The notes under the pieces are model-generated. The model was not told the origin of the DNA and searched no databases. It saw nothing but the letters and a program-made list of their open reading frames with translations. Both the position numbers and the translations under genes were made by a program. Source: a virus. Taken from it: a stretch of 64,000 nucleotides of DNA. Location of the stretch: positions 8,849 to 72,848 of the IMG/VR virus record IMGVR_UViG_3300033150_001583. One strand, 5' to 3'. Positions within the stretch are counted from its first letter, which is position 1. Each line of letters opens with the position of its first letter. Below, piece after piece: positions 1 to 64,000 of the stretch.

Positions 1-1
1 T

Positions 2-1252
2 AAAAACACCCCCTCTAGTGATAATGATGAATGGAATTGGTCTTGGAACACTGATGCTGATGCAATAATAAATAAGTTGGGTTGGGCCGGATTGGCTAAG
101 GCGTGTGCTTGGTATGATCCTGATGGTGCAGAAGAAAAAGATGAAAATGGTTATCCCAAGGCTAAAAGTGCTTATGCTTTTCCTCATCACAAGCTAATTG
201 ATGGTGAGCTTACATTGGTTTGGGGTGGCGTAAGGGCAGCAATGCAGAGGTGTCTAGCATTGATGAATAGGAGTGATGTAAGTACTGATGTTGATTTAGA
301 TGGAGTCTATAATCATCTATCGAAGCATTATAAACACTTTAATAAGGAGGTTCCAGAAAAGTCGTCTAAAGCAAGCTTCTTTGATTATGATTATGAATCC
401 AAACTAAATGTTCAATTAAATAAGGAACTAGATGCTGATGATATGGAAGGAATTTATTTAGGTGCTTTAGATATGATTTTTGAAGATGCCAAGTTTGCTT
501 TGTTTAGAGAAGTTCCTTGGGGTAAAAAGACTATTACTTCTGAAGACATTGAGGATATGACCGCTTCACTAGATGTACTGGATGCTTTAAAGAGTAAGTT
601 GAAAAAATTAGTTGAAATTATGTGGACTCCATTTGTTGAAAAAGCGAATAAGAAAAAAGGAGGTAATGATAAAGTGGAACTAAAGGATGTTAAAGATTTT
701 TTGAATGAAGAGAATAGTATTTCTAAAGAAGAAGCTGAAATCTTAATTAAAGAAATTGCCTCGAAGTTTGGTTTTGACCTTGCTGAACTTGATGTTGAAA
801 AGGCATTAAAGGACAAAATTCAGACATTAGAGGATAAGATTGATAGTTTGAATCAGCAAATAAAGGATGCTCAAGCTGAAAAAGAAAAAATTGAAGCTGA
901 TAAGAAAAAGATTCAGAAAGATTTTGATGAGTATAAGAAGCAAGTTGAAGCTGAAAAGGAAGAAAGACGCAAGGATGAACTGGCAGAGAAGCGTATGGCT
1001 GAACTTGAGGAAGCTGGAATTAAGTTTTCTGAAGAACGTGCCAAGAAAGTGAAAGCAAGGATTCGCGAGATGTCTGATGAGGATTTCGCAGATTACAAGG
1101 AAGAGTTACAAGAAATTGCTGCTGTAAAGGCCGACAAAAATAAGGATGAAGATAAAGACCTCAAGAAAAGAATGGCGAGTTTGAATTTAGAAAGCAAGAA
1201 TAATGATGAATATAGCGATTATGAACTATTAGCTAATGAAATTTCTATATAG
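2..1252 (+). CDS. Capsid scaffolding / prohead-protease-associated protein, 5'-truncated by the window edge
   Basis: The frame is open from nt 2 (KNTPSSDNDEWNWSW...) into the 77..1252 ORF. Long acidic/basic coiled-coil C-terminus; sits immediately upstream of the decoration and major capsid genes. Confidence 0.6.
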   Translation, partial: KNTPSSDNDEWNWSWNTDADAIINKLGWAGLAKACAWYDPDGAEEKDENGYPKAKSAYAFPHHKLIDGELTLVWGGVRAAMQRCLALMNRSDVSTDVDLDGVYNHLSKHYKHFNKEVPEKSSKASFFDYDYESKLNVQLNKELDADDMEGIYLGALDMIFEDAKFALFREVPWGKKTITSEDIEDMTASLDVLDALKSKLKKLVEIMWTPFVEKANKKKGGNDKVELKDVKDFLNEENSISKEEAEILIKEIASKFGFDLAELDVEKALKDKIQTLEDKIDSLNQQIKDAQAEKEKIEADKKKIQKDFDEYKKQVEAEKEERRKDELAEKRMAELEEAGIKFSEERAKKVKARIREMSDEDFADYKEELQEIAAVKADKNKDEDKDLKKRMASLNLESKNNDEYSDYELLANEISI

Positions 1253-1314
1253 TTTAAAATTGGGCTTTGTTTGAATGATACTTGAAACTAATACATAAGG
1301 AGGTTAGAAAATAA

Positions 1315-1761
1315 ATGATTAAAGAAGTAACTCGTTTTGCAAAGACTTATGATTTTGCTAAGGCTCCCTCGCAAGATATGATTGCTGGTCGTTTAGTCAA
1401 ACTTGATGGTAATGGAAATGTTGCGTATGTTGAAGCTAGCGATACTGCTACGGATAAGAATGTAGTATTAGGTTTTCTTGGTCAAGATGTTATTGCGACT
1501 AATGTAAATACTCATATCCTTCCCTCGGTAAAACATTTTGCTCGTTATGGTGAACCTGTGACTGTGTATATTGGCAGAGATGATATTTTCATTACTGACC
1601 AAACTGCTGAAGATGTAACTGAAGGTGCTGTTTTATATGTTTCTGCTGAGGAAGGTAAAGAAGGCATGTTAGTTAAGACTAACCCTGGAACCAATGTTCC
1701 CGTGGCTATTGCTCTTGAAAGTGCTAGTGCTGGTGAAGAAGTTAAAGTTAAATTGCTTTAA
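1315..1761 (+). CDS. Capsid decoration/cement protein
   Basis: 148 aa with a strong AGGAGG RBS and beta-rich 'G.LV....G' patterns; lies between scaffold and MCP. Confidence 0.6.
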   Translation: MIKEVTRFAKTYDFAKAPSQDMIAGRLVKLDGNGNVAYVEASDTATDKNVVLGFLGQDVIATNVNTHILPSVKHFARYGEPVTVYIGRDDIFITDQTAEDVTEGAVLYVSAEEGKEGMLVKTNPGTNVPVAIALESASAGEEVKVKLL

Positions 1762-1792
1762 TTTTTGAGACTAATAAAGGAGGTAAAGACAA

Positions 1793-2668
1793 ATGAGTGA
1801 AGCTAAAAAACTTTCTGAAGCTAAGAGGATAGAACTCATTCAAAAAATACTTGAAGACGATAGTGCTCGTAGGGCTTTTGCTGCGAGTTTGAGTATACCT
1901 GTACAAAAGACTGTAGATGCCCAAGCTTCTGTAAGAAAAATTTTCGCGCAAGATAACTTACCCCCTGGTGCACTTGCTCAGTACCCCATTGACTTCCCTG
2001 ATGTACAGGCTTGGGTATTGCCGAGAATGGGTAGCATCCCTGTCCGCTTCGTAAGCGGAGATGAATTGATCGTAAATACTTTTGAAATTACTGCCGATGT
2101 CCAATATCGTACCTCGTATGCACGTGATGGTCGTTTTGATATTGCTCAAAGAGCTGCTAAGAAGCTTTCTAATGCTATCATTGAACAAGAAGAAGAATCT
2201 GGCTGGACTTTAATTAGGGCTGCCATTAGTGCTGACAATACTATTAGTGATGCTACGGAAGGTAACTATTTGAGTAAGCGTCTGATCAACTTGGCGATTG
2301 CTTATATGGAAGACCTTGGTTATAACGGTGATATTCTCTTCTGCTCGACTAATAGTGCTGCTGAGATTCGTGAGTGGGATAACACTCAGTTAGACGATAC
2401 TACTCGTAGGGAAGTATTCAAGCAAGGTGGAATGAAGTCGATTTGGGGAGTAACTATTGTTCCTCTCCGTAGATTGGGCGACGATGAGGCTTACCTATTT
2501 GACACTTCTCGCTTTGGTGTAATGCCGATTCGTCAGAAGCTGATGACTTTTGAAGATCCTGCTATTGCTTCGAAGTTACGCTTTGGTTTTATGGCTTATG
2601 AGGAAATTGGTTTTGGTGTACTGGATGATAAAGCTGTATGTAAGATTTCTATAGATAGGACGCCTTAA
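1793..2668 (+). CDS. Major capsid protein (HK97 fold)
   Basis: 291 aa, AAGGAGG RBS, head-module position; C-terminal 'FGFMAYEEIGFGVLDDKAVCKI' is typical of HK97-type MCPs. Confidence 0.8.
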   Translation: MSEAKKLSEAKRIELIQKILEDDSARRAFAASLSIPVQKTVDAQASVRKIFAQDNLPPGALAQYPIDFPDVQAWVLPRMGSIPVRFVSGDELIVNTFEITADVQYRTSYARDGRFDIAQRAAKKLSNAIIEQEEESGWTLIRAAISADNTISDATEGNYLSKRLINLAIAYMEDLGYNGDILFCSTNSAAEIREWDNTQLDDTTRREVFKQGGMKSIWGVTIVPLRRLGDDEAYLFDTSRFGVMPIRQKLMTFEDPAIASKLRFGFMAYEEIGFGVLDDKAVCKISIDRTP

Positions 2669-2700
2669 TCAGATAACTAGAAAATAAAGGAGTGGTATAG

Positions 2701-3177
2701 GTGCAGAAGTACATAAATAATGCTGAAGGTATTCTCTGGGTAGGGCGTACTAGATTGAAGCCTAAACAGGTGGTTGAACTTACTAAGGAATATTTTAAGA
2801 GTGATGCTGATTTAAAGGAAGCAAAAAGGGTCGCTGAAGATCCAGATAATAAATTGCTAATTCCCTATTCTCCGCCTGAGAAGGAGAAAGCTGAAAATGA
2901 GGTTTCTCCTTCTCAGGACAATCCTTCAAATGATGAACAAAATAACTTAAAAGTTCAACAACAGGACGATAAAGAGAAAAATGAAGTTGTTGAAGAAGAA
3001 GAAAAAGATTATTTCGATTTACATTGGAAGAAGTTTGAGAAAGAAATTAAAGAAATAAATGATATTGAAGCTTTAAAACAGTTGTTGACTGAAGCCAAAG
3101 AGATTGAAAAAGAAGGGATAAAGAAGGTGGATACTTATATAAGGATTTTGAATGAACAGATTAAAAAGTTATCTTAA
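2701..3177 (+). CDS. Hypothetical head-associated protein, acidic low-complexity middle
   Basis: GTG start with AAGGAG RBS; follows the MCP. Confidence 0.5.
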   Translation: MQKYINNAEGILWVGRTRLKPKQVVELTKEYFKSDADLKEAKRVAEDPDNKLLIPYSPPEKEKAENEVSPSQDNPSNDEQNNLKVQQQDDKEKNEVVEEEEKDYFDLHWKKFEKEIKEINDIEALKQLLTEAKEIEKEGIKKVDTYIRILNEQIKKLS

Positions 3178-3190
3178 AGAGTGATCTCTT

Positions 3191-3604
3191 ATGACTATTA
3201 CGGGTGTTTTAAACAAGTTAAGAAGAAGATTGGGTGATACAGATTCTAATAATTATGTTTTTACTGATTCTGAGTTGAAAGGGTACATTGGTGACAGTAT
3301 ACCCAGAGTTAAGAATTATTTATCTTCGTCTCTTGAGTATGATGAAAAAAACCAAACCCTCTCTAGAGAAGTTTCAAGTGAAGAAGCTGATCTTTTAGCA
3401 TTACAGGCTCATATTTTAGTAACGATAAGGATTAAATCTAGTGCTGATAGAGACAATTTTTCTATCAGGAAAGGTCGCTTACGTATTGATAATACTAAAC
3501 AGTCTTCTGATCATGCGGAGACTTTGAGTAGATTAGAGAAAGAAAAGAGAGAGTTAATTTGGGAGATGTGTTGCTCTAATTTGCAAGGTGTGAGGGTTGA
3601 ATAA
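3191..3604 (+). CDS. Head-tail connector/adaptor protein
   Basis: 137 aa; N-terminal 'LRRRLGDTD...FTDSEL..YI' is typical of adaptor proteins; neck-module position. Confidence 0.65.
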   Translation: MTITGVLNKLRRRLGDTDSNNYVFTDSELKGYIGDSIPRVKNYLSSSLEYDEKNQTLSREVSSEEADLLALQAHILVTIRIKSSADRDNFSIRKGRLRIDNTKQSSDHAETLSRLEKEKRELIWEMCCSNLQGVRVE

Positions 3605-3606
3605 TC

Positions 3607-4059
3607 ATGAGAGTTCCCGACCCGCAGAAAATTATAGAAAAAATCAGTGAGGTTAACCACATTTACACTGATGAAATTACTCTTCACTTTGTTACTGAAA
3701 TTGATTGTGATCAGTGTGGCTACGATCCTGTTCGTGGTGAGGGGTTGGATATTAATTGTCCTAAATGTGGTGGTAGTGGAAAGATTAAGGTAGATGACCC
3801 TATTACGATTGATGTTACTGTGGAAACTGAGGATGAAGCTGAACTTGAGTTTTTGGAAGCTGGGACTTTTTTAAAAGACCAATTATTTATAACCATTGAT
3901 AGACAAGAGTATGAAAATCACAATATTGATATAGAGAAGGTTGATTATTTTACCTTTCAAGGTGAAGACTATGTTTTGGTAGCTTATAGAAAGCAGTATT
4001 TACAAAATATCTTTTATGAAATTCGGTGTAAGCTGGAGAAGAAGACCGATGCCACGTAA
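3607..4059 (+). CDS. Head closure/stopper protein with CxxC...CxxC zinc motif
   Basis: CDQC and CPKC motifs; position after the adaptor. Confidence 0.55.
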   Translation: MRVPDPQKIIEKISEVNHIYTDEITLHFVTEIDCDQCGYDPVRGEGLDINCPKCGGSGKIKVDDPITIDVTVETEDEAELEFLEAGTFLKDQLFITIDRQEYENHNIDIEKVDYFTFQGEDYVLVAYRKQYLQNIFYEIRCKLEKKTDAT

Positions 4060-4750
4060 AAAACGGAGTTTTAAAGGAGAACTAAAAGTAAAATTGGGAT
4101 CTAGTTATAAGAAAACATACGATCATGTGCATGATTTTGCTTCTGCGTTTAGTAGTATTTCGTTATCTACAGTTATTTGGACTGCTGCTGCTCATTTGAG
4201 ACATAAAGTTTACGAAAATATACGTCGTGAACCTTTGGATTATGTGCGAACTGGTGGGTTTTTAAAGGCTGTTAGTGATGAGCGCGTTAAAAAGTTTAAA
4301 GTTAGTACTACTATTAAAGGAAAAAGAAGAATATTTACGTCTGGTGCTGGTTCTTTAGAAGTTTTAAATAAAGTTGTTCGTCCTAAAGAAACTGTTACTT
4401 TTGAAACTCCTAGTGGACAGCATAGAACTTTGTCTTTTAAGAAGGGCACGTTTCCAATCTGGATTATGGTTGAGTATGGTATTTTAAATAGGGGTGAGCA
4501 AGTTCCTAAAGAGTTCACTAAATATACTAAAAAGAAGACATCATTACCTTATCGTATGGTATTTGCGGGCTGGAATGTTAGCAATAATAAGCCAGTTATA
4601 TTCATGTCTAAGAATGTGCCTGTAAGTTATCCACATCACCCTGGCGTTAAAGGATCTGGAGCGTACAGGAGAGCCTTAAGAGAATTATATAAGGAAAGGT
4701 TTATAGAGAAATTAATTGATGAAACTATAGCAAGAAAATTAAAGGATTGA
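4049..4750 (+). CDS. Neck/tail completion protein (basic)
   Basis: Likely starts at the ATG of MPRKKRSF rather than 4016; synteny within the neck module. Confidence 0.45.
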   Translation: MPRKKRSFKGELKVKLGSSYKKTYDHVHDFASAFSSISLSTVIWTAAAHLRHKVYENIRREPLDYVRTGGFLKAVSDERVKKFKVSTTIKGKRRIFTSGAGSLEVLNKVVRPKETVTFETPSGQHRTLSFKKGTFPIWIMVEYGILNRGEQVPKEFTKYTKKKTSLPYRMVFAGWNVSNNKPVIFMSKNVPVSYPHHPGVKGSGAYRRALRELYKERFIEKLIDETIARKLKD

Positions 4751-5445
4751 TAGCTATGGAGCGGACTAGAAATGTAGAAAATTCTTTGTATTATGCTTTT
4801 TGTGAAAAATTTTCGCGGTTGAAAGAAAAAGATACATTACAAACTGATGATAATCAAGAATACAAATTTTCTTATTCTCCTCTGTCTCCCTTTCATGATG
4901 TAACCATCTACAAGAATGGAGTTTCCATTACTAGTGGATTTGTAATCAACTACAGAGATGGTATTTTAACTTTTGATTCTCCTAATTTACCCGAAGATGT
5001 TATTGAAGCTGATTATTATTATCAGTATGTTACTGTATTGTTATCTTTTCCAGATGATATAGAGAACAAATTGGTAGTTCCTTCTATTGTTATAGACAAT
5101 AATGAGAACACCAATAGACCTTTAGAACTTGGAACGAGAAAGCGTAGATATGAGAATTATGAATTCAATATCATTATATTTGGAAGGAGAGATGGTGAAA
5201 GAAAAGATCTTTGTGACATAGCAAAAGAAATTTTTCGCGGGGAAAAACCTCTCATTGATTTTAATCAAGCATTCCCTCTGAATCAAGATGGAACTTTAAA
5301 TACTGCTTTTAATAAAGAAGCACAGACTATTGGTTACTTGGATTTTGAAGACATTGTTGCTTATCCCGTTAGGACTGATGAACTTACTGATCCTAAACGT
5401 AAAGCCATAATGATTGAGGTAACTGTAGTTGATACAGTCCTCTAA
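4747..5445 (+). CDS. Tail terminator protein with an inserted small beta-sandwich domain
   Basis: Directly upstream of the major tail protein; insert 'VTIYKNG...GILTFDSP...VIEADY' resembles DUF2460-type domains. Confidence 0.55.
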   Translation: MIAMERTRNVENSLYYAFCEKFSRLKEKDTLQTDDNQEYKFSYSPLSPFHDVTIYKNGVSITSGFVINYRDGILTFDSPNLPEDVIEADYYYQYVTVLLSFPDDIENKLVVPSIVIDNNENTNRPLELGTRKRRYENYEFNIIIFGRRDGERKDLCDIAKEIFRGEKPLIDFNQAFPLNQDGTLNTAFNKEAQTIGYLDFEDIVAYPVRTDELTDPKRKAIMIEVTVVDTVL

Positions 5446-5472
5446 TCTTAGAAAAAAAGGAGGTTAGAATAG

Positions 5473-7038
5473 ATGGTTAAGCCTGCAAGAGTACATTATT
5501 CTGGTACTGGCGTATTTGTTGACGATATCGACATGGATCGTGTTCAGGCTGTCGGGTCTTCGAGTAGGTACAACGATGAAGACCTTAAAGAATTGGGTAG
5601 CCTGAAGATTACTGAAGTTGTCGATGATGTTGAAGATATGGAGCTTACTCTTGATACTAATGAATATGGTTCCAATAAAACGCTCGCCAGTTTTGCCAAT
5701 AAAGGCTTTGGCTTAAGGGTTTTTGCTGTTCCCGATGGTTCTAACCCTGGTAGTGCTCAAATTAAGGTTGAAGAAGGTTCGTTTATTGTAAATGGTGTGA
5801 GGATTCCGTTTGCTGGGACAACTGTTCCTATTACTCCGCCTACTGCCGAGGATGCTGCTGTTGTTTCTATTAACACTGATCCCAATAACTTAACAGTTAG
5901 TATTACATTTAATGATGTTGGTAGTGAAAATCCAACAACTCCACCTCCTTGCCCTGCTGGAGAGGTAGAACTTGCTCATTTGCTCCATGTAGGAACAGAT
6001 GGAGTTGTTACGCAAGATAATATTGTTGACAAGAGAAGTTGGGCTACTATTGATATCCTTGATTTTGAGCTTGCTAAGGCTGATGTTTACATACCTGTTA
6101 TTCCATCTGGGGCATCTGAAATTCAGCGGACTTCTTACATGGAAAACGTATTTGTTAACAGAATTGACTTGAATTACACGGTTGACGGCGTAGCAACAGA
6201 AAATTATGGAGCTGAAACTGATAATAAAGTTTGGTACTTTAATGATTCCAAACATATAGTAGTTGATCAGTTTGAAGCTACTGGAGGCGAAACTAGCTAC
6301 GTCTTAAGTCGAACACCTACTCAACTTAAGAATGGCAAATATATGTTAAGGGCAATTTTGAATGGTAATGAAATGGAAGAGGGCACTGATTTTACTGTTG
6401 ATGCTGGTACTAACACTGTTACGTTTAGTGGTGTAACTTTAAGTGCTGGAGATCAAGTTAAGTTTAGATATACTTCTGGTAGCGGTGGAGTATTTCATGA
6501 TGACTCTGATGAAATGGTCTCTCTTGCTTATGAACATCCTGGCGGTGTTAAGGGAGGACATATCAAGGTATATCTTACTGAAAATGGTGTTGATAATGAG
6601 TTACTCAGGGTGCAGAGCGTGAGGATTTCTGCTTCTCTCACTAGAGAAGCCTTGAGACAGCTTTCTACAGTTAGACCTTATGAAAGACCGCTTAATATTC
6701 CTGTTGAAATTACATGTTCATTAGAGTTCACTGATAGTGACCTTGAGGTGTTAGCAAGGTTAGCTGGAGAAACTTATGATGCTAACGAGGGTGTTACTGG
6801 TACTAATTCAATTGATATTGGAAAGATACTTAAGGATAGAGGACTACTCGTTGAAATATATAGATTACATGATGAGCAGCGTGCGGAATTACCTGAAAAT
6901 CACCCGTTCCAATATCCTTTGAAGAAAGTGAGGATTCCATATTTAATTCCTACTGATGAGAATATGGAAGCGAGAGTTGATGCTAATAATACGCAAACAT
7001 TTGATTTTAGATCGCATAGGTTGCAGATAACTGCTTAA
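5473..7038 (+). CDS. Major tail (tube) protein with inserted accessory domains
   Basis: 521 aa, AAGGAGG RBS; 'RVQSVRISASLTRE.LRQL' tube-protein pattern; precedes the chaperones and tape measure. Confidence 0.7.
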   Translation: MVKPARVHYSGTGVFVDDIDMDRVQAVGSSSRYNDEDLKELGSLKITEVVDDVEDMELTLDTNEYGSNKTLASFANKGFGLRVFAVPDGSNPGSAQIKVEEGSFIVNGVRIPFAGTTVPITPPTAEDAAVVSINTDPNNLTVSITFNDVGSENPTTPPPCPAGEVELAHLLHVGTDGVVTQDNIVDKRSWATIDILDFELAKADVYIPVIPSGASEIQRTSYMENVFVNRIDLNYTVDGVATENYGAETDNKVWYFNDSKHIVVDQFEATGGETSYVLSRTPTQLKNGKYMLRAILNGNEMEEGTDFTVDAGTNTVTFSGVTLSAGDQVKFRYTSGSGGVFHDDSDEMVSLAYEHPGGVKGGHIKVYLTENGVDNELLRVQSVRISASLTREALRQLSTVRPYERPLNIPVEITCSLEFTDSDLEVLARLAGETYDANEGVTGTNSIDIGKILKDRGLLVEIYRLHDEQRAELPENHPFQYPLKKVRIPYLIPTDENMEARVDANNTQTFDFRSHRLQITA

Positions 7039-7054
7039 TTTTGATTATGAACAA

Positions 7055-7354
7055 TTGAATAATGAAAAGGCATTGGAAAGGAGTTTGGTATTGATGGACT
7101 ATAGGAAGAGTGATCGAGACTTTTTGAAGGAGAAGGTAAAGAAGTCGATTACTAAGGTATTCGATGAGGGTTTGACTTTACTTGAGTTGAATACCGATGA
7201 AGATAAATTTAAAAAACTTCGTTCTCGCCTTCTCAGGGTCGGAAACGATCAAATCAGGTTTATGATGAGTGAACTTAATAAGTACATAGTCACTTATAAA
7301 CCTATTAAGGAAGAGAGAATTGTTATTAAAAGGGATGAAGGCGAGAGCGATTAA
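7055..7354 (+). CDS. Hypothetical phage protein
   Basis: 99 aa ORF with TTG start, followed by a terminator. Confidence 0.5.
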   Translation: MNNEKALERSLVLMDYRKSDRDFLKEKVKKSITKVFDEGLTLLELNTDEDKFKKLRSRLLRVGNDQIRFMMSELNKYIVTYKPIKEERIVIKRDEGESD

Positions 7355-7372
7355 AGCTCTCGCTTTTTGTTT
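7341..7372 (+). terminator. Rho-independent terminator
   Basis: Stem GCGAGAGC (7341-7348) / GCTCTCGC (7356-7363), 7-nt loop, followed by TTTTTGTTT. Confidence 0.85.
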
Positions 7373-7400
7373 ATAAATATGAAAATGGAGGGGTAAGAGA

Positions 7401-8123
7401 ATGGCAAAGGCTACTAAAAAGAAAGTTGATAAGAAGAAGGAGGAACAATTGAAGGAGGCTTTAGATACTACAATTAGTGGCACTAAAACTTTTGAAGTTG
7501 ATGGTTTTGGTACGGTAACTGTGCGTTTCCCGTCTATTGAAGAGAGCAGAATTGCTGATTATAAGTATACCCAAGCGTTAAACAAAGCTATGATGAGAGA
7601 CGGGTTGCCTACTACAGAGGAAATGGAAAAATTTTTGCGGGATAGAGGGATATGGACTGAAGAAGATGATAAGAAGCTAGAAGAATTACAAAAAGAAATG
7701 GACGATCAATTAATTGCTATTTCTAAGGTTAAATCAGATAAGGCAGCAGAGCCTTTCAGAAAAAGAATGGCTGAATTGCGTGAGGAAATAAATCAATTGA
7801 GGAGTAAGCGCAACTTTTATATGAATCAGACCGCCGAAAATAAAGCTGACGAGGAGCGCATTGGTTATCTTACTTGGGCTTGTAGTATTAATGCTGAGAC
7901 TGGCGAGAGGCTTTGGGACACTTTTGAAGATTTTAAAAACGAAAGAAATCAAAGAGCTGTCGGGCAAATTGCCTACCAGCTCTTATCTCTCATGGCTGGA
8001 ATAGATGATGAATTACTTGCCGACCTCCCCCAGGAGGAGGTCGCTGAGGCCACCCTGGGGGAGGGTGAAGGAGAGAAGAAAACTGAGAGAGATAGCGAAG
8101 GGGACGGGCCAAGCGGGAATTAG
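7401..8123 (+). CDS. Tail assembly chaperone (gpG-like)
   Basis: Lies between the tail tube and tape measure; GGAGGGG RBS; helical and charged. Confidence 0.7.
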   Translation: MAKATKKKVDKKKEEQLKEALDTTISGTKTFEVDGFGTVTVRFPSIEESRIADYKYTQALNKAMMRDGLPTTEEMEKFLRDRGIWTEEDDKKLEELQKEMDDQLIAISKVKSDKAAEPFRKRMAELREEINQLRSKRNFYMNQTAENKADEERIGYLTWACSINAETGERLWDTFEDFKNERNQRAVGQIAYQLLSLMAGIDDELLADLPQEEVAEATLGEGEGEKKTERDSEGDGPSGN

Positions 8124-8472
8124 ATGGAAGATGCATTGGAGGGCTTGTAAATCTACTGGCTCTCCCCTATTTGATGGCCCTGTCTCTGAGTGGGATGTTA
8201 ATAAGGTTCGTTTGGTGTATTGGAGTAGTCTTTATGATTCTGTTTATGAAAGTCCAGATAGACCGCCTCAATATATTATAGATGATAATAAACTTTTGGA
8301 TGAGTGGTTTGAAGCACAAACTGAGGAATTAGAAGAGCGGGCTGAAAAAAATTACCGCGAGAAATATAGACAAGGAAAAGCAACGAATATGCCTTCTGCT
8401 TATAATCATCAGACTGTTTTTACAATAAAACGTTCCTCCTCGAAAAAAAGCGTGGTGAAGAATAATGGCTAA
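8005..8472 (+). CDS. Tail assembly chaperone C-terminal extension (gpT-like), probably reached by recoding
   Basis: Overlaps the upstream chaperone by about 120 nt in the +1 frame and ends overlapping the TMP start; the protein-like part appears to begin near 'KLREIAK'. Confidence 0.55.
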   Translation: MMNYLPTSPRRRSLRPPWGRVKERRKLREIAKGTGQAGIRWKMHWRACKSTGSPLFDGPVSEWDVNKVRLVYWSSLYDSVYESPDRPPQYIIDDNKLLDEWFEAQTEELEERAEKNYREKYRQGKATNMPSAYNHQTVFTIKRSSSKKSVVKNNG

Positions 8473-11400
8473 AGCCTATGAAACTCAATATATTGTTACT
8501 CTTTCAGCGGTTGATGAGAGTCTTTTAGAAACTTTAACAGGGCAAAATGGAGTATTAGGTGCTCTTAATCAAATTCAACAGAAAATAGAGCAAATTAATA
8601 AGACTCCTATTACTATACGGACTAAGATAGAAGATAAAGAGGCCAAGCCTTCTTCTGGTGGATCTTCTTCTGGAGGAACAGGAGGAATATCTTCTGGTGG
8701 CGGAAGGCCACCTAAACACAATAAGAGAAGTCTTGATACTGCGGAAGTAAATCAAGTAGCCGCCGCTTCAAAGAAGATTGCTAAAGGCTATAATGAACTA
8801 GCTGGGTCTATTGAAAAACTTAAGCAAGTAGGCAAGGTTTCTTTAGGAAAAGATTTAGGAATTACTGCTAAAACTATTGGAAGTCTTAGGGATTTAGGTG
8901 AAGCGTCTGGTAATGCTGGTACTGGTTTAGAAAAGGTTGCTAGTGCTCTTGAAGGCATTGGTCAGGCTAAAGGGTTTTCTGCGGTGAAAAATTTAGGGGC
9001 TAATTTAACAAATATTAGAAGAGTTGAAGGCTTGGGAGATGCTGCTATTCGTGCTGGCACTGGTTTAAATGAAATTGCCAATGCTCTCCAGCGGATGGGG
9101 GATGTAAAAAAAATTGGTCCAACAATTACTTATACCAATAAGCAAATTGGCAAGTTTATTTCTACTTTAAGACATTTAGATCAAAAAGGTACTAAGGCTT
9201 TAGTAGGACTTGAGACTAGACTTGCTTCTATACAACAAAGAATAAATGATACTATATCTAAAATAAATGCACTTTCGACTGTTGGTGCTAGTAAGCTTGA
9301 AGCATTTCAGCAAAGACAGACAAAAAGAAGTATTTCTCAAGAACAAAAGCAAGATCTTGAAAAAATTAAAGAAGCTACTTCTGCTCAGGCACAAGAATTG
9401 GAAAAACAGTATTTGAGTGCAATGCGTAATATCCAACGCCAGCGTTTTGGTAGGGCCATGACTATTGCTGATATGCTGGGTGTTAAGATTGATCCCAGGG
9501 ATTATCAGCACATGTTTGATTTTAATGTCCAGCTTCAAGCTGCTCGTGAACAAGTGCGGAAAATGTTGGAGCAGCATAAAAGGACTAAACAAAGCCTTTA
9601 TAGTGTTATTCCTCTCTATGACGAGATGGGCAATAAAGTATCTCAATTTGCTGTGATGGTTGATAGGGCTGGTAGAGTTATTTATAACTTTGACCGTGAT
9701 TTGATTCAATTGTTCCAGAATATGTTCTACAGGATGGGAGTTTGGGCTATAGCAACTGCTGGTGTTTATATGTTCATCAATGCTATCAAAGAAGCTATTC
9801 AGTATATGAAAGATCTTAGTAGACAACTTAAATTACTGGAGATTGCGGCAGGAGGACTTAATATTGGCGAAATTATAGAAGGTATAGGACGGCTTGTGTC
9901 TGAATATGGAGGGACGGTAGCTGAAGCTGTTGATATTACATACCAGTTTGTAAAAGTTCTTCGCGATGAAGAAAAAGCCTTGGAAGCTACTAAGTTGGCT
10001 TTAATGGCATATAATATTTCTGGTTTGGAGTACGATGAATCTGCCGAGTTATTGATTGGTGTAATGAACCAATATAATTTGTCAATTCGAGAAGCTAGAG
10101 ATTTGATGGATGCTTGGGCGGTTGCTTCTCGTAAGGGTACTGTTGACTTTAAAGAATTAGCGGAGGCATTTAATAAATCTGCTGTTGCCGCCAATGAACT
10201 AGGTATTAGCTATAAAGAACTGACGGCAATGATTGAGGCAGTAGGAACTGCTAGTGGTGAAAGTGGTAAAGAAATAGGTAACTTTGTGAAGTTTATATTG
10301 GAACATGCTAGAGATTTAGAGACTTTATATGCTGTTCAAGAAGTAGCTGGCGTTCCTGTATTTACTGAAACTGGTGAGTATAGAAGTACTTTTGATGTAC
10401 TTGTTGATTTAGGAAAAGCCTGGAAAGATCTTAGTGATGATCAAAGAAATTATGTTAAGACTGCTTGGGCAAGTTATCGTCAGGGTGCTAGGTTTAAAGC
10501 TTTAATGGAGGCTACCAGTCGAGACATAGAAGAATTTGGTTCTACTTTAGGTATATTGAAAGAGATACATGAAGGTTATGGTGAGGCAGCTTATCAGAAT
10601 GCTTTAGTTCTCAATACTTTGCAGGGTGCCTTCCAAAAGTTGCAAGGTGTTTATACTACTTTTGTTCAAAGTTTTACTGATAGTGGTTTGGCACAACTTA
10701 TTAAATTTGCAGTGAAGGGACTTTATACTTTACTTGATTTGTTCAATAAAACTGATGATGCAGGCACGCACTTCCTTAGTTTGATAAGTGCTATTATTAC
10801 TAGAATTGCTATAATGGCAAGACAGGGGATGGGTACTCTTGCCCGTTCCATAGGTGAATTTAAGGATGCAATGAATAGTTTTGCACGGGCACAAGAGGTT
10901 GCTGGCACTCAAGGAGCTGCTGCTCAAGAAAAGATACGCAGTGAGATCGGTGTTACAAATACTGCTTTAAATCATCAGATAGCTTTAGTAGATCGGTTGA
11001 TTGCTGGCTACAGAAGATTGTTTGGTACTGAAGTTCCTCAGACTGTGAAGGAGGCTACGAAAGATACCGAGAAAATAATACCGAGTAGGGTTTTTTCACC
11101 TAAGACTCCAGTGACACCTAGACAGCCAGTTGATTTAAGTTATATTCCTTCTCCTCGTAAAACGACTCCATCAGGGATTATAGTCCCTGGAGGAATTTCG
11201 CGCGATTTTGTTACTAGTTATGACCGAAAGTTTAATATGGGTTTAATAGGTAGAGTACAAGATAGAATTAGTAAATTTTCTAATGCTATTAGGAGTAGTT
11301 TAGATGGTATTATTGTCTCTATGAGGAATCTTGGGAATAAGATACCTGCTACTTTAAGGAAGATAGATGACAGCTTTGCCAAGGCATTAAGGAGTAGCAA

Positions 11401-14400
11401 TTTATTTGGCGATGCATTATTAAAAATTGAGCGTGGAGAAATAAAGGCTGGTCGTGCTGGAAAGACACTTACTGGGATAATTACTACTATCAATACTGCT
11501 CTTACTGCCACTACTGGAGTTATAGGTAGACTTAAATTTGCTATTAGAGGTTTGATGGCTGCTATACCTGAGATTTTATTGTTATCTCTTGCCTTTGAGG
11601 CAGTATATAAAGGTATTGAGAAAATTGGTGAAGCTTGGGATAAATCAGTTGAGAGAAGGGCATTATATGAGCGTAATAGAGTACAGGCGTTTGCTATGGC
11701 TAGGGAAGATTTTCATAAGATGCTTGCTGAAGGAAGAAAACTTTACTTAATGCCCGAAAAGGAAAGGACATTAACTAAGTATGAAGAGGAAGAATTGAGA
11801 AGACTTGAAGAGCGTGAAAAAGAAGGTTTGACTACTTCGGATGAAGTTAGACTGGAAGAGTTACGTGCTAAAAAGAGACGGCAGGAAAGATTTCAGGAGA
11901 TTAGAGAGAGGACGACCCTTGACCTTTATGAATGGGGTCAACATATTACTCCAGAAGATTTAATGTTGATGGATGAAGAAGAGGTTGATAGGTTATTAGA
12001 TGAATATTTTAAGAAGCTACCACAAAAAGTAAAAGAAGAAATTAAAGTAGCCAAAGAAAAAATTAAAGAGGAAAAGGCTTTGAGACTTCCTTTAATTGAT
12101 CCCGCTGAGATTTCTAAATATGAAACCGAAGTAAATAGGTTTTTTGATAAAATAAATCGGCGGTTAAAAGAATACAAAAATCAACTTGACTATGTTAGAG
12201 AAAGTTATTTGGGTTTAGGTAGTAGTAATGAATACTATAAGACTGTGCTTGAAGAATTAACTCAAGTGCAAAGCGTTATCTTGGATAATTACGATGAAAC
12301 TAATATGAAATTATTTCAAGTACAAAATAAGTATAATGAGGCTACTAATGCTCTTCGAGATTATGAGGAATTGTTGCGGAGGCAAGGAAAAGATGTTGAA
12401 AGTATGTGGAAGAAAATTTATACTGGGGAGATTGATGATTCTGATAGTGATATAAAGAAACTCAAGGAATATTATGATGCTCAACAGCGTTATGAGGCAT
12501 TGTTGGTTAAAGCGAAGCAGGAGCAGGCCAATTTAAATAAAGAATTAGTCAATACAAAGAAGGAAATGCTAGACCTCGTTATGAGTAGCAATGAGTATGC
12601 TGGTGTTTGGGATAGTATTCAGCAAAGGATTAAACTTGTAAAACAGACTCTTGCTGATTTGCGGAATATTAGGTTAACCGAGGGTGTAGGTGAAAGGATT
12701 GCCGAAATAGGTATTGAAGTGTTTGGCCGTGGCTGGGATAAACCTACATTTCTTATTAATCGTATTTCAGGAAATATTGATAAGCTATTTAGTAATATAA
12801 CTAAGATTGAAGAATCTCTTGCTCTTTTTGGTGATGATCAGGAGAAACTAAGGGAAGCACTGGATAAAGTTAAATTTGGTGAAATAGGTCAACAAATGAA
12901 AGTTGCTGTTACCGATCCAATTATTCAGCAGGCGAAAGAAACCCTTAAAGTTGAAGAAAGACAAGAAGAGGTATTAAAGGAAATTAAAGAAGGTATTGGG
13001 GATTTAACAAAAACACTTACAGAAGAAAAATTTGGAGAGGGTAGTGGCAAAGTAGAACTTGGGGCTTTAGGCTGGCATGATCTTAGAGAAAAAACACTTT
13101 CTGGCGAGAGATCAATAACGGCAATTGTGAAAGAATATGCACAGAAGTATGGAGATCCAAGGTTATTTGCTTTGACTATGGGATTTATTTCGAGAGAAAG
13201 TGGTTTTAATCCTAATGCTATGAATACTAAGGGAGAATATTCTGTTGGTTTGGGGCAAATTAACTTACAAGGGGCTGCGGGTAAAAGAAACATATCAATT
13301 TTAAAAGAAGTTTTGAAGGAGCAGGGTATAGATCTTGAACAAGCAAAACTTGCAGAAACAGGGATTTTCGGGAAAAGAGCTTCTTCTGTTTTATATAGAG
13401 GAGAAAAAATTAAATCGTGGGAAGAATACCTCAAAGACCCAGAAATAAATATAGCAGTAACTATGAGACGAATTAAGGAAGACCTTGAAAGGGCTGGTGG
13501 AGATTTTATAGGATTGATGAGGAATTACGTTGGCCCGAAGGTTCCTAATGAGGAAATTATTAGGCGTGCTAAAGAGGTAAATAAGTATGCAGGATGGGAA
13601 CTTATCAATATTGATGAACTTACCAAAAAGTTAAAATATGGGAATGCAGAAGGAAGAATTTTGGCGGAAGCGCAAGAGTCCAGGAAAGATTTAGTAAATG
13701 CAGAAAAGGAAAGCGTAAAGCTTCTTAGGGAAAATATTTCTGAGTTAAGGCAGATGTTGATATATAGTCTTAATACTATACCCGAACTGGCTGAAGTTTT
13801 AGAAGGATTAGGTAATGTGTGGTCTGGATTTTCTGTTAGTAAGGCTGAATTATATCGCAGAAATATAGAAAGAGCTTTTGACAAGATTAAAGATATACCT
13901 TCCCTTTTAACTAAGGGATTAGAAGAAGCATTAAAAGGTGCAGTAGGAGAATATTATGATGCAGCTATAGCTGAACAAGAAAAACAGTATCAGAAAGAAA
14001 TTTCTTTGAGGGAAAAATTAATTACTGTTGATAGAAGCCTAGCAGAAAGTCATTCTACTATTCTTGAAAATATTAAAGATAAACTTATTGACTTATTGCG
14101 TGATGCTCCTTTAGATAAAGTTGATGCAATACTCGATAAAATAAGAGAAGTTTATAACGAAATAGTTTCAGCAAAGAAAGTTGAACTATTTGAAAATCTC
14201 TTTAGAGAAATTGATGTTAATTCTCTTTTATCTGGTATATCTCCTATTTTTGGTATAGATTTAGTTAATGTTGTTGATTCAATTAAGGAAGATTTAGTTG
14301 ATTTATTTAAACAACATCCCGATAGAAGAGGCGAGGTAGAAAATACTCTAAGAGCAATAAATGATATAGCTACTCAAGTTAAGTATAATACTACTTATCA

Positions 14401-16690
14401 TGTTGCTGAAATCGGTAAGGTTGTAAGAGGTTTGCAAAGAGCTACGATAGGTACTCCTGAATACTATCAGTTAGTAGAAAACTTGCGTACCAGATTAGAA
14501 AATCTCTACGGTTTGGATAAGAAGATCAACTCCTTAAGTGAAATTTTTAATCAAATGGCTGTTGAGCTTCCTGAAATCTATGGACAGTTGGCCGATTTAA
14601 GAACAAAGAAGGCTAACCGTGACTTAATAACATTATTTGAACAGATTGAGCAGGTAAATGAAGTATTTAGAGACACTACCCCTCTGTCGATGAAATATTT
14701 CGCGGTACAAAAAGACTTAGTAGAATTAGAACAAAGAGAGTTAGATATTTTAAATGATAGAGTTTCTGCTGCTCAAAAACTGTTTGAATTAACTGGTCAA
14801 GGATTGAGAGAATTTGTCACAATAGCAGGTCAACAAAGGGAGTACCGCAGGGCTTTACTAGAAAATCAACGTGCTCAACTTATTAATCAAATACTAGGCG
14901 GAAAATTTTCGGGGGAAGAATATCAAGCATTACTGAAAGAACTTGTATCAATCGAAAAGCAATGGATGGAACTAATTACTGAACGTAGAGATTTATTAAC
15001 TGAAAGCTTTAAACTTGGTATTATTTCTCTTGAAGAATATATTTCCAAATTAGATGAATTAAGAGATAAAAATTATGATTTAAGGTCTTCTATCTTAGAT
15101 CTAAGAACTACTATGGAAACAAGTATTAGAGAAGCATTTAAGAGTGCGTTAACTGGTGCTTTCACTGGTTCTTTGACGGCTGGCACAGATTTTATAAATT
15201 CAATTAAAAATTCACTTGCCGAGGCTGTATCCGAAAGTATTACTACTTCCCTATTAAACAACGCGGGAATAAAAGGATTATTAGATGAAACACTTAACGA
15301 GATTACTGAATCAATTTACAGTGGAAAGCTTATAGACGATGATGCAATAAGAGATAATTTACAACAAATAATAAATACTTTGTCTGGATACTTGCCTGCT
15401 TATAGAGATTTGCTAAGTGGAATTTTTGAGACGCTAGAGAATTCTGTATTTAACGCCCCTACTGGATTTAAAATTGAACCCTATTTGTATGAATTTATGA
15501 AGGCGCGTGGGCCAGAAGCATTCCCTGGCATAAATTTACCGCCTGATTATGAAAGTGGCACTACTCCCCTACCCTTACCTGAAAATCCTCCTGTGGAGGA
15601 AGTAAAAGTACCAAAAGTACCAGAAAATCCGATAAGAGAAACGTTAGATTTGTTATTTGTAGGACTCGATGAAAAATTTAGAGAACTAACTGATAGAGTT
15701 AGTACTTATTTCGATGAAGTTATTGAAACGTTTGATATATCTAATGTTATTTCTGATATATTGGACAGATATGGTATTAAAGTTGATAGAGGAACTGATT
15801 TTCAGGGAGCTTTAAGACAGGCATTTGATAAGGTTCTTGAGTTAAAGAGAACCTACATGGAGGCAGCTCGTAGGAATGACCAGACTACAATGGAAGCTGC
15901 ACATAAAAGTGCTGATGAAATTCGTAGAAAAATATCTGAAGCTACTGGTGCATCAATTAGTAAAATAAATGATTTAATAGGTGCAGGCAGGTCGTTATAT
16001 AGTATTAGTGAAAGTACTTGGAATCAACTACTTGAATTACCTGAGATTAAAGATGCGATTAATAATAATGCTTCTGCTATAGATTCTTTAAAAGATGCTT
16101 TAAGTAATATTACTATTAATGTTTCTGGTAGTTTTGGTTCTGTAAGTACTAGTGGAAAGGGGTCTGGTAAGAGTTCTGGACGTTCTAGTGGTTCTAGTTC
16201 ATCTGTGCCGAGTTCTGTTTTAGATAAAATTAGAAAGAACCAAGATACTTGGTGGGCTGAATACAACAAACATAAGGATACAATAGATCCAGGTAATCCT
16301 TCTACATGGACAGATGCAATGAAAAAAGCTCATGAAGAAAATGAGAAGCTAACTAGTAAATATGGTTTAGAGTCTGGTACAACCAAGAGATATCATACTG
16401 GTGGTAGAAGTCCTTTTGAACAATTAGCTTTATTAAGGCCAGGAGAAATAGTAATACCTCCTGATTTAGTCCAATTTATAGATAAAGTTCGTGGTAAAGC
16501 ACACTATAGCTTTAATAACACACCAACTGAGAATAATTTTAAAGTAGAGGTAAATGTAGAAGTTAATGGTGGTAATCCTGCTGATGTTACTAAAGCTGTT
16601 GAGGAAGGGGTACAAAATGCTATAAGACAAATCGAAAGAGAAAATCGTATGAATAATTTAAGGTTTAGAGGAGTTAGTTATGCTTATTAA
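8465..16690 (+). CDS. Tape measure protein with internal lytic transglycosylase (SLT) domain
   Basis: 2741 aa, largely helical; TP901-like TMP core around aa 440-740; SLT motif 'FISRESGFNPNAMN...SVGLGQIN' at about nt 13180-13270. Confidence 0.9.
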   Translation: MAKAYETQYIVTLSAVDESLLETLTGQNGVLGALNQIQQKIEQINKTPITIRTKIEDKEAKPSSGGSSSGGTGGISSGGGRPPKHNKRSLDTAEVNQVAAASKKIAKGYNELAGSIEKLKQVGKVSLGKDLGITAKTIGSLRDLGEASGNAGTGLEKVASALEGIGQAKGFSAVKNLGANLTNIRRVEGLGDAAIRAGTGLNEIANALQRMGDVKKIGPTITYTNKQIGKFISTLRHLDQKGTKALVGLETRLASIQQRINDTISKINALSTVGASKLEAFQQRQTKRSISQEQKQDLEKIKEATSAQAQELEKQYLSAMRNIQRQRFGRAMTIADMLGVKIDPRDYQHMFDFNVQLQAAREQVRKMLEQHKRTKQSLYSVIPLYDEMGNKVSQFAVMVDRAGRVIYNFDRDLIQLFQNMFYRMGVWAIATAGVYMFINAIKEAIQYMKDLSRQLKLLEIAAGGLNIGEIIEGIGRLVSEYGGTVAEAVDITYQFVKVLRDEEKALEATKLALMAYNISGLEYDESAELLIGVMNQYNLSIREARDLMDAWAVASRKGTVDFKELAEAFNKSAVAANELGISYKELTAMIEAVGTASGESGKEIGNFVKFILEHARDLETLYAVQEVAGVPVFTETGEYRSTFDVLVDLGKAWKDLSDDQRNYVKTAWASYRQGARFKALMEATSRDIEEFGSTLGILKEIHEGYGEAAYQNALVLNTLQGAFQKLQGVYTTFVQSFTDSGLAQLIKFAVKGLYTLLDLFNKTDDAGTHFLSLISAIITRIAIMARQGMGTLARSIGEFKDAMNSFARAQEVAGTQGAAAQEKIRSEIGVTNTALNHQIALVDRLIAGYRRLFGTEVPQTVKEATKDTEKIIPSRVFSPKTPVTPRQPVDLSYIPSPRKTTPSGIIVPGGISRDFVTSYDRKFNMGLIGRVQDRISKFSNAIRSSLDGIIVSMRNLGNKIPATLRKIDDSFAKALRSSNLFGDALLKIERGEIKAGRAGKTLTGIITTINTALTATTGVIGRLKFAIRGLMAAIPEILLLSLAFEAVYKGIEKIGEAWDKSVERRALYERNRVQAFAMAREDFHKMLAEGRKLYLMPEKERTLTKYEEEELRRLEEREKEGLTTSDEVRLEELRAKKRRQERFQEIRERTTLDLYEWGQHITPEDLMLMDEEEVDRLLDEYFKKLPQKVKEEIKVAKEKIKEEKALRLPLIDPAEISKYETEVNRFFDKINRRLKEYKNQLDYVRESYLGLGSSNEYYKTVLEELTQVQSVILDNYDETNMKLFQVQNKYNEATNALRDYEELLRRQGKDVESMWKKIYTGEIDDSDSDIKKLKEYYDAQQRYEALLVKAKQEQANLNKELVNTKKEMLDLVMSSNEYAGVWDSIQQRIKLVKQTLADLRNIRLTEGVGERIAEIGIEVFGRGWDKPTFLINRISGNIDKLFSNITKIEESLALFGDDQEKLREALDKVKFGEIGQQMKVAVTDPIIQQAKETLKVEERQEEVLKEIKEGIGDLTKTLTEEKFGEGSGKVELGALGWHDLREKTLSGERSITAIVKEYAQKYGDPRLFALTMGFISRESGFNPNAMNTKGEYSVGLGQINLQGAAGKRNISILKEVLKEQGIDLEQAKLAETGIFGKRASSVLYRGEKIKSWEEYLKDPEINIAVTMRRIKEDLERAGGDFIGLMRNYVGPKVPNEEIIRRAKEVNKYAGWELINIDELTKKLKYGNAEGRILAEAQESRKDLVNAEKESVKLLRENISELRQMLIYSLNTIPELAEVLEGLGNVWSGFSVSKAELYRRNIERAFDKIKDIPSLLTKGLEEALKGAVGEYYDAAIAEQEKQYQKEISLREKLITVDRSLAESHSTILENIKDKLIDLLRDAPLDKVDAILDKIREVYNEIVSAKKVELFENLFREIDVNSLLSGISPIFGIDLVNVVDSIKEDLVDLFKQHPDRRGEVENTLRAINDIATQVKYNTTYHVAEIGKVVRGLQRATIGTPEYYQLVENLRTRLENLYGLDKKINSLSEIFNQMAVELPEIYGQLADLRTKKANRDLITLFEQIEQVNEVFRDTTPLSMKYFAVQKDLVELEQRELDILNDRVSAAQKLFELTGQGLREFVTIAGQQREYRRALLENQRAQLINQILGGKFSGEEYQALLKELVSIEKQWMELITERRDLLTESFKLGIISLEEYISKLDELRDKNYDLRSSILDLRTTMETSIREAFKSALTGAFTGSLTAGTDFINSIKNSLAEAVSESITTSLLNNAGIKGLLDETLNEITESIYSGKLIDDDAIRDNLQQIINTLSGYLPAYRDLLSGIFETLENSVFNAPTGFKIEPYLYEFMKARGPEAFPGINLPPDYESGTTPLPLPENPPVEEVKVPKVPENPIRETLDLLFVGLDEKFRELTDRVSTYFDEVIETFDISNVISDILDRYGIKVDRGTDFQGALRQAFDKVLELKRTYMEAARRNDQTTMEAAHKSADEIRRKISEATGASISKINDLIGAGRSLYSISESTWNQLLELPEIKDAINNNASAIDSLKDALSNITINVSGSFGSVSTSGKGSGKSSGRSSGSSSSVPSSVLDKIRKNQDTWWAEYNKHKDTIDPGNPSTWTDAMKKAHEENEKLTSKYGLESGTTKRYHTGGRSPFEQLALLRPGEIVIPPDLVQFIDKVRGKAHYSFNNTPTENNFKVEVNVEVNGGNPADVTKAVEEGVQNAIRQIERENRMNNLRFRGVSYAY

Positions 16691-16694
16691 TTTA

Positions 16695-16726
16695 TCCTTC
16701 CCCGTGGAAATTTTTGCGGGGAAGGA
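16695..16726 (+). terminator. GC-rich hairpin after the TMP stop (possible terminator)
   Basis: Perfect 10-bp stem TCCTTCCCCG / CGGGGAAGGA; the U-tract is displaced by about 8 nt. Confidence 0.55.
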
Positions 16727-16751
16727 GACTACTTCTTTTTAGGAGGGGGTT

Positions 16752-16958
16752 GTGGTGAAAGAGTTACTGGAAAGACGTAAGCAGGAGATTGAACAAGAAT
16801 TTAACAACGTACAGAATGATTTAACAAAAGCTAGAGAGGTAGTGGAACAACTTACTATTAGGCTTTATCAATGTCAGAGGGCATATCAAGAAGTGGATAG
16901 TTTGCTTAATAGTTTATTAAATGAAAAATCTAAGAATGAAAAGAAGGATAAAAAATGA
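16752..16958 (+). CDS. Small coiled-coil hypothetical protein
   Basis: AGGAGG RBS, GTG start, heptad pattern. Confidence 0.55.
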   Translation: MVKELLERRKQEIEQEFNNVQNDLTKAREVVEQLTIRLYQCQRAYQEVDSLLNSLLNEKSKNEKKDKK

Positions 16959-17917
16959 GTTGGAAATACGGAAGTTATGTTTTTGAAATAGACCCTTATT
17001 CCTCCACTGAGGAAATAGAATATATAGGAGATAAAATTGTAACATCTAGCGGTCGAAAAATAATTGAACCAACGACTTATAAGACCGCTAGATCTCTTTC
17101 CTCTGTTTTTTATCAGCCTAGTACACATAAAATTGAAACTAAAAATCTTCCTTATAATAATATTCAATGTGTTGATTTTTGGGGAGAAAAATATTATTTG
17201 GGTTTAGATGATGGTTCTATTGTTATAACTAATAGAAATTTTCGCGGGGACAACGAATTAACTCCAGCTATAGAGCCTAATGTAAAAGGAATTACCTTTG
17301 ATTCAGTTGAAATTTGGGTCTTAACCCAAGTGGACTCAACTACTCATAAATTATATTCACTTAGTCCTGTGGATGGTACTATTAGCTCAACCTATTCTTA
17401 TTCGGGTATAGTTTCAGGATTAGTTTATATTGGAGAATATCCCTTTGGATATTTATACAAACAGTATCAAAATGGTTTAATAGAGAAGATAGATCCAAGT
17501 AGTGGTGATGTAGTTGGCACATATGATTTATTGACTTCTTACGGTACGGATTTTTTCGGCGCAACAAAAAAAGATAATTACTACATAACCACTAATGATA
17601 ACGAATATATTAACTTTGTAGATTTGACTAAAAACAAAATCATCGACAGCGAAAAAATAAGCACTAACATTAGCGACCTCACTAACATTAGTGCCAACAA
17701 TTATTTCCTTATTTCTAATGATTATAGTATTTATAGGATCAATTCTGTCCTATTAGATCTAGACCAACTTGAAAAAGAAATCAAAACAGGAAAAGTTATC
17801 TTGGAAGATGATTTAGGAAACCAAGTAAACGTATCAATTAACAATTACAATTTCGAACGGCTACAAAACCATTATAAGGCTTTTATTGTGAATTTGAATG
17901 TTACTGAGGTTGGTTAA
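16955..17917 (+). CDS. Distal-tail-like protein with inserted beta-propeller-like domain
   Basis: N- and C-termini align by eye with 18642..18983; middle has repeated short beta-strand/Asp-Gly turns. Confidence 0.5.
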   Translation: MSWKYGSYVFEIDPYSSTEEIEYIGDKIVTSSGRKIIEPTTYKTARSLSSVFYQPSTHKIETKNLPYNNIQCVDFWGEKYYLGLDDGSIVITNRNFRGDNELTPAIEPNVKGITFDSVEIWVLTQVDSTTHKLYSLSPVDGTISSTYSYSGIVSGLVYIGEYPFGYLYKQYQNGLIEKIDPSSGDVVGTYDLLTSYGTDFFGATKKDNYYITTNDNEYINFVDLTKNKIIDSEKISTNISDLTNISANNYFLISNDYSIYRINSVLLDLDQLEKEIKTGKVILEDDLGNQVNVSINNYNFERLQNHYKAFIVNLNVTEVG

Positions 17918-18563
17918 AAATATTTTTAAGTTTTTTAGTTTCTTCTTCAATATTATTAACTATAATTTTAATTCTGTTCGATATTATAAGGGATGCTTTG
18001 ATTAAATTAGTTGCTTCGTTTAAATTCCCTTTTGATTTGGCGTTGAAAGCTTCAGTTATTAAGTGCCAACGATTATATATACTGTAAAATTCTTCGGTTT
18101 GGTATTGGTGTAATTTACTAAGTATTTGTGGTGGATTAAGTAATATAAAATTATCGATTTGTTCTTTTATAAGTTCATTGTCTTTTTTAAGTCTTTCATA
18201 AATGGCAATGTCGGAAATATCTTCTTTTTTAATATAATCTTCCATATTGGCATTAATTTCTTCAATCTTTTTGATAAACTTATATGTTTTTTCGATGTAT
18301 TCTTTACATTTTATTATCTCTGATTTTTCATTAGTTATCAAAACACGTCTATTCATCCCATCCCACTCAACATCAGCACCAAGAGCTTCACTGACAAACC
18401 TGACAGGAACCATAGTTCTTCCGTTGATGATTTGGGGTGGGACGTCGGTCTCGATTTTTTGGCCGTTGACAAAAATGGTAATATTATTTTGACTATAAGC
18501 AATTCCAACGATTAAAAATATGCAGAGTATTGTAGTTAAGATAATCAGAAGAGCTTTTTTCAT
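17901..18563 (-). CDS. Secreted copper-amine-oxidase N-terminal ('stalk') domain protein, moron-like
   Basis: Signal peptide MKKALLIILTTILCIFLIVGIAYS; domain motif 'I.VNG..I.TDVPPQIINGRTMVPVRFVSEALGADVEWD'; own RBS; the only long gene on the - strand. Confidence 0.85.
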   Translation of the reverse strand: MKKALLIILTTILCIFLIVGIAYSQNNITIFVNGQKIETDVPPQIINGRTMVPVRFVSEALGADVEWDGMNRRVLITNEKSEIIKCKEYIEKTYKFIKKIEEINANMEDYIKKEDISDIAIYERLKKDNELIKEQIDNFILLNPPQILSKLHQYQTEEFYSIYNRWHLITEAFNAKSKGNLNEATNLIKASLIISNRIKIIVNNIEEETKKLKNIFNQPQ

Positions 18564-18597
18564 AAAATATCCCTCCTGGTATTATTTTCTATCCATA

Positions 18598-18626
18598 ATA
18601 ATAGCATTTCGAAATTACGATTTCAA
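18598..18626 (-). promoter_or_regulatory. sigmaA-type promoter for the antisense moron
   Basis: On the - strand: TTGAAA-17 nt-TATTAT with extended -10 TG. Confidence 0.6.
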
Positions 18627-18641
18627 GTTTTTCAGGAGAGA

Positions 18642-18983
18642 TTGCAAATGCAAATAGGAAACTTTGTATTTGATTATCAACCTTTAAGTATGAATAAAAA
18701 TGTTGAAACTACATTGAGTGAATCTGTTAGTGTAGATGGTGTTATTACTTCTACCCCTGAAAATTTTTCTACGATAAGGCATTATATTATTTATTTATTT
18801 GAAGATTCAACATATCGGAAGTTAGAAAATTTTCGCGGGGAAATAAAAAAAGGAAAAACAACTCTCATTGATGAGTTTGATATAAAACATGAAGTATTAA
18901 TTACAAGAGTATCCAACGCAAGAAAATTAACCGCTGAACCATATCCAGTATATAGAATAGAATTAGAGGTTGACCTACTATGA
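18642..18983 (+). CDS. Distal tail (Dit)-like small protein
   Basis: 113 aa between TMP and baseplate hub; apparent paralog of the ends of 16955..17917. Confidence 0.45.
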   Translation: MQMQIGNFVFDYQPLSMNKNVETTLSESVSVDGVITSTPENFSTIRHYIIYLFEDSTYRKLENFRGEIKKGKTTLIDEFDIKHEVLITRVSNARKLTAEPYPVYRIELEVDLL

Positions 18984-20506
18984 GAAATATAACTTCAACT
19001 CAACAAGAGATTCTTAATTCCAATGAAAGAAAAGTAGTCCAAACTGTAAAAATATATAGAAATGATTATCCTGATACTCCTATTAATATCACTAGTAGAG
19101 TTGAGGATATTCGTATAAATTATGATTTAAATTCTAGAAACGCCACATGCCAGCTTACTATAGATAATTCTGATTATACTTACTCTCCTCATAATAGAAA
19201 CAGCAATATTAATCAAGTGAATTCGGTTTACAATCCCCTACTCTACCCTAACCATAAGGTAGAAATTTTTGCGGGGTTTGAAACATCACAAGGAAATGAA
19301 GAATGGCAGTTATTTACTGGTATTACTGGCGATGAAATAAATACTCAAACTATTCCAGGAAAAATTTTAATGACAATAAGAGATATGTCAAAGAGACTTC
19401 AAGATAAATATGTATATCTTTCTCAATCTTATGATTATCAATTGGCTGAAGATGTAATTCAAGGATTATTAAATGAATTTGGTTTTACTGATATAAATTT
19501 GATAGTTAGCGAACCAACTAATTATGTTATTCAACATTATCAGATTAAGGATAGTAACCTTTGGGATGGACTCCAAAAAATAGCTGATCTTATGGGTTGG
19601 ATTTTAATGTTTAATTACAAGGGAGATTTAATATTTAAAAAGGTAAATGATGGGTCTTCTCCCGCAAAAATTTTTGGCGAGAATGAATTCATTAGAGAGG
19701 AAATTAACATTACTGATGCCGATATACGCAACGTAATAAAGGTCAAAGTTCAAACTCCTGATGGCGTTATTGATGTTGAATTAAGAGATCAATCTTCTAT
19801 TGATGAGTTTGGAGAACGTTTTATGGAGGTTGATCGTGATCTAAGTTCGATGATACATACTTACGAGCAGGCTTTTCAGCTTGCAAGTGCTATTTTAAGA
19901 GATTTAGCACATTTTAAAGAACCTTATACTCTTCCTCTACCCCTCTACCCTCCTATTGAGCTTGATGATATTGTTGCTTCTCAGAGTAGTAAGACGGGTT
20001 TAGAGGGGACGGAGTTATTTAAAGTTGTTGGTATTGAACATCAAATAAGTGCTACTTCTAAGAGAACGGTTTTGAATTTACAAAGTTATATTCCACCAGA
20101 AGAAACTACGGGCAAAATACCCAACCCTCCCTCTGGTCTAATAGGAGAAATAATTTCGCGGGAAATAAATAACTACCCGAATTCAGGTTGGACTGGTAAT
20201 ACTAAGACAGTTTATTATCCGAAAATTTCTTTTACTAAACCTACTCAAAATACTGATGGAACTGCTTTAGATAATTTAGCGGGATATTTAGTAGCCAGAT
20301 CTACTACTTCTTCTACTGATGGTTTTATTCAGTTAAAGTCTGTTCCTGCTTTTGATGCTCAAGGTAATGATCGGACGTTTTTTATAGATTACTCTGCTCC
20401 TGCGGGAAATTGTTGGTATAAAATGGCTGCTATAAATACCCAAGGCAGGATTTCGAGTTATTCGGGAATGGTTCAGGTCACAGTTCCTACGGTTAATATC
20501 AGCTAA
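18980..20506 (+). CDS. Baseplate hub / tail-associated (Tal-like) protein with C-terminal FN3-like domain
   Basis: Hub-like motifs ('IRNVIKV', 'SIDEFGER'); C-terminal 'PNPPSGL...WYKMAAIN..G.IS.YS' FN3 pattern. Confidence 0.7.
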   Translation: MRNITSTQQEILNSNERKVVQTVKIYRNDYPDTPINITSRVEDIRINYDLNSRNATCQLTIDNSDYTYSPHNRNSNINQVNSVYNPLLYPNHKVEIFAGFETSQGNEEWQLFTGITGDEINTQTIPGKILMTIRDMSKRLQDKYVYLSQSYDYQLAEDVIQGLLNEFGFTDINLIVSEPTNYVIQHYQIKDSNLWDGLQKIADLMGWILMFNYKGDLIFKKVNDGSSPAKIFGENEFIREEINITDADIRNVIKVKVQTPDGVIDVELRDQSSIDEFGERFMEVDRDLSSMIHTYEQAFQLASAILRDLAHFKEPYTLPLPLYPPIELDDIVASQSSKTGLEGTELFKVVGIEHQISATSKRTVLNLQSYIPPEETTGKIPNPPSGLIGEIISREINNYPNSGWTGNTKTVYYPKISFTKPTQNTDGTALDNLAGYLVARSTTSSTDGFIQLKSVPAFDAQGNDRTFFIDYSAPAGNCWYKMAAINTQGRISSYSGMVQVTVPTVNIS

Positions 20507-20541
20507 TATTGGAATATACTTAGAACTGAGGTGATCATGGA

Positions 20542-23500
20542 ATGTACTCGCCCACTTCTTCAAGATGGTTTAAATACGAAACAGTAACAAGACAAAGCTA
20601 TTCTGATTTTGGTGAAGTAGTTCAAATTAACAACGATAATACAGTTAATGTACACATTTTGGGTTACAACAGTGTTGGAGATCCAATTCTCTTAGAAAAG
20701 GTGCAGGTCGAAGGAAACTATACACCTAAAGTGGGCGATTGGGTAAGTATTGAGTGGAAAAATGGCAATCCTGTTGTAACTTCGGGATTAATAAGTTCTA
20801 CTATAAATTTAAATGATTACTCGGCAACTATAACCTCTTCTACTCAGATAACGAGTGGTGTTATAATTGGAGATCATATTAGTTCTAGAACAATTTCGGC
20901 GGAAAAAATTCAAACAGGTACAATTACGGCAAACGAAATACAAACAGGTACTATTACTGCTGATTCAGGTATTATTGCTGATGCTGCCATTACTACAGCT
21001 AAGATAGCTGATCTTGCTGTTTCTGAAGCTAAAATAGCCGATTTAGCCGTTACTGAAGCAAAAATTGCTGACTTGGCTGTTACTACTGCAAAAATTAATG
21101 ATCTTGCCGTTACTGAAGCTAAAATAGCAGATTTAGCTGTTACTAATGCTAAAATTAATGATTTGGATGCTTCTAAAATTACTGCTGGTGATATAGCTGG
21201 AGAAAGATTAAAAGCAAATGTTATTAGTGCTATTAATGCTCATGTACAAGGTTTAGATGTTAGTCAGGTGGATGCTGATAATATACATGCGGATGCTATT
21301 GAGGTTAATGTAATTGATGCAATTAATGCTAATGTTGGATTTGCGGAAATTGATGGGGCTATAATTCAGGATGCTACTATTACTACTGCAAAAATAGCTG
21401 ATTTATCCGTTACTAATGCTAAAATTAGTGATCTTAATGCTTCTAAAATTACCGCTGGTGATATAGCTGCGGATAGAATGAAAGCTAATGTAGTTGATGC
21501 TATTAATTTATACACTGGTACGGCTCGAATTGATCAAGCTAAAATTGAGGATCTAGATGCTTCTAAAATTGTTAGTGGTACTATTGATACTACGAAGGTT
21601 ACTATTTCTACTAATGCTAGTGGTACTGGTGCTAGATTAGATTTTCTTTATGATGGTATGTATATTTTTGATGATGCTGATAATGTAATGGCTCGTTTGA
21701 CTAACGAAGGTTTTGTTGTTCATGTTCCTGGTGGGATAAAAATAGATAGTGGTGGAACTATTAGGGTTGGCCCAACTGAAGATATTGTAATTAGTGGAGA
21801 AGGAATAAAGTCGAAGGCTGGTGGAGATAATTACACGGCTTTCTTTACTGGAGATGGTTTAAGATTTGAAGATCCCAACAATCCTCAGAAACAGTTAATA
21901 ATGAGTGCAGGTGAAATTAAATTAACTACAGACGGAGGACAAACGGTTTCTACAGCTTTAACTCCTGATGGGTTTTATGGCAATCTTTTGGTTGATTATT
22001 CTTTACCACCTGAAAAATTTGATACTACTCCCCCCGCTATTCCTACTTGGAGAGAAGAAGGTTTGACTTCGGTTGTTGAACAAACTTCGGGGGGAGAGAT
22101 AGTTTGTATTATTGTTAAGTGGAATGAAGTATCTGATGATGATCTTGAGGGGTATAAGATTTATCTTCAGGAAGAGGGTTCTACGGTATTTTATCCTATA
22201 GCTGTTGTGGGCAAAACAAATGAATATAAAATTCGCGGGGTAAAATCAAACACAACGTATAAAGTGAAAGTATCTTCTTTTGACAGACAAGGTAATGAGT
22301 GTAATACTTCTACTCCACTTGATAATAACTTGACTACTTATGAAAAAACTATAGTTACTGTAAAAGATACAGTAGCTCCCGCACAACCAGTAAGTTCTCC
22401 AATTATAGTAAATGGTTTAAAAGAATTCGGTATAAAGTGGAATGAAGTAACTACCAATGAAGATGGTTCTGAGTGTCTTGATTTGGCTTATTATGAGCTA
22501 CAAAGATATTCTTCTAAAGATGAAAAATGGACTACTATAGCAAAGATTAAGGGAATTTCTTTTGTTGATGACGATGTTGAATATAGCGTTGAGTATAAAT
22601 ATCGTTATAGGGCAGTAGATACGAGTGGAAATGTGTCGGATTGGTCTCCAGAAACTTTTGCAGGGGAACCGACAAAAGTAGGTTCTAATGATATTGTTGC
22701 AAATTCGATTACCACTAGCCATATTTCAACTACAGGTCTTGATGCTAGCGTTATTACTTCAGGAAAAATTCATGGTAGTATGATTGAAGCAGATACTATT
22801 ACGGCAGATAAGTTTGAAAGTAGATTACATGGTGATATAGTTCAGGCATTAAGGTATGTTCAGAGTAAATTAAGTGAATTACTTTATACTTGGCAGAGTT
22901 CTCAAGAAAATTATGATAGTGGTACTTATAATGGTACGTGTTCTTATAATGGAATTTTGATGTTGGAAACTGTTCATAAGTGGGATGAGGATGGGCTTGA
23001 ATGGGATGATCCTGATTTATATTGGGATAAGCCTGTAGTAACACAGGGTACTTGGGAAAGTCCAGTCTTGGATATTGGTGAAAATACAACAGTGTTAAAT
23101 ATTTGCAGGATGTCTTACAGTGTGCCTTCAGGTGCGTCTTTAACTGTATATACGAGGTATTCAGAAGATGGTGTTAATTGGACGGAGTATGAGGAATTTA
23201 AAGGAGTAGTTACAACTTGTAGATATGCTCAGTTTAAAATTGAATTACAGGTGCAAAATACCGATGAAAATATTTATTTAGATAACTTTGAATTTGAGTT
23301 TTATATTAATGATGATTCAACTTTTGTTGATAATATCTTAACTCTTAATGCTGGTTATAAGGGCGATTCCCCTACTGAAGAGTATGGTTTAGAAATAGAA
23401 AGAGGGTCTTTGCGAAATGCTTCGTTGATTTGGGATGGTTCTAATGATGTATGGAAGGCTGGATTAAAGGGATATGAAGAGGAAATTATTCTAGCTAATA

Positions 23501-24225
23501 ATCCTGCTAATATACCAGGAGTTAGTCCACAGCTTTTCCAAATTGGTGGAGGAGCACAATTAAAAAATAATTCTGGTGTTCTTGAAATTAGAAATTCAGT
23601 CGATAGTGATTATGCGGACTTGGTTGTAAAAGATTTGACAGTAAAAGGAACAACTATAACTATTGAGTCTCAGGTAGTTAATATTGGAGATAGTATTATT
23701 ACTTTAAATGAAGATGGAAACAGTATTTGTTACAACAATGGTAATGTAGGTATAGGTACAACAAATTTTACTCATGATGAACATACTGACCCAATAAAAT
23801 TTAACACTGAAGGCACATTCCATAGATTTGCGAGGGAAAATTCTGACCCCCATTTGGAATTATTTTTTAATGGGATACCATCTGTTAATGCTACTGTGGG
23901 AAGACTTAAATTTATGGGGAAAAATAGTATAGGAACATGTGTGGGGTTTGCTCAAATTGTTGGTGGAGTAACAGACTCTACGAATGGGGCAGAAAAAGGT
24001 TATTTAACGTTTAATATTAATAGTGGAGGAAATACTCCGTCTTGGGGATTACGTGAAGTAATGAGAATTACTAGTGATGAAAATGTTGGCATAGGAACAA
24101 CTTCTCCTGATGAAAAACTAGAAGTAGTAGGCAAAACCAAATCTTCTGAAGGCTTTGAGACAGGCAACTTTGAGATTGTCTATAATAGTTCGACTAAGAG
24201 TTTAGATTTTAACGTGGTAGCGTAA
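20542..24225 (+). CDS. Central tail fibre / host-specificity protein
   Basis: N-terminal OB-like part, 10-aa AKIADLAVT repeats, two FN3 domains, C-terminal 'NVGIGTT' fibre repeats. Confidence 0.8.
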   Translation: MYSPTSSRWFKYETVTRQSYSDFGEVVQINNDNTVNVHILGYNSVGDPILLEKVQVEGNYTPKVGDWVSIEWKNGNPVVTSGLISSTINLNDYSATITSSTQITSGVIIGDHISSRTISAEKIQTGTITANEIQTGTITADSGIIADAAITTAKIADLAVSEAKIADLAVTEAKIADLAVTTAKINDLAVTEAKIADLAVTNAKINDLDASKITAGDIAGERLKANVISAINAHVQGLDVSQVDADNIHADAIEVNVIDAINANVGFAEIDGAIIQDATITTAKIADLSVTNAKISDLNASKITAGDIAADRMKANVVDAINLYTGTARIDQAKIEDLDASKIVSGTIDTTKVTISTNASGTGARLDFLYDGMYIFDDADNVMARLTNEGFVVHVPGGIKIDSGGTIRVGPTEDIVISGEGIKSKAGGDNYTAFFTGDGLRFEDPNNPQKQLIMSAGEIKLTTDGGQTVSTALTPDGFYGNLLVDYSLPPEKFDTTPPAIPTWREEGLTSVVEQTSGGEIVCIIVKWNEVSDDDLEGYKIYLQEEGSTVFYPIAVVGKTNEYKIRGVKSNTTYKVKVSSFDRQGNECNTSTPLDNNLTTYEKTIVTVKDTVAPAQPVSSPIIVNGLKEFGIKWNEVTTNEDGSECLDLAYYELQRYSSKDEKWTTIAKIKGISFVDDDVEYSVEYKYRYRAVDTSGNVSDWSPETFAGEPTKVGSNDIVANSITTSHISTTGLDASVITSGKIHGSMIEADTITADKFESRLHGDIVQALRYVQSKLSELLYTWQSSQENYDSGTYNGTCSYNGILMLETVHKWDEDGLEWDDPDLYWDKPVVTQGTWESPVLDIGENTTVLNICRMSYSVPSGASLTVYTRYSEDGVNWTEYEEFKGVVTTCRYAQFKIELQVQNTDENIYLDNFEFEFYINDDSTFVDNILTLNAGYKGDSPTEEYGLEIERGSLRNASLIWDGSNDVWKAGLKGYEEEIILANNPANIPGVSPQLFQIGGGAQLKNNSGVLEIRNSVDSDYADLVVKDLTVKGTTITIESQVVNIGDSIITLNEDGNSICYNNGNVGIGTTNFTHDEHTDPIKFNTEGTFHRFARENSDPHLELFFNGIPSVNATVGRLKFMGKNSIGTCVGFAQIVGGVTDSTNGAEKGYLTFNINSGGNTPSWGLREVMRITSDENVGIGTTSPDEKLEVVGKTKSSEGFETGNFEIVYNSSTKSLDFNVVA
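20980..21570 (+). repeat. Coding tandem repeats (about 30 nt; AKIADLAVT/E) and a duplicated TNAKI.DL.ASKITAGDIA..R.KANV block
   Basis: Directly visible in both DNA and translation. Confidence 0.85.
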
Positions 24226-24237
24226 GAGGGTGACGCT

Positions 24238-27200
24238 ATGGGGTTAGTAGCATGGTGGAAATTTGAAAATAGTTTATCTTCTGATGAAGGTAATATTGCA
24301 TCATTTTCCAGAGCTTCAGTAGCATATAAAGAAGATGGAACTGAGGTTACTACAAATATACCACGTTATGAAAAAGGGAAAATTGGTTACGCGGTGATGG
24401 TGGAAGAAGGAACGACGAATTTACATGATGACCCATTATTTACAAATGTTGATGCGAATAATGTTCCAACAAGTTGGACAAAGTGGATTGCTTACGATAA
24501 TACGGTGAATCCCACTGTTTATGAAGAGGGTTTAAAAAGGTTTTGTCGTTTAGAAGTAAATCCAGATGGCACTTCTCTGATACAACAGAATGAGGTCTTA
24601 ACTGTTGGTGCGGATTACACAGTGTCATATTGGGCAAGGTTAAATGTTGCTGATGTATCTCAAATTAGTTATTTAGGATTTTATTATGCCAATAACTATT
24701 ATTATCCAACAGGTATATCTTTTGATGCTGATGGTTCGACCACTATTACGATAACTGGTGGGACACTTGATTATGAAAAAATTAAACCTTCTAATCAAAA
24801 GTATCTCTATAAACTATACGATAGCGCAAATAACTTTCTTGGGTATGTGGTTGATACCGATAGTGTAAACGGAAAAGTTACACTAGACCGTTCCGTTGCT
24901 GCTGGAAGTTATACTAGTGTATACTTCAAGCATATTGACCACCGTGTGTACCATGTTCCAACTAAAGATTTAATAAGCGATAACCAGTGGACATATCAAA
25001 AATTTACGTTTTCAATACCGCTACATTACAATGAGAACGGTGCTTATATAAATACAAGTATTTGTTACAGACTTCATACTAATGACGGAATCTCAGGTTA
25101 TCTTGATATATGGCAACCACAGATTGAACAAAAACCCTACGCCACCTCCTTCACCGACGGCACCCGCTCCCCCGAAACCCTGACCATCCCCACGGCGGGG
25201 GTAATTGATAGGCCAGAATTTACTATTGGAATGTGGGCTAAGGCTAATGTAGTAAAGACGGACAGATGGCAGGGACTCTTTGATGGCAGATGGAGTCCTG
25301 GAATGCCAGTTTGTTTGGCACTACAAGTTAATACTAACTACTTGTATTTTTACTACTTAGATGAAAACGGTATCAATACTGCTTTGAATACTGGATATGT
25401 TGTTTCTAACCGTACAGCATGGCATCATTATGTTATTACCTATGCAGGCGGTATTATTCGTATTTTTGTTGACGGGGTTGAAATTAAGGAAGCAACAGTT
25501 TCGTTGCAGCAGAATAGTGGTACTCAAGTGTTTTATATTGGTCGTAGCAAGGGAAGCAACGAATGGTGGAATGGTTTTATAGATGACCTTCGTATATACG
25601 ATTATGCCCTCTCAGACAAAGAGATTAAAGAACTAGCTAAGGCTAAAATTTTACATTATAAGTTTGATGATTTTCAAGAACCTACTACTAATAATATACC
25701 TTCTCAGGATTATTTTGATGTTAATGGACTTAAAAGTGCGGTTTATGATCCAGATACAAAAGAATGGACTTTAGTTTTAGCCGCTGGTAGTTCTACTAAT
25801 TGGCGTGGGATACTTATAAAATATAGCCCAGATAAGGTTATAGAACCTGCGGGAGCGGTTATAACATACTCATGGGAGGTATATTCTGAAGAAGAGGTTC
25901 CAATTGTTGTAGATTTAAACAATTATGGCATGACTACTTCTACTGGAAGTAATGATAATAGACAGTGGGCAGAGTATCATTATGGGAATACTGTTCCTCA
26001 TCAATGGGTCAGGATGTGGGCAACATATCAAGTTAACGATGATCAAGATTATTATACTAGAAACAATATTTGCTTTGGTAATGGGTTTGTTCCTGATCAT
26101 GATGTAACTATAAAAGTAAGAAATATACAACATGAATTAAAGGATCACCCTACTTCTTTTGTTGATGGTTCTAGAGAAGGGATAGTTCATGATTGTAGTG
26201 GTTATGAACATCATGCGACATTGGATGCAGATACTCCTCAGTGGGTAGAGGACAGTAAATTGGGCGGTGGTTGCTATTATTTCAATAATAAACCTTTAGA
26301 TGGACAACATTTTCAGGAAATAGTAGCTCCGAACGTTTACATACCGCGTCAAGGTACATTATCTGCATGGATTAAGGGAACTACAGATGATCAACCATTA
26401 GATAACATATATCCATTTGGCTGGAGAAATTTTTGTACTCTAGGGCCAAGTGGTGGTACTAGTGATAGTAGAAGTGGATTAATATACTATTATAATGCAA
26501 GTAGCTATACTACTAGAAATTGGGGAGGACAGGGATTTTATGACGGTAACTGGCATTTGTATACAATAGCTTGGGATGCAGATAATGATATACTGAGGCT
26601 TTATAAGGATGGTAATAAAGTTGGTGATGATAAATCGCCAGGTACTATGTACCATATTGAAACTTTTAGAGACTTCGTAGTTGGTTCAGCATGGTCTTCA
26701 ACTTATGGTGGTCATGGAGGTTATATAGATGATGTAAGAGTTTATGCAACTATGCTATCGGACGATGATGTCAAACAACTCTACCAACAACGTGCTAGTT
26801 TAGATGATAAAGGTAATTTATATACGCATGAGTTTAAGGAACCTAGAAGTCATTTGTTAATTAAGGAACAAACTAAGAATGTGTTTGACAATGATTGGAA
26901 TTCAATGGGTACTTGGACGATAGAAGATACTGATGTTAGTGATTTTGTCGAAAGTGATCGTACTTTGGGTAATTTTTATATTGAGGGGTGGGCTTATTGT
27001 TCTTCTGCTGACTATACTCCAAGAAATATGGAGTATACGAAGTTAAACAATGATCAGGGATTTAGATGTTTCATCGAAAATTTTTTAGTGTGGCCTGATA
27101 GTTGGGGGCAAGGATGGCATTATTTCCAAGTACCAGTAACGAATGGAGATAATGTGACTTATTATAGTGTGGATCAAACGCCTTGGCATGACATGACTAG

Positions 27201-28608
27201 ACTTGAGTTTTATAGAACTGGCCCTAGTACTGGAGTAGATACTTCCCAATATATTACCCTAAAAGATGTACGCTTGGTAAAATATCTTGACAATAGAATT
27301 ATTAAGCCAAGTTTATCAAAAAATGGCATTATGTATGGATTGGAATTTAATGAAGTAGGCCCAACAGATGGGCTTATGGGCTGGTGGAAGTTGGATGAGC
27401 CTATTAATCAACTAGACTACAGTGATTTTTCTTCTATTGGTGATTGGATTGATACGGGGAATAGCCGTGTTACACCTACAATTGTAGATAGTCCAGAAGC
27501 TACAAATGGTAAGGCCATGCAGTTTGCTGGTGGAGAAGGTTGGTATTATAAGAATGTATTAATACCTTATGATCCAAATAAACTGTACTGTGTATCTGGT
27601 AGGGTAAGGCAAGTAGTGGATGATGCTAGTAGCTACTGTTATATAGGAGTAGAAGGAGTAGCTTCAGATGGAACTACTATGATAAATATTAATGGGGCTA
27701 ATTCACACTCTAGTCAACACTATATAGCAGCTTCTCATCAACTTTTAACAGTGGCTAATGGTTGGGTTACATTTAGGGGTTATTTTACAGGTCATTCTAC
27801 ATCCGCTGGAGGGCAGCATAATGATCCTAATAGCCCTGCTGCTATGTATGATGGTGTGGCGTATATTAGGCCTCTCATTATACTTAACTATAATGATGGA
27901 GTAGGAACCGCCGAGGTTGATTATATAGAAGTTAGAGAAATAGCATATGCTAAAGATGTGTCAAGATACATTAATTATGGTATAGTAAATGGGTGCATTA
28001 CTACTACTGGTATAAATGGACTAACTTACAAGTTTAATGGCATGGATGATTATATTAGTATTCCAGATAACTCTATGTATGATTTTACAAATGCATTCAC
28101 AATGAGCCTTTGGATTAAAAGAGATGCATCGTTACCTAAAACTTATAATACTACTTGGAGGGGTGTAGTTACTAAAGGCCCTTTAGTTAGTCCTTATGGC
28201 ATTTATTGGGCATCAGGTGATGGTAGCTCATCTGTAAGTAGTCAATTCGTATTTGAAGTGTATGATGGAACAACTAGAGAACGTGTTTACTTCTCTTTAG
28301 ATACAGAATGGCATCATATCTTAGCGTTATTTAATGGGAGCGAACAATCGGTATACGTCGATGGTAGCTTAGTAGGCACTAACGCTGTTTCTGCGATTAT
28401 TACAGACAATGATCCTATATATATTGGATATGGTGGAAGTGACAGGTATTTCCCAGGTAAGATAGCGGATGTACGCCTATACAACCGTGCCCTATCCCCT
28501 GAAGAAGTTAGAATCCTCTATGAGCTAACTGGTGGTTCAAGTAATAAGATGAAGTTTACTGATAATGGAATAGTTTATGTTAAAGGCCAGTTTAAGGAGG
28601 TGGGTTAG
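24238..28608 (+). CDS. Multi-LamG/concanavalin-A domain receptor-binding protein
   Basis: Several 'W.HY..T', 'G.IDD.R.Y..ALS..E.' LamG signatures plus CBM-like segments. Confidence 0.85.
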   Translation: MGLVAWWKFENSLSSDEGNIASFSRASVAYKEDGTEVTTNIPRYEKGKIGYAVMVEEGTTNLHDDPLFTNVDANNVPTSWTKWIAYDNTVNPTVYEEGLKRFCRLEVNPDGTSLIQQNEVLTVGADYTVSYWARLNVADVSQISYLGFYYANNYYYPTGISFDADGSTTITITGGTLDYEKIKPSNQKYLYKLYDSANNFLGYVVDTDSVNGKVTLDRSVAAGSYTSVYFKHIDHRVYHVPTKDLISDNQWTYQKFTFSIPLHYNENGAYINTSICYRLHTNDGISGYLDIWQPQIEQKPYATSFTDGTRSPETLTIPTAGVIDRPEFTIGMWAKANVVKTDRWQGLFDGRWSPGMPVCLALQVNTNYLYFYYLDENGINTALNTGYVVSNRTAWHHYVITYAGGIIRIFVDGVEIKEATVSLQQNSGTQVFYIGRSKGSNEWWNGFIDDLRIYDYALSDKEIKELAKAKILHYKFDDFQEPTTNNIPSQDYFDVNGLKSAVYDPDTKEWTLVLAAGSSTNWRGILIKYSPDKVIEPAGAVITYSWEVYSEEEVPIVVDLNNYGMTTSTGSNDNRQWAEYHYGNTVPHQWVRMWATYQVNDDQDYYTRNNICFGNGFVPDHDVTIKVRNIQHELKDHPTSFVDGSREGIVHDCSGYEHHATLDADTPQWVEDSKLGGGCYYFNNKPLDGQHFQEIVAPNVYIPRQGTLSAWIKGTTDDQPLDNIYPFGWRNFCTLGPSGGTSDSRSGLIYYYNASSYTTRNWGGQGFYDGNWHLYTIAWDADNDILRLYKDGNKVGDDKSPGTMYHIETFRDFVVGSAWSSTYGGHGGYIDDVRVYATMLSDDDVKQLYQQRASLDDKGNLYTHEFKEPRSHLLIKEQTKNVFDNDWNSMGTWTIEDTDVSDFVESDRTLGNFYIEGWAYCSSADYTPRNMEYTKLNNDQGFRCFIENFLVWPDSWGQGWHYFQVPVTNGDNVTYYSVDQTPWHDMTRLEFYRTGPSTGVDTSQYITLKDVRLVKYLDNRIIKPSLSKNGIMYGLEFNEVGPTDGLMGWWKLDEPINQLDYSDFSSIGDWIDTGNSRVTPTIVDSPEATNGKAMQFAGGEGWYYKNVLIPYDPNKLYCVSGRVRQVVDDASSYCYIGVEGVASDGTTMININGANSHSSQHYIAASHQLLTVANGWVTFRGYFTGHSTSAGGQHNDPNSPAAMYDGVAYIRPLIILNYNDGVGTAEVDYIEVREIAYAKDVSRYINYGIVNGCITTTGINGLTYKFNGMDDYISIPDNSMYDFTNAFTMSLWIKRDASLPKTYNTTWRGVVTKGPLVSPYGIYWASGDGSSSVSSQFVFEVYDGTTRERVYFSLDTEWHHILALFNGSEQSVYVDGSLVGTNAVSAIITDNDPIYIGYGGSDRYFPGKIADVRLYNRALSPEEVRILYELTGGSSNKMKFTDNGIVYVKGQFKEVG

Positions 28609-28609
28609 G

Positions 28610-29467
28610 TTGGCTGAATTGGGGAGTACGACTATATATGGGTTTCTTAGTTTGTTAGCAGAACTAAGGCCACATCCAATACCAGCAGATCAGGCACCCA
28701 ATGGTAGCTTATTTGTAGATTCAGCGGATGAACAACTTAAATGGAAAACGAGAGATGGTACTAATATAATCTCGATAGAGGAGCTTTTTACCTCTGTCAG
28801 TAATGGTAAAACTAATATCGCTGCCGCCATTACTGACATGGGACAATCGGCATCAGGCAGCGATACATTTGATCAGTTAGCTACAGCTATTAGGAATATT
28901 TCGACTGATGCAACAGCATCTGCAAGTAATATTCTTAGTGGTAAGACAGCTTATTCTGGCGGGTCAAAAATAACAGGAACTATGCCTAATAGAGGTGCTT
29001 ACAATATAACTCCTGGTACTAGTAATAAATATATACCAGCAGGATATCATAACGGTAGTGGTGTAGTATATGGGGATGCTAATTTAGTTCCTGGTAATAT
29101 AAAAGATGGGGTTAGTATTTTTGGGGTAGTTGGTAATCTGATTCCTGGAATTGAGTATGCTTCAGGTTCAACTACATCATCTACAATAAGTGCCGAAGTA
29201 GGATTTAGATCTCAGGTGATTATAGTCAGGAATACTGCTGGTGGTGGGGCTTGGTTTATTACTGATAGTCCTGAATTGCCTTATAGAGCATTAGATGTCT
29301 CTCACGTCTACCAAACGTACTACAACAATTGTATTTATATGAGATATGATGGTTATTGTTATCGTACAGATGTAAGTGGTATAACCGATACAGGTTTTTC
29401 AATAACTTTACCTAATCCTCCGACAACTGGCACTTATGAATGGATAGCTTATGCATATGGATGGTAA
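28610..29467 (+). CDS. Tail fibre protein
   Basis: Likely TTG start (MAELGSTTIYG) behind AAGGAGG; 'GK..IA.AIT..G..A....TF..L', 'DATA.A.NILSGKTAY..G.KITGTM' and 'N..PGNIK.GVSIFGV.G' are typical clostridial phage fibre motifs. Confidence 0.75.
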   Translation: MAELGSTTIYGFLSLLAELRPHPIPADQAPNGSLFVDSADEQLKWKTRDGTNIISIEELFTSVSNGKTNIAAAITDMGQSASGSDTFDQLATAIRNISTDATASASNILSGKTAYSGGSKITGTMPNRGAYNITPGTSNKYIPAGYHNGSGVVYGDANLVPGNIKDGVSIFGVVGNLIPGIEYASGSTTSSTISAEVGFRSQVIIVRNTAGGGAWFITDSPELPYRALDVSHVYQTYYNNCIYMRYDGYCYRTDVSGITDTGFSITLPNPPTTGTYEWIAYAYGW

Positions 29468-29492
29468 TCTTAAAGTAGAAGGGGGAGATTAA

Positions 29493-30485
29493 TTGGTAGG
29501 TATTGGTAGAAGGATATACTATAGAAAAGATAATGGAGAGTTTCTTTTTGATACTGGAGAGAAAATAGGTAGACGTGTTAGAGATTCAACAGTAGAACAA
29601 GACTTGAGCATAATAAAGAGCTTACATCCAGATGTAGAATTGGATAATATAGATTTTATTCAGTTAGAATTTGGAGAGTATAGAGATGCAATATCGCTTA
29701 GTAGGTTTCTAACAGTAGATCCTAAAACAAAGAGGTTACAATTTCATGGAATAGTAGTTCTACATGCTTTTCCATATAACAGTGAAAAAGAAAGTTATAC
29801 TAAGACTGAGGTAGAGGAATTCTATAACAAGGACTATATACAATTCAATCTCAGACAATTACTCAAACAAGATTGGATACAATTCAGATGGATGGATATT
29901 GATGATCTGCATAATCGTCAGATTCATGATGCAGAATGGAAAGACTGTTTAGACGATCCTTATTTAGAGAAATATAGGACTGCTAAGATCGCATTAGCGA
30001 AGGACATTCTTGATAATGGAACATATTGGCCGTTTTCTATAGCCAAATTAGATGGAAAATATTACGTGTATGAGGGTAATCATAGAATAGATGCTATCAA
30101 AACCTATGATAAGTTTTGTGGATGGCCGAGAGATAGGAGATTGCTTTGTATTCTCTATCCTGATTTCTTTATAATATACAAAGACAAAAAAACCTACCAT
30201 AAAGTAATGGATTCTCCTGTAAAGCTCAGGATGCCCTATGTTGATAATCCCTCTAAACCATTCGTTGAACAGTTAATGAGAGTTGGTTTAGCTAAACTAG
30301 TAAGACCTAATGTTGTTGAAGTTACAGTCAATACTTACCATGATCTTTTTGACGTTTCGCAAGTTTATCCTCATTGGCTTAGAAATATTTTTTATGAGTT
30401 TGAACAAAAAGGAAGCAGGATTTTACCTAGTAAGATTATTAATTCAGAGATAGAATGGTCTCGTTTTGTTGAAGGGCGGGTGTGA
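29493..30485 (+). CDS. Fusion: fibre-assembly-like N-domain plus ParB/Srx-fold domain
   Basis: N-terminus 'IGRRIYY.K.NG..LFDTGE...IQLE.G.Y...VDP.T..L.F'; later 'WPFSIAKLDGKYYVYEGNHRIDAI' ParB-like motif. Confidence 0.65.
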   Translation: MVGIGRRIYYRKDNGEFLFDTGEKIGRRVRDSTVEQDLSIIKSLHPDVELDNIDFIQLEFGEYRDAISLSRFLTVDPKTKRLQFHGIVVLHAFPYNSEKESYTKTEVEEFYNKDYIQFNLRQLLKQDWIQFRWMDIDDLHNRQIHDAEWKDCLDDPYLEKYRTAKIALAKDILDNGTYWPFSIAKLDGKYYVYEGNHRIDAIKTYDKFCGWPRDRRLLCILYPDFFIIYKDKKTYHKVMDSPVKLRMPYVDNPSKPFVEQLMRVGLAKLVRPNVVEVTVNTYHDLFDVSQVYPHWLRNIFYEFEQKGSRILPSKIINSEIEWSRFVEGRV

Positions 30486-30488
30486 TGA

Positions 30489-31520
30489 ATGAATAAGATT
30501 GGTAGAAAAATATATTACTTAAAGAAGAATGGATTAGTCTTATTTGATACTGGAGAGAAAATAGGCACAAGTGTTAAACAGACCACCTATGAAGATGATA
30601 TTAAGGCTGCGGGTTTAGAGCGATTACATCAAGAAGGCAAAATAGATGTAATTGAGCTTGAATATGGGCAGTATAAGGAGGAGTTCGAACGGGCTTGTTA
30701 TATCAAAGTAAATCCTAAAACAAAGAAGTTAAAGTTTTATTTAGGGGATCGCGTTTATAAGATAGAATTTTATAACGGAGAAGAAAAATACACAAAAGAA
30801 GAAGTGGAGTATATCTATGATCAGTATGTTAATTTTAATCTGAGGAAGATATTAGAAGAAAATATTCCTAAAGTAAGTTTTAGATGGGTTTCTTTAGATG
30901 ATCTAGTAATTAGAGAGGATATACTTGTTAGGTCGTGGAAGAATTATTATAAAGATGGATATTTGGAAGATAGTTCGTTAGATAGAACTCTCCTTGCTAG
31001 GGATATACTTAAGCATGGTACATATTGGCCTATATTAATTGAGAATAATGGAAATGGATTGGTTGTGCATGAGGGCAATCATAGAGTTATATCTGCAAAA
31101 CTTTTTCAACTCGAAGGAGGTTGGCCTAAAAATAGAAGGTTTTTAGCAATAGAGGTTTTTGGTGATTATCCAAGACTTAAGAAAAGTAATCCGCAGGTAG
31201 TTTTACCTAAACCTGTTAGGCAAAGAATTCCCTTTGTTACTAAATTTCCAAGTGTGTCTAGGGATGACAAGGATACCTTAAAGTATATGGAGGAACAAGC
31301 GATAAACTTTGTAGATGATAAGGGGATAATGATTGAACTTTATGCTGATACTTATGAAGAATTTTTTATGTACAATCAAATGATTCCTCATTGGTTAAGA
31401 AATTTATTGTATGAATATAAAACCAAGAAAGGTATTATTATTAAACCTAGTAAAATCTTAAATGATGAAGAAGAATGGAATAAGTGGAGCAGAGGGGGTC
31501 GTCTATGTTCAGTAAGGTAA
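30489..31520 (+). CDS. Paralog of the upstream fusion protein (fibre-assembly-like plus ParB/Srx-fold)
   Basis: Same N-terminal motif; 'WPILIENNGNGLVVHEGNHRVISA'; shared C-terminal 'PHWLRN..YE' motif. Confidence 0.65.
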   Translation: MNKIGRKIYYLKKNGLVLFDTGEKIGTSVKQTTYEDDIKAAGLERLHQEGKIDVIELEYGQYKEEFERACYIKVNPKTKKLKFYLGDRVYKIEFYNGEEKYTKEEVEYIYDQYVNFNLRKILEENIPKVSFRWVSLDDLVIREDILVRSWKNYYKDGYLEDSSLDRTLLARDILKHGTYWPILIENNGNGLVVHEGNHRVISAKLFQLEGGWPKNRRFLAIEVFGDYPRLKKSNPQVVLPKPVRQRIPFVTKFPSVSRDDKDTLKYMEEQAINFVDDKGIMIELYADTYEEFFMYNQMIPHWLRNLLYEYKTKKGIIIKPSKILNDEEEWNKWSRGGRLCSVR

Positions 31521-32413
31521 AAAGAGTAGAAATTGAAATTCATAGTTATTGTAATCGCAAGTGTCCTTGGTGTCCTAATGGTTATGTAGATAGGAGCTTT
31601 TATAAGGAATTAGACGAGGAGGTTTATTTAGAAATTTTGAGGGACTTGAAAAGAAATAATTTTGATTATATGAGAGATAAGAATGATAAAAAACGTATTA
31701 CTATTCATAGGTTTTTTGAACCCTTGTCTAATGCAGAATTAGTTAAAAAGAGAGTTATACAGGGACATGAGATAATTCCTAAAGCGGAATTTAGTCTGAA
31801 TACAAATGGGGATTTTTTAAGTCCAGAGGTCTTGGATGGATTATATTTAGAAAGTTTATATATTATGGACTATGATTGTAAAGGAAGAGAATATTGGCTG
31901 GAGAAATTTAAGAAACTTAATGTACTTTTTATAAATGAAAGGGATAATTTGTTAATTGGTACTCATAAGAATATAAATAAGGTTGTGTGTTGTTTAGATT
32001 GGCCTAAACATGCTGAACTTGAAGATAGAGCGGGGTTTTTACCTGAAGAAGTTTATTATAACGGAGAAAAAATGTCTTGGAAAAATAATAGAGATGTTAG
32101 AAGAGAACCTTGCTTGGAGCCTACGTACTTTATATCAATTGACTATAATGGTAATGTTATGCCTTGTTGTCATATGAGAAGTGATATACCTAGATACTCT
32201 GAGTTTATATTAGGCAATGTGTATAAAAACAAACTCAGTGAGATATTTTCGTCTGAGAAAGCTGAATCACTAAGGAAACTCCTATATAGTTCGAATTATT
32301 CCCAATTTCCAAGTCATTGTCGTCATTGCCAAAAAACCCGTGATGAAAGATTTCTTAGAAGGTTTTTAGATAGAGAAGAAATAGAAAAAATAAGGAAAAT
32401 GAGGGAAAAGTAA
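31505..32413 (+). CDS. Radical SAM enzyme with Twitch/SPASM domain
   Basis: CNRKCPWC; 'TNGDFL'; C-terminal C.EP...G.V.PCC...LGN...C..C. Confidence 0.85.
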   Translation: MFSKVKRVEIEIHSYCNRKCPWCPNGYVDRSFYKELDEEVYLEILRDLKRNNFDYMRDKNDKKRITIHRFFEPLSNAELVKKRVIQGHEIIPKAEFSLNTNGDFLSPEVLDGLYLESLYIMDYDCKGREYWLEKFKKLNVLFINERDNLLIGTHKNINKVVCCLDWPKHAELEDRAGFLPEEVYYNGEKMSWKNNRDVRREPCLEPTYFISIDYNGNVMPCCHMRSDIPRYSEFILGNVYKNKLSEIFSSEKAESLRKLLYSSNYSQFPSHCRHCQKTRDERFLRRFLDREEIEKIRKMREK

Positions 32414-32415
32414 CG

Positions 32416-33252
32416 ATGTTATCTGAGGTGAGACTTGTTGAAATAGAAATTCATAGCAAATGTAATCGTAAGTGTTTATGGTGTCCAAATAGAGAGTTGG
32501 ACAGAACAAAGTTTATAGAGATGTCGTCAAGTATTTATAAAAAATTTTTATATGAATTGCGAGATGGTAACTTTAGTGGCACTATAACTTACTCAAGATA
32601 TAATGAGCCATTTTATGATATTAGCCTGTTCAAAAAAAGAGTGAAAGAGGCAAAATCAATTTTGCCAGATGTAAAACTTGTAACTAATACTAATGGGGAT
32701 TTTTTATCTCGCGAAAATTTAGATGGCCTTTTAATAGATGATTTAACTATCATGGATTATGACTGTATTGGTTTATATCAGTGTCAGCGGAGATTAATAG
32801 AGTTGGGTGTTAAGATAACTAAACTCGATTATCCATATATTTACGGAACACATAAAAATATTAGTAAGGTGTTGTATTTTGTTGATTGGCCTAGACATGC
32901 GCTTTTTGAAGATAGGGGTGGTTTTCTAAGAGATAAAAATTTGCGGTGGAAAAATAATCGAGAAAGAAGAAAGAGACCATGCTTAGAACCAAGGTATTTT
33001 ATTGCAGTTGATTATAATGGTAATGTTACTCCTTGTTGTCATATTCGTAGTGATATCAAAGAGCATAAGCCTTATATTTTGGGAAATTTATATCAACAAG
33101 ATATTGTGACTATTTTTTATAGCGATAAGGCTAGAAAATTTAGGGAGTTATTATCTAGTAATAAATATGATGAATATCCCTTCCCCTGTCAACATTGTCA
33201 AAAAGATGCGGGGAGATATACAAGAGATAATCCTAGCATTGATTTTGATTAA
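32416..33252 (+). CDS. Radical SAM enzyme with Twitch/SPASM domain (paralog)
   Basis: CNRKCLWC; same C-terminal Cys pattern; visibly similar to the upstream gene. Confidence 0.85.
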   Translation: MLSEVRLVEIEIHSKCNRKCLWCPNRELDRTKFIEMSSSIYKKFLYELRDGNFSGTITYSRYNEPFYDISLFKKRVKEAKSILPDVKLVTNTNGDFLSRENLDGLLIDDLTIMDYDCIGLYQCQRRLIELGVKITKLDYPYIYGTHKNISKVLYFVDWPRHALFEDRGGFLRDKNLRWKNNRERRKRPCLEPRYFIAVDYNGNVTPCCHIRSDIKEHKPYILGNLYQQDIVTIFYSDKARKFRELLSSNKYDEYPFPCQHCQKDAGRYTRDNPSIDFD

Positions 33253-33259
33253 AGGAGGG

Positions 33260-33916
33260 ATGGTTATTAAGTTAGGGGTTTTTATTCCAGGTAGACTTAA
33301 GAGTGAAAGGTTGCCGAATAAACTTATTCTTCCTATTGGAAAGTCGTGTTTGTGGGATATAGCATGTAGAAAATTAAATACACTCCCTGATAAGTATAAC
33401 AAGTATGCACTTGTCTGCGATAAAGAATTAATTGATATAGCTTCAAAATATCATAATATTAAAGTAATACATAGAGATAGAGAGACTGCCGAGGCTGAGG
33501 GGCCTTTGAAATTTATTTTTAAAGATTTGAAAGATGTAGAAGATACTCACTTAATGTTTCTTAATCCTTGTTTAAGTTTTTTGACCAAAGAAACTATTCA
33601 GAGATGCCTAGAAGAGTTCGAAGAACAGAAGTATGATTATGCGACAAGTGTTAAAAAGTTGCAGAATTGGATCTTTGATGAAAATGGTATTCCTTTAAAT
33701 TCTATTGATTATAAAAGACTTACTACAAAAGAAATCAAACCGATATACCAAGCTGCCCATTGTTTCCATATTTTTAATAAAGAAAAATTTTTTGAGGATG
33801 GAATGATGCTGAAACCTGGGCACGGGCTTATTGAAGTTCCTTACGAAGAAACTATTGATGTAGATACTTTAGAAGATTATCGGTATGTGAGGTATAGACA
33901 TGAGATATGTAGTTGA
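33260..33916 (+). CDS. Acylneuraminate cytidylyltransferase (NeuA/CMP-nonulosonate synthetase family)
   Basis: 'FIPGRLKSERLPNK' matches the IPAR.GSKR.P.K motif; C-terminal 'IDVDTLEDY'; ATG at 33260 behind AAGGAGG. Confidence 0.8.
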   Translation: MVIKLGVFIPGRLKSERLPNKLILPIGKSCLWDIACRKLNTLPDKYNKYALVCDKELIDIASKYHNIKVIHRDRETAEAEGPLKFIFKDLKDVEDTHLMFLNPCLSFLTKETIQRCLEEFEEQKYDYATSVKKLQNWIFDENGIPLNSIDYKRLTTKEIKPIYQAAHCFHIFNKEKFFEDGMMLKPGHGLIEVPYEETIDVDTLEDYRYVRYRHEICS

Positions 33917-34196
33917 TATAGACGGGACTATTTGCACTCAAAGAGAAAAAGGTGATTATGAAAATGCTGAACCCTTGCCAGAAAGGATAGAAAAGATAAA
34001 TAAATTATATGATGAAGGTCATACTATTTGGTTTTTTACAGCTAGGGGTTCTGAGACAGGAATAAATTGGCGGGAACTCACAGAAAAACAACTTAAAGAT
34101 TGGGGTGTTAAATATCACAGATTATTGTTTGGTAAACCTAGTGCTGATAGATATATAGACGACAAAGCTGTAAATGCTAACGAAAAGGAATGGTAG
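33900..34196 (+). CDS. Small capless HAD phosphatase (capsule-biosynthesis type)
   Basis: HAD motifs DIDGT, TAR, GKP, IDD. Confidence 0.8.
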   Translation: MRYVVDIDGTICTQREKGDYENAEPLPERIEKINKLYDEGHTIWFFTARGSETGINWRELTEKQLKDWGVKYHRLLFGKPSADRYIDDKAVNANEKEW

Positions 34197-34197
34197 T

Positions 34198-34518
34198 ATG
34201 GAGAATATAAGGGTGATAAATAAAAAATGGGGCAAAGAAAAGTGGATAAAAGTAACAGATAATTATGCTTTTAAGATATTGGAAATAAGCAGAGGTTGTT
34301 CTACTTCCCTGCACTATCATAAATACAAAGAAGAAACATGGTATGTTATTGAGGGTTTGGGGATTGCTCAAGTTAATAATAGGATAATACGTATAGAAGA
34401 AGGAGATTTTATTCACATTAAACCCAAGGTTTGTCATAGGTTAAGTGCTATTGAAAATTTGAAAATAGCCGAAGTTTCTACCTCTGAATTATGGGATGTG
34501 GTGAGGGTGATGAAGTAA
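34198..34518 (+). CDS. Cupin (mannose-6-phosphate isomerase type II-like)
   Basis: 'K.WG.E', 'SLHYH..KEETWYV..G.G', 'H.I..K..HRL' cupin motifs. Confidence 0.75.
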   Translation: MENIRVINKKWGKEKWIKVTDNYAFKILEISRGCSTSLHYHKYKEETWYVIEGLGIAQVNNRIIRIEEGDFIHIKPKVCHRLSAIENLKIAEVSTSELWDVVRVMK

Positions 34519-35351
34519 TGTTTATAGGTGAAATAGGTATTAATCATAATGGTAATATCGAATTAGCTAAGAAAATTATAGATATGGCAAAAAGAGCTGG
34601 GGTCGATGTTGTTAAGTTTCAAAAGAGGAATCCCGATTTATGTGTTCCCAAGGAACAGAAAAACAAAATTAAGGATACTCCTTGGGGTAGAATGACTTAT
34701 ATTGAATATAAGCATAAGATTGAATTTGGGAAGGACGAATATGATGAAATAGATAGGTATTGTAAGGATAATCAAATATTATGGACAGCAAGTGTTTGGG
34801 ATGTAGATAGTTTGGATTTTATTTTGCAGTATGATGTGCCTTTTATAAAAATTCCTAGTGCTTGTATTACTGATTTAGAATTACTTACAAGAGTTAAAGG
34901 TGCTAACAAACCAGTAATTATTTCTACAGGAATGAGTACAGAGCAAGAGATAGAAAAAGCAGTTAATATTTTAGATAATGTAGATCTTACAATAATGCAT
35001 TGTAATAGCAGTTATCCAGCTAATGATAACGAATTGGATTTACGGGTTATTTGTACTTTAAAGAAAAAATTTCTGTGGCACAAGATAGGATACAGTAGTC
35101 ATGACCTTGGAATAGGTGCTTGTATTGTAGCAAAAGTATTAGGGGCCGAGGTTATTGAAAAACACATTACTTTAGATAAAACTATGTGGGGTAGTGATCA
35201 AAAAATTAGCTTGGAATTTGATGAGTTAAGTGAATTAATACAGTATTTGAAAAGAATACCTGTTTGGCTAGGGGATAATGTAATAAAAGTTTATGATTCT
35301 GAAAAGAAAATTAGGAATAAATTAAGAAGGGTACGAAATGAGGTGAAATAA
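34518..35351 (+). CDS. neuB: NeuB-family nonulosonate synthase (short form, no C-terminal SAF domain)
   Basis: 'FIGEIGINHNG', 'VKFQKR', 'MHCNSSYP', 'GYSSH', 'IEKHITLD' signatures. Confidence 0.9.
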   Translation: MFIGEIGINHNGNIELAKKIIDMAKRAGVDVVKFQKRNPDLCVPKEQKNKIKDTPWGRMTYIEYKHKIEFGKDEYDEIDRYCKDNQILWTASVWDVDSLDFILQYDVPFIKIPSACITDLELLTRVKGANKPVIISTGMSTEQEIEKAVNILDNVDLTIMHCNSSYPANDNELDLRVICTLKKKFLWHKIGYSSHDLGIGACIVAKVLGAEVIEKHITLDKTMWGSDQKISLEFDELSELIQYLKRIPVWLGDNVIKVYDSEKKIRNKLRRVRNEVK

Positions 35352-37256
35352 ATGTCTTTAACTGAAATAGGTGGGTCACTAATTAGTCTTCCTGTAAATG
35401 ATAACTTTGATTATTTACATACCTTTTCAAAAGATATTATTAAAGAAAATATAGGATATGGTATAAGAAGTGGTTTAAATGTGCAAGCCCAAACTGTTCC
35501 AGATATGACAGTAAAGGTTACTAGTGGTGTTGCTTACTTACCTACTGGATTAAGAGTTCAATTGCCCGAAACTAATTTAAGTATATCTAACCCTAGTGTA
35601 GTCCAACATACAAATGAACCGCATGATACTGATGTAAATGGTATATTTACTACGGATTTAATGCCTATTGTTGATGTTAATGGTAGTTTCGCGGGAGTAA
35701 ATGATGTAACAGTAACAAAAGTTTCAGATGGTACTACAGTAACAGTTGACTCTATTGCTCCTGATATTGGTCAAATTGATACTGCTTTAACTGAGATAAC
35801 AAGTGTTGAGGTAGATTATTACCACGGTCAAGAAAGAATAGATATTATAGTTATAAATACAAGTGGGAATTTAGAGGTAATTGAGGGTACTCCCGCTAAT
35901 AGTAATCCCTCTCCCCCATCTACTCCTGTTGGTGCTTTAAAACTTGCAGAAATTTACGTAAAACCTAAGAGTGTGGTTTCTATAGAAAGTACTGATATAA
36001 CAAATACTAGTGTTATCAAGGGTATTCATTTAGATTCGAATTTTAATCTTGTTGTTGAACAGGACTTAATTGTAAAAGGTGCTCAATCAGTTGGTCAAGT
36101 TGTTAATGAAACTTTGGTTGTTCGTGATTATCTATATAATGACCAAACGGGTATGGCACTTAAGATTAATGATGATTTAAATGTAGTTGGAAATATAACA
36201 TTGGGTGGTACAGTGAATGGTCGAGATATAGCAAGTGATGGATTGACGTTGGATAATCATATAGCGAAGGAGGTGGATACTTCTTCAACAGATACTACCA
36301 AAGATAAACATGTCTCTAATGCACTTGCCAAGGGATGGGAAGACCACAAAAATTCGGTGGGAAATGTACATAATACCAGTCACAATCAATTAAATAATAT
36401 TGGTCAAGTTGATGTTACCTCTACTGATACTACTAAAGACAAACATGTTAGTAATGCTTTAGCTAAGGGCTGGGAAGATCATAAAAATTCTCCTCATTTA
36501 CAATTAGGAGAAACTTCTACTACTGCTTACCGTGGTGATAGAGGTAAAATAGCTTATGACCATGCTATTTCAACTGGCAATGCACATAATATGGATCATG
36601 CTGATTTGAATTTGATTTTGGGGGTAAATACAACTTCAACTAACACAACTAAGGATAAGCATGTTAGTGATGCTTTAGCTAAGGGTTGGGAAGATCATAA
36701 AAATGCTAGTGCTCCTCACCCTGGGCATGTTAAAAAGTCTGGTGATACAATAACAGGCACTATTACCTTGGGTAATGGTGCTTTACTTAGAAAGACAGAT
36801 AGTACAAATACGACGTATACCATAATAGATAATGATGCAAAAGTATGGCGAGCAGTTTATAACGACTTAGCAGAATGGTTTAAAAAAGCGGAGGATAATT
36901 TGGAACCTGGTGACTTACTTGCTATGTCGCCTAACGGTGTTGTTAAGACGCAAGGAATTCTAGATAGGAAAGTAGTTGGTGTATACTCAGATACGTTTGG
37001 CTTTTGTCTTGGTGGAGAAGCGTATGAAAATATGATGGATAATGAAAAAGACCATGCTCCAGTAGCTATTTCTGGCCGCGTTAAAGCAAAAGTTATAGGC
37101 AGAGCATCAATTGGAGATTTTGTAGTACCAAGCGATATTCCAGGAGTGGGTATGATATCCAAGGAACCTGTATTAGGATGTACAGTGGGTAAGGTTTTAG
37201 AAGAAAAAACATCTGTTAATATAAAGCGTATCTGGATATTAGTAATGAATAGTTAA
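35352..37256 (+). CDS. Tail fibre/spike with C-terminal intramolecular chaperone (peptidase G2-like) domain
   Basis: C-terminal 'NDLAEWF...EPGDL...VVGVYS...VAISGRV..KV.G....GDFVVPS.IPGVG' pattern; three internal KDKHVS.ALAKGWEDHKN repeats. Confidence 0.7.
   Translation: MSLTEIGGSLISLPVNDNFDYLHTFSKDIIKENIGYGIRSGLNVQAQTVPDMTVKVTSGVAYLPTGLRVQLPETNLSISNPSVVQHTNEPHDTDVNGIFTTDLMPIVDVNGSFAGVNDVTVTKVSDGTTVTVDSIAPDIGQIDTALTEITSVEVDYYHGQERIDIIVINTSGNLEVIEGTPANSNPSPPSTPVGALKLAEIYVKPKSVVSIESTDITNTSVIKGIHLDSNFNLVVEQDLIVKGAQSVGQVVNETLVVRDYLYNDQTGMALKINDDLNVVGNITLGGTVNGRDIASDGLTLDNHIAKEVDTSSTDTTKDKHVSNALAKGWEDHKNSVGNVHNTSHNQLNNIGQVDVTSTDTTKDKHVSNALAKGWEDHKNSPHLQLGETSTTAYRGDRGKIAYDHAISTGNAHNMDHADLNLILGVNTTSTNTTKDKHVSDALAKGWEDHKNASAPHPGHVKKSGDTITGTITLGNGALLRKTDSTNTTYTIIDNDAKVWRAVYNDLAEWFKKAEDNLEPGDLLAMSPNGVVKTQGILDRKVVGVYSDTFGFCLGGEAYENMMDNEKDHAPVAISGRVKAKVIGRASIGDFVVPSDIPGVGMISKEPVLGCTVGKVLEEKTSVNIKRIWILVMNS
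36275..36705 (+). repeat. Three copies of an about 80-nt coding repeat (D/N-T-S/T-ST.TTKDKHVS.ALAKGWEDHKN)
   Basis: Copies near 36275, 36410 and 36628. Confidence 0.85.
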
Positions 37257-37269
37257 AGGTGGTGAAATT

Positions 37270-37632
37270 ATGGGTGAAGCTCCAAGTGTAAATTATGTTG
37301 ACCCTGGGGAGCAAACTAATAAATCTAAGTTGGATGCTTTAAAAGCTGATGTAGACAATGCGCTAACAACTACTGGTGCTTCTTTTACATGGACGGAGTG
37401 GCCGATAAGTGTTGGAGAAGCAATAAACGATGCAGATATTCTTGAGTTAAGAAGTGCCCTTGATGTTGCTTATGATAATCTTGATATAGGATGTTCAACT
37501 TATCACTCAACTGTTTATAGTGCTACATATAGTGACTATGGGGATGATTCTGAGGATTCTCATGATTCTTCAGATGATAGTAATAATAGTGTTAGATCAT
37601 TTAACTCTGGGGATTTTAATCTTTATGATTAG
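37270..37632 (+). CDS. Small protein with D/S/N/Y-rich C-terminal core; putative radical-SAM substrate
   Basis: Leader-like N-terminus; core CSTYHSTVYSATYSDYGDDSEDSHDSSDDSNNSVRS; directly upstream of rSAM genes. Confidence 0.6.
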   Translation: MGEAPSVNYVDPGEQTNKSKLDALKADVDNALTTTGASFTWTEWPISVGEAINDADILELRSALDVAYDNLDIGCSTYHSTVYSATYSDYGDDSEDSHDSSDDSNNSVRSFNSGDFNLYD

Positions 37633-37644
37633 GAGGCGATTAAT

Positions 37645-37875
37645 TTGCCTTATGCATGGGTACAGAGTATTCCTGGAGATGGTGTGCTTGATGAACAAAT
37701 TGATGAAATTAAAAGTGTAGCTGATTATATAAATTCTAGTCATTGTCCTGGTTACTATGGTTCTGTTAAATCTGCTAATCATATTACTCACTATGGTGAT
37801 TATGGTGATGATAGTGATGATAGTGTCAATACTAATAATTCTGATAGAAGTGATAATAGCGTAAATTTAGCCTGA
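37645..37875 (+). CDS. Paralogous small D/S/N-rich protein; putative radical-SAM substrate
   Basis: AGGAGG RBS, TTG start; shares C-x-x-Y-x3-V-x-SA...DYGDDS(E/D)DS...NNS-x-RS with the upstream gene. Confidence 0.6.
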   Translation: MPYAWVQSIPGDGVLDEQIDEIKSVADYINSSHCPGYYGSVKSANHITHYGDYGDDSDDSVNTNNSDRSDNSVNLA

Positions 37876-37890
37876 TTAAGGGGTGTTTAT

Positions 37891-39270
37891 ATGATTACAA
37901 TTAAAAAAGCTGGTGGTCGTGTTAAAGATATTAATATTTTCTTCTCCGCGAAGTGTAATATGAACTGTGCATATTGTTATATACCTAAAACAAAATATTT
38001 GAATAAAGTTAATGAGAAAGTCAGAGAATCTTTAATAAATGGATCTATAGTAAAAAATATTAAGTCGTTTGTTGATCCAGAAGACATGAGTACTGTATCA
38101 TTGTGGGGGGCAGAGCCTACTCTCAACTCTGACTGTGCTGAAAAATTTTTTAGTGATCTTTTCAAAGAATTTCCTATGATAGATACTGTTGAATTTTCTA
38201 CCAATACACTTTTAGGTTGTGAGTATATATTAGAAATAGTTGATGCTGTTGATAAATGTTCATATAAGTTAAAGAATCCTGAAAATATTGGAGTAGATAT
38301 TCAAATATCTTTAGATGGCCCAGCGTGGATAACAGATGCTAATAGACATCCCAATGCAACAGCAAAGATTATAAAAGTTTATAAGTCTTTAGTAGATGAA
38401 TTCTCCGTTAGAAAATATGGAAATTTAAAGAAAGTTAATATTCATTTTAAGCCGACTCTTACTTGTGAGAATATGAGAGAAATGAATAATGACTTGAATA
38501 AGTTAGTAGGTTGGTATAAGTTTTTTGAAGAACTAGTGGATTATAGGCGAAAATGTAAAAAAAAGCATGGTGTTCTTGGTTATATTCCAGCACCTTTACC
38601 AACAATAGTAACTCCTGGGAAACATACATCAGAAGATGGTAAACAGCTTGCTCAGTGGATACGTAATACTAAGGGAGTAGATACTTCACAGTTTAAATAT
38701 TATAAACAGCCTTTATTTACTCAACCTCTTACAAAAGTAAAACACTTTATAGAAATTAATCAAGAAGTAGCAGGAAGATTTCATGAATTAACTTGTGGTG
38801 GAGCAGATGCTTCTTTTGCGCTGGGTGTTCAGAATGACATTCACCCGTGTCATAGAAATTTTATATGTAATTCTTATTTGGAATATCCTTCAGCTAAAGA
38901 GAGGTTGGCTAGTAGAAATTTGGTTGTAGAGGTTGGGGATGATACTAACTTACTTCGGTTACTTTATATAACTAGGGGGTATCATGACTTCTTTTCTGCA
39001 CGGGCGGCCTTTATAACTGCTGCGGTGAAACGTTTAGCTATGTGTGGTCAGGCTGATGAGATTTATCTATATAATGATGATCTTTGTATGTTGCTTGGAG
39101 TAGCTTTATCAGGTATTACATGTTATATAGGTTCTGTAGTAGAATCTACAAGTGTTCATCTTCCAATGTTGTCGTTAATTAGATTGCTTGCAAATGGTGC
39201 ATTTCAGGAGCTTTTAGAAATGTTATTAGAAAGGTGGGGTAATGGGCATGGATTATCACTTGGAAAATAA
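37891..39270 (+). CDS. Radical SAM peptide-maturase-like enzyme with degenerate SPASM
   Basis: CNMNCAYC; 'LWGAEPTL'; 'CGG...IHPCHR' but lacks the distal SPASM Cys cluster. Confidence 0.8.
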   Translation: MITIKKAGGRVKDINIFFSAKCNMNCAYCYIPKTKYLNKVNEKVRESLINGSIVKNIKSFVDPEDMSTVSLWGAEPTLNSDCAEKFFSDLFKEFPMIDTVEFSTNTLLGCEYILEIVDAVDKCSYKLKNPENIGVDIQISLDGPAWITDANRHPNATAKIIKVYKSLVDEFSVRKYGNLKKVNIHFKPTLTCENMREMNNDLNKLVGWYKFFEELVDYRRKCKKKHGVLGYIPAPLPTIVTPGKHTSEDGKQLAQWIRNTKGVDTSQFKYYKQPLFTQPLTKVKHFIEINQEVAGRFHELTCGGADASFALGVQNDIHPCHRNFICNSYLEYPSAKERLASRNLVVEVGDDTNLLRLLYITRGYHDFFSARAAFITAAVKRLAMCGQADEIYLYNDDLCMLLGVALSGITCYIGSVVESTSVHLPMLSLIRLLANGAFQELLEMLLERWGNGHGLSLGK

Positions 39271-40591
39271 TGTTGTAGTTAATCATATTCTTGAAGAAAT
39301 GTATTTTAAAAATTGGCATCCAGAAGGACATCGTAATATGAGAGGATTAGAATTAATTATAAGTCCTCGTTGTAATTTAAAGTGTAAATATTGCTATATT
39401 AATAATTTTGGTCACCGTTTATATCCTAGTAAGATATATAATGAAGCTAAGATAATTGAAAATACAGATATTATTATTGACTGGTTAATAAGTAATAAAT
39501 ATAGGCCAAGATTAGACTTATTTAGTGGTGAAATATTTGCTCAAGATTTAGGACATAAAGTTATTGAATTGATTTATGAAAAATATAAAAGAGTACAAGA
39601 AGATGCTAAGATTTCCTATATTTGTGTTCCAACTAATTTTACCTTTATACAGGATAAAGAATTAACAGATAGAGTCCAAAGCTATATTGATAAATTTAGG
39701 GAAATTGGAATCATATTTCATCTGAGTGCTAGTTTTGATGGTAAGTATATGGAGCAGAATAGACCTTATAAAGCTAATATAGATTATGATTTAAATAAAC
39801 CCAGAGATGATGAATACTATGAAAAAGTGTTTGAATTTGTAAAGAAGAATGATTGTGGTCTTCATCCCATGGTATATTCAGAAGGAATTGAATTGTGGAA
39901 AAAGAATTTTTTGTGGTTTCAAGGAATGATGAGTAAGCATGGTATTGATTGGAGAAAAATTTATCTTTTACAAGTTCGTAATGCTGAATGGACTAGAAAG
40001 CAATGTAAAGGCTTATATGATTTTGTGGTATGGTTAACGAAGTGGGCGTTTAATAAGGTAGGGAGAAACAAAGAAAAATACATTGATTTTTTAAAATGTC
40101 ATCCTTACGGTTTCAATATTCTTAAGACTACTTTGGGAGATAATGGTAGAGGACTTGCTTGTTCTATTCAATCAAGCCTAGCAGTTAGATTGGGGGACTT
40201 GGCTCTAGTGCCCTGTCATAGACTTATGTATGAAACTCAAGAATATGGACGTTTTATAGTGGAGAATGGGAGAATAACTGGGATTGAGGCTATTAATCCT
40301 GAATTGCTTATTGGAGTTGTAAGCCATGATTTTAGATCAACTGCTTATTGTATAACTTGTTCAATTAGGGATTTGTGTAGTGGAGGATGTCTTGGTAGCC
40401 AGTATGAAATTACTGGAGACCCTTTCACTCCTATACCGACAATGTGTGCTATGCAACATGCATTAGCTGTGGGGATAATTAAAGGTATGTTAGATATTGG
40501 AGTTTATTCTTATGCTGTTGAACTTATGACAGAACCACAAATTTATCAGCATGAATTAATTAGAAAGGAGTTAGATAAGTATGGGTTTTAA
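39242..40591 (+). CDS. Radical SAM/SPASM peptide-maturase-like enzyme
   Basis: CNLKCKYC; 'FSGE'; full SPASM 'CS...PCHR...CITC...CSGGC.G...C'. Confidence 0.85.
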   Translation: MGMDYHLENNVVVNHILEEMYFKNWHPEGHRNMRGLELIISPRCNLKCKYCYINNFGHRLYPSKIYNEAKIIENTDIIIDWLISNKYRPRLDLFSGEIFAQDLGHKVIELIYEKYKRVQEDAKISYICVPTNFTFIQDKELTDRVQSYIDKFREIGIIFHLSASFDGKYMEQNRPYKANIDYDLNKPRDDEYYEKVFEFVKKNDCGLHPMVYSEGIELWKKNFLWFQGMMSKHGIDWRKIYLLQVRNAEWTRKQCKGLYDFVVWLTKWAFNKVGRNKEKYIDFLKCHPYGFNILKTTLGDNGRGLACSIQSSLAVRLGDLALVPCHRLMYETQEYGRFIVENGRITGIEAINPELLIGVVSHDFRSTAYCITCSIRDLCSGGCLGSQYEITGDPFTPIPTMCAMQHALAVGIIKGMLDIGVYSYAVELMTEPQIYQHELIRKELDKYGF

Positions 40592-41096
40592 AGAACATAA
40601 AGATAAGTTAATATTCTTACTAAGTGAAGATGTTAATGTAAGTATATTTTTAGGAAGCAGGGTACGTCATGTTCGTGAGGTAGTTAAAGAAGTGATAGAA
40701 GATTTAGAAAAACGTATGTCTAACAATGTTAATGAAGTTCCTGAATCACTAAAAGTTAAGGTTGAAAGATTAAATAAAGATTTGATAGTACTTACTGTTG
40801 TTAATATAGTAGAAGATTCTACGCGAGAGTTTCTAGATTCTTACTCTTTACTTACTTATAATTGGGGTAGCGCAATAAAAGACGAAGAAATTAAAAGAAC
40901 TTCTAGGGGAATTAAGACAATGTTGGATTTTCATAAATCTACTGTTGGGTTAATTTCAGCGGCTCGGACATTTGTTAGATATGCGAAGCAATTTGAATCA
41001 TTTAGCCCCAGTGCCTTTAATATTAGCAAAGCATATCTGGAACAGCTTTACGATGATTTAAAAAAAGGAAAGAATATAAACAATAGAAATAAGTAA
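40581..41096 (+). CDS. Hypothetical helical protein coupled to the rSAM genes
   Basis: Overlaps the rSAM stop codon; no recognisable motif. Confidence 0.5.
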   Translation: MGFKEHKDKLIFLLSEDVNVSIFLGSRVRHVREVVKEVIEDLEKRMSNNVNEVPESLKVKVERLNKDLIVLTVVNIVEDSTREFLDSYSLLTYNWGSAIKDEEIKRTSRGIKTMLDFHKSTVGLISAARTFVRYAKQFESFSPSAFNISKAYLEQLYDDLKKGKNINNRNK

Positions 41097-41115
41097 TCAG
41101 AAGGGAGAGATTGGT

Positions 41116-41409
41116 ATGTTATATGTAAAAATTAACAATTCATCAAGTACTTTTCAGAGTGAGATTCTTGATTTTAGAGAATTATATGATTTTGAAATTA
41201 AAAAACAAATCTTAAGAATAGAACTTTCGAATGTTCAGATTAGTTTTGATGAGCTTATAAATAGTATACCTAAAGAAGAGTTGTTAACCGTTGAAGTTAC
41301 TGATGAAAATAATAATGTTATTCATCAGGCTAGTGATTATGCTCCTTCAAGGGCAGAAATACAGTTTACAGATAAAGGAAAAAACTTTGTTATTATTTTA
41401 GAAAAATAA
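41116..41409 (+). CDS. Hypothetical protein
   Basis: 97 aa, GGGAGA RBS. Confidence 0.5.
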   Translation: MLYVKINNSSSTFQSEILDFRELYDFEIKKQILRIELSNVQISFDELINSIPKEELLTVEVTDENNNVIHQASDYAPSRAEIQFTDKGKNFVIILEK

Positions 41410-41428
41410 AAGCTGAGGAGTAATTAAA

Positions 41429-41866
41429 ATGAGGGTTAAGCTTGATAAAATTATTTCTAGTGATTTTATTTTTGTGGTTGAAAAAGTTAAGCCTTATTTG
41501 ACTATTAATGATGTAGATAGGATTGGGTCTTTATCGGTAAACTATTTTATGATTATGTCTAGTCATAATGAGGTATTAGCAAGAGTTTTTTTTAGTAAAA
41601 ACAATGTAAAAACTAAAAAAAATAAAGTATACGTTCCTAATTCATCATGTATTAAAATTAGAATGAGTTCTAAGGGTACTAAAGGATCTATGAAGTTGTC
41701 AAGGTGTATATATGATTTCAAGAGAAAAAAGAAAGTGGAAATATATACAAACTATAGTAAGGAATTAGTTTTGTTAAATTATATTGTTAAAAATAATCCT
41801 GATGATTTTAAGTATAAGTTAGAACCAAATCGAGAAGAACTAATCGTTATTTTTAAGGAGGTTTAA
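41429..41866 (+). CDS. Hypothetical basic protein
   Basis: 145 aa, GAGGAG RBS. Confidence 0.5.
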   Translation: MRVKLDKIISSDFIFVVEKVKPYLTINDVDRIGSLSVNYFMIMSSHNEVLARVFFSKNNVKTKKNKVYVPNSSCIKIRMSSKGTKGSMKLSRCIYDFKRKKKVEIYTNYSKELVLLNYIVKNNPDDFKYKLEPNREELIVIFKEV

Positions 41867-41868
41867 AA

Positions 41869-42885
41869 TTGAAAAGAGCCTTGGATTATATTAAATATAA
41901 ACCATATTGGGGTACTGGAGAAGGAGTAAAAATAGCAATAATGGATCAGCCTACAGAAATAAAATTATTCCCTGATCTTAATGTAACTCCAGTTAATTAT
42001 AACGGAAGTAGTTATAATTTTCCTCATGGTACAATGGTTTTAGATGTTTGTTCTGAAATAGCAAGTGAAGCTGAGTATTATACGTACCCTACCTTGGTTT
42101 ATAACATAGAAACACAATATATAAAAGATTTGGAAGATTGTATTAAACGTGGTGTTGATGTAGTTAATATGTCTTTTTCTATTCCTCCCCAAGAAGTTAC
42201 GGAAGATATGATTGAAATAACGAGAGAAGCTTATAAAGCAGGAATTAAGATTGTAACTTCTTCTGGGAATACAGGAGACCGTAATGTAAGATTTCCTGGA
42301 GATATGGACGAAGAAGTTATAGCGGTTGGGGCTATTTCTATGGATACAGGTGAAATAGCTAGTTATACAACTAGAGGAGAATACTTAGAGATTTTAGCTC
42401 CATCAGGAGTTTGGGTTAGAGACAATACAGGAGAAATGACATATTTTAGAGGAACCTCTACTTCCTCCCCTATTGTGGCTAGTTCAATTGCTGTTTTTAT
42501 CGAGACATATAGAAAGTTACACGGAGAAGATCCAAATATTGAGCAATGTAGACACTTTCTTTTATTTGACCATAAAATGATTAACGGTTATCCCCTATTT
42601 GAGTATCCAGATTATCAAAAATTCTGGGGGGTTGAAAAACCATTTGTAGGTAGAAAAGCAGTGTTTCAAATCGGCAATAAACATCTCTATATTTATGATT
42701 GCTCTGCTAGCGAAGAAAAATTAATTAAAGAAATTGTAATGGATATTGCTCCAACTCTGATGCAGTCGGATAAGAAAGGATATGCAAGAACCATGATTCC
42801 ATTAAGGTTCGCATTTGAAGCCTTTGGATTAAATGTTGAATGGGTTCCTGAAGGAAAGAAAATTATTGTTAGAAAAAATGTGTAA
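41869..42885 (+). CDS. Subtilisin-like serine protease (S8) with C-terminal copper-amine-oxidase N-domain
   Basis: Catalytic motifs GVKIAIMD, HGT.V, SSGN.G, GTS.SSP; C-terminal 'RTMIPLRFAFEAFGLNVEW'. Confidence 0.85.
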   Translation: MKRALDYIKYKPYWGTGEGVKIAIMDQPTEIKLFPDLNVTPVNYNGSSYNFPHGTMVLDVCSEIASEAEYYTYPTLVYNIETQYIKDLEDCIKRGVDVVNMSFSIPPQEVTEDMIEITREAYKAGIKIVTSSGNTGDRNVRFPGDMDEEVIAVGAISMDTGEIASYTTRGEYLEILAPSGVWVRDNTGEMTYFRGTSTSSPIVASSIAVFIETYRKLHGEDPNIEQCRHFLLFDHKMINGYPLFEYPDYQKFWGVEKPFVGRKAVFQIGNKHLYIYDCSASEEKLIKEIVMDIAPTLMQSDKKGYARTMIPLRFAFEAFGLNVEWVPEGKKIIVRKNV

Positions 42886-42903
42886 ATTGGAGGTGTTTCT
42901 TCC

Positions 42904-43251
42904 TTGAGCGAGGGAAATAACAAAGTTACTGAACTCGAAAAAGAAGTTGAACAGGTTAAGAATCGTCAAGATATGTTTGAAAAAAGACAGGAAAGGCTTG
43001 AGGAGGAAATAAAAGTTATTAAAGAGCAAATTACTCAACAGCGCGTTGATTCGGCTGAAACTAAAACCATGTTGAAATCTCTTGTTGAACAGAACGATAG
43101 AATTGAGAAATCGTTATTGAAGACTCTTAATACTTCTATTAGTAATAATCAAACTAATACTGTTCGTCTTTTAGATGTAGTATCAAAGATAGTTATAGTT
43201 GTTTTAGGTCTCTTGGGAACTGCTTGGGGAGTTAAGAATTTGTTTTTGTAA
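42904..43251 (+). CDS. Coiled-coil protein with C-terminal transmembrane helix (XhlA-like/lysis accessory)
   Basis: Coiled coil followed by IVIVVLGLLGTAWG; upstream of holin and endolysin. Confidence 0.55.
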   Translation: MSEGNNKVTELEKEVEQVKNRQDMFEKRQERLEEEIKVIKEQITQQRVDSAETKTMLKSLVEQNDRIEKSLLKTLNTSISNNQTNTVRLLDVVSKIVIVVLGLLGTAWGVKNLFL

Positions 43252-43290
43252 TCTTTTCCCCCGCGAAATTTTTTGTGAGGAGGGGTCATA

Positions 43291-43542
43291 ATGAATTTTT
43301 GGAAAGATGGGCTTTCAGTTGATGAAACAAGATTTTCCGTTCTCCTTTGTTTGCTTATAATAGGTTTTGGATATGCTCTCTACGCATATCATACACATGG
43401 TGATTTTTCTAATAACTTATTAGAACTTTTGAAGTTCTTAATATTTGCTGTTGCAGGAATTAACGCAGTAAATAGTGTTTCTAAGGTTTTTGAGAAGGTT
43501 AAATCGGCTGTTAATAAAGAAGTTTCAAAATATGATTTGTAA
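43291..43542 (+). CDS. Holin
   Basis: 83 aa, two hydrophobic segments, immediately upstream of the endolysin. Confidence 0.7.
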   Translation: MNFWKDGLSVDETRFSVLLCLLIIGFGYALYAYHTHGDFSNNLLELLKFLIFAVAGINAVNSVSKVFEKVKSAVNKEVSKYDL

Positions 43543-43554
43543 TCTTGGAGGGGA

Positions 43555-44256
43555 GTGAAGTTGATTACTAAAGATTTTTTAACAATAAATAAATATTCGC
43601 GTCCAGGTATAAAACTTAAAGGTATTAAAGGAGTTGTAGTACATTGGACGGCTAATCCTAAAACTACTGCAAAAAATAATAGAGATTATTTTGAGAGTCT
43701 AAAAGATAGAAAAAATACATATTGTTCTGCTCACTACATTATTGGACTTAAAGGAGAAATTGTTCAGTGTATCCCCGATGATGAAATGGCGTATCATGTG
43801 GGAAGTAAAACATATACTCAGGAAGCTCTTAAAAGACTTTCGATATATCCTAATAATTGTACAATAGGAATTGAATGTTGTATTTTAGATTGGGAGGGGC
43901 GTATGACAAATGATACGTACTCCTCCCTACTTTATCTTTGCAAAGAACTTTTAAAAAGACATAATTTAACTGCTGATGATTTGTGGCTTCATAAGGAAGT
44001 AGTGGGTTGGAAGGATTGTCATCGTTGGTTTGTTAATCATCCTGATGAGTGGCAAAAATTTAAGGAAGAAGTGAGAAAGAGTATGTCTGAAAAGGATGAT
44101 TGGCGAGTCAAGCTGGGTCAAGAAGCTGTAAAATTTTTGGCGGAAGAAAAAATTATAAATAATCCAGATGTTTGGAAGGACAAAATGAGAGAACCTGTTG
44201 AAAATTGGCTGTTTTTTGAGTTGATAAAAAGAACCATAAAAAAACTAAATAAATGA
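43555..44256 (+). CDS. Endolysin, N-acetylmuramoyl-L-alanine amidase (Amidase_2)
   Basis: 'GVVVHWTAN', 'SAHYII', 'AYHVG', 'N..TIGIE.C', 'LHKEV.G.KDC' motifs. Confidence 0.9.
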   Translation: MKLITKDFLTINKYSRPGIKLKGIKGVVVHWTANPKTTAKNNRDYFESLKDRKNTYCSAHYIIGLKGEIVQCIPDDEMAYHVGSKTYTQEALKRLSIYPNNCTIGIECCILDWEGRMTNDTYSSLLYLCKELLKRHNLTADDLWLHKEVVGWKDCHRWFVNHPDEWQKFKEEVRKSMSEKDDWRVKLGQEAVKFLAEEKIINNPDVWKDKMREPVENWLFFELIKRTIKKLNK

Positions 44257-44268
44257 GTTAAATTACAC

Positions 44269-44296
44269 TTGACAATGGATATTCAAATGCTATAAT
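44269..44296 (+). promoter_or_regulatory. sigmaA promoter
   Basis: TTGACA (44269)-16 nt-TATAAT (44291) with extended -10 TG. Confidence 0.8.
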
Positions 44297-44341
44297 CATA
44301 GCTGAAAATTGAAGTACACTTGGAAAGGAGGGAAGCATCCT

Positions 44342-44773
44342 TTGGAGTTTATTTTGGCTAATATTGATGTTTTAATAATTTTAGGTTTAGTTGTTGGGGT
44401 TATTGTTCTTGGGTTTGGCCTAATCCCCTATTTTAAGCGTAAAGGTTATCTTAATCGGGACGATGCTCGACTAACTGCTCAATTACTAGAGATCGTTAAA
44501 CTTATTGTATCTGATTTAAAATTTGAAGATAAAAAGAAAAAAGAAGATGTTTTATTAATTTTTGAGATTAGCCAAATTACTGTTAGGTACATTGAACAGA
44601 CTATGACATTTGAAGATAATAAGATGAAAAAAGAAGTAGCATACAATACTGTTCTTGAGATCCTTAGAGAACTAGATATCGAGATTACTGAGAATAGAAA
44701 GAAGCTGATCAAGATTAGTATTGAGGCTGCTGTTAATCAGTTACCTCCCACAGGAAGAATAACAAAACAGTAA
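44342..44773 (+). CDS. Membrane protein, possibly LL-H-type holin family
   Basis: TTG start behind AAGGAGGG; single N-terminal TM; C-terminal 'K..VAY..V...L....I....ISIEAAVN.L'. Confidence 0.5.
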   Translation: MEFILANIDVLIILGLVVGVIVLGFGLIPYFKRKGYLNRDDARLTAQLLEIVKLIVSDLKFEDKKKKEDVLLIFEISQITVRYIEQTMTFEDNKMKKEVAYNTVLEILRELDIEITENRKKLIKISIEAAVNQLPPTGRITKQ

Positions 44774-44789
44774 AAAAAGAGGTGATAAT

Positions 44790-45215
44790 TTGTATTATTT
44801 TTCGCAGGAATTTTTGAATAAACTAGATTCTACTGTAATTGAAATAATTAGCTATATATTAGAAAAAGCAGAAAAACAAAATAGTAATACAGTTGTTATA
44901 ACTCCTGAAGAATGGCTTTTAGATGATGAGAACCTATATTACGCTCTTTTAAGTGATATTTTGTCTGTGTTAAATATACTCGAAAATTATGGTTATTTTA
45001 CGTATGAGGTAGACAAAGAAAAAAATATTACTGTTCACTTAACTGAGGAATTTTTAAATAGTGGTCTTATTGTTGAGTTAGACAAAACTGCTTCAAAGGA
45101 TTATTCTCTTTTCAAAAGAGACAATGTACCTGATGGATATAAAAAAGCCAGGGGGAAGAAGAAAAATAATGTAATTTCATTAAGACATGAAAAGCGAAGG
45201 ACAAAAGAGAGTTGA
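44790..45215 (+). CDS. Hypothetical protein (acidic N-domain, basic tail)
   Basis: GAGGTG RBS, TTG start. Confidence 0.5.
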   Translation: MYYFSQEFLNKLDSTVIEIISYILEKAEKQNSNTVVITPEEWLLDDENLYYALLSDILSVLNILENYGYFTYEVDKEKNITVHLTEEFLNSGLIVELDKTASKDYSLFKRDNVPDGYKKARGKKKNNVISLRHEKRRTKES

Positions 45216-45534
45216 GAAATTACTTAAATGTCTCTTCCCCCTTCAAGTGATTAGAACGGAGTATTTTATAAGATTTGATGATGGTACTAGATTATTTGTT
45301 GATTTTTATTTGCCTTGGTTTAAGATTGCTCTTGAAATAGATGGTGCACAACATAATAGTTACAATAGCTTTTTTTATTCGAGTAAGTCAGCATTTCGAG
45401 AGCAGATAGTTCGAGATGACAAGAAGAATATTTGGGCTTTAAAAAATAATATTGTTCTTATTCGTATGTCTGATAAAGAAGCTAAAGATATTACTAAAGA
45501 AGAACTTTTTGAAATAATTAAAAATGCAAGGTAG
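45187..45534 (+). CDS. DUF559/Vsr-like PD-(D/E)xK endonuclease
   Basis: 'VDFYLP...IALEIDG.QH...RD..KN' pattern. Confidence 0.75.
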   Translation: MKSEGQKRVEKLLKCLFPLQVIRTEYFIRFDDGTRLFVDFYLPWFKIALEIDGAQHNSYNSFFYSSKSAFREQIVRDDKKNIWALKNNIVLIRMSDKEAKDITKEELFEIIKNAR

Positions 45535-45536
45535 GG

Positions 45537-46565
45537 ATGAGGTTAATGGAAAAGGAAAAAACTTCGCTTAGTATTGCTTTAGATGCTATTCGTAAAGACT
45601 ACGGCAAGGAAGCAATTATGTGGGGTAATTCAAAGCAAATTGTTAACATTGATGTTATTCCTTCTGGCTCTCTTTCGCTTGATATTGCAACAGGTATAGG
45701 AGGAATACCAAGGGGTAGATTAGTAGAAATTTTTTCGGAGGAATCAAAAGGAAAAACGACACTTGCCCTACATATTATTGCCGAGGCTCAAAAAATGGGC
45801 CTTTGTTGTTCTTTTGTTGACTGTGAGCACGCATTGGATAAGAGATATGCTACTGCTATTGGCGTTGACTTTGATAATTTGTTGATTTCACAGCCTGATA
45901 CAGCTCAGACTACAATGAATATAATTGAAGCTCTACTGCGTTCAGGAGAACTTGGGGTTATTGTCCTTGATAGTGTTGCAATGATGCCTTCAGAAAAGGA
46001 AGTTGAAGAGGATTTTTCTAAAGAAGAAGTCGGCTCTTTAGCAAAGATAATGTCTAAATCTATGCGTAAGCTCTTAAGTCTTGCTAGGAAATCAAAGACA
46101 TCACTGATTTTCTTAAATCAGGTTCGCGAAAAAGTTAGCATGTTTGGAGGTGGCGGACTTACTACTCCAGGTGGCAGGGCATTAAGGCATGGGGCTTCTA
46201 TGAGGATTTGGTTAGATTTTGCCGAGAGTCCCAAAAAATCTGTTATTAGAGATAGTAATGGAGATCCTGTTGGTCTCAAAATCAGGGCTGAAGTAGTGAA
46301 AAATAAATTAGCTGTTCCTTTTGGAGAAGCTTTTTACGATATTAAGTTCGGAAAAGGTATTTCGAGAGAGTCTGAGTTGGTTGATTTGGGTGTTATGTAT
46401 GGGGTTTTAACTAAGTCTGGTGCTTGGTTTAGGTATAAGGATGAAAATATTGCCCAAGGCAGGGAGAACTGCAAAAAATTTTTCGCGGAAAATAAAAATA
46501 TAGCAAATGAACTAGAACATGAAATTAGAATAAAGGCGGGGATTTTAAATCATCCCAATACGTAA
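45537..46565 (+). CDS. recA: RecA recombinase
   Basis: 'SGSLSLDIATGIGGIPRGR.VEI...ES.GKTT', 'FLNQVREK', 'GGRAL', 'VKNKLA.PF'. Confidence 0.95.
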   Translation: MRLMEKEKTSLSIALDAIRKDYGKEAIMWGNSKQIVNIDVIPSGSLSLDIATGIGGIPRGRLVEIFSEESKGKTTLALHIIAEAQKMGLCCSFVDCEHALDKRYATAIGVDFDNLLISQPDTAQTTMNIIEALLRSGELGVIVLDSVAMMPSEKEVEEDFSKEEVGSLAKIMSKSMRKLLSLARKSKTSLIFLNQVREKVSMFGGGGLTTPGGRALRHGASMRIWLDFAESPKKSVIRDSNGDPVGLKIRAEVVKNKLAVPFGEAFYDIKFGKGISRESELVDLGVMYGVLTKSGAWFRYKDENIAQGRENCKKFFAENKNIANELEHEIRIKAGILNHPNT

Positions 46566-46614
46566 AACAGAGGTTAATGAATGTGGTTGGGGAATAGAAG
46601 AAGGAGGTGACTTT

Positions 46615-46941
46615 ATGTCCCACAGGTTTTTAATACCTGAAGATGTTATTCGTATTTGCCCAAACTACCCACCCTATTTCGGAGATTATACTTGGCCTGG
46701 TGAAAAAATTTATTACTATTCTTATGGCACTTGCGATACCAATCCGTACAAAACTTGTCATGGTTGTAACGGCAAAGGTTGGGTAGAAGTAAGCGGCAAG
46801 GCACAGCTTTGCCCTGTGTGTAATGGTGAAGGAAAGGTATTAAAGCAAAATCCGACTATAATATGGAACTACAGAGAACCTAATTACAAAACGGTTTGTG
46901 ATAATGATACTATGCAAATTTGGGAAACATGGATAGAATAA
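46615..46941 (+). CDS. Small protein with CxxCxGxG zinc-finger repeats
   Basis: CHGCNGKG and CPVCNGEG. Confidence 0.6.
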   Translation: MSHRFLIPEDVIRICPNYPPYFGDYTWPGEKIYYYSYGTCDTNPYKTCHGCNGKGWVEVSGKAQLCPVCNGEGKVLKQNPTIIWNYREPNYKTVCDNDTMQIWETWIE

Positions 46942-47014
46942 AGCAAGGTGATATTATGGAGGTTAAGATCAAATTAGATCTTAATAGACTTTTGACGGCT
47001 GGCAGGGATTTTGA

Positions 47015-47461
47015 ATGAGAAAGAAGGTAGAGAAAATACTTAAAGAGAAGAACATTTATATCTTCCCTCCTCTTAAAAAATTTAAGGAGGTAATGATGTT
47101 AACTTATGATGATTTAGAGGATTTAGATTTTGAGACTTTAGATAGATATATTTATGTGCTGTCTCAATACATCACATATCTTGCCCAACAAAGAAATTTC
47201 TATAAAATTGAAGAAAATTATTTGAGAGATCAATACGAAAAGAAGTTAATGGCTAGAGTTGCTGATATTAAAGCTAAGACACTCAAAGAAAAGAAAGCTT
47301 TGGCGGCGCAAGATCCAGAAATTAAAGAGATAGAAAAAAAATACAAGTTGATAAAAAGCATTCGGGAATCTCTCCATGAAATGCCTGAGTATCATAGAGA
47401 AATATTGAATGCTCTGAAAAGGATACAAAGTGATTTAATAAGTGAACGAAGGGAGTCTTAA
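47015..47461 (+). CDS. Coiled-coil protein, possibly a UvsY-like recombination mediator
   Basis: Size, helical content and position between recA and the helicase; functional call is inference only. Confidence 0.35.
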   Translation: MRKKVEKILKEKNIYIFPPLKKFKEVMMLTYDDLEDLDFETLDRYIYVLSQYITYLAQQRNFYKIEENYLRDQYEKKLMARVADIKAKTLKEKKALAAQDPEIKEIEKKYKLIKSIRESLHEMPEYHREILNALKRIQSDLISERRES

Positions 47462-47464
47462 GTT

Positions 47465-48838
47465 TTGAGGCTCCCTTCTGAACTCAGGCAGAAAATGGAT
47501 GAGATTTCCGATGTAGCTTCTGAAAGGTCTGTTCTTTCTATATTGATAAACCATCCAGACCTTTATTATGACATTTTTTCTGAGGTTAATGTGGATTACT
47601 TTTCTAATTCTCAAAACAGAGAAATTTATAAGCTTATTTATAGTTATTTATCTAATAAGAAAGGGCTTTACAAGATTAATACTTATATTCTCTCTGATTT
47701 AGCCAAAAAACATGGTATTTTAGAAAAAATCGGGGGTAGAGATTATTTAAAAGCACTTGAAGATGTTAATAGTCCTAAAGAAAATTTGAGATTTTATCTT
47801 GATCAGTTGAAGTTTTATTATGTCCGCCGCCAAATTTTTGTTAAAGGATATGAGATACAGGAAGAAGCCTTAAACACTGAAACAAATGACTTAGATAAAT
47901 TTTTGGCGGAACAAGAAAGCAAACTAGTTGATATTTCATTAAAAACAAAGTATGGAGATGGTGTAGAAAACTTACTAGAAGATTTTGATACCCTTCTTGA
48001 AGAAAGAACCAAAAATCCAGGAGAAGTCTATGGTATCCCTACCCCTTTTAAAGAATTTAATAGGGCTACAGGCGGTCTTGTGGGTAATAGGCTTTATGTA
48101 ATTGGTGCTCGTTCGAAGAACTTTAAATCAGGGACGCTGATGAATATAGCCGTTTATGTTGCTAAGAATGTGGGTAATGTTCTTCTTCTTGATACTGAGT
48201 TAGATAAAAAACTTCAGCAGATACGTTTGTTGGCTATTTCTTCTGGCGTGCCTGAAAAAATGATTCAAAATGGTACTTTTATCAATGTTAAAAAATATCG
48301 GGAAGCTATAGAAAAAACCAAAAAATTTTTGCGGGGTAAAAAATTATTCCATAAGCACATACCTGTTTTCACTACTGATGAAATTGAGTACTTGGCACGA
48401 AAATACTACTTAAGAGAAAATATTAAACTGCTTGTTTTTGATTATATTAAAGAACCCGAAGACGATAATAAATATCGTTCTAAAAGAGAAAAACTTGGCG
48501 ATGTAACCATGAAACTTAAAGCTATATCTGCAAAATTAAATATACCTGTATTGACTGCTGTGCAGCTTAATAGGTTAGCTATTGACCAAAAAACCCTTGG
48601 TGAGGGCCATGTAGCTGAGTCTGATTTGATATTACAGAATGCAGACTACCTATTTTTTCAACGTTGGAAGACTGAAGAAGAACGCGAAGAGGAAGAGGGC
48701 AATTTTATTATCCAAGCTGGCCCTTCTCGATTTGGTTGCGAATATGAAGGGTGGTTCAATATTTATTCTTCTTTAAGAATGGAGGAATTAGGTAATTTCT
48801 ATATGGGTGAAAGTAAAGTGCTTGAAGAAGAATTCTAA
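47465..48838 (+). CDS. dnaB: Replicative helicase (DnaB family)
   Basis: 'E.SVLS.L', Walker A 'GARSKNFKS', 'LLVFDYIK', 'AVQLNR', 'ESD.I.Q.AD'. Confidence 0.9.
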   Translation: MRLPSELRQKMDEISDVASERSVLSILINHPDLYYDIFSEVNVDYFSNSQNREIYKLIYSYLSNKKGLYKINTYILSDLAKKHGILEKIGGRDYLKALEDVNSPKENLRFYLDQLKFYYVRRQIFVKGYEIQEEALNTETNDLDKFLAEQESKLVDISLKTKYGDGVENLLEDFDTLLEERTKNPGEVYGIPTPFKEFNRATGGLVGNRLYVIGARSKNFKSGTLMNIAVYVAKNVGNVLLLDTELDKKLQQIRLLAISSGVPEKMIQNGTFINVKKYREAIEKTKKFLRGKKLFHKHIPVFTTDEIEYLARKYYLRENIKLLVFDYIKEPEDDNKYRSKREKLGDVTMKLKAISAKLNIPVLTAVQLNRLAIDQKTLGEGHVAESDLILQNADYLFFQRWKTEEEREEEEGNFIIQAGPSRFGCEYEGWFNIYSSLRMEELGNFYMGESKVLEEEF

Positions 48839-48865
48839 AAAAATTTCGCGGGTATAAAAGGAGGA

Positions 48866-49081
48866 ATGATTATGAGAGATTTAATGATTGGCTTTATAGC
48901 ATTAGTAATAGTTTTGTTGTTGGATAGTTTATTGGTGATGCTGTGTTGGAATGAACTACTTCCCTATCTTTTTGGTTTGCCCAAAATAAGTTTTTTAAAG
49001 TCTATGGTTTTGGTTATATTATGCAATATTTTATTCAAGAGGAGAATGTTAGAATCTGATTCAAATAAAAATAAAAATTAA
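48866..49081 (+). CDS. Small membrane protein
   Basis: Two hydrophobic segments; AGGAGG RBS. Confidence 0.6.
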   Translation: MIMRDLMIGFIALVIVLLLDSLLVMLCWNELLPYLFGLPKISFLKSMVLVILCNILFKRRMLESDSNKNKN

Positions 49082-49094
49082 CTTTAAATTATAC

Positions 49095-49122
49095 TTGACA
49101 CTAGATATACAGTTGCTATAAT
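49095..49122 (+). promoter_or_regulatory. sigmaA promoter upstream of cas12f
   Basis: TTGACA (49095)-16 nt-TATAAT (49117) with extended -10 TG; same architecture as the 44269 promoter. Confidence 0.8.
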
Positions 49123-49230
49123 TAGAGTTGCGAAAATGATATGGAATAGACTTTAAGTAATATGTAAATGGAATTCATTTTGGGGTTTTGCTAGGGGGCG
49201 GTAAGGATTAGTAAGGAAATCACGCAATGC

Positions 49231-50457
49231 GTGGGTGCGGTGATTAAGAGACCTTTAGATGTCGAATGGGAAGAATTTGGTAAAGTATTACATGATTTAA
49301 GGTTTAAGACCGTACTTGCCTGTAATTATACCATACAACTCTATTGGGAGTGGGATAAAGAAAAGTTTAAATATAAGGAAGAATACGGCAATTTTCCAAG
49401 TGAAAAAGATGTTTTCGGAATGACTTTTAGAAATTATGTTTATCATAAGTTGAGAGAAAAATTTTCAGAAGTAAGTTCAGCTAATATATCACAGATACAG
49501 CAAGCTGCAATGAAGTTGTGGAAGAAAGAATTGCCAGAAATTCGAAAATTAAAGGCTTCTGTTCCAAGTGTTAAGTTGGGTTATCCTATACTTGTATATA
49601 ATAAAAACTATGAAATTAGAAGAAATAAAGAAGGTAGATTTGTAGTTAAATTGACTTTATATAGCAAAGAGAAAGAAAAAACGAGATTTGAAATTCTTTT
49701 AGATAAGCTGGATAAGTCTAAAAAAGCCATATTAGATAGAATTATATCGGGTGAATATAAACAAGGCGTATTACAAATAAGACAAATAAAAAAAAAGAAG
49801 AAAAAGAAATGGATGTGTATCTTTTCTTATTCCTTTGTTCCAGATAAGAGACATGAATTTATTAAGGATAGAGTAATGGGAATTGATTTAGGTATTAATT
49901 ATACTGCCTATTGTGCTCTTAATGATGATCCTAAGCCGAGATATCCTTATAAAGGGGGTGAGATTAAAGAGTTTAATAGAAGATTGAAAAAGAGAAAAAT
50001 TAGCATTCAGAAATCAGGCGGGAAAACAGGACATGGCCGAAAGCGCAAATTACTTCCTGTGGAAATTTTTTCAGGGCGGATAAAAAATTATAGAAACACA
50101 ATAAATCATAAGATAGCTAAACGAATAGTTGATAAAGCTTTAAAATTCAAGGTAGCTAAAATTCATTTAGAAGACTTATCTGAGATAGGTGAAGACACAG
50201 GTAATACTTCATTCTTTTTAGAAAACTGGCCTTATTATGATTTACAGCAAAAAATAAAGTATAAAGCCGAAAGAGAAGGTATTGAGGTGTGTTTCATAGA
50301 CCCTAAAAATACTTCTATTAAATGTTCGAAATGTGGATATATAGACAAAGAAAATAGAGATAAAGAGAAATTCAAGTGTAAGAAATGTGGTTTTGAGGCT
50401 CATGCTGATTATAATGCTGCTAGAAATATAGCTATGAGTGTTGATTATGTGAGTTAA
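49231..50457 (+). CDS. cas12f: Cas12f (type V-F) / TnpB-superfamily RNA-guided nuclease
   Basis: RuvC-I MGIDLG, RuvC-II IHLEDL, Zn finger CSKC/CKKC, RuvC-III HADYNAARNI. N-terminus 'IKRPLDVEWEEFGKVLHDL' resembles AsCas12f1 as recalled. Adjacent tracr-like RNA and array. The true start may be upstream, e.g. ATT at 49207. Confidence 0.85.
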   Translation: MGAVIKRPLDVEWEEFGKVLHDLRFKTVLACNYTIQLYWEWDKEKFKYKEEYGNFPSEKDVFGMTFRNYVYHKLREKFSEVSSANISQIQQAAMKLWKKELPEIRKLKASVPSVKLGYPILVYNKNYEIRRNKEGRFVVKLTLYSKEKEKTRFEILLDKLDKSKKAILDRIISGEYKQGVLQIRQIKKKKKKKWMCIFSYSFVPDKRHEFIKDRVMGIDLGINYTAYCALNDDPKPRYPYKGGEIKEFNRRLKKRKISIQKSGGKTGHGRKRKLLPVEIFSGRIKNYRNTINHKIAKRIVDKALKFKVAKIHLEDLSEIGEDTGNTSFFLENWPYYDLQQKIKYKAEREGIEVCFIDPKNTSIKCSKCGYIDKENRDKEKFKCKKCGFEAHADYNAARNIAMSVDYVS

Positions 50458-50460
50458 AAT

Positions 50461-50615
50461 TAAATACCAGGGCGATTTCACGTCCTGAAGGTGAGAAGTG
50501 TCATATCCTTGCAGTGACATGATAACGCTCACCAAGCCTAAAAAATCCCTTGCTATACGAGGCGCAGGGGCACCCTAATACTAATACAGATTGACGACAT
50601 TTTTTGTTGTTTTGA
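50461..50615 (+). ncRNA. tracrRNA-like structured RNA (copy 1)
   Basis: Stems GGGCG/CGTCC, GTGAG/CTCAC, CCCTTGC/GCAGGGG; CACCC complementary to GGGTG of the repeat; terminal hairpin plus U-tract; a second diverged copy at 56313 shows covariation. Confidence 0.8.
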
Positions 50616-50654
50616 GGATTTATAATCCTTGAGAATACTAGATTTCGAAATGGG

Positions 50655-50863
50655 GTTTCTAATAAGGCTATATCGGGTGGAAACGCGGCCAGCTTGAACC
50701 AACCATCAGTCAATGCTAGAGTTTCTAATAAGGCTATATCGGGTGGAAACGTAGAAGTGGCAGATGAGTGGGACATAGTACAGATTGGTTTCTAATAAGG
50801 TTATGTTGGGTGGAAACAGCAATGTTGTTGATTAAATAGAGTTCGTTTATGTGGGGTGGAAGC
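50655..50863 (+). CRISPR. Mini CRISPR array: three 30-bp repeats plus one truncated repeat
   Basis: GTTTCTAATAAGGCTATATCGGGTGGAAAC at 50655 and 50721 (identical) and 50788 (3 mismatches); spacers of 36 and 37 bp; degenerate 3' half-repeat at 50847-50863. Confidence 0.92.
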
Positions 50864-50948
50864 AACAGACAATAGAACAAAATATAGATGTAGTTAAAGT
50901 ATTTCTGAAGAAATTATACAGGATGGGAACATGTGGTGAGGCAGAAAA

Positions 50949-52037
50949 ATGTCAAAAAGAAGACATTTTTTAGAAATAAAGCAGATAATAGAACAAAATA
51001 TAGACGTAGTTAAAGTTTTGGAGTTTTATGGCGCAAGAAAAATTAAAAAATTTCCATCTGGCATACGTTGTTGCTGTCCATTGCACGATGGTGATAACTA
51101 CACGTCTTTTTATTTTAATACAGACACCATGACGTGGTATTGTTTTTCACGAAATTGCGGGGAAGGTATATCTAAAGACATTTTCGGCTTTGTCTATCTC
51201 GCGCAGAAAAAAATCGCAGGGAAAAGAGCAACATTAAAAGACGTAATATCAATTTTGCTTTCATTCTGCAATATCAATATAACCCTTGATGAAATAGATT
51301 TCTCCTATAACAAAGAACTTTACGACGCAGTAGACAATACTAACTTTATTAAAACAGTTAAATCGGATAAAGATACACACATTGATTTAGAAACGCTTAA
51401 TTATGATACTATTGCTCCTTTTTATAAAGAAGAACCATCGTACCTGTATACAAGAGGATACAGTAGAAAAATTATAAGTGTGTTTTCTATAGGTTTTTCT
51501 AGATACGGCATTAATGAAAAACACAAAATTAAAGATGATTTTCCAGGCAGAGTTATAGTTCCCGTGGAGCATTTAGATAATTCTTTAGTTGGTCTAAGTG
51601 GAAGACTTGCTACTGACAACAAAGAATTAATTAATAAATACGGCAAATACAGACATTTAGTTGACTTTCAAAAAGGGGCCGTACTCTATAATTTAAATCG
51701 AGCTTTGCCTTATATCAAGAGAGAGAAAAGTGTTATTTTTGTAGAAGGTTTTTTTGATGTGATGAGACTCTATACTTTTAGAGTAAGAAATGTAGTATCA
51801 CTGATGGGAACCTCCCTAACTAAATATCAAAGAAGCTTAATATTACCCTATGTTGAGAATGTATATCTTATGTTAGATTCTGATGAAGGAGGTGAGAAAG
51901 GAACTAAAAGAGTTGCGAAACAGTTAAAGGGATTGTGCAATATCTATCGTATTCCTCTTCCCTGCGGGAAAGACCCTGATGACTTATCTTTAAAAGAATT
52001 TTGGTTGAGTTTTGGAAGGGCAAAAAAAATAGTTTAA
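50949..52037 (+). CDS. dnaG: DNA primase (CHC2 zinc finger plus Toprim)
   Basis: 'CCCPLHDG...WYCFS..C', 'FPGRVIVP', 'FVEGFFDV', 'LMLDSDEGG', 'GKDPD'. Confidence 0.9.
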   Translation: MSKRRHFLEIKQIIEQNIDVVKVLEFYGARKIKKFPSGIRCCCPLHDGDNYTSFYFNTDTMTWYCFSRNCGEGISKDIFGFVYLAQKKIAGKRATLKDVISILLSFCNINITLDEIDFSYNKELYDAVDNTNFIKTVKSDKDTHIDLETLNYDTIAPFYKEEPSYLYTRGYSRKIISVFSIGFSRYGINEKHKIKDDFPGRVIVPVEHLDNSLVGLSGRLATDNKELINKYGKYRHLVDFQKGAVLYNLNRALPYIKREKSVIFVEGFFDVMRLYTFRVRNVVSLMGTSLTKYQRSLILPYVENVYLMLDSDEGGEKGTKRVAKQLKGLCNIYRIPLPCGKDPDDLSLKEFWLSFGRAKKIV

Positions 52038-52046
52038 GGGGGTTTA

Positions 52047-52430
52047 TTGATGGCGCGGAAAACCAAAAAGCGTAATGGAAGGAGAAGTAATGGAAGGAGA
52101 AGAGGACAAAGGAAAACTTATGATTTCAAGGGAATTAACGAGTGTTATTTACAAGGAGCTTTAGTTAATCCAGAATTTAGGGAAGGCAAAAATACTGACT
52201 TTTTTATAGCAAGTTTAGAAATACCGCCGACAGACGGAGAAAAATATCCTACTTACGTGAACATTAAGGCTTTTGATGAAGACATATTAAGTATATTAGA
52301 AGAATACGAAGAAGGCGATGTTTTGCATTGTATGGGAAGATTTAACGTATATAAAGCAGGGAAGACTTATTATTATTCTTTTATTGTTGAAGAAATTTAT
52401 GATCCAGAAGAAGACGAAGAGGATGAGTAA
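52047..52430 (+). CDS. ssb: Single-stranded DNA-binding protein
   Basis: 'INECYLQGAL...PEFR' OB-fold start and acidic C-terminal tail. Confidence 0.7.
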   Translation: MMARKTKKRNGRRSNGRRRGQRKTYDFKGINECYLQGALVNPEFREGKNTDFFIASLEIPPTDGEKYPTYVNIKAFDEDILSILEEYEEGDVLHCMGRFNVYKAGKTYYYSFIVEEIYDPEEDEEDE

Positions 52431-52432
52431 AG

Positions 52433-53728
52433 GTGCCTATAGCTGAAGAAACTTTGTTAGTGACTAGAAAGGGCATACTCCCTTTTTCTGCTTTTATTAA
52501 AGATAAACAACATAGGAGAGATATTTTATATCCTGTTGGGCGAGATATGTTTATCAGAGCTTTAAATAATTATGAGACTACATTTGAGGGATACCTGTTT
52601 TTTGGCAAAGGAGAAGCTATCAGAATAACAACATTAACTGGTTATTCTGTTATTGCTTCTCCTGATCAAAGGGTAAGAATTGTTAATTCTACTGGAAATT
52701 ATAGCTGGAGGCGCATGGAAAGTTTACAGGGTGGCGATTGGGTTGTCTTACAGATGAATTCTTATCCTGATTATGTTGATGATTTTTCACCGACTTTGTT
52801 AAAAGAGCCTTTAGATGATGAAGACATGGTTTTGCCTACAAGATTAACACAAGAGTTGGCAGAGTGGCTTGGATATTTTTTATTCAGGGGGATTCTTTTT
52901 TACCCCGAAAAAGATAAAAAGGCTCAAATTGGGTTTATATATAGCAACGAAAAAATAAAAAATTATCTGATAGGTTTAACGGCAAAACTTTTTGGGATAA
53001 GTGATTATGAGAAAATAGAAGGATTGGGTCTTCATAGTGCAGGTGCATTTGGTTATCAGTCCAATACACTGTTTAAGTGGCTGATTAGCGTTGGGTTATT
53101 AGGTTCTGAAGGTATTCCTCAAATTCCCTCTCTCATTTTTCGCGGGGGAAGAAAGATGATATATCCATTTTTGAGGGGAGCTTTTTCAGCCTGTTGTTTA
53201 GTAGAAGAATTGAAAAATAAGAGAGTTATTAAGTTGTATTCTCCTTATATTGACTTGATTCGAGAATTACAGATACTCTTACTTTCAATTGGTATTCCAA
53301 CAATAATAAATACTTCTATTCAGGATTCTGATTACTTATTTACTCTATATGTAATAACTAAAAAGGGACTTAAGAACTTTAGAGACAATATTGGTTTTTT
53401 TGATTCGCCTTTAAGCAATGCTTTAGAGGAGATAAATTTACTCAATTATGCACCAGAGAAAAAAATCGGGGGGCTAAGAGAAATATATGAGGAAGACCCT
53501 AAAAACTTAAAGAGTAGAAGCCAAACCGATATACTTAGGATTAAAAGGTTATTCACAGATGTAAGAGTGATGACACTTTCTAAAACATTAATTTGTGAAG
53601 TATTTAATGAGAATCATCTGTATGACCAAGTAATTTCAATCGAAAAAACCAAAGCAAAGCTTTATGAACCGAGATTAATTGGCAAAAGAAGCTTTGTGGG
53701 TAATGGATTTGTATTTTTTGTTGAGTAA
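52433..53728 (+). CDS. Free-standing intein-like protein (Hint-N, LAGLIDADG, Hint-C) with degenerate catalytic motifs
   Basis: Block A-like 'PIAEETLLVTRKG', block B-like 'VIASPDQRV', LAGLIDADG-like 'LAEWLGYFLFRG' and 'FLRGAFSACC', block F/G-like 'LYEPRLIGKRSFVGNGFVFF'; no extein on either side. Confidence 0.75.
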   Translation: MPIAEETLLVTRKGILPFSAFIKDKQHRRDILYPVGRDMFIRALNNYETTFEGYLFFGKGEAIRITTLTGYSVIASPDQRVRIVNSTGNYSWRRMESLQGGDWVVLQMNSYPDYVDDFSPTLLKEPLDDEDMVLPTRLTQELAEWLGYFLFRGILFYPEKDKKAQIGFIYSNEKIKNYLIGLTAKLFGISDYEKIEGLGLHSAGAFGYQSNTLFKWLISVGLLGSEGIPQIPSLIFRGGRKMIYPFLRGAFSACCLVEELKNKRVIKLYSPYIDLIRELQILLLSIGIPTIINTSIQDSDYLFTLYVITKKGLKNFRDNIGFFDSPLSNALEEINLLNYAPEKKIGGLREIYEEDPKNLKSRSQTDILRIKRLFTDVRVMTLSKTLICEVFNENHLYDQVISIEKTKAKLYEPRLIGKRSFVGNGFVFFVE

Positions 53729-53739
53729 GGAGGGTAATT

Positions 53740-53970
53740 ATGAAAGGTCTTACTGAAGAAAGGCTTAGGTTTATACGTGCTGCCTGTCAAGAACATTGTG
53801 TTTTTTGCCCTGATGTTGATATATGTACTAACTTGCCAGATATACCACCAGATGCAACAAGAGATATAGAGGAGAAGATACTTAAGAAATTTGAGGATAA
53901 TTTAAGAGAAAATACTCTTTGTGGCTTTCTTTCTAAATTAATGGATGAGGCGAATAAAGATGAAATTTAG
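53740..53970 (+). CDS. Small Cys-containing hypothetical protein
   Basis: AGGAGGG RBS; C..HC..C...C pattern. Confidence 0.5.
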   Translation: MKGLTEERLRFIRAACQEHCVFCPDVDICTNLPDIPPDATRDIEEKILKKFEDNLRENTLCGFLSKLMDEANKDEI

Positions 53971-54400
53971 ACTTGGAGGATTAAACACTACAATCAATGA
54001 TACGGACACCCCTGGATTGACTTTAAGCGTGTTTTTTCAGGGGTGTTCAAGACATTGTTATAACTGCCACAATCCTGAGTTGTGGGATCATGATGGTGGT
54101 CGTGAAGCTGATACAGACGAAATAATTTCGCGGGTAAAAAATAATCGGGATTGGTATGATTCAGTTGCATTAATGGGTGGAGAACCGCTTGAACAACCCG
54201 AAGCCTTAAGAGATTTACTGAAAAAACTAAATGAATTAGATATTGAAGTATGGTTGTATACTGGTTTTGATTATGAGGAAATTCCAGAAGATATAGTAAG
54301 GTTGTGCGATGTAATAATAGCGGGGGCTTATGTGGATGAACTAAAGACAAATTCGTTTCCCGCCTCTTCTAATCAACAAGTCATAGATAGGAGGCGATAA
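53960..54400 (+). CDS. nrdG: Anaerobic ribonucleotide reductase activating enzyme
   Basis: 'FFQGCSRHCYNCHNPE', 'GGEPL', 'SSNQ'; adjacent to nrdD. Confidence 0.9.
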   Translation: MKFRLGGLNTTINDTDTPGLTLSVFFQGCSRHCYNCHNPELWDHDGGREADTDEIISRVKNNRDWYDSVALMGGEPLEQPEALRDLLKKLNELDIEVWLYTGFDYEEIPEDIVRLCDVIIAGAYVDELKTNSFPASSNQQVIDRRR

Positions 54401-54405
54401 TATAT

Positions 54406-56289
54406 ATGCAACTAAGAGCAACTTTTGAGCCAGAATTTGATTACTTGTACGAGCAATTTAAAAACACTAAATATGGAAAAGAACTTTTAGATTTAGAAGG
54501 GGTAAGCTTAGATAAAACAGATGTAGGTTTGATGTCTTATAACTATTTTACAAAAGATGTCCAAGATATGACCGTTGACCAAAATGCCAATGCAAATGAA
54601 GATAAATGCCCCAACAATTACAGTGCTGAAATTACCAAAGGAATTTTAAAACTTGAAGGTCATTATCTTTTGTGGAGGTATGCTAAGAAGCGTTTTGGAA
54701 TACATAGGGCGAATCAGATGATGCGTTCTCTTTGGAAGGGTGATTTGTATTTTCATGATTCGTCAGGAAGTAACATCCAAAAGCCGTACTGCGTTGCGTT
54801 CAGTACAGCCCATATAATGAATGATGGTCGTAGGTATGGGCAACTGCACTCTTTGCCACCTAAGAGAGCTGATTCTTTTATTGCTCAGGTAATTGAAAGT
54901 ACGATGGACTTATCACAAGAATTCGCGGGGGCCTTAGCCCCAGCCGATATGATAGTTAATTATTGTTATTATGCCAAAAAAGAAAATTTATCGGAGTATA
55001 AGATTAAGAATGATTTTCAGAAGTTTATTCATGTTGTTAATAATAAGTTTAGACTGGGGTCAGAAAGCCCTTTTACAAATATTTCATTATTTTGTCGAGA
55101 AAATCTTAAAAAAGTTTTTGGTGACTACGTATATCCAGATGGTAGTAAGCCTGATTTTGAATATATAATGAAAGTCCAAAAAATTTTTGGGGAAATAATG
55201 GCAAAAGGAGATCCAGCAACAGGGCTTGCATATAGATTTCCTGTTACTACAGTAAATTTGATGGTTGATGAAAATAATGAAATTCTTGATAAAGATTTTT
55301 TGGAATGGACTTGCAGTAACAATATAGACAAGGCTTGTTTTAATATTTATGTAAATGATGGTGAGAAGCTCTGTTCTTGTTGTAGATTAACAAACAACAT
55401 GGAAGAAATGCGTAAAAAACGAGCTGATACTTTTGGCAATGGTGGAGTTTCGATTGGGAGCCATCGTGTTGTAACAATTAACCTGCCCCGCATTGCACGA
55501 CAAGCTCAAACAAGAGAAGAATTTTATAGATTGCTCGATAATCGACTGGAGATTGCAAGAGACTTTTTGTTAGTGCACAGAGAAGAAATTTTAAATCGCA
55601 GAATTAAACAAGGTTTTCTCAAGTTTTTTGAGCCACTTAAATGGTTTAATCAAAGTATGTTTTTCAGCACTATTGGAATTACAGGTATATATGAAATGAA
55701 TAAATTTGCGGGGTTCGATATAAACACCAAAGAAGGCCAAGAGTTTACTGAAGAAGTTTTAAGGTATATCAACAACAAAGCTGATGAGTTTTATGAACAA
55801 ACAGGTTGGGCCTTTAATGTTGAAGAAATTCCTGCTGAATCGGCTGCTGTAACACTTGCTAAAAAAGACAAAATAATTTTTGGCGATAATCCATTTGAGC
55901 TATATTCGAACCAGTACTTCCCTCTTATTGCTGATGTTGATATTATTGATCGAATTGAAGTTACAGGTAAATTCATGGAATTAACTTCAGGTGGCGGAAT
56001 TTTACATTTAAATATTGAAGAACAAATAACCGATCCTGAAAAAATGAAGTTCTTGATTAAACAGTGTGTAAAACATGGTGTAACTCATTTTGCAATCAAT
56101 TACGGCTATATTATCTGCAAGGGATGTGGTGAAGTTACTGTCGGTGGTAACGCTAAAAGCTGCCCCAAATGTGGTAGTAAAGATATTGATTACATGACGA
56201 GGGTAATTGGGTACTATTCTATCGTGTCTAAATGGAATCCTGTAAGAAGAAATTATGAATTTCCGAATAGAAAATTTAAGAAGATATAA
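54406..56289 (+). CDS. nrdD: Anaerobic (class III) ribonucleoside-triphosphate reductase
   Basis: 'YFHD', 'PYC', 'CSCCRL', 'E.PAES', C-terminal zinc CxxC...CPKC and 'TRVIGYY' glycyl-radical motif. Confidence 0.92.
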   Translation: MQLRATFEPEFDYLYEQFKNTKYGKELLDLEGVSLDKTDVGLMSYNYFTKDVQDMTVDQNANANEDKCPNNYSAEITKGILKLEGHYLLWRYAKKRFGIHRANQMMRSLWKGDLYFHDSSGSNIQKPYCVAFSTAHIMNDGRRYGQLHSLPPKRADSFIAQVIESTMDLSQEFAGALAPADMIVNYCYYAKKENLSEYKIKNDFQKFIHVVNNKFRLGSESPFTNISLFCRENLKKVFGDYVYPDGSKPDFEYIMKVQKIFGEIMAKGDPATGLAYRFPVTTVNLMVDENNEILDKDFLEWTCSNNIDKACFNIYVNDGEKLCSCCRLTNNMEEMRKKRADTFGNGGVSIGSHRVVTINLPRIARQAQTREEFYRLLDNRLEIARDFLLVHREEILNRRIKQGFLKFFEPLKWFNQSMFFSTIGITGIYEMNKFAGFDINTKEGQEFTEEVLRYINNKADEFYEQTGWAFNVEEIPAESAAVTLAKKDKIIFGDNPFELYSNQYFPLIADVDIIDRIEVTGKFMELTSGGGILHLNIEEQITDPEKMKFLIKQCVKHGVTHFAINYGYIICKGCGEVTVGGNAKSCPKCGSKDIDYMTRVIGYYSIVSKWNPVRRNYEFPNRKFKKI

Positions 56290-56312
56290 GGAGGTGATGA
56301 GCAATAGATAAT

Positions 56313-56470
56313 TAGATACTAGGGCGATTCCGCGTCCTAAAAGTGAGAAGTGCTATATCCTTACAATGGTATAGTGGCACTCACTAAGCCTTAAAAATCC
56401 TTCGCTATGCGAGGCGCGAAGGCATTCCACATTATTAAAAATCGACGACATTTTTTGTTGTTTTGGAAGT
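56313..56470 (+). ncRNA. Second, orphan tracrRNA-like copy
   Basis: Colinear with 50461-50615 along its length, with conserved stems and compensatory changes; no cas gene adjacent. Confidence 0.8.
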
Positions 56471-56504
56471 TTGTGAACCTTGAAAATAGCTAACTTCATG
56501 GTGG

Positions 56505-56535
56505 GTTCTGGAGTAAACTATGTGGAATGGGAAAT
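56505..56535 (+). CRISPR. Solitary diverged CRISPR repeat followed by a putative guide
   Basis: GTTCTGGAGTAAACTATGTGGAATGGGAAAT sits at the position equivalent to repeat 1 of the main array; its ATGTGGAATG pairs with CATTCCACAT in the copy-2 tracr. Confidence 0.65.
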
Positions 56536-56580
56536 GGTTATTAATTGGAATACATTTGAATTCTATTAGGAGGGGTTTGA

Positions 56581-56820
56581 TTGGATGTAAACGAGGTTTT
56601 TATTAATTGTTGGGTGTGGAAGGCAGTTTTGAGTTTTATAGGGCTTTATGTTTTTATCTTTGGTTTTGCTGCTTTGGGCGCAGTATCTGATAAGCCTATT
56701 TTATCTGCTACTTCTATATCAATTGCGTGGCTATGCAGTATAGGAGCTTGGGTGGTGGGGATTATAACTTTATTTTTATTAATCGCTAAAATTTTACTAT
56801 GGTTGGGGGTTTTGTATTAG
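56581..56820 (+). CDS. Small membrane protein
   Basis: AGGAGGGG RBS; two hydrophobic helices. Confidence 0.6.
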   Translation: MDVNEVFINCWVWKAVLSFIGLYVFIFGFAALGAVSDKPILSATSISIAWLCSIGAWVVGIITLFLLIAKILLWLGVLY

Positions 56821-56828
56821 AAGTTTCT

Positions 56829-56860
56829 CCCCCTCCCTACCCTACCCTCCCCTACCCTAC
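56829..56860 (-). repeat. Intergenic G-run tandem repeat (GGGTA-like)
   Basis: + strand CCCCCTCCCTACCCTACCCTCCCCTACCCTAC: six C-runs of 3 or more. Confidence 0.8.
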
Positions 56861-56883
56861 TATAAAAATAAATTAATTAAGGA

Positions 56884-57360
56884 GTGAGTTTTTTGGTACA
56901 GATTAAAGTTAAAAAAATCGGCGGGGCTAGTGGTATTGATAATATTCCTAAAAAGGCCACAGCAGGAAGTGCTGGTGTTGATTTAGTTGCAGTTGATTTT
57001 AAATATGGCAATAAAGAGTTCCAAAAAGAGTTTATACTCAAACCTGGTTGTTCTGTTTTAGTTAGGACGGGAATATGTGTCGAAATTCCTGAAGGATATG
57101 AGATGCAAATTCGACCTCGCAGTGGATTAGCTTTGAAGTATGGAATTACTGTTTTAAACAGTCCAGGTACTATTGATTCTGATTATAGAAATGAGGTTGG
57201 TGTTATTTTAATTAATCACGGCAAGAGACCTTTTAAAATACGAGCAGGAGATCGCATTGCTCAGGCTGTAGTTAAACCTGTTCCTGAAGTAGAATACGTT
57301 GAGGTTGACGAATTGTCTGAAACTGAACGCAAAGGTGGGTTTGGTAGTACAGGTAAGTAG
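56884..57360 (+). CDS. dut: dUTPase (trimeric)
   Basis: 'AGSAGVDL', 'IRPRSGLA', 'GTIDSDYR', 'GDRIAQ', 'RKGGFGSTG'. Confidence 0.95.
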   Translation: MSFLVQIKVKKIGGASGIDNIPKKATAGSAGVDLVAVDFKYGNKEFQKEFILKPGCSVLVRTGICVEIPEGYEMQIRPRSGLALKYGITVLNSPGTIDSDYRNEVGVILINHGKRPFKIRAGDRIAQAVVKPVPEVEYVEVDELSETERKGGFGSTGK

Positions 57361-57561
57361 TTGAGGGGGTTGGATAAGTTGGTATCTATGCAGAGAGAAA
57401 AGAACGAGGAGATTCTTGAATATCAAAAAATATGCGATGACTGCATGAGAGGATGCAAGGCTGTCAAAAAGGTTAAGAAAAAATCATCTGGTAAAATTAT
57501 AATTTTTGGTGATCTTGTTGTTTGTCCTAAGTTCGAAAAGAAAAAGAAAAATAAGGAATAA
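57361..57561 (+). CDS. Small Cys-rich hypothetical protein
   Basis: CDDC...C...CPKF pattern. Confidence 0.45.
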   Translation: MRGLDKLVSMQREKNEEILEYQKICDDCMRGCKAVKKVKKKSSGKIIIFGDLVVCPKFEKKKKNKE

Positions 57562-57574
57562 AGAATGATGGAAA

Positions 57575-58207
57575 ATGAAAATACAAGGATATATAGTTAA
57601 AGGAAAAGGCACTTATTATAAGGTGTGTCAAGAGGTCTGGGAGAATTACGAAGTTTACTTATTTGATAAAAAATGTCCTAGAAACCAGTGGGTAAAAGAT
57701 AGTTCAACAGTCGAGCCTGAATTTTTTCTTGACGGCGAAAAAATTCCTCATGAGTTAGAGGAGTTGGAATGGCGGGAGCCACCTGATGAGTATGACTTTG
57801 AAATTTTAGAGCATCCTTTTTATGCATATGTTTATAAGAATTGGGTGGCATCTAAGTGGATTACTAGGGATATTAAAACGGGCATGAAGGTTTTCAGAAA
57901 AGAAATTCCTCCCCGATCTCTTGACACTATGGCTATTCCTTTAAGAGAAATAAGACATCTTTTACCATGGAAAATTAAATATCGTAAATTTTTTGATAGA
58001 CTTGAAAAACAGCTTGATGTTAGGCTTAACTATTATCGTGAACTCGAAATAACAAAAATTTCGCGGGGAGAATTTAAAAGAATTTTTGTTCCTTTTGATA
58101 GGAAAGAAGTTTTTGATAACTATTTTGAGGCCAAGAATTATGTAGATTATCTAACTGATTTTATTAAGGAAAAGATAAGGGAGGAAAATATTTATGGAAA
58201 CCGTTAA
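57575..58207 (+). CDS. Hypothetical protein
   Basis: 210 aa ORF in operon context. Confidence 0.55.
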   Translation: MKIQGYIVKGKGTYYKVCQEVWENYEVYLFDKKCPRNQWVKDSSTVEPEFFLDGEKIPHELEELEWREPPDEYDFEILEHPFYAYVYKNWVASKWITRDIKTGMKVFRKEIPPRSLDTMAIPLREIRHLLPWKIKYRKFFDRLEKQLDVRLNYYRELEITKISRGEFKRIFVPFDRKEVFDNYFEAKNYVDYLTDFIKEKIREENIYGNR

Positions 58208-59180
58208 GGAAATAGTAGATAAAAGTACGATGCCTTATTATTTGGATAAAGAAATGATTTGCGCGAAATTCGCACTTTTTACTCATGGCGAAGATATAGA
58301 TGGGGCAGGTTGTGAAGTTCTCTATGACAAAATCTTTAGCTCATATATTTCACTATATTTTAAGTGCAATTATAAGGATGTGAAAGATAGACTTAGTAAG
58401 TTTATTGAAGAAGATGATTCTTCTTTTATCTTTATCACTGATCTAAGTTTTAAAGAAGATCAAGATAAAGACATAATTGAAGAGCTTGATCGACGTGGTA
58501 ACGTAAAACTTATTGATCATCACAAAACTTCTTTGTGGTTGAACGATTATAAATGGGCTACTGTAGATACTAGTAAATGTGCTACTTATTTGTTTTATAA
58601 GTATCTAATTGATGGTTATATATACAAAGAATATCCTCTTAATCGAATCTATAATAAAGATATTTTGAGTGTTTTAGGTAATTATTTGGATTTCGTAGAA
58701 CTTACAAATGATTATGATTTGTATTTAAAGAAAAATCCTTTATCTTCTGATATGGATATGTTTTATAAAGTAGTTGGACATGATGCTTATGTAAATAGAT
58801 TTTTAGATAATCCAGAAGTACGATTTAATTTATTTGAACAATTGATAATAGACCATGGCTATAGAAAGCGTGAAGAATATATAAATAAAGTTTTGGCTAC
58901 TATGATATGGACAACAGATAAGAATGGAAATTTTGTTGGTTTTGTTATAGCTGATAAAAAATATGCTAGTTATATAGGACAAAAAGCTTTTGAAACTACT
59001 TCTTGTGATTATATTACGATAATTGATCCTGTAAATATGGAAGCAAGTTTACGTTCTAATGGTAAAGTTGATGTTTCTAAGATAGCTGAAAAATTTGGCG
59101 GCGGAGGACATCCTAATGCGGCTGGTTTCCCGTTGAAAGGAAATATTAATAATAAGTTGGTGGGTGATTTTCTTGTATAA
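58194..59180 (+). CDS. DHH/DHHA1 phosphoesterase (NrnA-like)
   Basis: 'THGEDIDG', 'ITDLS', 'IDHH', C-terminal 'FGGGGHPNAAG'. Confidence 0.9.
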   Translation: METVKEIVDKSTMPYYLDKEMICAKFALFTHGEDIDGAGCEVLYDKIFSSYISLYFKCNYKDVKDRLSKFIEEDDSSFIFITDLSFKEDQDKDIIEELDRRGNVKLIDHHKTSLWLNDYKWATVDTSKCATYLFYKYLIDGYIYKEYPLNRIYNKDILSVLGNYLDFVELTNDYDLYLKKNPLSSDMDMFYKVVGHDAYVNRFLDNPEVRFNLFEQLIIDHGYRKREEYINKVLATMIWTTDKNGNFVGFVIADKKYASYIGQKAFETTSCDYITIIDPVNMEASLRSNGKVDVSKIAEKFGGGGHPNAAGFPLKGNINNKLVGDFLV

Positions 59181-59586
59181 TATCATAATTAATTATTTAC
59201 CAAAAGAGACTGTTCGTTGGGGAGATGAATTGATTTTTGCCCCGCCCCGAAATTTTTTGGGGCGGGTAGTAGAAAAAATACTCCGTAAGTTAGGTTGGGT
59301 AAAGTTGAATTTTTATGTTACTTATGAAAGGGTAAAAATACCTTCTCGTAAATTATCTAAGTTAATACTTGATGTTTATGAGGAATATTTAAAGATGGGG
59401 AAAAGACCAACGAAAGTTATCTTGGGCCAAGAACAGATGAATAGTTTAGAAATTGAGTATAATCAAATGGTGCCTACCTCTTTTTATCTTGATGTTTATA
59501 ATTGTGATATAAAAGAAATATATGGTATGCAAGTTGAACTTAATCCTCTTATTGACGGAGTAGTAATGACCAATTTTGAGGAATGA
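59164..59586 (+). CDS. Hypothetical protein
   Basis: ORF overlapping the DHH stop. Confidence 0.5.
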   Translation: MIFLYNIIINYLPKETVRWGDELIFAPPRNFLGRVVEKILRKLGWVKLNFYVTYERVKIPSRKLSKLILDVYEEYLKMGKRPTKVILGQEQMNSLEIEYNQMVPTSFYLDVYNCDIKEIYGMQVELNPLIDGVVMTNFEE

Positions 59587-59598
59587 GGAGGTTCAAGA

Positions 59599-59799
59599 TT
59601 GAGTAGTATTTCAGTTGATATTTCTAAGACTACCTGTCCTAGTTGTCGTAAGAAATTTTATGAGTTTTCTCACTCTCTTTATAGCAATTGTCCTTTTTGT
59701 GGTAGTAACTTAGCAGAGAGTGGTATCGAGCAAGAATTTGAGACTATAACTTTAGAAATCGACCCTCACACTGGTGAAATCAAACAAAGAAAGGGTTAG
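59599..59799 (+). CDS. Zinc-ribbon protein
   Basis: CPSC...CPFCG; AGGAGG RBS. Confidence 0.6.
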   Translation: MSSISVDISKTTCPSCRKKFYEFSHSLYSNCPFCGSNLAESGIEQEFETITLEIDPHTGEIKQRKG

Positions 59800-59824
59800 G
59801 GCTAAAAGTTAAGGGTAAAGCAAG

Positions 59825-62800
59825 GTGGTGAGGTTGGCAAAGTACATTCCACTTCATGTCCATACTCATGATTCTTTGTTAGATGGAATGATTAGATCTG
59901 AAGAATATATCAAGAAAGTGAAAGAAATGGGTATGGAGGCTTGTGCTATCACTGACCATGGAGTTATGGGGGGAGTGCCTAACTTCTATAAAAAATGCCG
60001 CGAAGAAAAAATTAAGCCTATTATTGGTTTTGAAGCTTATGTTGTTGATAATATAAATGTTAAAGATAGAGACCAAATTTGTCACTTGGTTTTGCTTGCT
60101 AAGAACCTTGAAGGATATAGAAATTTGGTTCGGTTGACTTCTCTTGGGCATATAAAAGGGTTTTATTACAAACCCAGACTTGACTTTGAAATGCTTAAAC
60201 AATACAAAGAAGGAATTATTGCTCTTAGTGCTTGTGTTGCAGGTCATATACCTAGAATGCTTTTAAATGGGGATTTTAATAAAGCCCAAGAGTACGTGAA
60301 TAAATATCTTGATATATTTAGAGATGATTTTTATATAGAAGTCCAAAATAATGGACTATCTGAACAAGCTAAAGTACTTCCCTACCTTTATGAAATTGCT
60401 GACAGAAATGGAATACCGATTGTGGCGACTACTGATGCTCATTATTTAAGTAAAGAGGATGCGGAGGCGCATAGGGTTCTTTTATGTATTCAGGTCGGTA
60501 AAACATTAGAAGAGTTAGAAGAAGGTGGTGGTTTCGAGGGATTCTGGAGCAGTGATCAATTCTATGTACTTTCTCCTGAAGAGATGGAGAGTGTATTTAA
60601 AAATAGATTAGATGCATTAGATAACACACTAGATATAGCAAATAAGTGCAACTTAATTATATCTGAGCTTGAAGAAACTAAATACAGGTTTCCAAAATTT
60701 TCGCCGCCAAAAAATTTGACAGCAGATCAATACTTAAGAAGAATAAGTAAAGTTAATTTAGTTAAGAAGTACTTAGATAAACCTAACTTTGATGAGTATT
60801 ACGAAAGAATGAGTTATGAATTGGATATAATTAGCAAGTTAGGATTTTCTACTTATTTTTTGGTGTTGAGAGATATAATTAAGTGGGCCAAAAAACAGGG
60901 AATTAGAGTTGGCAAATGTCGTGGCAGTGCAGGTGGGTGTTTGGTTTCTGATTTAGTTGGAATAACTGATATAGATCCAATAGAATTTAATCTAATATTT
61001 GAGAGGTTTTTAAATCCTGACAGAGTTTCTCTTCCAGACATTGACGTCGATATAGCGGATGATCGCAGACATGAAGTCATCGAATATCTGTACGAAAAGT
61101 ATGGCAGAGATAAAGTTTGCCATATAGGTACATTTGGAACTTTGTCTTTGAAAGCCGTCATTAAAGATGTAGCAAGAACTTTGGGTTATGACTTTAGTAA
61201 AATTAATAAGTTCACCAAGAATTTACCTGATGAAATTACTCTCAACGATTTAAGAGAATACGATGAGTTGCCTTTTGATAAAAAAGTTATTGATTATGCA
61301 GCTAAGTTAGAGGGATTAAAACGCCATGATTCTGCTCATGCTGCTGGGGTTATTATTTCACCTGTTCCAATTACTGATTATGTACCTTTGCGAGTACAGG
61401 AAGGCGAGATTGTATCCCAGCTAGATATGCATGAGTTAGAATTAATTGGTTTTGTTAAGTTTGATTTATTGGGATTACGTACTTTATCAGTAATTGAAAA
61501 CACAGTTCAGTTAATTAAAGAAAATCGAGGTATTGATTTAGATATTGACAATATTCCCCTTGATGATGAAAAGACATGGACATTATTTAGGTATGGTAAA
61601 ACTACTGGTGTGTTTCAGGTTGAAAAAGGAATTAGAGGATTGTTAACTGATATGCAAGCTTCTCAATTTAGTGACCTAGTTGCAGCTTTGGCCCTTTACC
61701 GTCCTGGGCCACTTTCAGCCAAAGATGAAGATGGCAAAACGATGGTTGAACATTATATTGATAGAAAACTAGGCAAGGAAAAAATAACATATGACCATCC
61801 TAAACTTGAACCAATCCTAAAAGAAACATACGGAATTATTGTTTATCAAGAACAAGTAATGAATATTGCAAGAGTTTTGGCTGGGTATACAAATTCTGAG
61901 GCTGATACTCTCAGGAAGGTAGTTGGTAAGAAGTTAGTAGATAAGATTCCTGAACAAAGGGAAAAATTTATTTCTGGTTGCATTAAGAATGGAGTTAAAA
62001 AAGAGATAGCGGAAAATATATTTAGTAAAATAGAGGGATTCGGTCGCTACGGCTTTAATTTGTCTCACAGTACAGGATATGCTCTAATTTCGTATCAAAC
62101 AGCATACTTAAAAGCTAATTATCCAATAGAATATATGTGCGCTTTAATCAGTTCTGTTGCGGGTGATAAAGATAAGATTAAGATGTATCTCAAAGAAGCT
62201 CAAAAAATGGGGGTTGTAGTTCTTCCTCCTGATATTAATAAGAGCCAAGAAAATTTTACATTAGAGGATGGAGTAATAAGGTTTGGTTTTTGTGCTGTAA
62301 AAAATTTTGGCAAAAGAGGAATAAAACAACTAATGGAGATTAGAAAAGATGGGCCTATAGAAAGTTTAAAGGATTTTCTGTTACGCATTAAAGATTCTCG
62401 TTCCATAGATAAAAAAGCTATTGAAAGTCTTATTAAGGTTGGAGCTTTTGATGGAGTGGAGAAACATAACCGCAGGACGTTATTGGAAAATTTGCCTGCA
62501 TTGTTGGAATTGATAAAGAAAATGAAAGGCAAAATTAGGAAAGGGTTTAGTAATATTTCTGAATTACACGAACCAATAATTGAATACAAATATGAGATTA
62601 AACCAGAATATTCTTCTAAAGAACTTAGAAAAATGGAAAAAGAAATTGTAAAAGTTTCTCTTAAAGCTACTCAAGTTAACCTTTATACTAAAAATTTTCG
62701 GCGGTTCAAAATTAAAGAGATAAGAGATGTATATGAAACTAAACCTGATAAAGTCGTCTTTATTGCTGGAGCTATAGACAATTTCAGTACAAGCACAATA

Positions 62801-63022
62801 AAGAAAAAAGGCAAAAATTACGGCAAGGAAATGGCTATTTTTGAGCTTACAGATAATACGGGTAGTATTAAGTGTATTGCTTTTCCTGATCAGTACAAAA
62901 AATACAAGTTAAAACTTAAAGAAGATAATATTATCCTTATCAAGGGGGTGGTTAAAGAGTATAACGCGGAGAAGGAAATTTATGTAAATAAAGTCCAAAA
63001 ACTTAAATTGGAGGAGGAATAG
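59825..63022 (+). CDS. dnaE: DNA polymerase III alpha subunit
   Basis: PHP 'LHVHT..SLLDG', 'TDHG'; 'RGSAGG', 'FERFLNP.R..LPDIDVD', 'KFDLLGL', C-terminal OB fold. Confidence 0.95.
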   Translation: MVRLAKYIPLHVHTHDSLLDGMIRSEEYIKKVKEMGMEACAITDHGVMGGVPNFYKKCREEKIKPIIGFEAYVVDNINVKDRDQICHLVLLAKNLEGYRNLVRLTSLGHIKGFYYKPRLDFEMLKQYKEGIIALSACVAGHIPRMLLNGDFNKAQEYVNKYLDIFRDDFYIEVQNNGLSEQAKVLPYLYEIADRNGIPIVATTDAHYLSKEDAEAHRVLLCIQVGKTLEELEEGGGFEGFWSSDQFYVLSPEEMESVFKNRLDALDNTLDIANKCNLIISELEETKYRFPKFSPPKNLTADQYLRRISKVNLVKKYLDKPNFDEYYERMSYELDIISKLGFSTYFLVLRDIIKWAKKQGIRVGKCRGSAGGCLVSDLVGITDIDPIEFNLIFERFLNPDRVSLPDIDVDIADDRRHEVIEYLYEKYGRDKVCHIGTFGTLSLKAVIKDVARTLGYDFSKINKFTKNLPDEITLNDLREYDELPFDKKVIDYAAKLEGLKRHDSAHAAGVIISPVPITDYVPLRVQEGEIVSQLDMHELELIGFVKFDLLGLRTLSVIENTVQLIKENRGIDLDIDNIPLDDEKTWTLFRYGKTTGVFQVEKGIRGLLTDMQASQFSDLVAALALYRPGPLSAKDEDGKTMVEHYIDRKLGKEKITYDHPKLEPILKETYGIIVYQEQVMNIARVLAGYTNSEADTLRKVVGKKLVDKIPEQREKFISGCIKNGVKKEIAENIFSKIEGFGRYGFNLSHSTGYALISYQTAYLKANYPIEYMCALISSVAGDKDKIKMYLKEAQKMGVVVLPPDINKSQENFTLEDGVIRFGFCAVKNFGKRGIKQLMEIRKDGPIESLKDFLLRIKDSRSIDKKAIESLIKVGAFDGVEKHNRRTLLENLPALLELIKKMKGKIRKGFSNISELHEPIIEYKYEIKPEYSSKELRKMEKEIVKVSLKATQVNLYTKNFRRFKIKEIRDVYETKPDKVVFIAGAIDNFSTSTIKKKGKNYGKEMAIFELTDNTGSIKCIAFPDQYKKYKLKLKEDNIILIKGVVKEYNAEKEIYVNKVQKLKLEEE

Positions 63023-63023
63023 T

Positions 63024-63254
63024 ATGAGTATTTTTGATTTCACTCAAGAAAAAGAAAAACGTTATTTGGGCTGCCATAAGGATGGAGATGTATTTGTCAT
63101 TGATATTTTTAAAAAAATAGATAATCACTATTATCACATAGAATCATTTGAATTACCTACAAAGGAGGCTTTACAGGAAGAGATTGAAAGATTAAAAGAG
63201 GAATATGAAATACCCAATATAGCAAAAGCAGAAAAACAGATAGAAGAGATATAA
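63024..63254 (+). CDS. Hypothetical protein
   Basis: GGAGGAGG RBS. Confidence 0.5.
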   Translation: MSIFDFTQEKEKRYLGCHKDGDVFVIDIFKKIDNHYYHIESFELPTKEALQEEIERLKEEYEIPNIAKAEKQIEEI

Positions 63255-63271
63255 GGCGAGGGAGTGGTTAG

Positions 63272-64000
63272 GTGAAAATAGATTATATTTCTGCAAGTAG
63301 GATTAATACTTATCTTAATTGTCCGCATCAGTATTATTTGGTGTATCATAAAAATTATTGGATGGACAATGAGGCAACAAGGTTTGGTACTTTAATGCAC
63401 GACACGATAGAACACACTTTAACTGATTATGGTGATGATATTAATCCGATCGAAACTGGAGTTGAGTTATTCAAAACTTTTTGGTCTAAGGGAAATCTTA
63501 GAAATAAGGAATATTTTGATATGGGGATTGAAATCATAAAACGGTTTTTTGAGCAAAACGATTATCTTGAGTTTAAAAGTAAGCTATTTGTGCCACCCGA
63601 AAAAAAATTTACTATTGAACTGGCACCTGGGGTTAAAGCATTAGGATTTATTGATATCTTACTTAAAGAGGACAAGAAGACAATTCATGTGGTAGATTTC
63701 AAAACCAGCTCTATAAGCAAAACATACACAGAAGCCAAGGACGACATACAAATGGGTCTTTATGATTTGGCTATTAGCGAAATGTTTCCTGAGTTTGAAA
63801 ATGTTTTGTTGACATTGTATTACTTGCGTACTGGCGAGAAAGTGACTACTACCCGCACCGAAAAAGAAAGAAATAGACTTAGAGATTTTTTAGTTGCTAC
63901 TTATTATCAAATTAAAGAAGACAAAACACATGAAAAAGTTTTGAATAACTTTTGTCATTGGTGTCCAGGTAAACATGAGTGTAGTGAGTATAAGAAGGCT
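63272..64000 (+). CDS. PD-(D/E)xK nuclease with Fe-S cysteines (Cas4/AddB-like), runs to the window edge
   Basis: Not in the ORF track. GTG at 63272: MKIDYISASRINTYLNCPHQYY..., 'GFIDIL', 'VVDFKT', 'Q...Y', C-terminal 'CHWCPGKHEC'. Confidence 0.8.
   Translation, partial: MKIDYISASRINTYLNCPHQYYLVYHKNYWMDNEATRFGTLMHDTIEHTLTDYGDDINPIETGVELFKTFWSKGNLRNKEYFDMGIEIIKRFFEQNDYLEFKSKLFVPPEKKFTIELAPGVKALGFIDILLKEDKKTIHVVDFKTSSISKTYTEAKDDIQMGLYDLAISEMFPEFENVLLTLYYLRTGEKVTTTRTEKERNRLRDFLVATYYQIKEDKTHEKVLNNFCHWCPGKHECSEYKKA

Follow-up and report, generated by a model that had tools for sequence, protein, structure and literature searches.

The cassette described here lies within a 64,000-nucleotide stretch of viral DNA (the window, whose numbering is used throughout unless otherwise stated). 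The replicon carrying it is a complete phage genome of 139,584 bp with direct terminal repeats and, according to its virus record, an estimated completeness of 100%. The genome encodes a number of phage hallmark genes (those for a major head protein, a tail protein, a DNA polymerase and NrdD), and the initial annotation of the locus as phage-encoded is upheld by these features.

The cassette is ~1.85 kb in length and is located between genes encoding a DnaB helicase and a primase, the latter identified by its Pfam Toprim, DNAG_N and CHC2 finger domains. In a related phage the helicase and primase genes are adjacent, indicating that the cassette is an insertion, whilst its GC content equals that of the phage, suggesting a long-term resident that has been kept intact. 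The replication module also includes a LAGLIDADG/intein-like ORF. Protein patterns for close relatives of the phage or the cassette gave no matches in IMG/VR, a tracrRNA core pattern gave none in IMG/VR or the JGI metagenomes and megablast of a 6 kb region gave none in INPHARED; the nearest relatives of the primase are no more than 47% identical to it. Cassette-free and close relatives were absent from every collection searched, and Rfam and tRNA scans of the window returned no matches.

The cas12f gene and its start

All features of the cassette are found on the plus strand. At its upstream end is a putative promoter (49095–49122) comprising TTGACA, 16 nt and an extended −10 element, TGcTATAAT. 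As first annotated, this is a consensus sigmaA promoter: it matches at 12 of 12 positions, has an upstream TG, and is the only full-consensus sigma-70/A site within 48700–51100.

The cas12f gene (49207–50457) was assigned to the AsCas12f1 clade (type V-F1, formerly V-U3) on the basis of homology, motifs and an AF2 model with a mean pLDDT of 84. The protein is 416 aa long if read from ATT at 49207 or 408 aa if read from GTG at 49231, ending in both cases at 50457. Its best solved relatives are AsCas12f1 structures (PDB 8J3R, 8J12, 7WJU and 8DZJ; E values from 5e-91 to 2e-88), with 41% identity spanning residues 5–402. The motifs GIDLG, (H)LEDL and ADYN, which contribute the RuvC D/E/D residues, and the zinc finger CSKCG...CKKCG align with the catalytic and zinc-binding residues of AsCas12f1 and are conserved in an alignment of 22 sequences, in agreement with the earlier description of a nuclease of ~410 amino acids retaining both elements.

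The position of the start codon is less clear-cut. In the same 22-sequence alignment, the N-terminus ISKEITQCVGAVIKRPL lines up with MSQKPITQAVKLQIIKPL in the homologues, and no ATG, GTG or TTG is present at or before this conserved region. The frame is open from 49195, following an in-frame TAG at 49192–49194, and a Shine–Dalgarno-like box, AGGGGG (49193–49198), can be read 8 nt 5′ of the ATT at 49207, where it may serve in initiation. Homology and the predicted fold support a start upstream of the GTG at 49231, at ATT 49207 or ATC 49219. The non-canonical start proposed initially is therefore retained as far as its upstream position is concerned; ATT 49207 is not unique, however, ATC 49219 being an alternative. 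In the absence of a canonical start before the conserved N-terminus, the protein may be poorly expressed or made in truncated form.

The tracrRNA, its orphan paralogues and the array

Immediately 3′ of cas12f lies a tracrRNA (50468–50615), defined by homology to the tracr regions of ten related loci, by covariation and by its minimum free energy (MFE) fold. The first stem (50468–50487) is followed by a GGUGAG...CUCACC stem (50490–50533) that encloses the GAGAAGUG hairpin, a third stem (50547–50570), an anti-repeat that begins at the sequence CACCC (50571–50575), and a terminator-like hairpin (50593–50611) followed by a U run. The structured RNA noted previously as similar to the AsCas12f1 tracrRNA, GAGAAGTG...TAACGCTC, is present at 50493–50530, and aligns with the genuine locus: the ten related loci include the true AsCas12f locus of Sulfoacidibacillus thermotolerans (L026). 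Compensatory changes are seen in 16 of the 22 consensus base pairs, the anti-repeat co-varies with the repeat across nine loci and the MFE fold (z = −2.7) recovers the same stems. Global RNAduplex analysis had given scattered tracr:repeat pairing, which was superseded by the position-restricted, covariation-checked anti-repeat. The resulting duplex, 5 bp plus a few A–U pairs (−9.8 kcal/mol), is the weakest of those compared.

Two further tracrRNA copies are encoded by the phage. Orphan unit B (56311–56570, plus strand; nhmmer E value 2.9e-28) lies directly 3′ of nrdD and comprises a second tracrRNA, a single repeat (56505–56534) and a fixed guide (56535–56570). Orphan unit C (nhmmer E value 8.5e-51) lies outside the window on the minus strand, at genome positions 130675–130420. 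In unit B the anti-repeat and repeat form a perfect 10-bp duplex in which both sides have changed relative to the main unit. The presence of three tracr paralogues with compensatory changes in one genome argues for selection. Between the main tracrRNA and the array is a leader (50616–50654) that, when the three units are aligned using nhmmer, is identical in unit C; it may be a crRNA promoter or part of a fused transcript.

The array is the only one in the genome; three of its five repeats (30 nt) are intact and the other two decayed. The intact part (50655–50817), identified by repeat search, consists of repeat 1 (50655–50684), spacer 1 (50685–50720, 36 nt), repeat 2 (50721–50750), spacer 2 (50751–50787, 37 nt) and repeat 3 (50788–50817), the last with three substitutions. 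These are the 30-bp repeats and 36–37-bp spacers of the mini-array originally described, but the array proves to be longer by two decayed units, one of which has a spacer matching the primase gene. The first of these units (50818–50863) is made up of a truncated spacer 3 (50818–50847) and the 3′ 16 nt of repeat 4 (50848–50863, TATGTGGGGTGGAAGC), which retains the GGGTG that pairs with the anti-repeat and, in local alignment to the repeat, reaches the 99th percentile of the window background. The spacing between repeats 3 and 4 is 20 nt short, implying a deletion. After spacer 4 comes a degenerate terminal repeat 5 (50900–50930), whose gapped alignment exceeds the 99th percentile; weak on its own, it is in register, lying 66 nt beyond the register of repeat 4. 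A 40-aa ORF called at 50851–50973 was discounted as artefactual, its frame running across repeat 4 and spacer 4.

Nothing in the phage itself matches spacer 1 or 2, exact searches with their 24–25-nt halves gave no matches in IMG/VR, and blastn of the whole array against INPHARED phages and PLSDB plasmids gave chance-level matches only (E about 1). The repeat resembles those of loci L005, L008, L019/20, L026 and L061, a 29–30-nt GTTT...GAAR family found in AsCas12f-clade arrays. The likeness to type I-B repeats suggested in the initial annotation, and with it the supply of spacers by host Cas1/2, is thus unsupported. Given the homology of the repeat to those of the Cas12f clade and its pairing with the phage's own tracrRNA, no host CRISPR system need be invoked.

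Neither Cas1 nor Cas2 is encoded in the window, as reported earlier, nor anywhere in the 139,584-bp genome, and the nearest thing to an adaptation gene is a weak, below cut-off Cas4-like PD-(D/E)xK match ~13 kb downstream. Across 86 related loci, no Cas1-like gene was found in flanks of up to 8 kb, and 12 of the 25 host genomes of related loci lack Cas1 altogether. The gene–tracrRNA–array order recurs in the nearest homologues, most of which lie in phage or prophage DNA; of the seven closest relatives examined, six (L005, L008, L017, L019, L020 and L021) have short arrays, in L018 the array lies upstream, and none of the seven has cas1. A gene layout without adaptation genes is normal for this Cas12f clade, and V-U3 systems are reported both to lack such genes and to interfere with dsDNA (PMC7229846).

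Spacer 4 and the neighbouring primase gene

Spacer 4 (50864–50899), the trailer spacer and oldest guide, is identical at 33 of 36 positions to a site in the phage's own primase gene (50980–51015, plus strand; codons 11–23) with the 5′ flank ATAA. The site lies 116 nt downstream of the spacer and 31 nt into the gene, is the only near-match to spacer 4 in the genome, and gives a match with the same ends as the spacer slot. Positions 2 and 26 differ synonymously, and the difference at position 7 exchanges Ile and Thr. No exact target for spacer 4 was found in the JGI metagenomes. We considered whether a 38-nt duplication might be an insertion scar in the primase gene, and rejected this: the primase N-terminus is complete and aligns with its homologues, and nothing beyond the spacer slot matches. 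Nor are cis-matching spacers a family trait, near-full-length cis matches being seen in only two of 50 related arrays (401 spacers). In one relative, L021, a spacer matches the start of its own operon at 39 of 40 positions. The sequence match suggests that spacer 4 would target related phages, possibly in a homing-like manner.

Type assignment, proposed mechanism and alternatives

Taken together, these results support the initial reading of the locus as a phage-encoded minimal type V-F system, consisting of Cas12f, a tracrRNA and a mini-array without cas1 or cas2; the match to AsCas12f1 structures (E about 1e-90), the As-like tracrRNA and the co-varying anti-repeat are among its props. In keeping with type V-F1, the effector is of the miniature size class (about 400–500 aa), its RuvC domain is split in three (D, E, D) and its C-terminus bears a TNB zinc finger, the tracrRNA lies between the nuclease gene and the array, and the array is adjacent, on the same strand and built from repeats of the family. 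The generic models that score best are of the TnpB family (NCBIfam guided_TnpB, 1.2e-53; the top-scoring PHROG family is labelled ‘transposase’), and would fit an IS200/IS605- or IS607-type TnpB with a cis-acting omega RNA, the repeats then being incidental. Against this, the protein also matches the Pfam Cas12f1-like_TNB profile (6e-23) and its closest solved relatives are CRISPR Cas12f1 proteins, with AsCas12f1 chains scoring 300–309 bits compared with 138 bits for a solved IS200/IS605 TnpB, whilst the equivalog models IS200_TnpB (50 bits against a cut-off of 425) and IS607_TnpB (42 against 350) are far out of reach. No TnpA (Y1 transposase) is encoded in the genome, the guides are repeat-separated spacers, and a distinct tracrRNA, bearing an anti-repeat, occurs together with a periodic array of repeats and spacers, both being conserved in relatives. 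The profile comparison proposed at the outset favours Cas12f, and identity as a TnpB element with only a cis omega RNA, named then as one finding that would overturn the annotation, is effectively refuted.

The phage system is like that of AsCas12f1 (Acidibacillus sulfuroxidans/Sulfoacidibacillus thermotolerans; PDB 8J12, 8J1J, 8J3R, 7WJU, 8DZJ) in the 41% identity over the whole protein, in the order of gene, tracrRNA and array, in its 29–30-nt repeats starting GTTT, in the GAGAAGUG...UAACGCUC hairpin stem with the anti-repeat in the same place, and in the absence of adjacent cas1 and cas2 (PMC7229846). It differs in its carrier, a complete phage and not a bacterial chromosome, in encoding a protein of 408 or 416 aa, with a probable non-canonical start, rather than 422 aa, in having only four spacers where the AsCas12f1 locus L026 has 19 repeats, and in its shorter anti-repeat duplex and two extra orphan tracr-repeat-guide units. 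Most phage CRISPR loci are without Cas1, Cas2 and Cas4, and their arrays are short and directed against other phages (PMC7162821; PMC11656645). The present system shares with the V-U, V-F and Cas-phi systems of huge phages (PMC7162821) and with viral mini-arrays (PMC11656645) the lack of an adaptation module, the short array, the intact catalytic residues of the effector and at least one spacer whose predicted target is a core gene in a related phage. Classical viral mini-arrays borrow a host effector, whereas here nuclease and tracrRNA are both supplied by the phage; at 140 kb its genome is below the range of the huge phages, and in contrast to both groups the matching gene is the immediate neighbour of the array.

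In our view the cassette works as a type V-F1 interference module that a 140-kb, virulent-looking phage of Bacillota type carries as cargo, a reading of the sequence to which we assign a probability of roughly 0.8. Expression, dimer formation, the PAM, cleavage and targets of the system are what we infer in the following scheme. Early in infection, host RNA polymerase would read the consensus promoter at 49095, and Cas12f would be translated from the resulting mRNA, probably from the weak, non-canonical codon ATT at 49207. The tracrRNA of ~150 nt would come from the 3′ untranslated part or from its own transcript, and the array would give rise to crRNAs consisting of the 3′ half of the repeat and a spacer, pairing through GGGUG and neighbouring bases with the anti-repeat directly after tracr stem 3. 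If it acts like AsCas12f1, Cas12f would then cut, as a dimer with the tracrRNA:crRNA, PAM-flanked dsDNA that matches the spacer. The spacers would be fixed, the adaptation module being absent from the phage and from its clade relatives, and the likely use of the system would be destruction of competing DNA in the infected cell. Spacer 4 would be a copy of codons 11–23 of the primase allele of a related phage, differing mainly at synonymous sites, and two mismatches in the seed would protect the resident primase gene, as would its ATAA flank should the PAM be TTR-like.

A possible refinement of this scheme, which does not compete with it and which we regard as rather doubtful, is RNA-guided homing or gene drive: during co-infection, the spacer 4 crRNA would cut the 5′ end of the primase gene of a cassette-free relative and recombinational repair would copy the adjacent cassette, 50–116 nt away, into the rival, the resident gene being protected by its polymorphisms. 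By a rough estimate, a random spacer from a 140-kb relative would fall within ~150 nt of its match in about 0.2% of cases, and cis matches are rare in related arrays. The pairing 3′ half kept by repeat 4, the mainly synonymous differences expected of a related phage's allele and the LAGLIDADG/intein-like ORF, a sign that homing elements visit the region, point the same way. Parallels exist in T4-like phages, with their free-standing homing endonuclease genes, and in TnpB as an RNA-guided homing nuclease (PMC10690162; PMC13565253): a nuclease gene sits between conserved genes for replication, the sequence to be recognised would belong to an adjacent gene and the resident copy is polymorphic at the site; TnpB, the ancestor family, acts as a homing nuclease (PMC10690162). 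In contrast to those elements, it would be a CRISPR-array crRNA that recognises the site, rather than a protein or a transposon-end guide. Weighing against homing, this is a single case, other phage-borne relatives have no such cis match, the collections searched offer neither a target allele nor an empty site, and spacer 4, surrounded by decayed repeats, may be no more than an inert remnant. The whole cassette might itself be a relic, acquired as a moron and since disused, with an eroding array and a nuclease poorly translated or not translated at all. Degenerate repeats 4 and 5, the truncated spacer 3, the substitutions in repeat 3, the missing canonical start and the failure to find targets for spacers 1 and 2 in IMG/VR, INPHARED or PLSDB all fit such decay, which we nevertheless think unlikely, somewhat more so than homing: the 1.25-kb ORF is uninterrupted with every catalytic and zinc residue kept, the promoter fits the consensus throughout, no tracr stem is broken, a further two tracr-guide units have been kept with compensatory changes and the GC content is that of a long-term resident. 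Degenerate terminal repeats are, moreover, normal in live arrays.

Less probable again is a regulatory role, in which partly matched guides (spacer 4 on the primase gene, and the orphan guides) would steer Cas12f to repress phage or host genes in the manner of regulatory mini-arrays or TldR-type repressors. A partial match close to the array with degenerate repeats around it is a signature of regulatory mini-arrays (PMC10120712), and an edge spacer of this kind is likewise seen in the delocalised, atypical crRNAs of CRISPR-associated transposons (PMC11656645). The strand bound by the spacer 4 guide would be the template, near the beginning of the primase ORF, nuclease-dead members occur among relatives of 40–43% identity and the L021 spacer offers a parallel. 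In this phage, however, the RuvC triad is intact, and binding is doubtful given that mismatches 2 and 7 would fall in the PAM-proximal seed and that ATAA is not T-rich like the AsCas12f PAM. Unlike regulatory mini-arrays and delocalised crRNAs, the system has its match in a neighbouring ORF rather than a cas promoter, a nuclease-competent effector and no transposase.

What is usual about this locus is its Cas12f layout without acquisition genes; what is unusual is that its oldest guide matches the adjacent primase gene of the same phage. The natural nuclease of 408–416 aa, with its tracrRNA and repeat defined in silico, adds one to the compact editor candidates of the AsCas12f clade, and the location of spacer 4 beside its own target gene, together with three tracrRNA paralogues for one nuclease, lends itself to concrete and cheap tests. 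How arrays without Cas1 and Cas2 obtain or keep their spacers is one question raised by these observations; another is whether CRISPR serves phages in excluding one another or in homing. If homing were true, the cassette would be the CRISPR counterpart of a free-standing homing endonuclease, its reach widened by the orphan tracr-repeat-guide genes. The adaptation-less Cas12f clade, for its part, travels as phage and prophage cargo.

Genomic setting and the Cas12f protein

The virus record is 139,584 bp in length, with direct terminal repeats and an estimated completeness of 100%. The plus strand carries all long ORFs, among them those for a major head protein, a tail protein, a DNA polymerase and an anaerobic ribonucleotide reductase. 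The CRISPR cassette lies between genes for a DnaB-type helicase (47465–48838, plus strand) and a DnaG-type primase (50949–52037, plus strand). In the nearest available phage relative, whose primase is 46% identical, only 3 nt separate these two genes and thus the intervening material here is an insertion. Its first 250 nt include a gene for a 71 amino acid membrane protein of a common phage family; the cassette proper begins at the promoter, at 49095. Between the helicase stop codon and the membrane-protein gene (48841–48852) is AAATTTCGCGGG, a copy of the genome's dispersed strand-biased motif, which suggests phage-type control of the small gene as against the host-type promoter of cas12f. 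A free-standing 431 amino acid ORF (52433–53728), located two genes beyond the primase in the downstream direction, has LAGLIDADG_3 and weak intein-splicing matches, so that the same replication module contains a homing-element remnant.

The promoter proposed in the initial annotation (TTGACA-16-TGcTATAAT, 49095–49122) matches at 12 of 12 positions, and the predicted ORF ends at 50457, comprising 408 amino acids from a GTG at 49231 with the frame open back to 49195. Searching the PDB with phmmer aligned residues 5–402 with AsCas12f1 structures (8J3R, 8J1J, 8J12, 7WJU and 8DZJ; E values 5e-91 to 2e-88), with solved TnpB and other Cas12f proteins scoring much lower. The RuvC and zinc-finger motifs read from the sequence were borne out, as GIDLG, MEDL/LEDL, ADYNAARNIA and both CxxC pairs align with AsCas12f1. 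An AlphaFold2 model built from 22 homologues has a mean pLDDT of 84. NCBIfam places the protein in a generic guided-TnpB subfamily. A TnpB transposon is excluded in practice by rejection of the IS200 and IS607 TnpB equivalogs in NCBIfam, by AsCas12f1 being the best match in the PDB and by a TnpA search of the genome, which detected none.

The suggestion that translation begins at a non-canonical ATT (49207) is supported by homology. Homologues begin eight to thirteen residues ahead of a conserved I-I-K-P motif, and the upstream frame in the window, ISKEITQCVGAVIKRPL, aligns for example with MSQKPITQAVKLQIIKPL in a homologue. There is no ATG, GTG or TTG between the in-frame TAG (49192–94) and 49231, where initiation would clip the first beta strand, predicted to begin three residues upstream of the GTG-encoded valine. 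The best candidate is the ATT at 49207, located 8 nt past AGGGGG, with ATC at 49219 a possible alternative. Within cas12f, a run of nine A residues (49788–49796) encodes part of a KKKKKKK stretch; this K/R-rich stretch is shorter in homologues. Slippage might occur at the run and thereby turn off the nuclease.

The closest proteins are 47–48% identical to the phage Cas12f. Many nearest relatives lie within phage or prophage modules: a tail module with a three-repeat array (L008), a nucleotide-metabolism module (L018) and prophages in which the locus is directly 3′ of holin-endolysin genes (L019 and L020, one in Thermaerobacillus caldiproteolyticus). Others (L005, L017) are found beside restriction-modification genes, Apyc1-like genes or a serine recombinase. 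Carrier bacterial genomes are nearly all Bacillota. The phage contig L018 has a different layout within the same protein clade: its three-repeat array (5784–5942) is upstream of a 447 amino acid Cas12f-like gene, and no tracr-like motif was found downstream. In four aligned homologues (P0015, P0017, P0020 and P0024 of alignment A3; 40–43% identity), all three RuvC acidic positions are replaced (GIDLG by GVNFASG, MEDL by RLADVSG, NADYNAA by NMEYNTA) and the zinc-finger spacer is longer. All four have the appearance of Cas12f derivatives that have lost nuclease activity and possibly act as RNA-guided repressors.

The tracrRNA and its paralogues

The 200 nt 3′ of the cas12f stop codon are conserved among the nearest homologous loci. 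An alignment of 13 sequences, including the AsCas12f locus of Sulfoacidibacillus thermotolerans (L026) and the phage's own three copies, yields a consensus of three helices in which 16 of 22 pairs are changed on both sides. The element GAGAAGUG...UAAC(G/A)CUC, which the initial annotation likened to the AsCas12f1 tracr, is indeed common to the window and the As locus. Directly 3′ of the third helix is an anti-repeat that pairs with repeat positions ~17–26 in every locus examined and co-varies with the repeat: CACCC with GGGUG in the main unit, CAUUCCACAU with AUGUGGAAUG in orphan unit B, CAACCCU with AGGGUUG in L005, CAUCAUACA with UGUAUGAUG in L019 and a longer duplex in the As locus. Single-sequence folding gives the same helices plus a hairpin-plus-U-run terminator at 50593–50615. 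Judged from its sequence, the RNA downstream of cas12f is a tracrRNA and not a cis omega RNA.

Using nhmmer, two extra tracrRNA copies were identified in the genome, each with a single repeat and a fixed guide after it: orphan unit B (window 56311–56570) and orphan unit C (genome 130675–130420, minus strand). Three tracrRNA paralogues would therefore serve one nuclease. The segment joining the terminator to the first repeat (window 50616–50654 in the main unit; genome 130525–130488, minus strand, in unit C) shows no difference between these two units, although ~10% of positions differ across their tracr bodies. Gene conversion is indicated, or else strong constraint, such as a crRNA promoter would impose.

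The array, its spacers and spacer acquisition

The array contains the three 30 nt repeats and the spacers of 36 and 37 nt originally described. Beyond the third repeat, a shortened third spacer leads to a remnant of repeat 4, its 3′-terminal 16 nt, with 50863 as the last base and the anti-repeat-pairing GGGTG still present. Spacer 4, of 36 nt (50864–50899), comes next, and after it a fifth repeat that is weak but in register. The type I-B likeness seen in the repeats proved superficial, since the 29–30 nt GTTT...GAAR family to which they belong also includes the repeats of the relatives.

Spacers 1 and 2 (53% and 46% G+C, against 34% for the phage) have no match in the phage itself or in the collections searched. 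Spacer 4 is identical at 33 of 36 positions to codons 11–23 of the phage's own primase gene, 116 nt downstream. The match runs from the base that follows repeat 4 to the start of repeat 5, thus filling the spacer slot exactly. The differences, at positions 2 (synonymous), 7 (Ile/Thr) and 26 (synonymous), are consistent with spacer 4 being copied from a homologous primase allele. Since the resident site is flanked by ATAA and mismatched to the guide at two seed positions, the spacer 4 guide probably spares it. Near-full cis matches are rare in the family, with only one other among 401 spacers in 50 arrays. In that locus (L021, a Fermentithermobacillaceae MAG contig), the trailer spacer (4488–4527) matches 2307–2345 at 39 of 40 positions, covering the RBS and start of a small gene heading its own cas12f operon, with a 5′ TTTG flank that fits an AsCas12f-type PAM. 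Like spacer 4, it is the last spacer ahead of a degenerate repeat; it could reflect autoregulation or a self-targeting spacer.

The reported lack of cas1 and cas2 in the window extends to the entire phage; a Cas4-like nuclease match ~13 kb downstream is weak and below cut-off. The phage is no exception here. Of 86 related AsCas12f-clade loci (L005–L100), not one has a Cas1-like gene in flanks of up to 8 kb, and of the 25 carrier bacterial genomes (G001–G025), 12 lack Cas1 altogether, yet most of the loci nonetheless have arrays of 2–37 repeats. V-U3 systems without adaptation proteins were described by Karvelis et al. (PMC7229846), and nearly all phage CRISPR loci lack them (Al-Shayeb et al., PMC7162821). 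Acquisition via host Cas1–Cas2 is possible, although nothing in the analysis favours it.

A probable role in interference

The best-supported reading of these sequences is that the cassette works as an active Cas12f module for interference that is complete in itself. Early expression would be driven by the host-type promoter, and the module would act on competing DNA. Spacer 4 points to related phages as targets, which agrees with the roles reported for CRISPR loci of phages and for viral mini-arrays (PMC7162821, PMC11656645). That interference might be refined into a homing-like drive is made attractive by the closeness of spacer 4 to its target gene but is based on one case, and we consider it rather unlikely. 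Less likely again is that the cassette is a relic, given an intact ORF, a perfect promoter and maintained RNA paralogues, and a purely regulatory role is more doubtful still, since the RuvC triad is intact and the seed contains mismatches.

Phages are already known to encode V-U/V-F systems that lack adaptation genes, and AsCas12f1 is well characterised. What is noteworthy about this cassette lies in its details: a probable non-canonical start codon, three tracrRNA paralogues and a primase-matching trailer spacer that adjoins its target.

Follow-up and report, generated by a model that had tools for sequence, protein, structure and literature searches.

CRISPR systems carried by phages are usually read as weapons against hosts or against rival phages. 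Cas12f nucleases, in turn, are thought to descend from TnpB, a protein that serves its transposon by RNA-guided homing. Several described systems bear on a Cas12f locus that is itself carried by a phage. Mini-CRISPR arrays carried by viruses serve in virus–virus conflict (Medvedeva et al. 2019, PMC6858448; review PMC11656645). The free-standing homing endonucleases SegF, SegG and MobE of T-even phages are known for 'intronless homing' and marker exclusion (PMC2988022), and IS200/IS605 elements home by means of TnpB and its omegaRNA (Meers et al. 2023; PMC10690162; review PMC13565253). CRISPR-associated transposons use homing crRNAs, which are of the atypical-repeat or delocalised kind (Petassi 2020 and Saito 2021, as summarised in PMC11656645).

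The locus that we describe here, on a phage of about 140 kb that has its own miniature CRISPR-Cas12f system, shares features with each of these. As in the virus-borne mini-arrays, a short array sits on a virus with no adaptation genes, and one spacer nearly matches the carrier's own lineage while the carrier's copy differs from it. Unlike them, the phage also has its own effector, Cas12f, and a tracrRNA; its target adjoins the array, in a neighbouring essential gene, and the targeted sibling is hypothetical. The locus is like SegF, SegG and MobE in that a nuclease gene has slipped in between conserved replication-module genes and has its target in the conserved gene next to it, at a distance from the insertion point of tens to hundreds of base pairs (here 49 bp past the cassette edge). 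There, too, sequence differences protect the resident allele, a protection that at our locus would follow from the PAM and seed mismatches, and the DNA flanking the cut would be expected to co-convert. Recognition here, however, would be RNA-guided through a CRISPR spacer rather than protein-based.

TnpB is an evolutionary relative of Cas12f, and its guide likewise points at element-adjacent DNA, so that element-free alleles are cut and then repaired from element-bearing ones. The TnpB guide, though, is the DNA that abuts the right end of the element, whereas here a repeat-bounded spacer is followed by a repeat and the start of the primase gene; the target is a second, diverged copy that starts 79 nt past the end of the spacer, and neither TnpA nor IS ends are evident. 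A reading of the locus in which guide equals flank, in the style of TnpB, was dropped on finding the fifth repeat of the array. In the published account of CRISPR-associated transposons, homing crRNAs have a self-matching spacer and atypical repeats at or beside the far end of the array, with a protospacer that adjoins the element, as is the case here. Measured against the same account, our locus differs in being without Tn7- or Mu-type genes, in having a nuclease that is predicted to be active, and in the placing of the cassette, which is on the protospacer's PAM side instead of its PAM-distal side.

A Cas12f cassette at the dnaB–primase junction

The genome that carries the Cas12f system is a 139.6-kb virus record with direct terminal repeats. 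All positions given here refer to the window, a 64,000-nt stretch of that record (IMG/VR IMGVR_UViG_3300033150_001583, positions 8,849 to 72,848), and the features of the locus are collected in Table 1. The gap between dnaB and the primase gene is 3–18 nt in three relatives (L001, L021 and L022) as against 2,110 nt in this phage, and the Cas12f cassette is, on this comparison, an insertion that splits a conserved, tight junction. A short hydrophobic ORF and cas12f are the sole genes between dnaB and the primase gene (ORF list and Pfam). The ORF had no Pfam match and is unlike the 85-aa ORF that occupies the equivalent place in L023. No Tn7- or Mu-type transposition genes were found beside the CRISPR module, in the dnaB-to-primase interval, no Rfam family in 48800–51200, and neither Cas1 nor Cas2 anywhere in the phage genome. 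Other virus-borne arrays are likewise without Cas1 and Cas2.

Table 1. Features of the dnaB–primase interval and of the adjoining primase gene (window positions)
Feature	Position	Strand	Description
dnaB, DnaB-type replicative helicase	47465..48838	+	Pfam DnaB and DnaB_C; primase gene directly 3' in relatives
71-aa hydrophobic ORF	48866..49081	+	Left edge of the inserted segment; ORF list
Sigma-70-type consensus promoter, 5' of cas12f	49095..49122	+	12/12 hexamer match, TG extension
cas12f, 408 aa, AsCas12f1 clade	49231..50457	+	Pfam Cas12f1-like_TNB; RuvC triad D219, E314, D393 intact
tracrRNA region and array leader	50469..50654	+	Anti-repeat GCACCCUAAUA; conserved GACGAC/GUUGUU hairpin
Repeats 1–3	50655–84, 50721–50, 50788–817	+	Repeat search; region 50655..50817
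Spacers 1 and 2	within 50655..50817	+	36 and 37 nt
Spacer 3, 27 nt	50818..50844	+	Shortened by a ~20-nt deletion that also took the 5' part of repeat 4
Repeat 4, 5'-truncated	50845..50863	+	3' 19 nt kept; 16/19 identical to repeat 3
Spacer 4, near-self, 37 nt	50864..50900	+	Between repeats 4 and 5; 34/37 to primase codons 11–23
Repeat 5, degenerate, terminal	50901..50930	+	Newly recognised; GGGUG for anti-repeat pairing lost
Primase ribosome-binding site (GGTGAGG) and ATG	50935..50951	+	Read from sequence
DnaG-type primase gene, CHC2 zinc finger and Toprim, 362 aa	50949..52037	+	Pfam; 46% identity to the L001 primase
PAM position of the resident protospacer	50976..50979	+	ATAA; read from sequence
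Resident protospacer in primase, codons 11–23	50980..51016	+	Spacer 4 match

The effector has the hallmarks of the AsCas12f1 clade of type V-F1, namely homology to AsCas12f1 together with an intact RuvC triad and zinc finger. It is about 41% identical to AsCas12f1 and matches PDB entries 8j12/7wju at an E value of about 1e-89, with the catalytic motifs aligned; its gene is single-copy in the phage genome. As judged from these motifs, the nuclease is catalytically intact. AsCas12f1 reads an NTTR PAM through residues H72, Y76, S92 and K96 (bioRxiv 10.1101/2023.07.03.547593). Of these, Y76 and S92 recognise the TT, and both have conserved counterparts in the phage protein (Y71 and S87); the readers of position -1, H72 and K96, are replaced by R67 and Q91. 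We infer, from the conserved Y71/S87 pair at 41% homology, that the phage Cas12f has an NTT-type PAM. The PAMs of the clade may be looser than NTTR, given that one of the two L019 protospacer flanks is CCTA (the other is CTTG). Spacers 1 and 2 matched nothing in phages, plasmids or viral contigs; in proteobacterial genomes, spacer 1 gave four 20-mer matches, about the chance expectation, and spacer 2 gave zero.

The cas gene is followed by the tracrRNA region and then by the array, a layout common to this phage and the L008, L011 and L019 loci, all three of which have homologous tracr regions. The anti-repeat pairs with the repeat's 3' half, a pairing that shows covariation among unit 3, L008, L011 and L019, and a copy of the tracrRNA region that is 91% identical lies as an orphan elsewhere in the phage genome. 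From its repeats we recognise the array as a five-repeat array of type V-F, carried on the phage. Its last repeat ends 18 nt before the start codon of the primase gene.

Spacer 4 and its near-match in the primase gene

An earlier note on this DNA, made from the letters alone, had reported that 50866–50900 matches 50982–51016, in the 5' coding region of the primase gene, at 33/35 positions, directly after a degenerate fourth repeat. Both observations held. The match was reproduced by BLAST of the genome against itself, which found only 18 repeat pairs in the whole 139.6 kb, and the degenerate repeat is present (Table 1). A repeat search aligned 50866–50903 with 50982–51019 at 35/38 positions, and the guide register (50864–50900 against 50980–51016) gives 34/37, guide positions 2, 7 and 26 being mismatched. 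The similarity is far beyond chance: it scores 30 in local alignment, whereas spacer 4 aligned to 300 other 5-kb windows of the genome scored 13.5 at most.

The note had taken this spacer to be terminal, which proved wrong. A fifth repeat follows it, starting exactly 37 nt past repeat 4 and 67 nt from where a full-length repeat 4 would have begun (50834). Repeat 5 agrees at 21/30 positions with the phage's orphan repeat and at 19/30 with repeats 1 and 3. Agreement of at least 21/30 with the phage repeats is reached by only 8 of the roughly 279,000 30-mers in the genome, and six of these eight, repeat 5 included, are repeats or repeat-like units. In addition, repeat 5 is the best match genome-wide (23/30) to the repeat of the Cas12f array of L019, an independent relative. 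Spacer 4 is therefore flanked by repeats on both sides, repeat 4 upstream and repeat 5 downstream, and its length compares with those of spacers 1 and 2 and fits the 67-nt array period. The BLAST alignment to the primase gene stops at 50900, the final base of the spacer, and outside the 37 nt there is no similarity on either side. Because repeat 5 lies one spacer length past repeat 4, in 67-nt phase, and because the similarity is bounded by the spacer borders, we conclude that 50864–50900 is, by the architecture of the array, a genuine internal spacer, as opposed to flanking DNA or the scar of a duplication. Fourth in the array, at the trailer end, it is also the oldest.

The spacer and its target lie 116 nt apart in a 139.6-kb genome, a proximity expected by chance in about 0.2% of cases. 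Spacer 4 is the only spacer in the phage with a local match: spacers 1–3 and two orphan guides had no significant match in the phage genome or in their own flanks. Among the Cas12f loci borne by mobile genetic elements in four relatives (L008, L011, L017 and L019), 0/22 guide-length stretches after repeats matched their own locus (5–7 kb flanks), so the proximity of spacer and target is not a trait of the family.

The repeats around spacer 4 have changed. The spacing between repeats 3 and 4 is 46 nt instead of the usual 66–67 nt. Repeat 4 retains its 3' handle, with seven contiguous pairs (GGGGUG/CACCCU) at the homologous anti-repeat site, and its anti-repeat pairing is at least equal to that of repeat 1. 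With the trailer end decaying (spacer 3 shortened, repeat 4 truncated, repeat 5 degenerate), the expression or loading of spacer 4 may have been lost.

An apparently disarmed resident target and the alternatives

As the earlier note had stated, the 5' flank of the primase copy is not of the TT type: it has an A at position -2. One synonymous change, from ATA to ATT in an Ile codon, would turn this flank into ATTA, which fits NTTR. The note's claim of divergence in the seed stood as far as mismatches at positions 2 and 7 are concerned, but of the first two bases, which it had called divergent, one alone differs, at position 2. There the primase has AAG where the spacer has xAA, a synonymous difference if the source codon was AAA, and AAG is a rare codon in this gene (3 of its 35 Lys codons). 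Position 7 distinguishes ATA from ACA (Ile/Thr). Position 26, the only mismatch among positions 8–37, is a synonymous difference between GAC and GAT. Two of the three mismatches thus affect third codon positions and are synonymous, provided that codon 11 of the source read AAA; this is in keeping with an origin of the spacer in a functional allele of primase. With three mismatches only, neither the bias towards the seed (P about 0.09) nor that towards synonymous positions (P about 0.16) is significant. Overall, the resident primase target looks disarmed against Cas12f, with the predicted PAM absent and seed positions 2 and 7 mismatched. A lost PAM and a mismatched seed, combined with a near-perfect distal part, suggest the mark of escape from cutting rather than of regulation.

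With moderate confidence, we propose that spacer 4 is directed against sibling phages whose primase allele is unmutated, the resident allele being protected. The earlier note had listed a guide that cuts other alleles among its possibilities, and it is the best fit to the data, with the sensitive allele, the crRNA and the PAM as its deduced parts. Under this model, spacer 4 would have been copied from the primase 5' end (codons 11–23) of the phage's own lineage. The 3' handle of repeat 4, the anti-repeat and spacer 4 would together yield a Cas12f crRNA whose guide begins with the 20 nt AACAGACAAUAGAACAAAAU. The resident primase would not be cut, and the phage could tolerate the spacer because the resident site has the ATAA flank and the seed mismatches. 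The intended target would be the unmutated allele in co-infecting siblings, in the manner in which virus-borne mini-arrays act in virus–virus conflict. A cut genome would be repaired from the resident genome; because the target starts just past the cassette edge, in the conserved gene that adjoins the insertion point, the immune allele and the cassette would tend to be copied together.

The main competitor to a guide against siblings is that spacer 4 does nothing today and is an inert relic of autoimmunity or of host immunity, either taken from the phage's own DNA near the array or brought in when the phage captured the array of a host already immune to it. The lineage would then have survived through loss of the PAM and of the seed match in the protospacer and through decay of the flanking repeats. 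Self-targeting spacers beside mutated repeats or PAMs are reportedly common in bacteria, and array-adjacent DNA is said to be a hot spot of adaptation in E. coli. Our locus resembles such bacterial relics in its near-perfect self match, lost PAM, seed mismatches and damaged flanking repeats, but differs from them in that the carrier is a phage and the target immediately adjoins the array. The damage to both repeats around spacer 4, the shortened spacer 3 and the position of spacer 4 as the oldest, at the trailer end, are all as a relic would have them, and the PAM and seed changes are exactly those that survivors of self-targeting show. Moreover, since the phage is without Cas1 and Cas2, spacer 4 must have been acquired with foreign machinery or before the array was captured, and the sensitive allele was not found in viral, metagenome or genome contigs. 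Against this, repeat 4 keeps precisely the 3' handle of a type V crRNA and pairs with the anti-repeat no less well than repeat 1 does. A memory derived from a host leaves the short distance to the target unexplained, and a self-acquired spacer with a PAM would be immediately lethal, so that a simultaneous escape would be needed. Nor is the arrangement the outcome of recombination between spacer and protospacer: both copies persist, with repeat 5 and the primase start between them. We regard an inert relic as possible but doubtful. We also considered capture of the cassette by spacer–protospacer recombination, and we reject it: the expected product, a single hybrid copy with the start of the primase gene deleted, is not what the locus shows.

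Regulation by CRISPR components occurs in nature, with tracr-L, CreR-type mini-arrays and TldR as examples (bioRxiv 10.1101/2023.03.03.530964), and the earlier note had raised non-cleaving autoregulation. Cas12f with the spacer 4 crRNA would then occupy the resident primase gene at its 5' end, leave it uncut, and so dampen or time its expression or the read-through from the array. The target is indeed the next gene downstream, and a consensus scan of the + strand found no terminator-like site between the array and the primase gene. Known natural regulators, scaRNA among them, combine a functional PAM with a short match that is perfect on the PAM-proximal side, their mismatches being placed distally. 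The pattern here is the opposite, with the predicted PAM absent, positions 2 and 7 mismatched and the PAM-distal part near-perfect. In addition, the nuclease appears catalytically intact, the site lies within codons 11–23 and thus in neither a promoter nor a 5' UTR, the crRNA has the same sense as the mRNA, making an antisense effect impossible, and no significant RNA structure surrounds repeat 5 and the primase start (z = -1.06). These data disfavour autoregulation, which we think very improbable. Even less credible is the last proposal of the note, a duplication scar from the insertion of the cassette, also when it is widened to later illegitimate recombination; the duplicated primase 5' end would then lie beside a repeat remnant by accident. 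The cassette does sit at the conserved dnaB–primase junction, and the copies are direct repeats. However, both ends of the similarity are spacer borders, with canonical length and phase and nothing shared beyond them, a repeat of the family type directly follows, and both copies lie to the right of the cassette instead of flanking it. A duplication scar is largely refuted by repeat 5, and we reject it.

Homing, and the search for relatives

A bolder extension of the guide against siblings, and one that we consider unlikely as it stands, is that the Cas12f cassette acts as an RNA-guided homing element of natural origin and thus amounts to a CRISPR gene drive that operates among phages. The founding spacer would cut the primase gene of cassette-free siblings 50–70 bp from the insertion point, and recombinational repair from the resident genome would transfer cas12f, tracrRNA and array along with the recoded, immune 5' end of the primase gene. 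If this were true, the locus would be a CRISPR counterpart of the intronless homing of T4 Seg and Mob enzymes, and it would connect the homing of TnpB functionally with CRISPR immunity. Confirmation would provide a natural example of the logic of synthetic CRISPR gene drives, and would explain Cas12f cassettes that lack adaptation genes inside conserved phage modules. If the guide against siblings is real, the oldest spacer is aimed at an essential neighbouring gene whose resident copy has apparently been recoded at PAM and seed, which would link the roles of weapon and homing device; one cut would both exclude a sibling phage and spread the cassette. Should spacer 4 be no more than a relic, the locus would still show cleanly how a phage tolerates a self-matching spacer.

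We looked for close relatives and for sensitive alleles in several ways. Protein searches with the primase and Cas12f returned nothing above 47–48% identity, and primases more than 47% identical were absent from every collection searched. Viral contigs scanned with the primase, Cas12f and DnaB gave distant relatives or none, and BLAST of the locus against GenBank phages gave a single irrelevant match. For the sensitive allele, contigs from viruses, metagenomes and genomes were searched with a degenerate pattern for the peptide Q[T/I]IEQNIDVVKV, and none matched. At the DNA level, neither the tracr core nor the full repeat pattern matched any relative of the cassette, and a search with the conserved hairpin motif found one unrelated low-complexity match. 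The L008 array had no phage matches. The array of L019, like that of our phage, includes a repeat truncated at its 5' end; the spacer that follows this repeat agrees with a Parageobacillus plasmid at 31/32 positions.

Genome setting of the Cas12f cassette

The virus record is complete (139,584 bp, with direct terminal repeats and 34% G+C) and encodes a single Cas12f; neither Cas1 nor Cas2 was found in the phage genome. The protein's nearest match is AsCas12f1 (PDB 8j12 and 7wju, E about 1e-89), with which its RuvC residues D219, E314 and D393 align. The dnaB-primase gap measures 2,110 nt here, against 3, 18 and 7 nt in three relatives (L001, L021 and L022), and in a fourth (L023) a single small ORF separates the two genes. 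Comparison of these gaps indicates that the cassette is an interruption of a junction that relatives keep tight.

Gene order around the S4-primase match, all on the + strand, and positions of a 22-nt stretch shared by the tracr units
Feature	Position	Strand
DnaB helicase gene	47465-48838	+
Hydrophobic ORF, 71 aa	between DnaB gene and promoter	+
Sigma-70-type promoter, perfect	49095-49122	+
cas12f, 408 aa	49231-50457	+
Structured non-coding stretch, then short repeat array	between cas12f and primase	+
DnaG-type primase gene	50949-52037	+
22-nt stretch	50587-50612; 56444-56466; genome about 130540-130565	last on minus

Two genes downstream of the primase lies a free-standing intein/LAGLIDADG-like ORF (52433-53728; Pfam LAGLIDADG_3), and the replication module therefore seems to be a collector of selfish nuclease genes. 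Cas12f homologues that are 43-48% identical occur within conserved modules of other phages (L011:5001-6640 and L018:7001-8344). One has a LysM gene on one side and a baseplate gene on the other, together with a two-spacer array; the other follows a nucleotide-metabolism block, where an array was not detected. This Cas12f clade appears to be largely carried on mobile genetic elements.

A primase-derived spacer

The earlier note had matched the sequence behind the fourth repeat to the 5' coding region of the primase. Self-BLAST of the genome bears this out, with identity at 33/35 positions between 50866-50900 and 50982-51016; a repeat search gave 35/38 (50866-50903 versus 50982-51019). In guide register, the fourth spacer, S4 (50864-50900), agrees with 50980-51016 at 34/37 positions, the exceptions being positions 2, 7 and 26. 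The similarity spans the first to the last bases of S4, with none beyond on either side. S4 scores 30 against its own flanks, the maximum over 300 other 5-kb windows being 13.5, and no other spacer or orphan guide has a comparable match.

This unit had also been described as terminal, which is not the case: a degenerate fifth repeat, R5, follows S4 at 50901-50930. Its identity to the phage's repeats is 19-21/30. Among about 279,000 30-mers (both strands, whole genome), eight score at least 21, and six of these are repeats or repeat-like units, R5 included. When the array repeat of an independent relative, L019, was used for comparison, its best genome-wide match was R5 (23/30), whereas the canonical phage repeats reach 18/30. 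R5 starts exactly 37 nt past R4 and 67 nt past the virtual start of a full-length R4; the array period is 67 nt. Because R5 is present, with canonical length and phase, the array reads R1-S1-R2-S2-R3-S3(shortened)-R4(3' 19 nt)-S4-R5(degenerate), and 50864-50900 is almost certainly a true spacer derived from a primase gene of this phage lineage. The suggestion that the match is a duplication or recombination scar fares badly, and we consider it highly improbable: a scar would not give similarity borders that coincide with canonical spacer length and phase, as both borders do here, and the two primase-like copies do not flank the inserted cassette.

Some weaker similarities were seen. The 3' 17 nt of the shortened S3 (50828-50844) agree with primase positions 51286-51302 at 15/17; P is about 0.04 in a local-flank test, the PAM-proximal part is unmatched, and the match is probably due to chance. 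The first 20 nt of S4 resemble 8577-8596 with three mismatches (positions 7, 14 and 19; flank ATTC), probably also by chance, at a site encoding a Q/K/E-rich stretch of a 2,741-aa gene (8465-16690) that is probably the tape measure. Over 13 nt, the 5' part of R5 (50900-50912) shows 85% complementarity to primase codons 6-10 (50966-50978); this pairing would place the primase start codon and its ribosome-binding site in a loop, and the fold is not significant (z = -1.06 versus shuffles).

The resident target and the possible role of S4

The S4 protospacer corresponds to codons 11-23 of primase, where the zinc-finger domain begins. The mismatch at position 2 (AAG versus xAA) falls at a third codon position and would be synonymous had the source codon been AAA; that at position 7 (ATA versus ACA) exchanges Ile and Thr, and that at position 26 (GAC versus GAT) is synonymous. 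AAG is rare in the primase gene (3/35 Lys codons), which hints that the derived base at position 2 lies in the resident gene and not in the spacer. The flank is non-TTR, as had been noted, the four bases before the protospacer being ATAA. PAM loss combined with a mismatched seed and a distal part that matches almost throughout is a classic signature of escape from interference. S4 may well be a past or present guide against sibling phages with an unmutated allele, the resident allele being immune; no sensitive primase allele was found in any of the collections searched.

In AsCas12f1, which reads NTTR, Y76 and S92 contact both T's, and H72 and K96 contact position -1 (bioRxiv 10.1101/2023.07.03.547593). 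By alignment, the first two are kept in the phage Cas12f as Y71 and S87, and the latter two are R67 and Q91. From the conserved pair we therefore infer a PAM with T at -3 and -2, a moderately secure prediction; the resident site has A at -2, and a single synonymous change (Ile ATA to ATT) would convert ATAA to ATTA. PAMs differ across the family, with BlCas12f reading CCN (PMC13670948). The L019 Cas12f keeps all four AsCas12f PAM residues, and the two L019 protospacers found are flanked by CTTG and CCTA.

R5 is separated by 4 nt from the primase ribosome-binding site and by 49 nt from the start of the protospacer. For a spacer drawn from anywhere in the genome, a random target would fall within about 120 nt of the array in roughly 0.2% of cases. 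Proximity is predicted by three readings: homing, regulation, and acquisition from array-adjoining DNA. The layout of the cassette and its putative target is that of T-even free-standing homing endonucleases, whose genes lie between conserved genes and whose cleavage sites lie in the neighbouring gene of endonuclease-free relatives; there, the resident genome carries a different allele and markers on the flanks undergo co-conversion (PMC2988022). RNA-guided homing is carried out by TnpB, from which Cas12f descends (PMC10690162), and CRISPR-associated transposons retain, next to their array, a homing spacer that matches self and has atypical repeats (PMC11656645). By these analogies S4 could have a true homing, drive-like role, which we regard as doubtful. 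The loci of four relatives (L008, L011, L017 and L019) contain 22 guide-length stretches behind repeats, none of them matching its own flanks, which counts against a general mechanism.

Natural CRISPR regulators, as a class, combine a PAM and a perfect seed with distal mismatches, and act at promoters (bioRxiv 10.1101/2023.03.03.530964). Autoregulation of the resident primase by S4 would accord with the proximity, but the target has the reverse pattern, with the predicted PAM missing and the seed mismatched. Moreover, the predicted S4 crRNA would be of the same sense as the primase mRNA, the phage encodes an intact nuclease, and local RNA folding does not stand out (z = -1.06). We therefore rank autoregulation low, as very unlikely. 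As the main rival to the sibling-phage reading, we tentatively entertain the possibility that S4 is an inert leftover of self- or host-derived targeting, which the lineage survived by mutation of the PAM and the seed and by array decay.

Guide competence and tracr units

A type V crRNA comprises the 3' part of the upstream repeat, then the spacer. R4 retains its 3' part, which forms an uninterrupted run of seven pairs (GGGGUG with CACCCU) with the homologous anti-repeat site; its predicted pairing is no worse than that of R1, and in R5 the pairing is lost. The order cas12f, tracr region, array is found on one strand in the loci of all four of these relatives. A conserved hairpin is immediately preceded by the anti-repeat, whose sequence covaries with the repeat's 3' half in unit 3 (one of the phage's tracr units), L008, L011 and L019. 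In AsCas12f the repeat-proximal duplex R:AR-2 touches the protein and R:AR-1 hardly does (bioRxiv 10.1101/2023.07.03.547593).

The prophage-borne array at L019:8562-8913 contains a 5'-truncated repeat with its 3' 16 nt left. The following spacer has 31/32 identity with Parageobacillus thermoglucosidasius plasmid NZ_CP063416.1 (flank CCTA), so spacers behind truncated repeats are real in this Cas12f family. For another L019 spacer, the match is to an SSB gene carried by Paenibacillus plasmid NZ_CP062261.1 (35/41; flank CTTG).

Outside the window, at genome 130420-130720 on the minus strand (L007:1200-1900), lies an orphan copy that comprises a tracr region, a leader and a single repeat; it shares about 91% identity with the main unit and has no adjoining cas gene. 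A weak repeat-like 30-mer (18/30 to R1) occurs 36 nt past its repeat, so this unit could represent a mini-array with one spacer, and its guide matches nothing in the genome. A second orphan tracr-plus-repeat unit, at 56290-56640 of the window, is followed about 59 nt past its repeat by a further repeat-like stretch of main-array type (TTGGGTGTGGAAGG). The next 15 nt resemble primase 51014-51029, which adjoins the S4 protospacer, with 15/16 positions identical and a single gap (P about 0.01 per window), probably by chance. A solitary repeat-like 30-mer (22/30 to phage repeats) at genome 114909-114938, minus strand, outside the window, has no tracr upstream and runs across the stop of a small zinc-ribbon-like ORF. 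Finally, the three tracr units share without a difference the 22-nt stretch (GACGAC, a T run, GTTGTT, TTTG); it can fold into a G-U-rich hairpin with T's behind it, and may be a tracrRNA terminator or part of an array promoter.

Follow-up and report, generated by a model that had tools for sequence, protein, structure and literature searches.

A candidate guide-RNA gene without a nuclease, 6 kb from the cas12f gene of a phage, with a preserved tracrRNA fold and a re-matched repeat

In the usual description, a type V-F system comprises one nuclease gene, one tracrRNA and a single array. The closest of these to the locus analysed here belong to the type V-F1 clade of AsCas12f1 (formerly V-U3), in which a Cas12f dimer works with a long tracrRNA and a crRNA. 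A second point of comparison is the TnpB omegaRNA and the non-autonomous IS200/IS605 elements, in which one scaffold is followed by a guide that is the adjacent DNA and the nuclease acts in trans; the cutting of alleles that lack the element is a logic described in bioRxiv 10.1101/2023.11.20.567912. Viruses also carry mini-arrays and solitary repeat units, short repeat-guide loci without adaptation genes that are thought to act in virus-virus conflict (10.1101/2023.03.03.530964). The orphan gRNA of dCas12f-sigmaE (PMC12259090) is a stand-alone guide gene that lies away from its effector and is used in trans, and the solo vrRNAs of VIPR likewise stand alone and act in trans, in phage-satellite competition (bioRxiv 10.64898/2026.10.15.759431).

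A further parallel is found in Alicyclobacillus macrosporangiidus DSM 17980, where one AsCas12f-like gene is accompanied by four full scaffold units and a truncated fifth. One of these units is 23 kb away, and every unit ends in a repeat followed by unique sequence; a search for self-targets of two of the orphan guides yielded none beyond chance. The orphan units of the phage described below are a variant of this already known kind. They differ in that scaffold and repeat are joined without a gap in A. macrosporangiidus, resembling a natural single guide, whereas in the phage units a leader of about 40 nt and two hairpins separate them, and in that the bacterial units lie on a chromosome rather than in a phage.

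The DNA that we analysed (the window) is a stretch of 64,000 nt, positions 8,849 to 72,848 of the IMG/VR record IMGVR_UViG_3300033150_001583. Positions below are those of the window, except that coordinates marked "genome" refer to the whole phage genome, which is complete (139,584 bp, with terminal repeats) and contains one cas12f gene, three tracr units and one locus with a lone repeat. The features are as follows.

49095-49122, plus strand: consensus sigma-70-type promoter (12/12, with TG) upstream of cas12f
49231-50457, plus strand: cas12f, 408 aa, the sole Cas12f/TnpB-family gene of the genome
50458-50614, plus strand: tracrRNA copy 1, with stem 1 (from 50470), stem 2 with an inner stem, stem 3, the anti-repeat CACCC and the invariant weak hairpin with its U-tract (50593-50614)
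50615-50654, plus strand: leader of unit 1, with a 6-bp hairpin AGGATT/AATCCT
50655-50930, plus strand: CRISPR array of unit 1, with five repeats (R1 from 50655, R2 from 50721, R3 from 50788, a shortened R4 at about 50841-50863 and a degenerate R5 at 50901-50930)
56297-56311, plus strand: mini-ORF encoding MSNR (ATG at 56297, TAA at 56311), directly after the nrdD stop and behind an RBS-like GGAGGTG
56310-56465, plus strand: tracrRNA copy 2, with stem 1 (from 56322), stem 2, stem 3, the anti-repeat and the invariant hairpin
56423-56432, plus strand: anti-repeat of copy 2, CATTCCACAT
56444-56465, plus strand: invariant hairpin of copy 2, with U-tract
56466-56504, plus strand: leader of unit 2, with a sequence that has diverged from those of copies 1 and 3
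56505-56535, plus strand: single repeat of unit 2, with the segment ATGTGGAATG at 56520-56529
56536-56580, plus strand: putative guide of unit 2, the 3' flank of the repeat; its first 20 nt (56536-56555) are GGTTATTAATTGGAATACAT
genome 130,700-130,456, minus strand: unit 3, with tracr copy 3, outside the window
genome 114,938-114,909, minus strand: solitary repeat of the copy-2 type, outside the window

A sequence-only reading of the window had described two tracr units. Both are real, and the complete genome raises the total to three; it also adds the solitary repeat, which has about 1 kb of tracr-free sequence on each side. A profile built from the copies recovers each unit in the phage genome with E values from 1e-85 to 1e-95, while Rfam returned no family matches. 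The orphan copies are dispersed, 6 kb (copy 2) and about 70 kb (copy 3) from cas12f, and are intergenic and oriented like the surrounding genes. With mutual identities of 78-88%, the copies are not recent. We found neither Cas1 nor a Y1 transposase (PF01797) in the complete genome.

The nuclease is a close homologue of AsCas12f1 (E 5e-91 against the structures 8J3R/7WJU). It matches the Pfam families Cas12f1-like_TNB and OrfB_IS605, and both its zinc finger and its RuvC D-E-D triad are intact, the latter in the aligned motifs GIDLG, HLEDL and ADYNAARN. A single-sequence search of IMG/VR found no relative, and the nearest Cas12f in any collection searched is 48% identical. The proposal that one Cas12f could serve copy 2 in trans thus agrees with the presence of a single, catalytically intact Cas12f in the complete genome. 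The promoter at 49095-49122 is the only strong promoter-like site seen near any unit.

Downstream of cas12f, unit 1 keeps the gene-tracr-array order of related type V-F1 loci, and its array has five repeats where three or four had been counted before. The spacers are 36-37 nt long. Spacer 4 (50864-50900) has a match within the phage itself, in the primase gene (50980-51016), with agreement at 18 of the first 20 positions, and the PAM position beside this match reads ATAA, not NTTR; such a match without NTTR fits the pattern expected of a system that targets close relatives, and is in keeping with the virus-conflict theme of virus-borne mini-arrays.

Unit 2 lies between nrdD, which ends at 56289, and a gene for a 79-aa membrane protein, which starts at 56581, so that there is no nuclease gene at this site, as the sequence-only reading had stated. 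The tiny MSNR ORF that it placed here behind an RBS is present and could be a remnant or a product of chance. Positions 56310-56535 are colinear with 50458-50684, the stretch after cas12f that holds tracrRNA, leader and first repeat, at about 74-78% identity; pairwise alignment and repeat search agree on this diverged copy, pairing 50458-50572 with 56310-56424 (78%) and 50582-50637 with 56433-56488 (79%). Over the hairpins and leader, copies 1 and 3 are identical at 61/61 positions, and copy 2 matches them at 44/61. Identity drops to background exactly at both ends of the unit. The repeat and the guide proposed after it are likewise in place, and with a single repeat the guide is, by construction, the DNA flanking the 3' end of the scaffold. 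It reaches into the RBS (56568-56575) of the 79-aa gene. Unit 2, with its one repeat, lacks the at least two spacer-separated repeats that define an array and that unit 1, with five, possesses.

Evidence that unit 2 is more than a relic comes from its fold. The compensatory changes quoted for its stems are present (TCAT/ATGA in copy 1 against CTAT/ATAG in copy 2, and CCCTTGC/GCAGGGG against CCTTCGC/GCGAAGG), as are the elements said to be kept, namely the pairings GGGCG/CGTCC and GTGAG/CTCAC and an invariant hairpin of 22 nt that includes a U-tract. Copy 2 carries 33 substitutions relative to copy 1, of which 16 fall in stems, and not one pair is broken. When the same substitutions were placed at random, 7.0 broken pairs were expected (P about 5e-5), on a structure derived partly from these same sequences; the fold is thus preserved more than chance would allow. 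RNAalifold on the three copies predicts 36 pairs, seven of them with compensatory double changes and with one broken cell overall, and all 36 are kept in copy 2. Aligning and folding the copies, the check that had been proposed, gave compensatory changes and no broken pair in copy 2.

The stems also have independent support from outside this phage. The tracrRNAs of distant Cas12f loci carry the same stems, with compensatory changes at 10/21 pairs in the family alignment, and copy 2 reaches 87 bits (E 6e-19) under a covariance model built from them. The resemblance to related type V-F1 loci covers tracr stems 1 and 2 and the single-stranded motifs GAGAAGT, AACGCTC and AAG, which are conserved in the family and retained in all phage copies; stem 3 and the anti-repeat are backed by the three phage copies. 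The 22-nt hairpin block is invariant across these three copies and was absent from IMG/VR. Its one match in JGI metagenome contigs, on an unrelated AT-rich contig, was set aside. Taken together, the substitution pattern supports the view that copy 2 is a nuclease-less tracrRNA, repeat and guide unit selected for its fold. Such selection shows function since the duplication and does not by itself identify the protein that binds the RNA.

The anti-repeat has changed together with its repeat, as had been claimed: the pairing CACCC:GGGTG of copy 1 is replaced in copy 2 by CATTCCACAT:ATGTGGAATG, a 10-bp duplex of -14.6 kcal/mol that is also present, in cis, when the whole unit is folded. The crossed duplexes reach -7.5 and -8.5 kcal/mol. 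Repeat 2 thus favours tracr 2 by about 7 kcal/mol (-14.6 against -7.5), whereas repeat 1 hardly discriminates between the tracrs (-9.6 against -8.5) and the solitary repeat pairs with both types. The suggestion of an orthogonal tracr/repeat pair is therefore supported only in part, by the preference of repeat 2. The solitary repeat, being of the copy-2 type, would give tracr 2 a second client.

From this evidence we consider it probable that 56310-56580 works as a self-contained gene for a guide RNA of the phage's own Cas12f, with adjacent phage sequence as its guide and with targets that are putative. The anatomy of the units, the single intact nuclease and the selection on RNA fold and on repeat:anti-repeat pairing can be read directly from the DNA. 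The three tracr units and the lone-repeat locus would all be served in trans by cas12f at 49231-50457. A search for sigma-70-type promoters and canonical terminators found none for the orphan units; because unit 2 has no promoter of its own that we could find and sits on the coding strand between nrdD and the next gene, it is probably transcribed by read-through and then trimmed. Its anti-repeat would pair with its own repeat, in cis or in trans, a Cas12f dimer would bind the conserved scaffold, and the roughly 20 nt after the repeat would act as guide. Since there is only one repeat, this guide would simply be neighbouring phage sequence, and the complex would then cut any DNA that carries the guide sequence behind a PAM, taken here as the 5'-NTTR of AsCas12f1, which may not be that of the present orthologue. 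The most obvious target would be the same intergenic region of a related, co-infecting phage without the repeat there; the phage's own copy would be protected because the repeat occupies the place of the PAM.

Searches for such targets and relatives returned little. Searches with guide 2, as had been recommended, gave no target in IMG/VR, GTDB genomes, GenBank phages or JGI metagenome contigs. Spacers 1 and 2 were absent from IMG/VR and from GTDB genomes, guide 3 was absent from IMG/VR, and the search of GenBank phages, made with the array spacers and guide 2 only, gave no target. Apart from spacer 4 and the primase, no guide or spacer has a second match of at least 15/20 positions in the phage itself. 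The guide 3 20-mer has four matches in unrelated taxa, which end at 20-21 nt and which we read as chance. One of these lies in a Eubacterium MAG, where the PAM position reads CTTG. At the level of whole genomes, the phage has no DNA match among GenBank phages, and the collections searched contain no related phage that could show an empty site. The relatives of nrdD are only 53-59% identical. In both relatives that we examined (n=2) the next gene follows within about 60 nt of nrdD; the genes downstream of nrdD in the relatives are unrelated to the 79-aa gene, whose product is a singleton. Because no target, relative or own promoter was found, we infer the expression and the targets of unit 2, as we do its loading onto Cas12f.

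Beyond the probable guide-RNA gene lies a bolder idea, which we regard as possible but doubtful. Here a nuclease-active phage Cas12f system would have gone back to the selfish logic of its TnpB ancestors. Its dispersed guide genes, single-repeat units that each have a tracrRNA of their own co-evolving with them, would take neighbouring phage sequence as guide. In mixed infections Cas12f would cut relatives that lack the insert at that site, which would be excluded or would receive the unit through repair, a form of RNA-guided homing or marker exclusion between viruses, and a single nuclease would work with two or more tracr:repeat classes that are partly orthogonal.

Several other explanations account for part of the same evidence. 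Unit 2 might be a true mini-array, its guide an acquired spacer against a foreign phage, plasmid or host locus and its downstream repeat decayed, so that it would be a second locus of ordinary Cas12f interference; we think this unlikely. Virus-borne mini-arrays that target other viruses are known, as reported in work cited in 10.1101/2023.03.03.530964, R4 and R5 of the main array illustrate how far a repeat can decay, and weak repeat-like windows (top 0.04-0.07% of the genome) lie about 27-36 nt after the orphan repeats, near the 36-37 nt of a spacer. These windows, however, do not reach significance when 40 offsets are taken into account, and are driven by RBS-like GGAGG and AAAC content. No convincing degenerate second repeat was found downstream of the orphan repeats: after the repeat of unit 2 the best window has a score of 1.4, while the three intact repeats score 42-44 and the degenerate R5 scores 12.5. 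Two further repeat-like matches proved to be false positives driven by RBSs. Guides 2, 3 and 4, moreover, include the RBS of the following gene, as a native flank would, and the stretch after the solitary repeat contains both an RBS and a start codon; their G+C content (25-39%) is near or below the phage's own 30-38%, unlike that of the leader-proximal spacers 1 (53%) and 2 (46%), which is well above it. A mini-array would also have to have gained its spacer without Cas1, and the databases searched hold no protospacer. A guide that equals its flank instead recalls TnpB omegaRNAs, as do dispersed intergenic copies co-oriented with genes, and unit 2 could be the remnant of a mobile element (a non-autonomous IS200/IS605-like or homing cassette, or a cas12f cassette minus its nuclease) that persists by promoting its own copying, past or present, and not by serving the phage. 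Homology that begins just past the cas12f stop codon and stops at the repeat end would suit such an origin, some relatives are placed like insertions in prophage modules, and in Sarcina ventriculi a second cas12f and tracr cassette, its gene interrupted by 14 stops, illustrates a route to orphans. We nevertheless hold this to be quite unlikely, given a complete genome without a Y1 transposase and copies that are old. No transposase or mobile-element ends were found for the units, neither similarity between left and right flanks nor target-site duplication was significant, and the left boundaries vary among copies (TTA precedes stem 1 in copy 3 only) and have no consistent PAM-like sequence. 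The compensatory evolution shows that the RNA has long been under selection, which is compatible with selfish spread and with use by the phage alike.

The orphan units might also be RNA decoys, anti-CRISPRs that mimic the tracrRNA or repeat of a host type V-F or I-B system and titrate host Cas proteins or lead them astray. Phages are known to carry RNA anti-CRISPRs and solitary repeat units, and the repeats of this Cas12f clade presumably resemble a common clostridial repeat family. The phage, however, encodes an intact Cas12f itself, and these RNAs are copies of the scaffold cognate to it; a decoy would not need an anti-repeat and repeat that co-evolve within one unit. The version of this idea offered by the sequence-only reading, a solitary-repeat anti-CRISPR against type I-B, found no support: the 3' 20-mer of repeat 2, with up to 3 mismatches allowed, has no array-scale match in 401 sampled Clostridia genomes, and the repeat is continuous with the phage's own V-F repeats. 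We consider a decoy very improbable. Least probable of all, and disfavoured, is a decaying duplicate with no present function. It would account for the lack of a promoter, a target and an adjacent nuclease gene, but would leave unexplained 16 stem substitutions without a broken pair, an anti-repeat that covaries with its repeat, a 22-nt block unchanged in three copies and the sharp boundaries of conservation.

Read as a probable guide-RNA gene, unit 2 departs from each of the known systems. Compared with type V-F1, the phage has three tracrRNAs per nuclease, two of them distant from the gene and each with a single repeat and a fixed guide, and one copy has a re-matched repeat:anti-repeat pair. 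Unlike TnpB omegaRNAs and IS200/IS605 elements, the phage has no TnpA, its scaffold is split into tracr and repeat by a leader, and its units are old and without definable transposon ends or TAM. Virus-borne mini-arrays use host Cas proteins and no tracrRNA, whereas these units bring the tracrRNA and the phage brings the nuclease. Finally, dCas12f-sigmaE (nuclease-dead, with a sigma factor) and VIPR (a Vipr complex with non-contiguous recognition) employ other effectors on identified targets; the phage nuclease is intact and its targets are putative. As an evolutionary reading, the earlier view of unit 2 as an intermediate between an omegaRNA and an array is consistent with these features.

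The phage thus combines one nuclease with three diverged tracrRNAs, each still foldable, and in one of them the anti-repeat has been re-matched to the repeat of the same unit. Should the orphan units be loaded, the phage could spread fixed guides over its genome without an array or adaptation genes. They would also provide natural, partly orthogonal tracr:repeat pairs for a 408-aa nuclease close to a genome-editing enzyme, which may be useful for multiplexing, and the step from a single omegaRNA to a split tracrRNA and array could be studied in living examples, A. macrosporangiidus being a second. Free-standing homing endonucleases sit between the genes of large phages, as is familiar from T4. 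If the guides target repeat-less alleles in related phages, the orphan units would be an RNA-guided counterpart of these enzymes.

The interval between the nrdD stop codon and the gene for a 79-aa membrane protein is colinear with the non-coding DNA 3' of the 408-aa protein gene (49231-50457). Ungapped matches join 50458-50572 to 56310-56424 (78%) and 50582-50637 to 56433-56488 (79%), which bears out the sequence-only reading in its claim of a diverged, colinear copy of the region after cas12f, and every motif quoted there was found in the sequence. That reading had counted just two tracr units, one after cas12f (unit 1) and an orphan downstream of nrdD (unit 2). The orphan stands, but the count does not: a DNA search of the genome yielded a third copy (unit 3) outside the window, on the minus strand at genome ~130,700-130,456, and a profile of the three copies matches only those three (E 1e-85 to 1e-95) and array repeats in the genome. 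Unit 3 is likewise an orphan, with tracr, leader and one repeat followed by unique sequence, and has a 68-aa ORF on one side and a DUF6557 gene on the other. A fourth locus came from a position-weight scan based on the repeats: a solitary 30-nt repeat that agrees with repeat 2 over its 3' 19 nt except for one substitution and one missing base. A YopX gene lies directly downstream, and no tracr module was found in the ~1 kb flanking the repeat on each side. Inside the repeat ends a 15-codon mini-ORF (MESLDWKCPKCGKEF*), which is preceded by a strong RBS. By the same scan and by direct reading, the array after cas12f has five repeats, the degenerate fifth of which makes it longer than its three clean repeats suggest.

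Features of the tracr units, repeats and neighbouring genes (G000 is the complete phage genome; L002 and L016 are stretches of it)
49095-49122, sigma-70 promoter (12/12)
50655, 50721 and 50788, clean array repeats R1, R2 and R3
ending at 50863, shortened repeat R4
50901-50930, degenerate repeat R5, matching R1 at 19/30 positions and abutting the primase RBS
54406-56289, nrdD (Pfam NRDD)
56297-56311, mini-ORF MSNR*
56536-56555, proposed guide of unit 2
56581-56820, 79-aa membrane-protein gene
G000:C1:130700-130400 (L002 ~1440-1745), minus strand, unit 3, outside the window
G000:C1:114938-114909 (L016 1039-1010), minus strand, solitary repeat of copy-2 type, outside the window

The 408-aa protein matches Pfam Cas12f1-like_TNB and OrfB_IS605 and aligns over its full length with the AsCas12f1 structures 8J3R, 8J1J, 8J12, 7WJU and 8DZJ (E 5e-91 to 2e-88); the alignment to AsCas12f1 shows GIDLG, HLEDL, ADYNAARN and the CxxC pairs intact. 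The system is a type V-F1 CRISPR-Cas system of the AsCas12f clade. The virus record that contains the window (139,584 bp, with direct terminal repeats) is rated complete, and this single intact nuclease is its only Cas12f/TnpB-family gene; neither a Y1 transposase nor Cas1 was found in the complete genome. The replication module that holds the Cas12f cassette also contains a homing-endonuclease-type gene between primase and the nrd genes, a 431-aa ORF (52433-53728) with a LAGLIDADG_3 domain.

Homology among the copies starts immediately 3' of the cas12f stop codon, so that the orphan copies carry no recognisable coding remnant, and over the 30 nt that precede the unit, and the 30 nt that follow the repeat, identity is no higher than background (30-47%). 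Similarity between the left and right flanks of the orphan loci was not significant. Within the scaffold, copy 1 agrees with copy 2 at 90/122 positions and with copy 3 at 107/123 (87%); in the two hairpins and leader the counts are 44/61 and 61/61. Set against 87% in the scaffold, the complete identity of copies 1 and 3 in hairpins and leader suggests either added constraint or recent conversion. Each of the four loci lies between genes and has the orientation of its neighbours. Neither a sigma-70-like promoter nor a canonical terminator was detected for the orphan units, whose invariant 22-nt hairpin and U-tract would make at best a weak terminator, and we therefore infer read-through transcription with later trimming.

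All three copies fold more stably than shuffled versions of themselves (z -3.2 to -3.9). RNAalifold assigns 36 pairs to the tracr regions of the three copies, in stems 1, 2 (with its inner stem) and 3 and in a terminal hairpin, with compensatory double changes at seven of these pairs and a single broken cell, in copy 1. Between copies 1 and 2 there are 33 substitutions over 147 positions, 16 of which fall in stems, and still every pair is intact in copy 2; placing the substitutions at random breaks 7.0 pairs on average and reaches zero in ~5 of 100,000 trials. The 18 substitutions of copy 3 give the same picture (P 0.01 by random placement). Because the structure behind this placement test was derived partly from these same copies, we checked it on independent Cas12f loci. 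The nearest relatives are 47-48% identical, with two further at 44-45%; three of the four loci were recovered, on contigs of 6-19 kb, each with a tracrRNA immediately 3' of the gene, one with an array of 13 repeats and another with three. The same tracr 5' module occurs in several GTDB genomes, either upstream or downstream of the gene. An alignment of ten 5' modules has compensatory changes at 10/21 pairs; with the covariance model derived from this alignment, the phage's three copies reach 87-91 bits, and the module is detected in 25 of 29 genomes with an AsCas12f-like gene. The scaffold is therefore the family's tracrRNA, with copy 2 a well-preserved member, and the proposal that covariation preserves the fold is upheld by the independent loci as well.

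Other loci of the clade vary in layout. In L022, L023 and L025 (Phascolarctobacterium and Fusicatenibacter MAGs), 600-1000 nt separate the conserved 5' module from a cas12f-like gene downstream of it, so gene/tracr order varies within the clade. The second-closest homologue (48% identity; L017 3001-4644, an ENA metagenome scaffold) lies in a phage or prophage tail module, with LysM and baseplate genes on either side and a tracrRNA plus three repeats in the mere ~390 nt after it; this locus looks like an insertion.

The repeats changed along with the scaffold. Copies 1 and 3 place an anti-repeat core CACCC opposite GGGTG; copy 2 places CATTCCACAT opposite ATGTGGAATG, giving ten contiguous pairs, at two of which the C:G of the other copies is T:A. 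Folded whole as single RNAs, units 2 and 3 pair anti-repeat and repeat in cis. To judge from these substitution patterns, the tracr fold and the repeat:anti-repeat pairing have demonstrably been under long-term selection. An orthogonal tracr/repeat pair had also been proposed, and this is partly supported. Repeat 2 clearly favours tracr 2 (predicted -14.6 kcal/mol, against -7.5 with tracr 1), whereas repeat 1 barely discriminates (-9.6 with tracr 1, -8.5 with tracr 2), so that on this crude measure orthogonality is predicted to be one-sided. With tracr 2 the solitary repeat forms an in-register duplex (-14.6), and its segment TTAGGGTG is the complement of the tracr 1 and tracr 3 anti-repeat (-17.5).

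With one repeat per orphan locus, the guide is whatever sequence comes next. In unit 2 this stretch extends into the RBS of the next gene, and the would-be guide of the solitary repeat spans the RBS and TTG start of the YopX gene. No guide has a second match within the phage genome, and exact searches of IMG/VR, GTDB genomes and JGI contigs with guides and spacers gave no meaningful match. The guide of unit 3 has an exact 20-nt match, preceded by CTTG (NTTR-type), in the 3' end of a 118-aa ORF of the Eubacterium sp. MAG JBJEPI010000039.1 (L011 2672-2691); it stops at 20 nt, and three other 20-mer matches fall in unrelated taxa, so it is probably due to chance. Between the degenerate R4 and R5, spacer 4 (50864-50900) agrees in 18 of its first 20 positions with 50980-51016, a stretch of the phage's own primase gene 116 nt downstream, where the PAM position reads ATAA as against the 5'-NTTR reported for AsCas12f1. 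Such a near-match to an essential gene of the phage itself, with PAM and PAM-proximal mismatches, is as expected if the system is aimed at close phage relatives, and suggests that the array targets their primase genes while the phage's own escapes.

We consider it probable, from comparison of the loci, that the orphan units are functional guide-RNA genes served in trans by the one Cas12f. Their RNAs, made by read-through, would be bound by a Cas12f dimer and would direct cleavage of DNA carrying the flank-derived sequence behind a PAM; the phage's own locus would be immune because the repeat occupies the PAM position. Natural candidate targets would be the corresponding intergenic regions in related phages, where these have no repeat, a tentative proposal that we regard as rather doubtful. 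The observation of an orphan unit is confirmed and extended, and its interpretation partly supported: a nuclease-less unit, a fold under selection and a single intact Cas12f speak for a trans-served cassette, and orthogonality is favoured by the preference of repeat 2 for its own tracr but not by the indifference of repeat 1.

It is unlikely that the guides are instead acquired spacers whose downstream repeat has decayed; no convincing second repeat lies downstream of the orphan repeats, and the G+C content of guides 2-4 (25-39%) is near or below the 30-38% of that part of the genome, with leader-proximal spacers 1 and 2 at 53% and 46%. The units could also be what remains of a cassette, mobile or homing, or of a second cas12f gene since lost, and be of no use to the phage today. 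We think this quite improbable as an account of present function; on origin it overlaps with the guide-gene reading. Sarcina ventriculi (G027 C5:61006-61981) carries a second cas12f and tracr cassette whose nuclease gene has 14 stop codons and whose tracr module still scores like the intact copy, a possible route to orphan tracr units. An RNA decoy against a host system seems very unlikely, and an inert duplicate, contradicted by the compensation statistics, the least probable of all.

What is unusual here is the presence of several tracrRNAs, dispersed and with single repeats. No account of multiple or orphan tracrRNAs for a nuclease-active Cas12f turned up in literature searches; related in concept are TnpB omegaRNAs and homing, virus-borne mini-arrays and solitary repeats, an orphan gRNA of dCas12f-sigmaE (PMC12259090), and the solo vrRNAs of VIPR systems in phages and satellites (10.64898/2026.10.15.759431). 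The same kind of arrangement occurs elsewhere. In Alicyclobacillus macrosporangiidus DSM 17980 a single AsCas12f-like gene is accompanied by four full scaffold units and a truncated fifth (NZ_FPBV01000023.1 23000-29500, stretch L130, and L131 860-1030), each fused to a repeat, ending in GTGTTGTGGG, and then a unique tail. In the unit upstream of the gene there are three repeats, and 23 kb separate the gene from another complete unit; neither of the two guides searched has a second match in that genome. The proposed logic would be that of TnpB omegaRNAs, used in a virus by a CRISPR-type nuclease.
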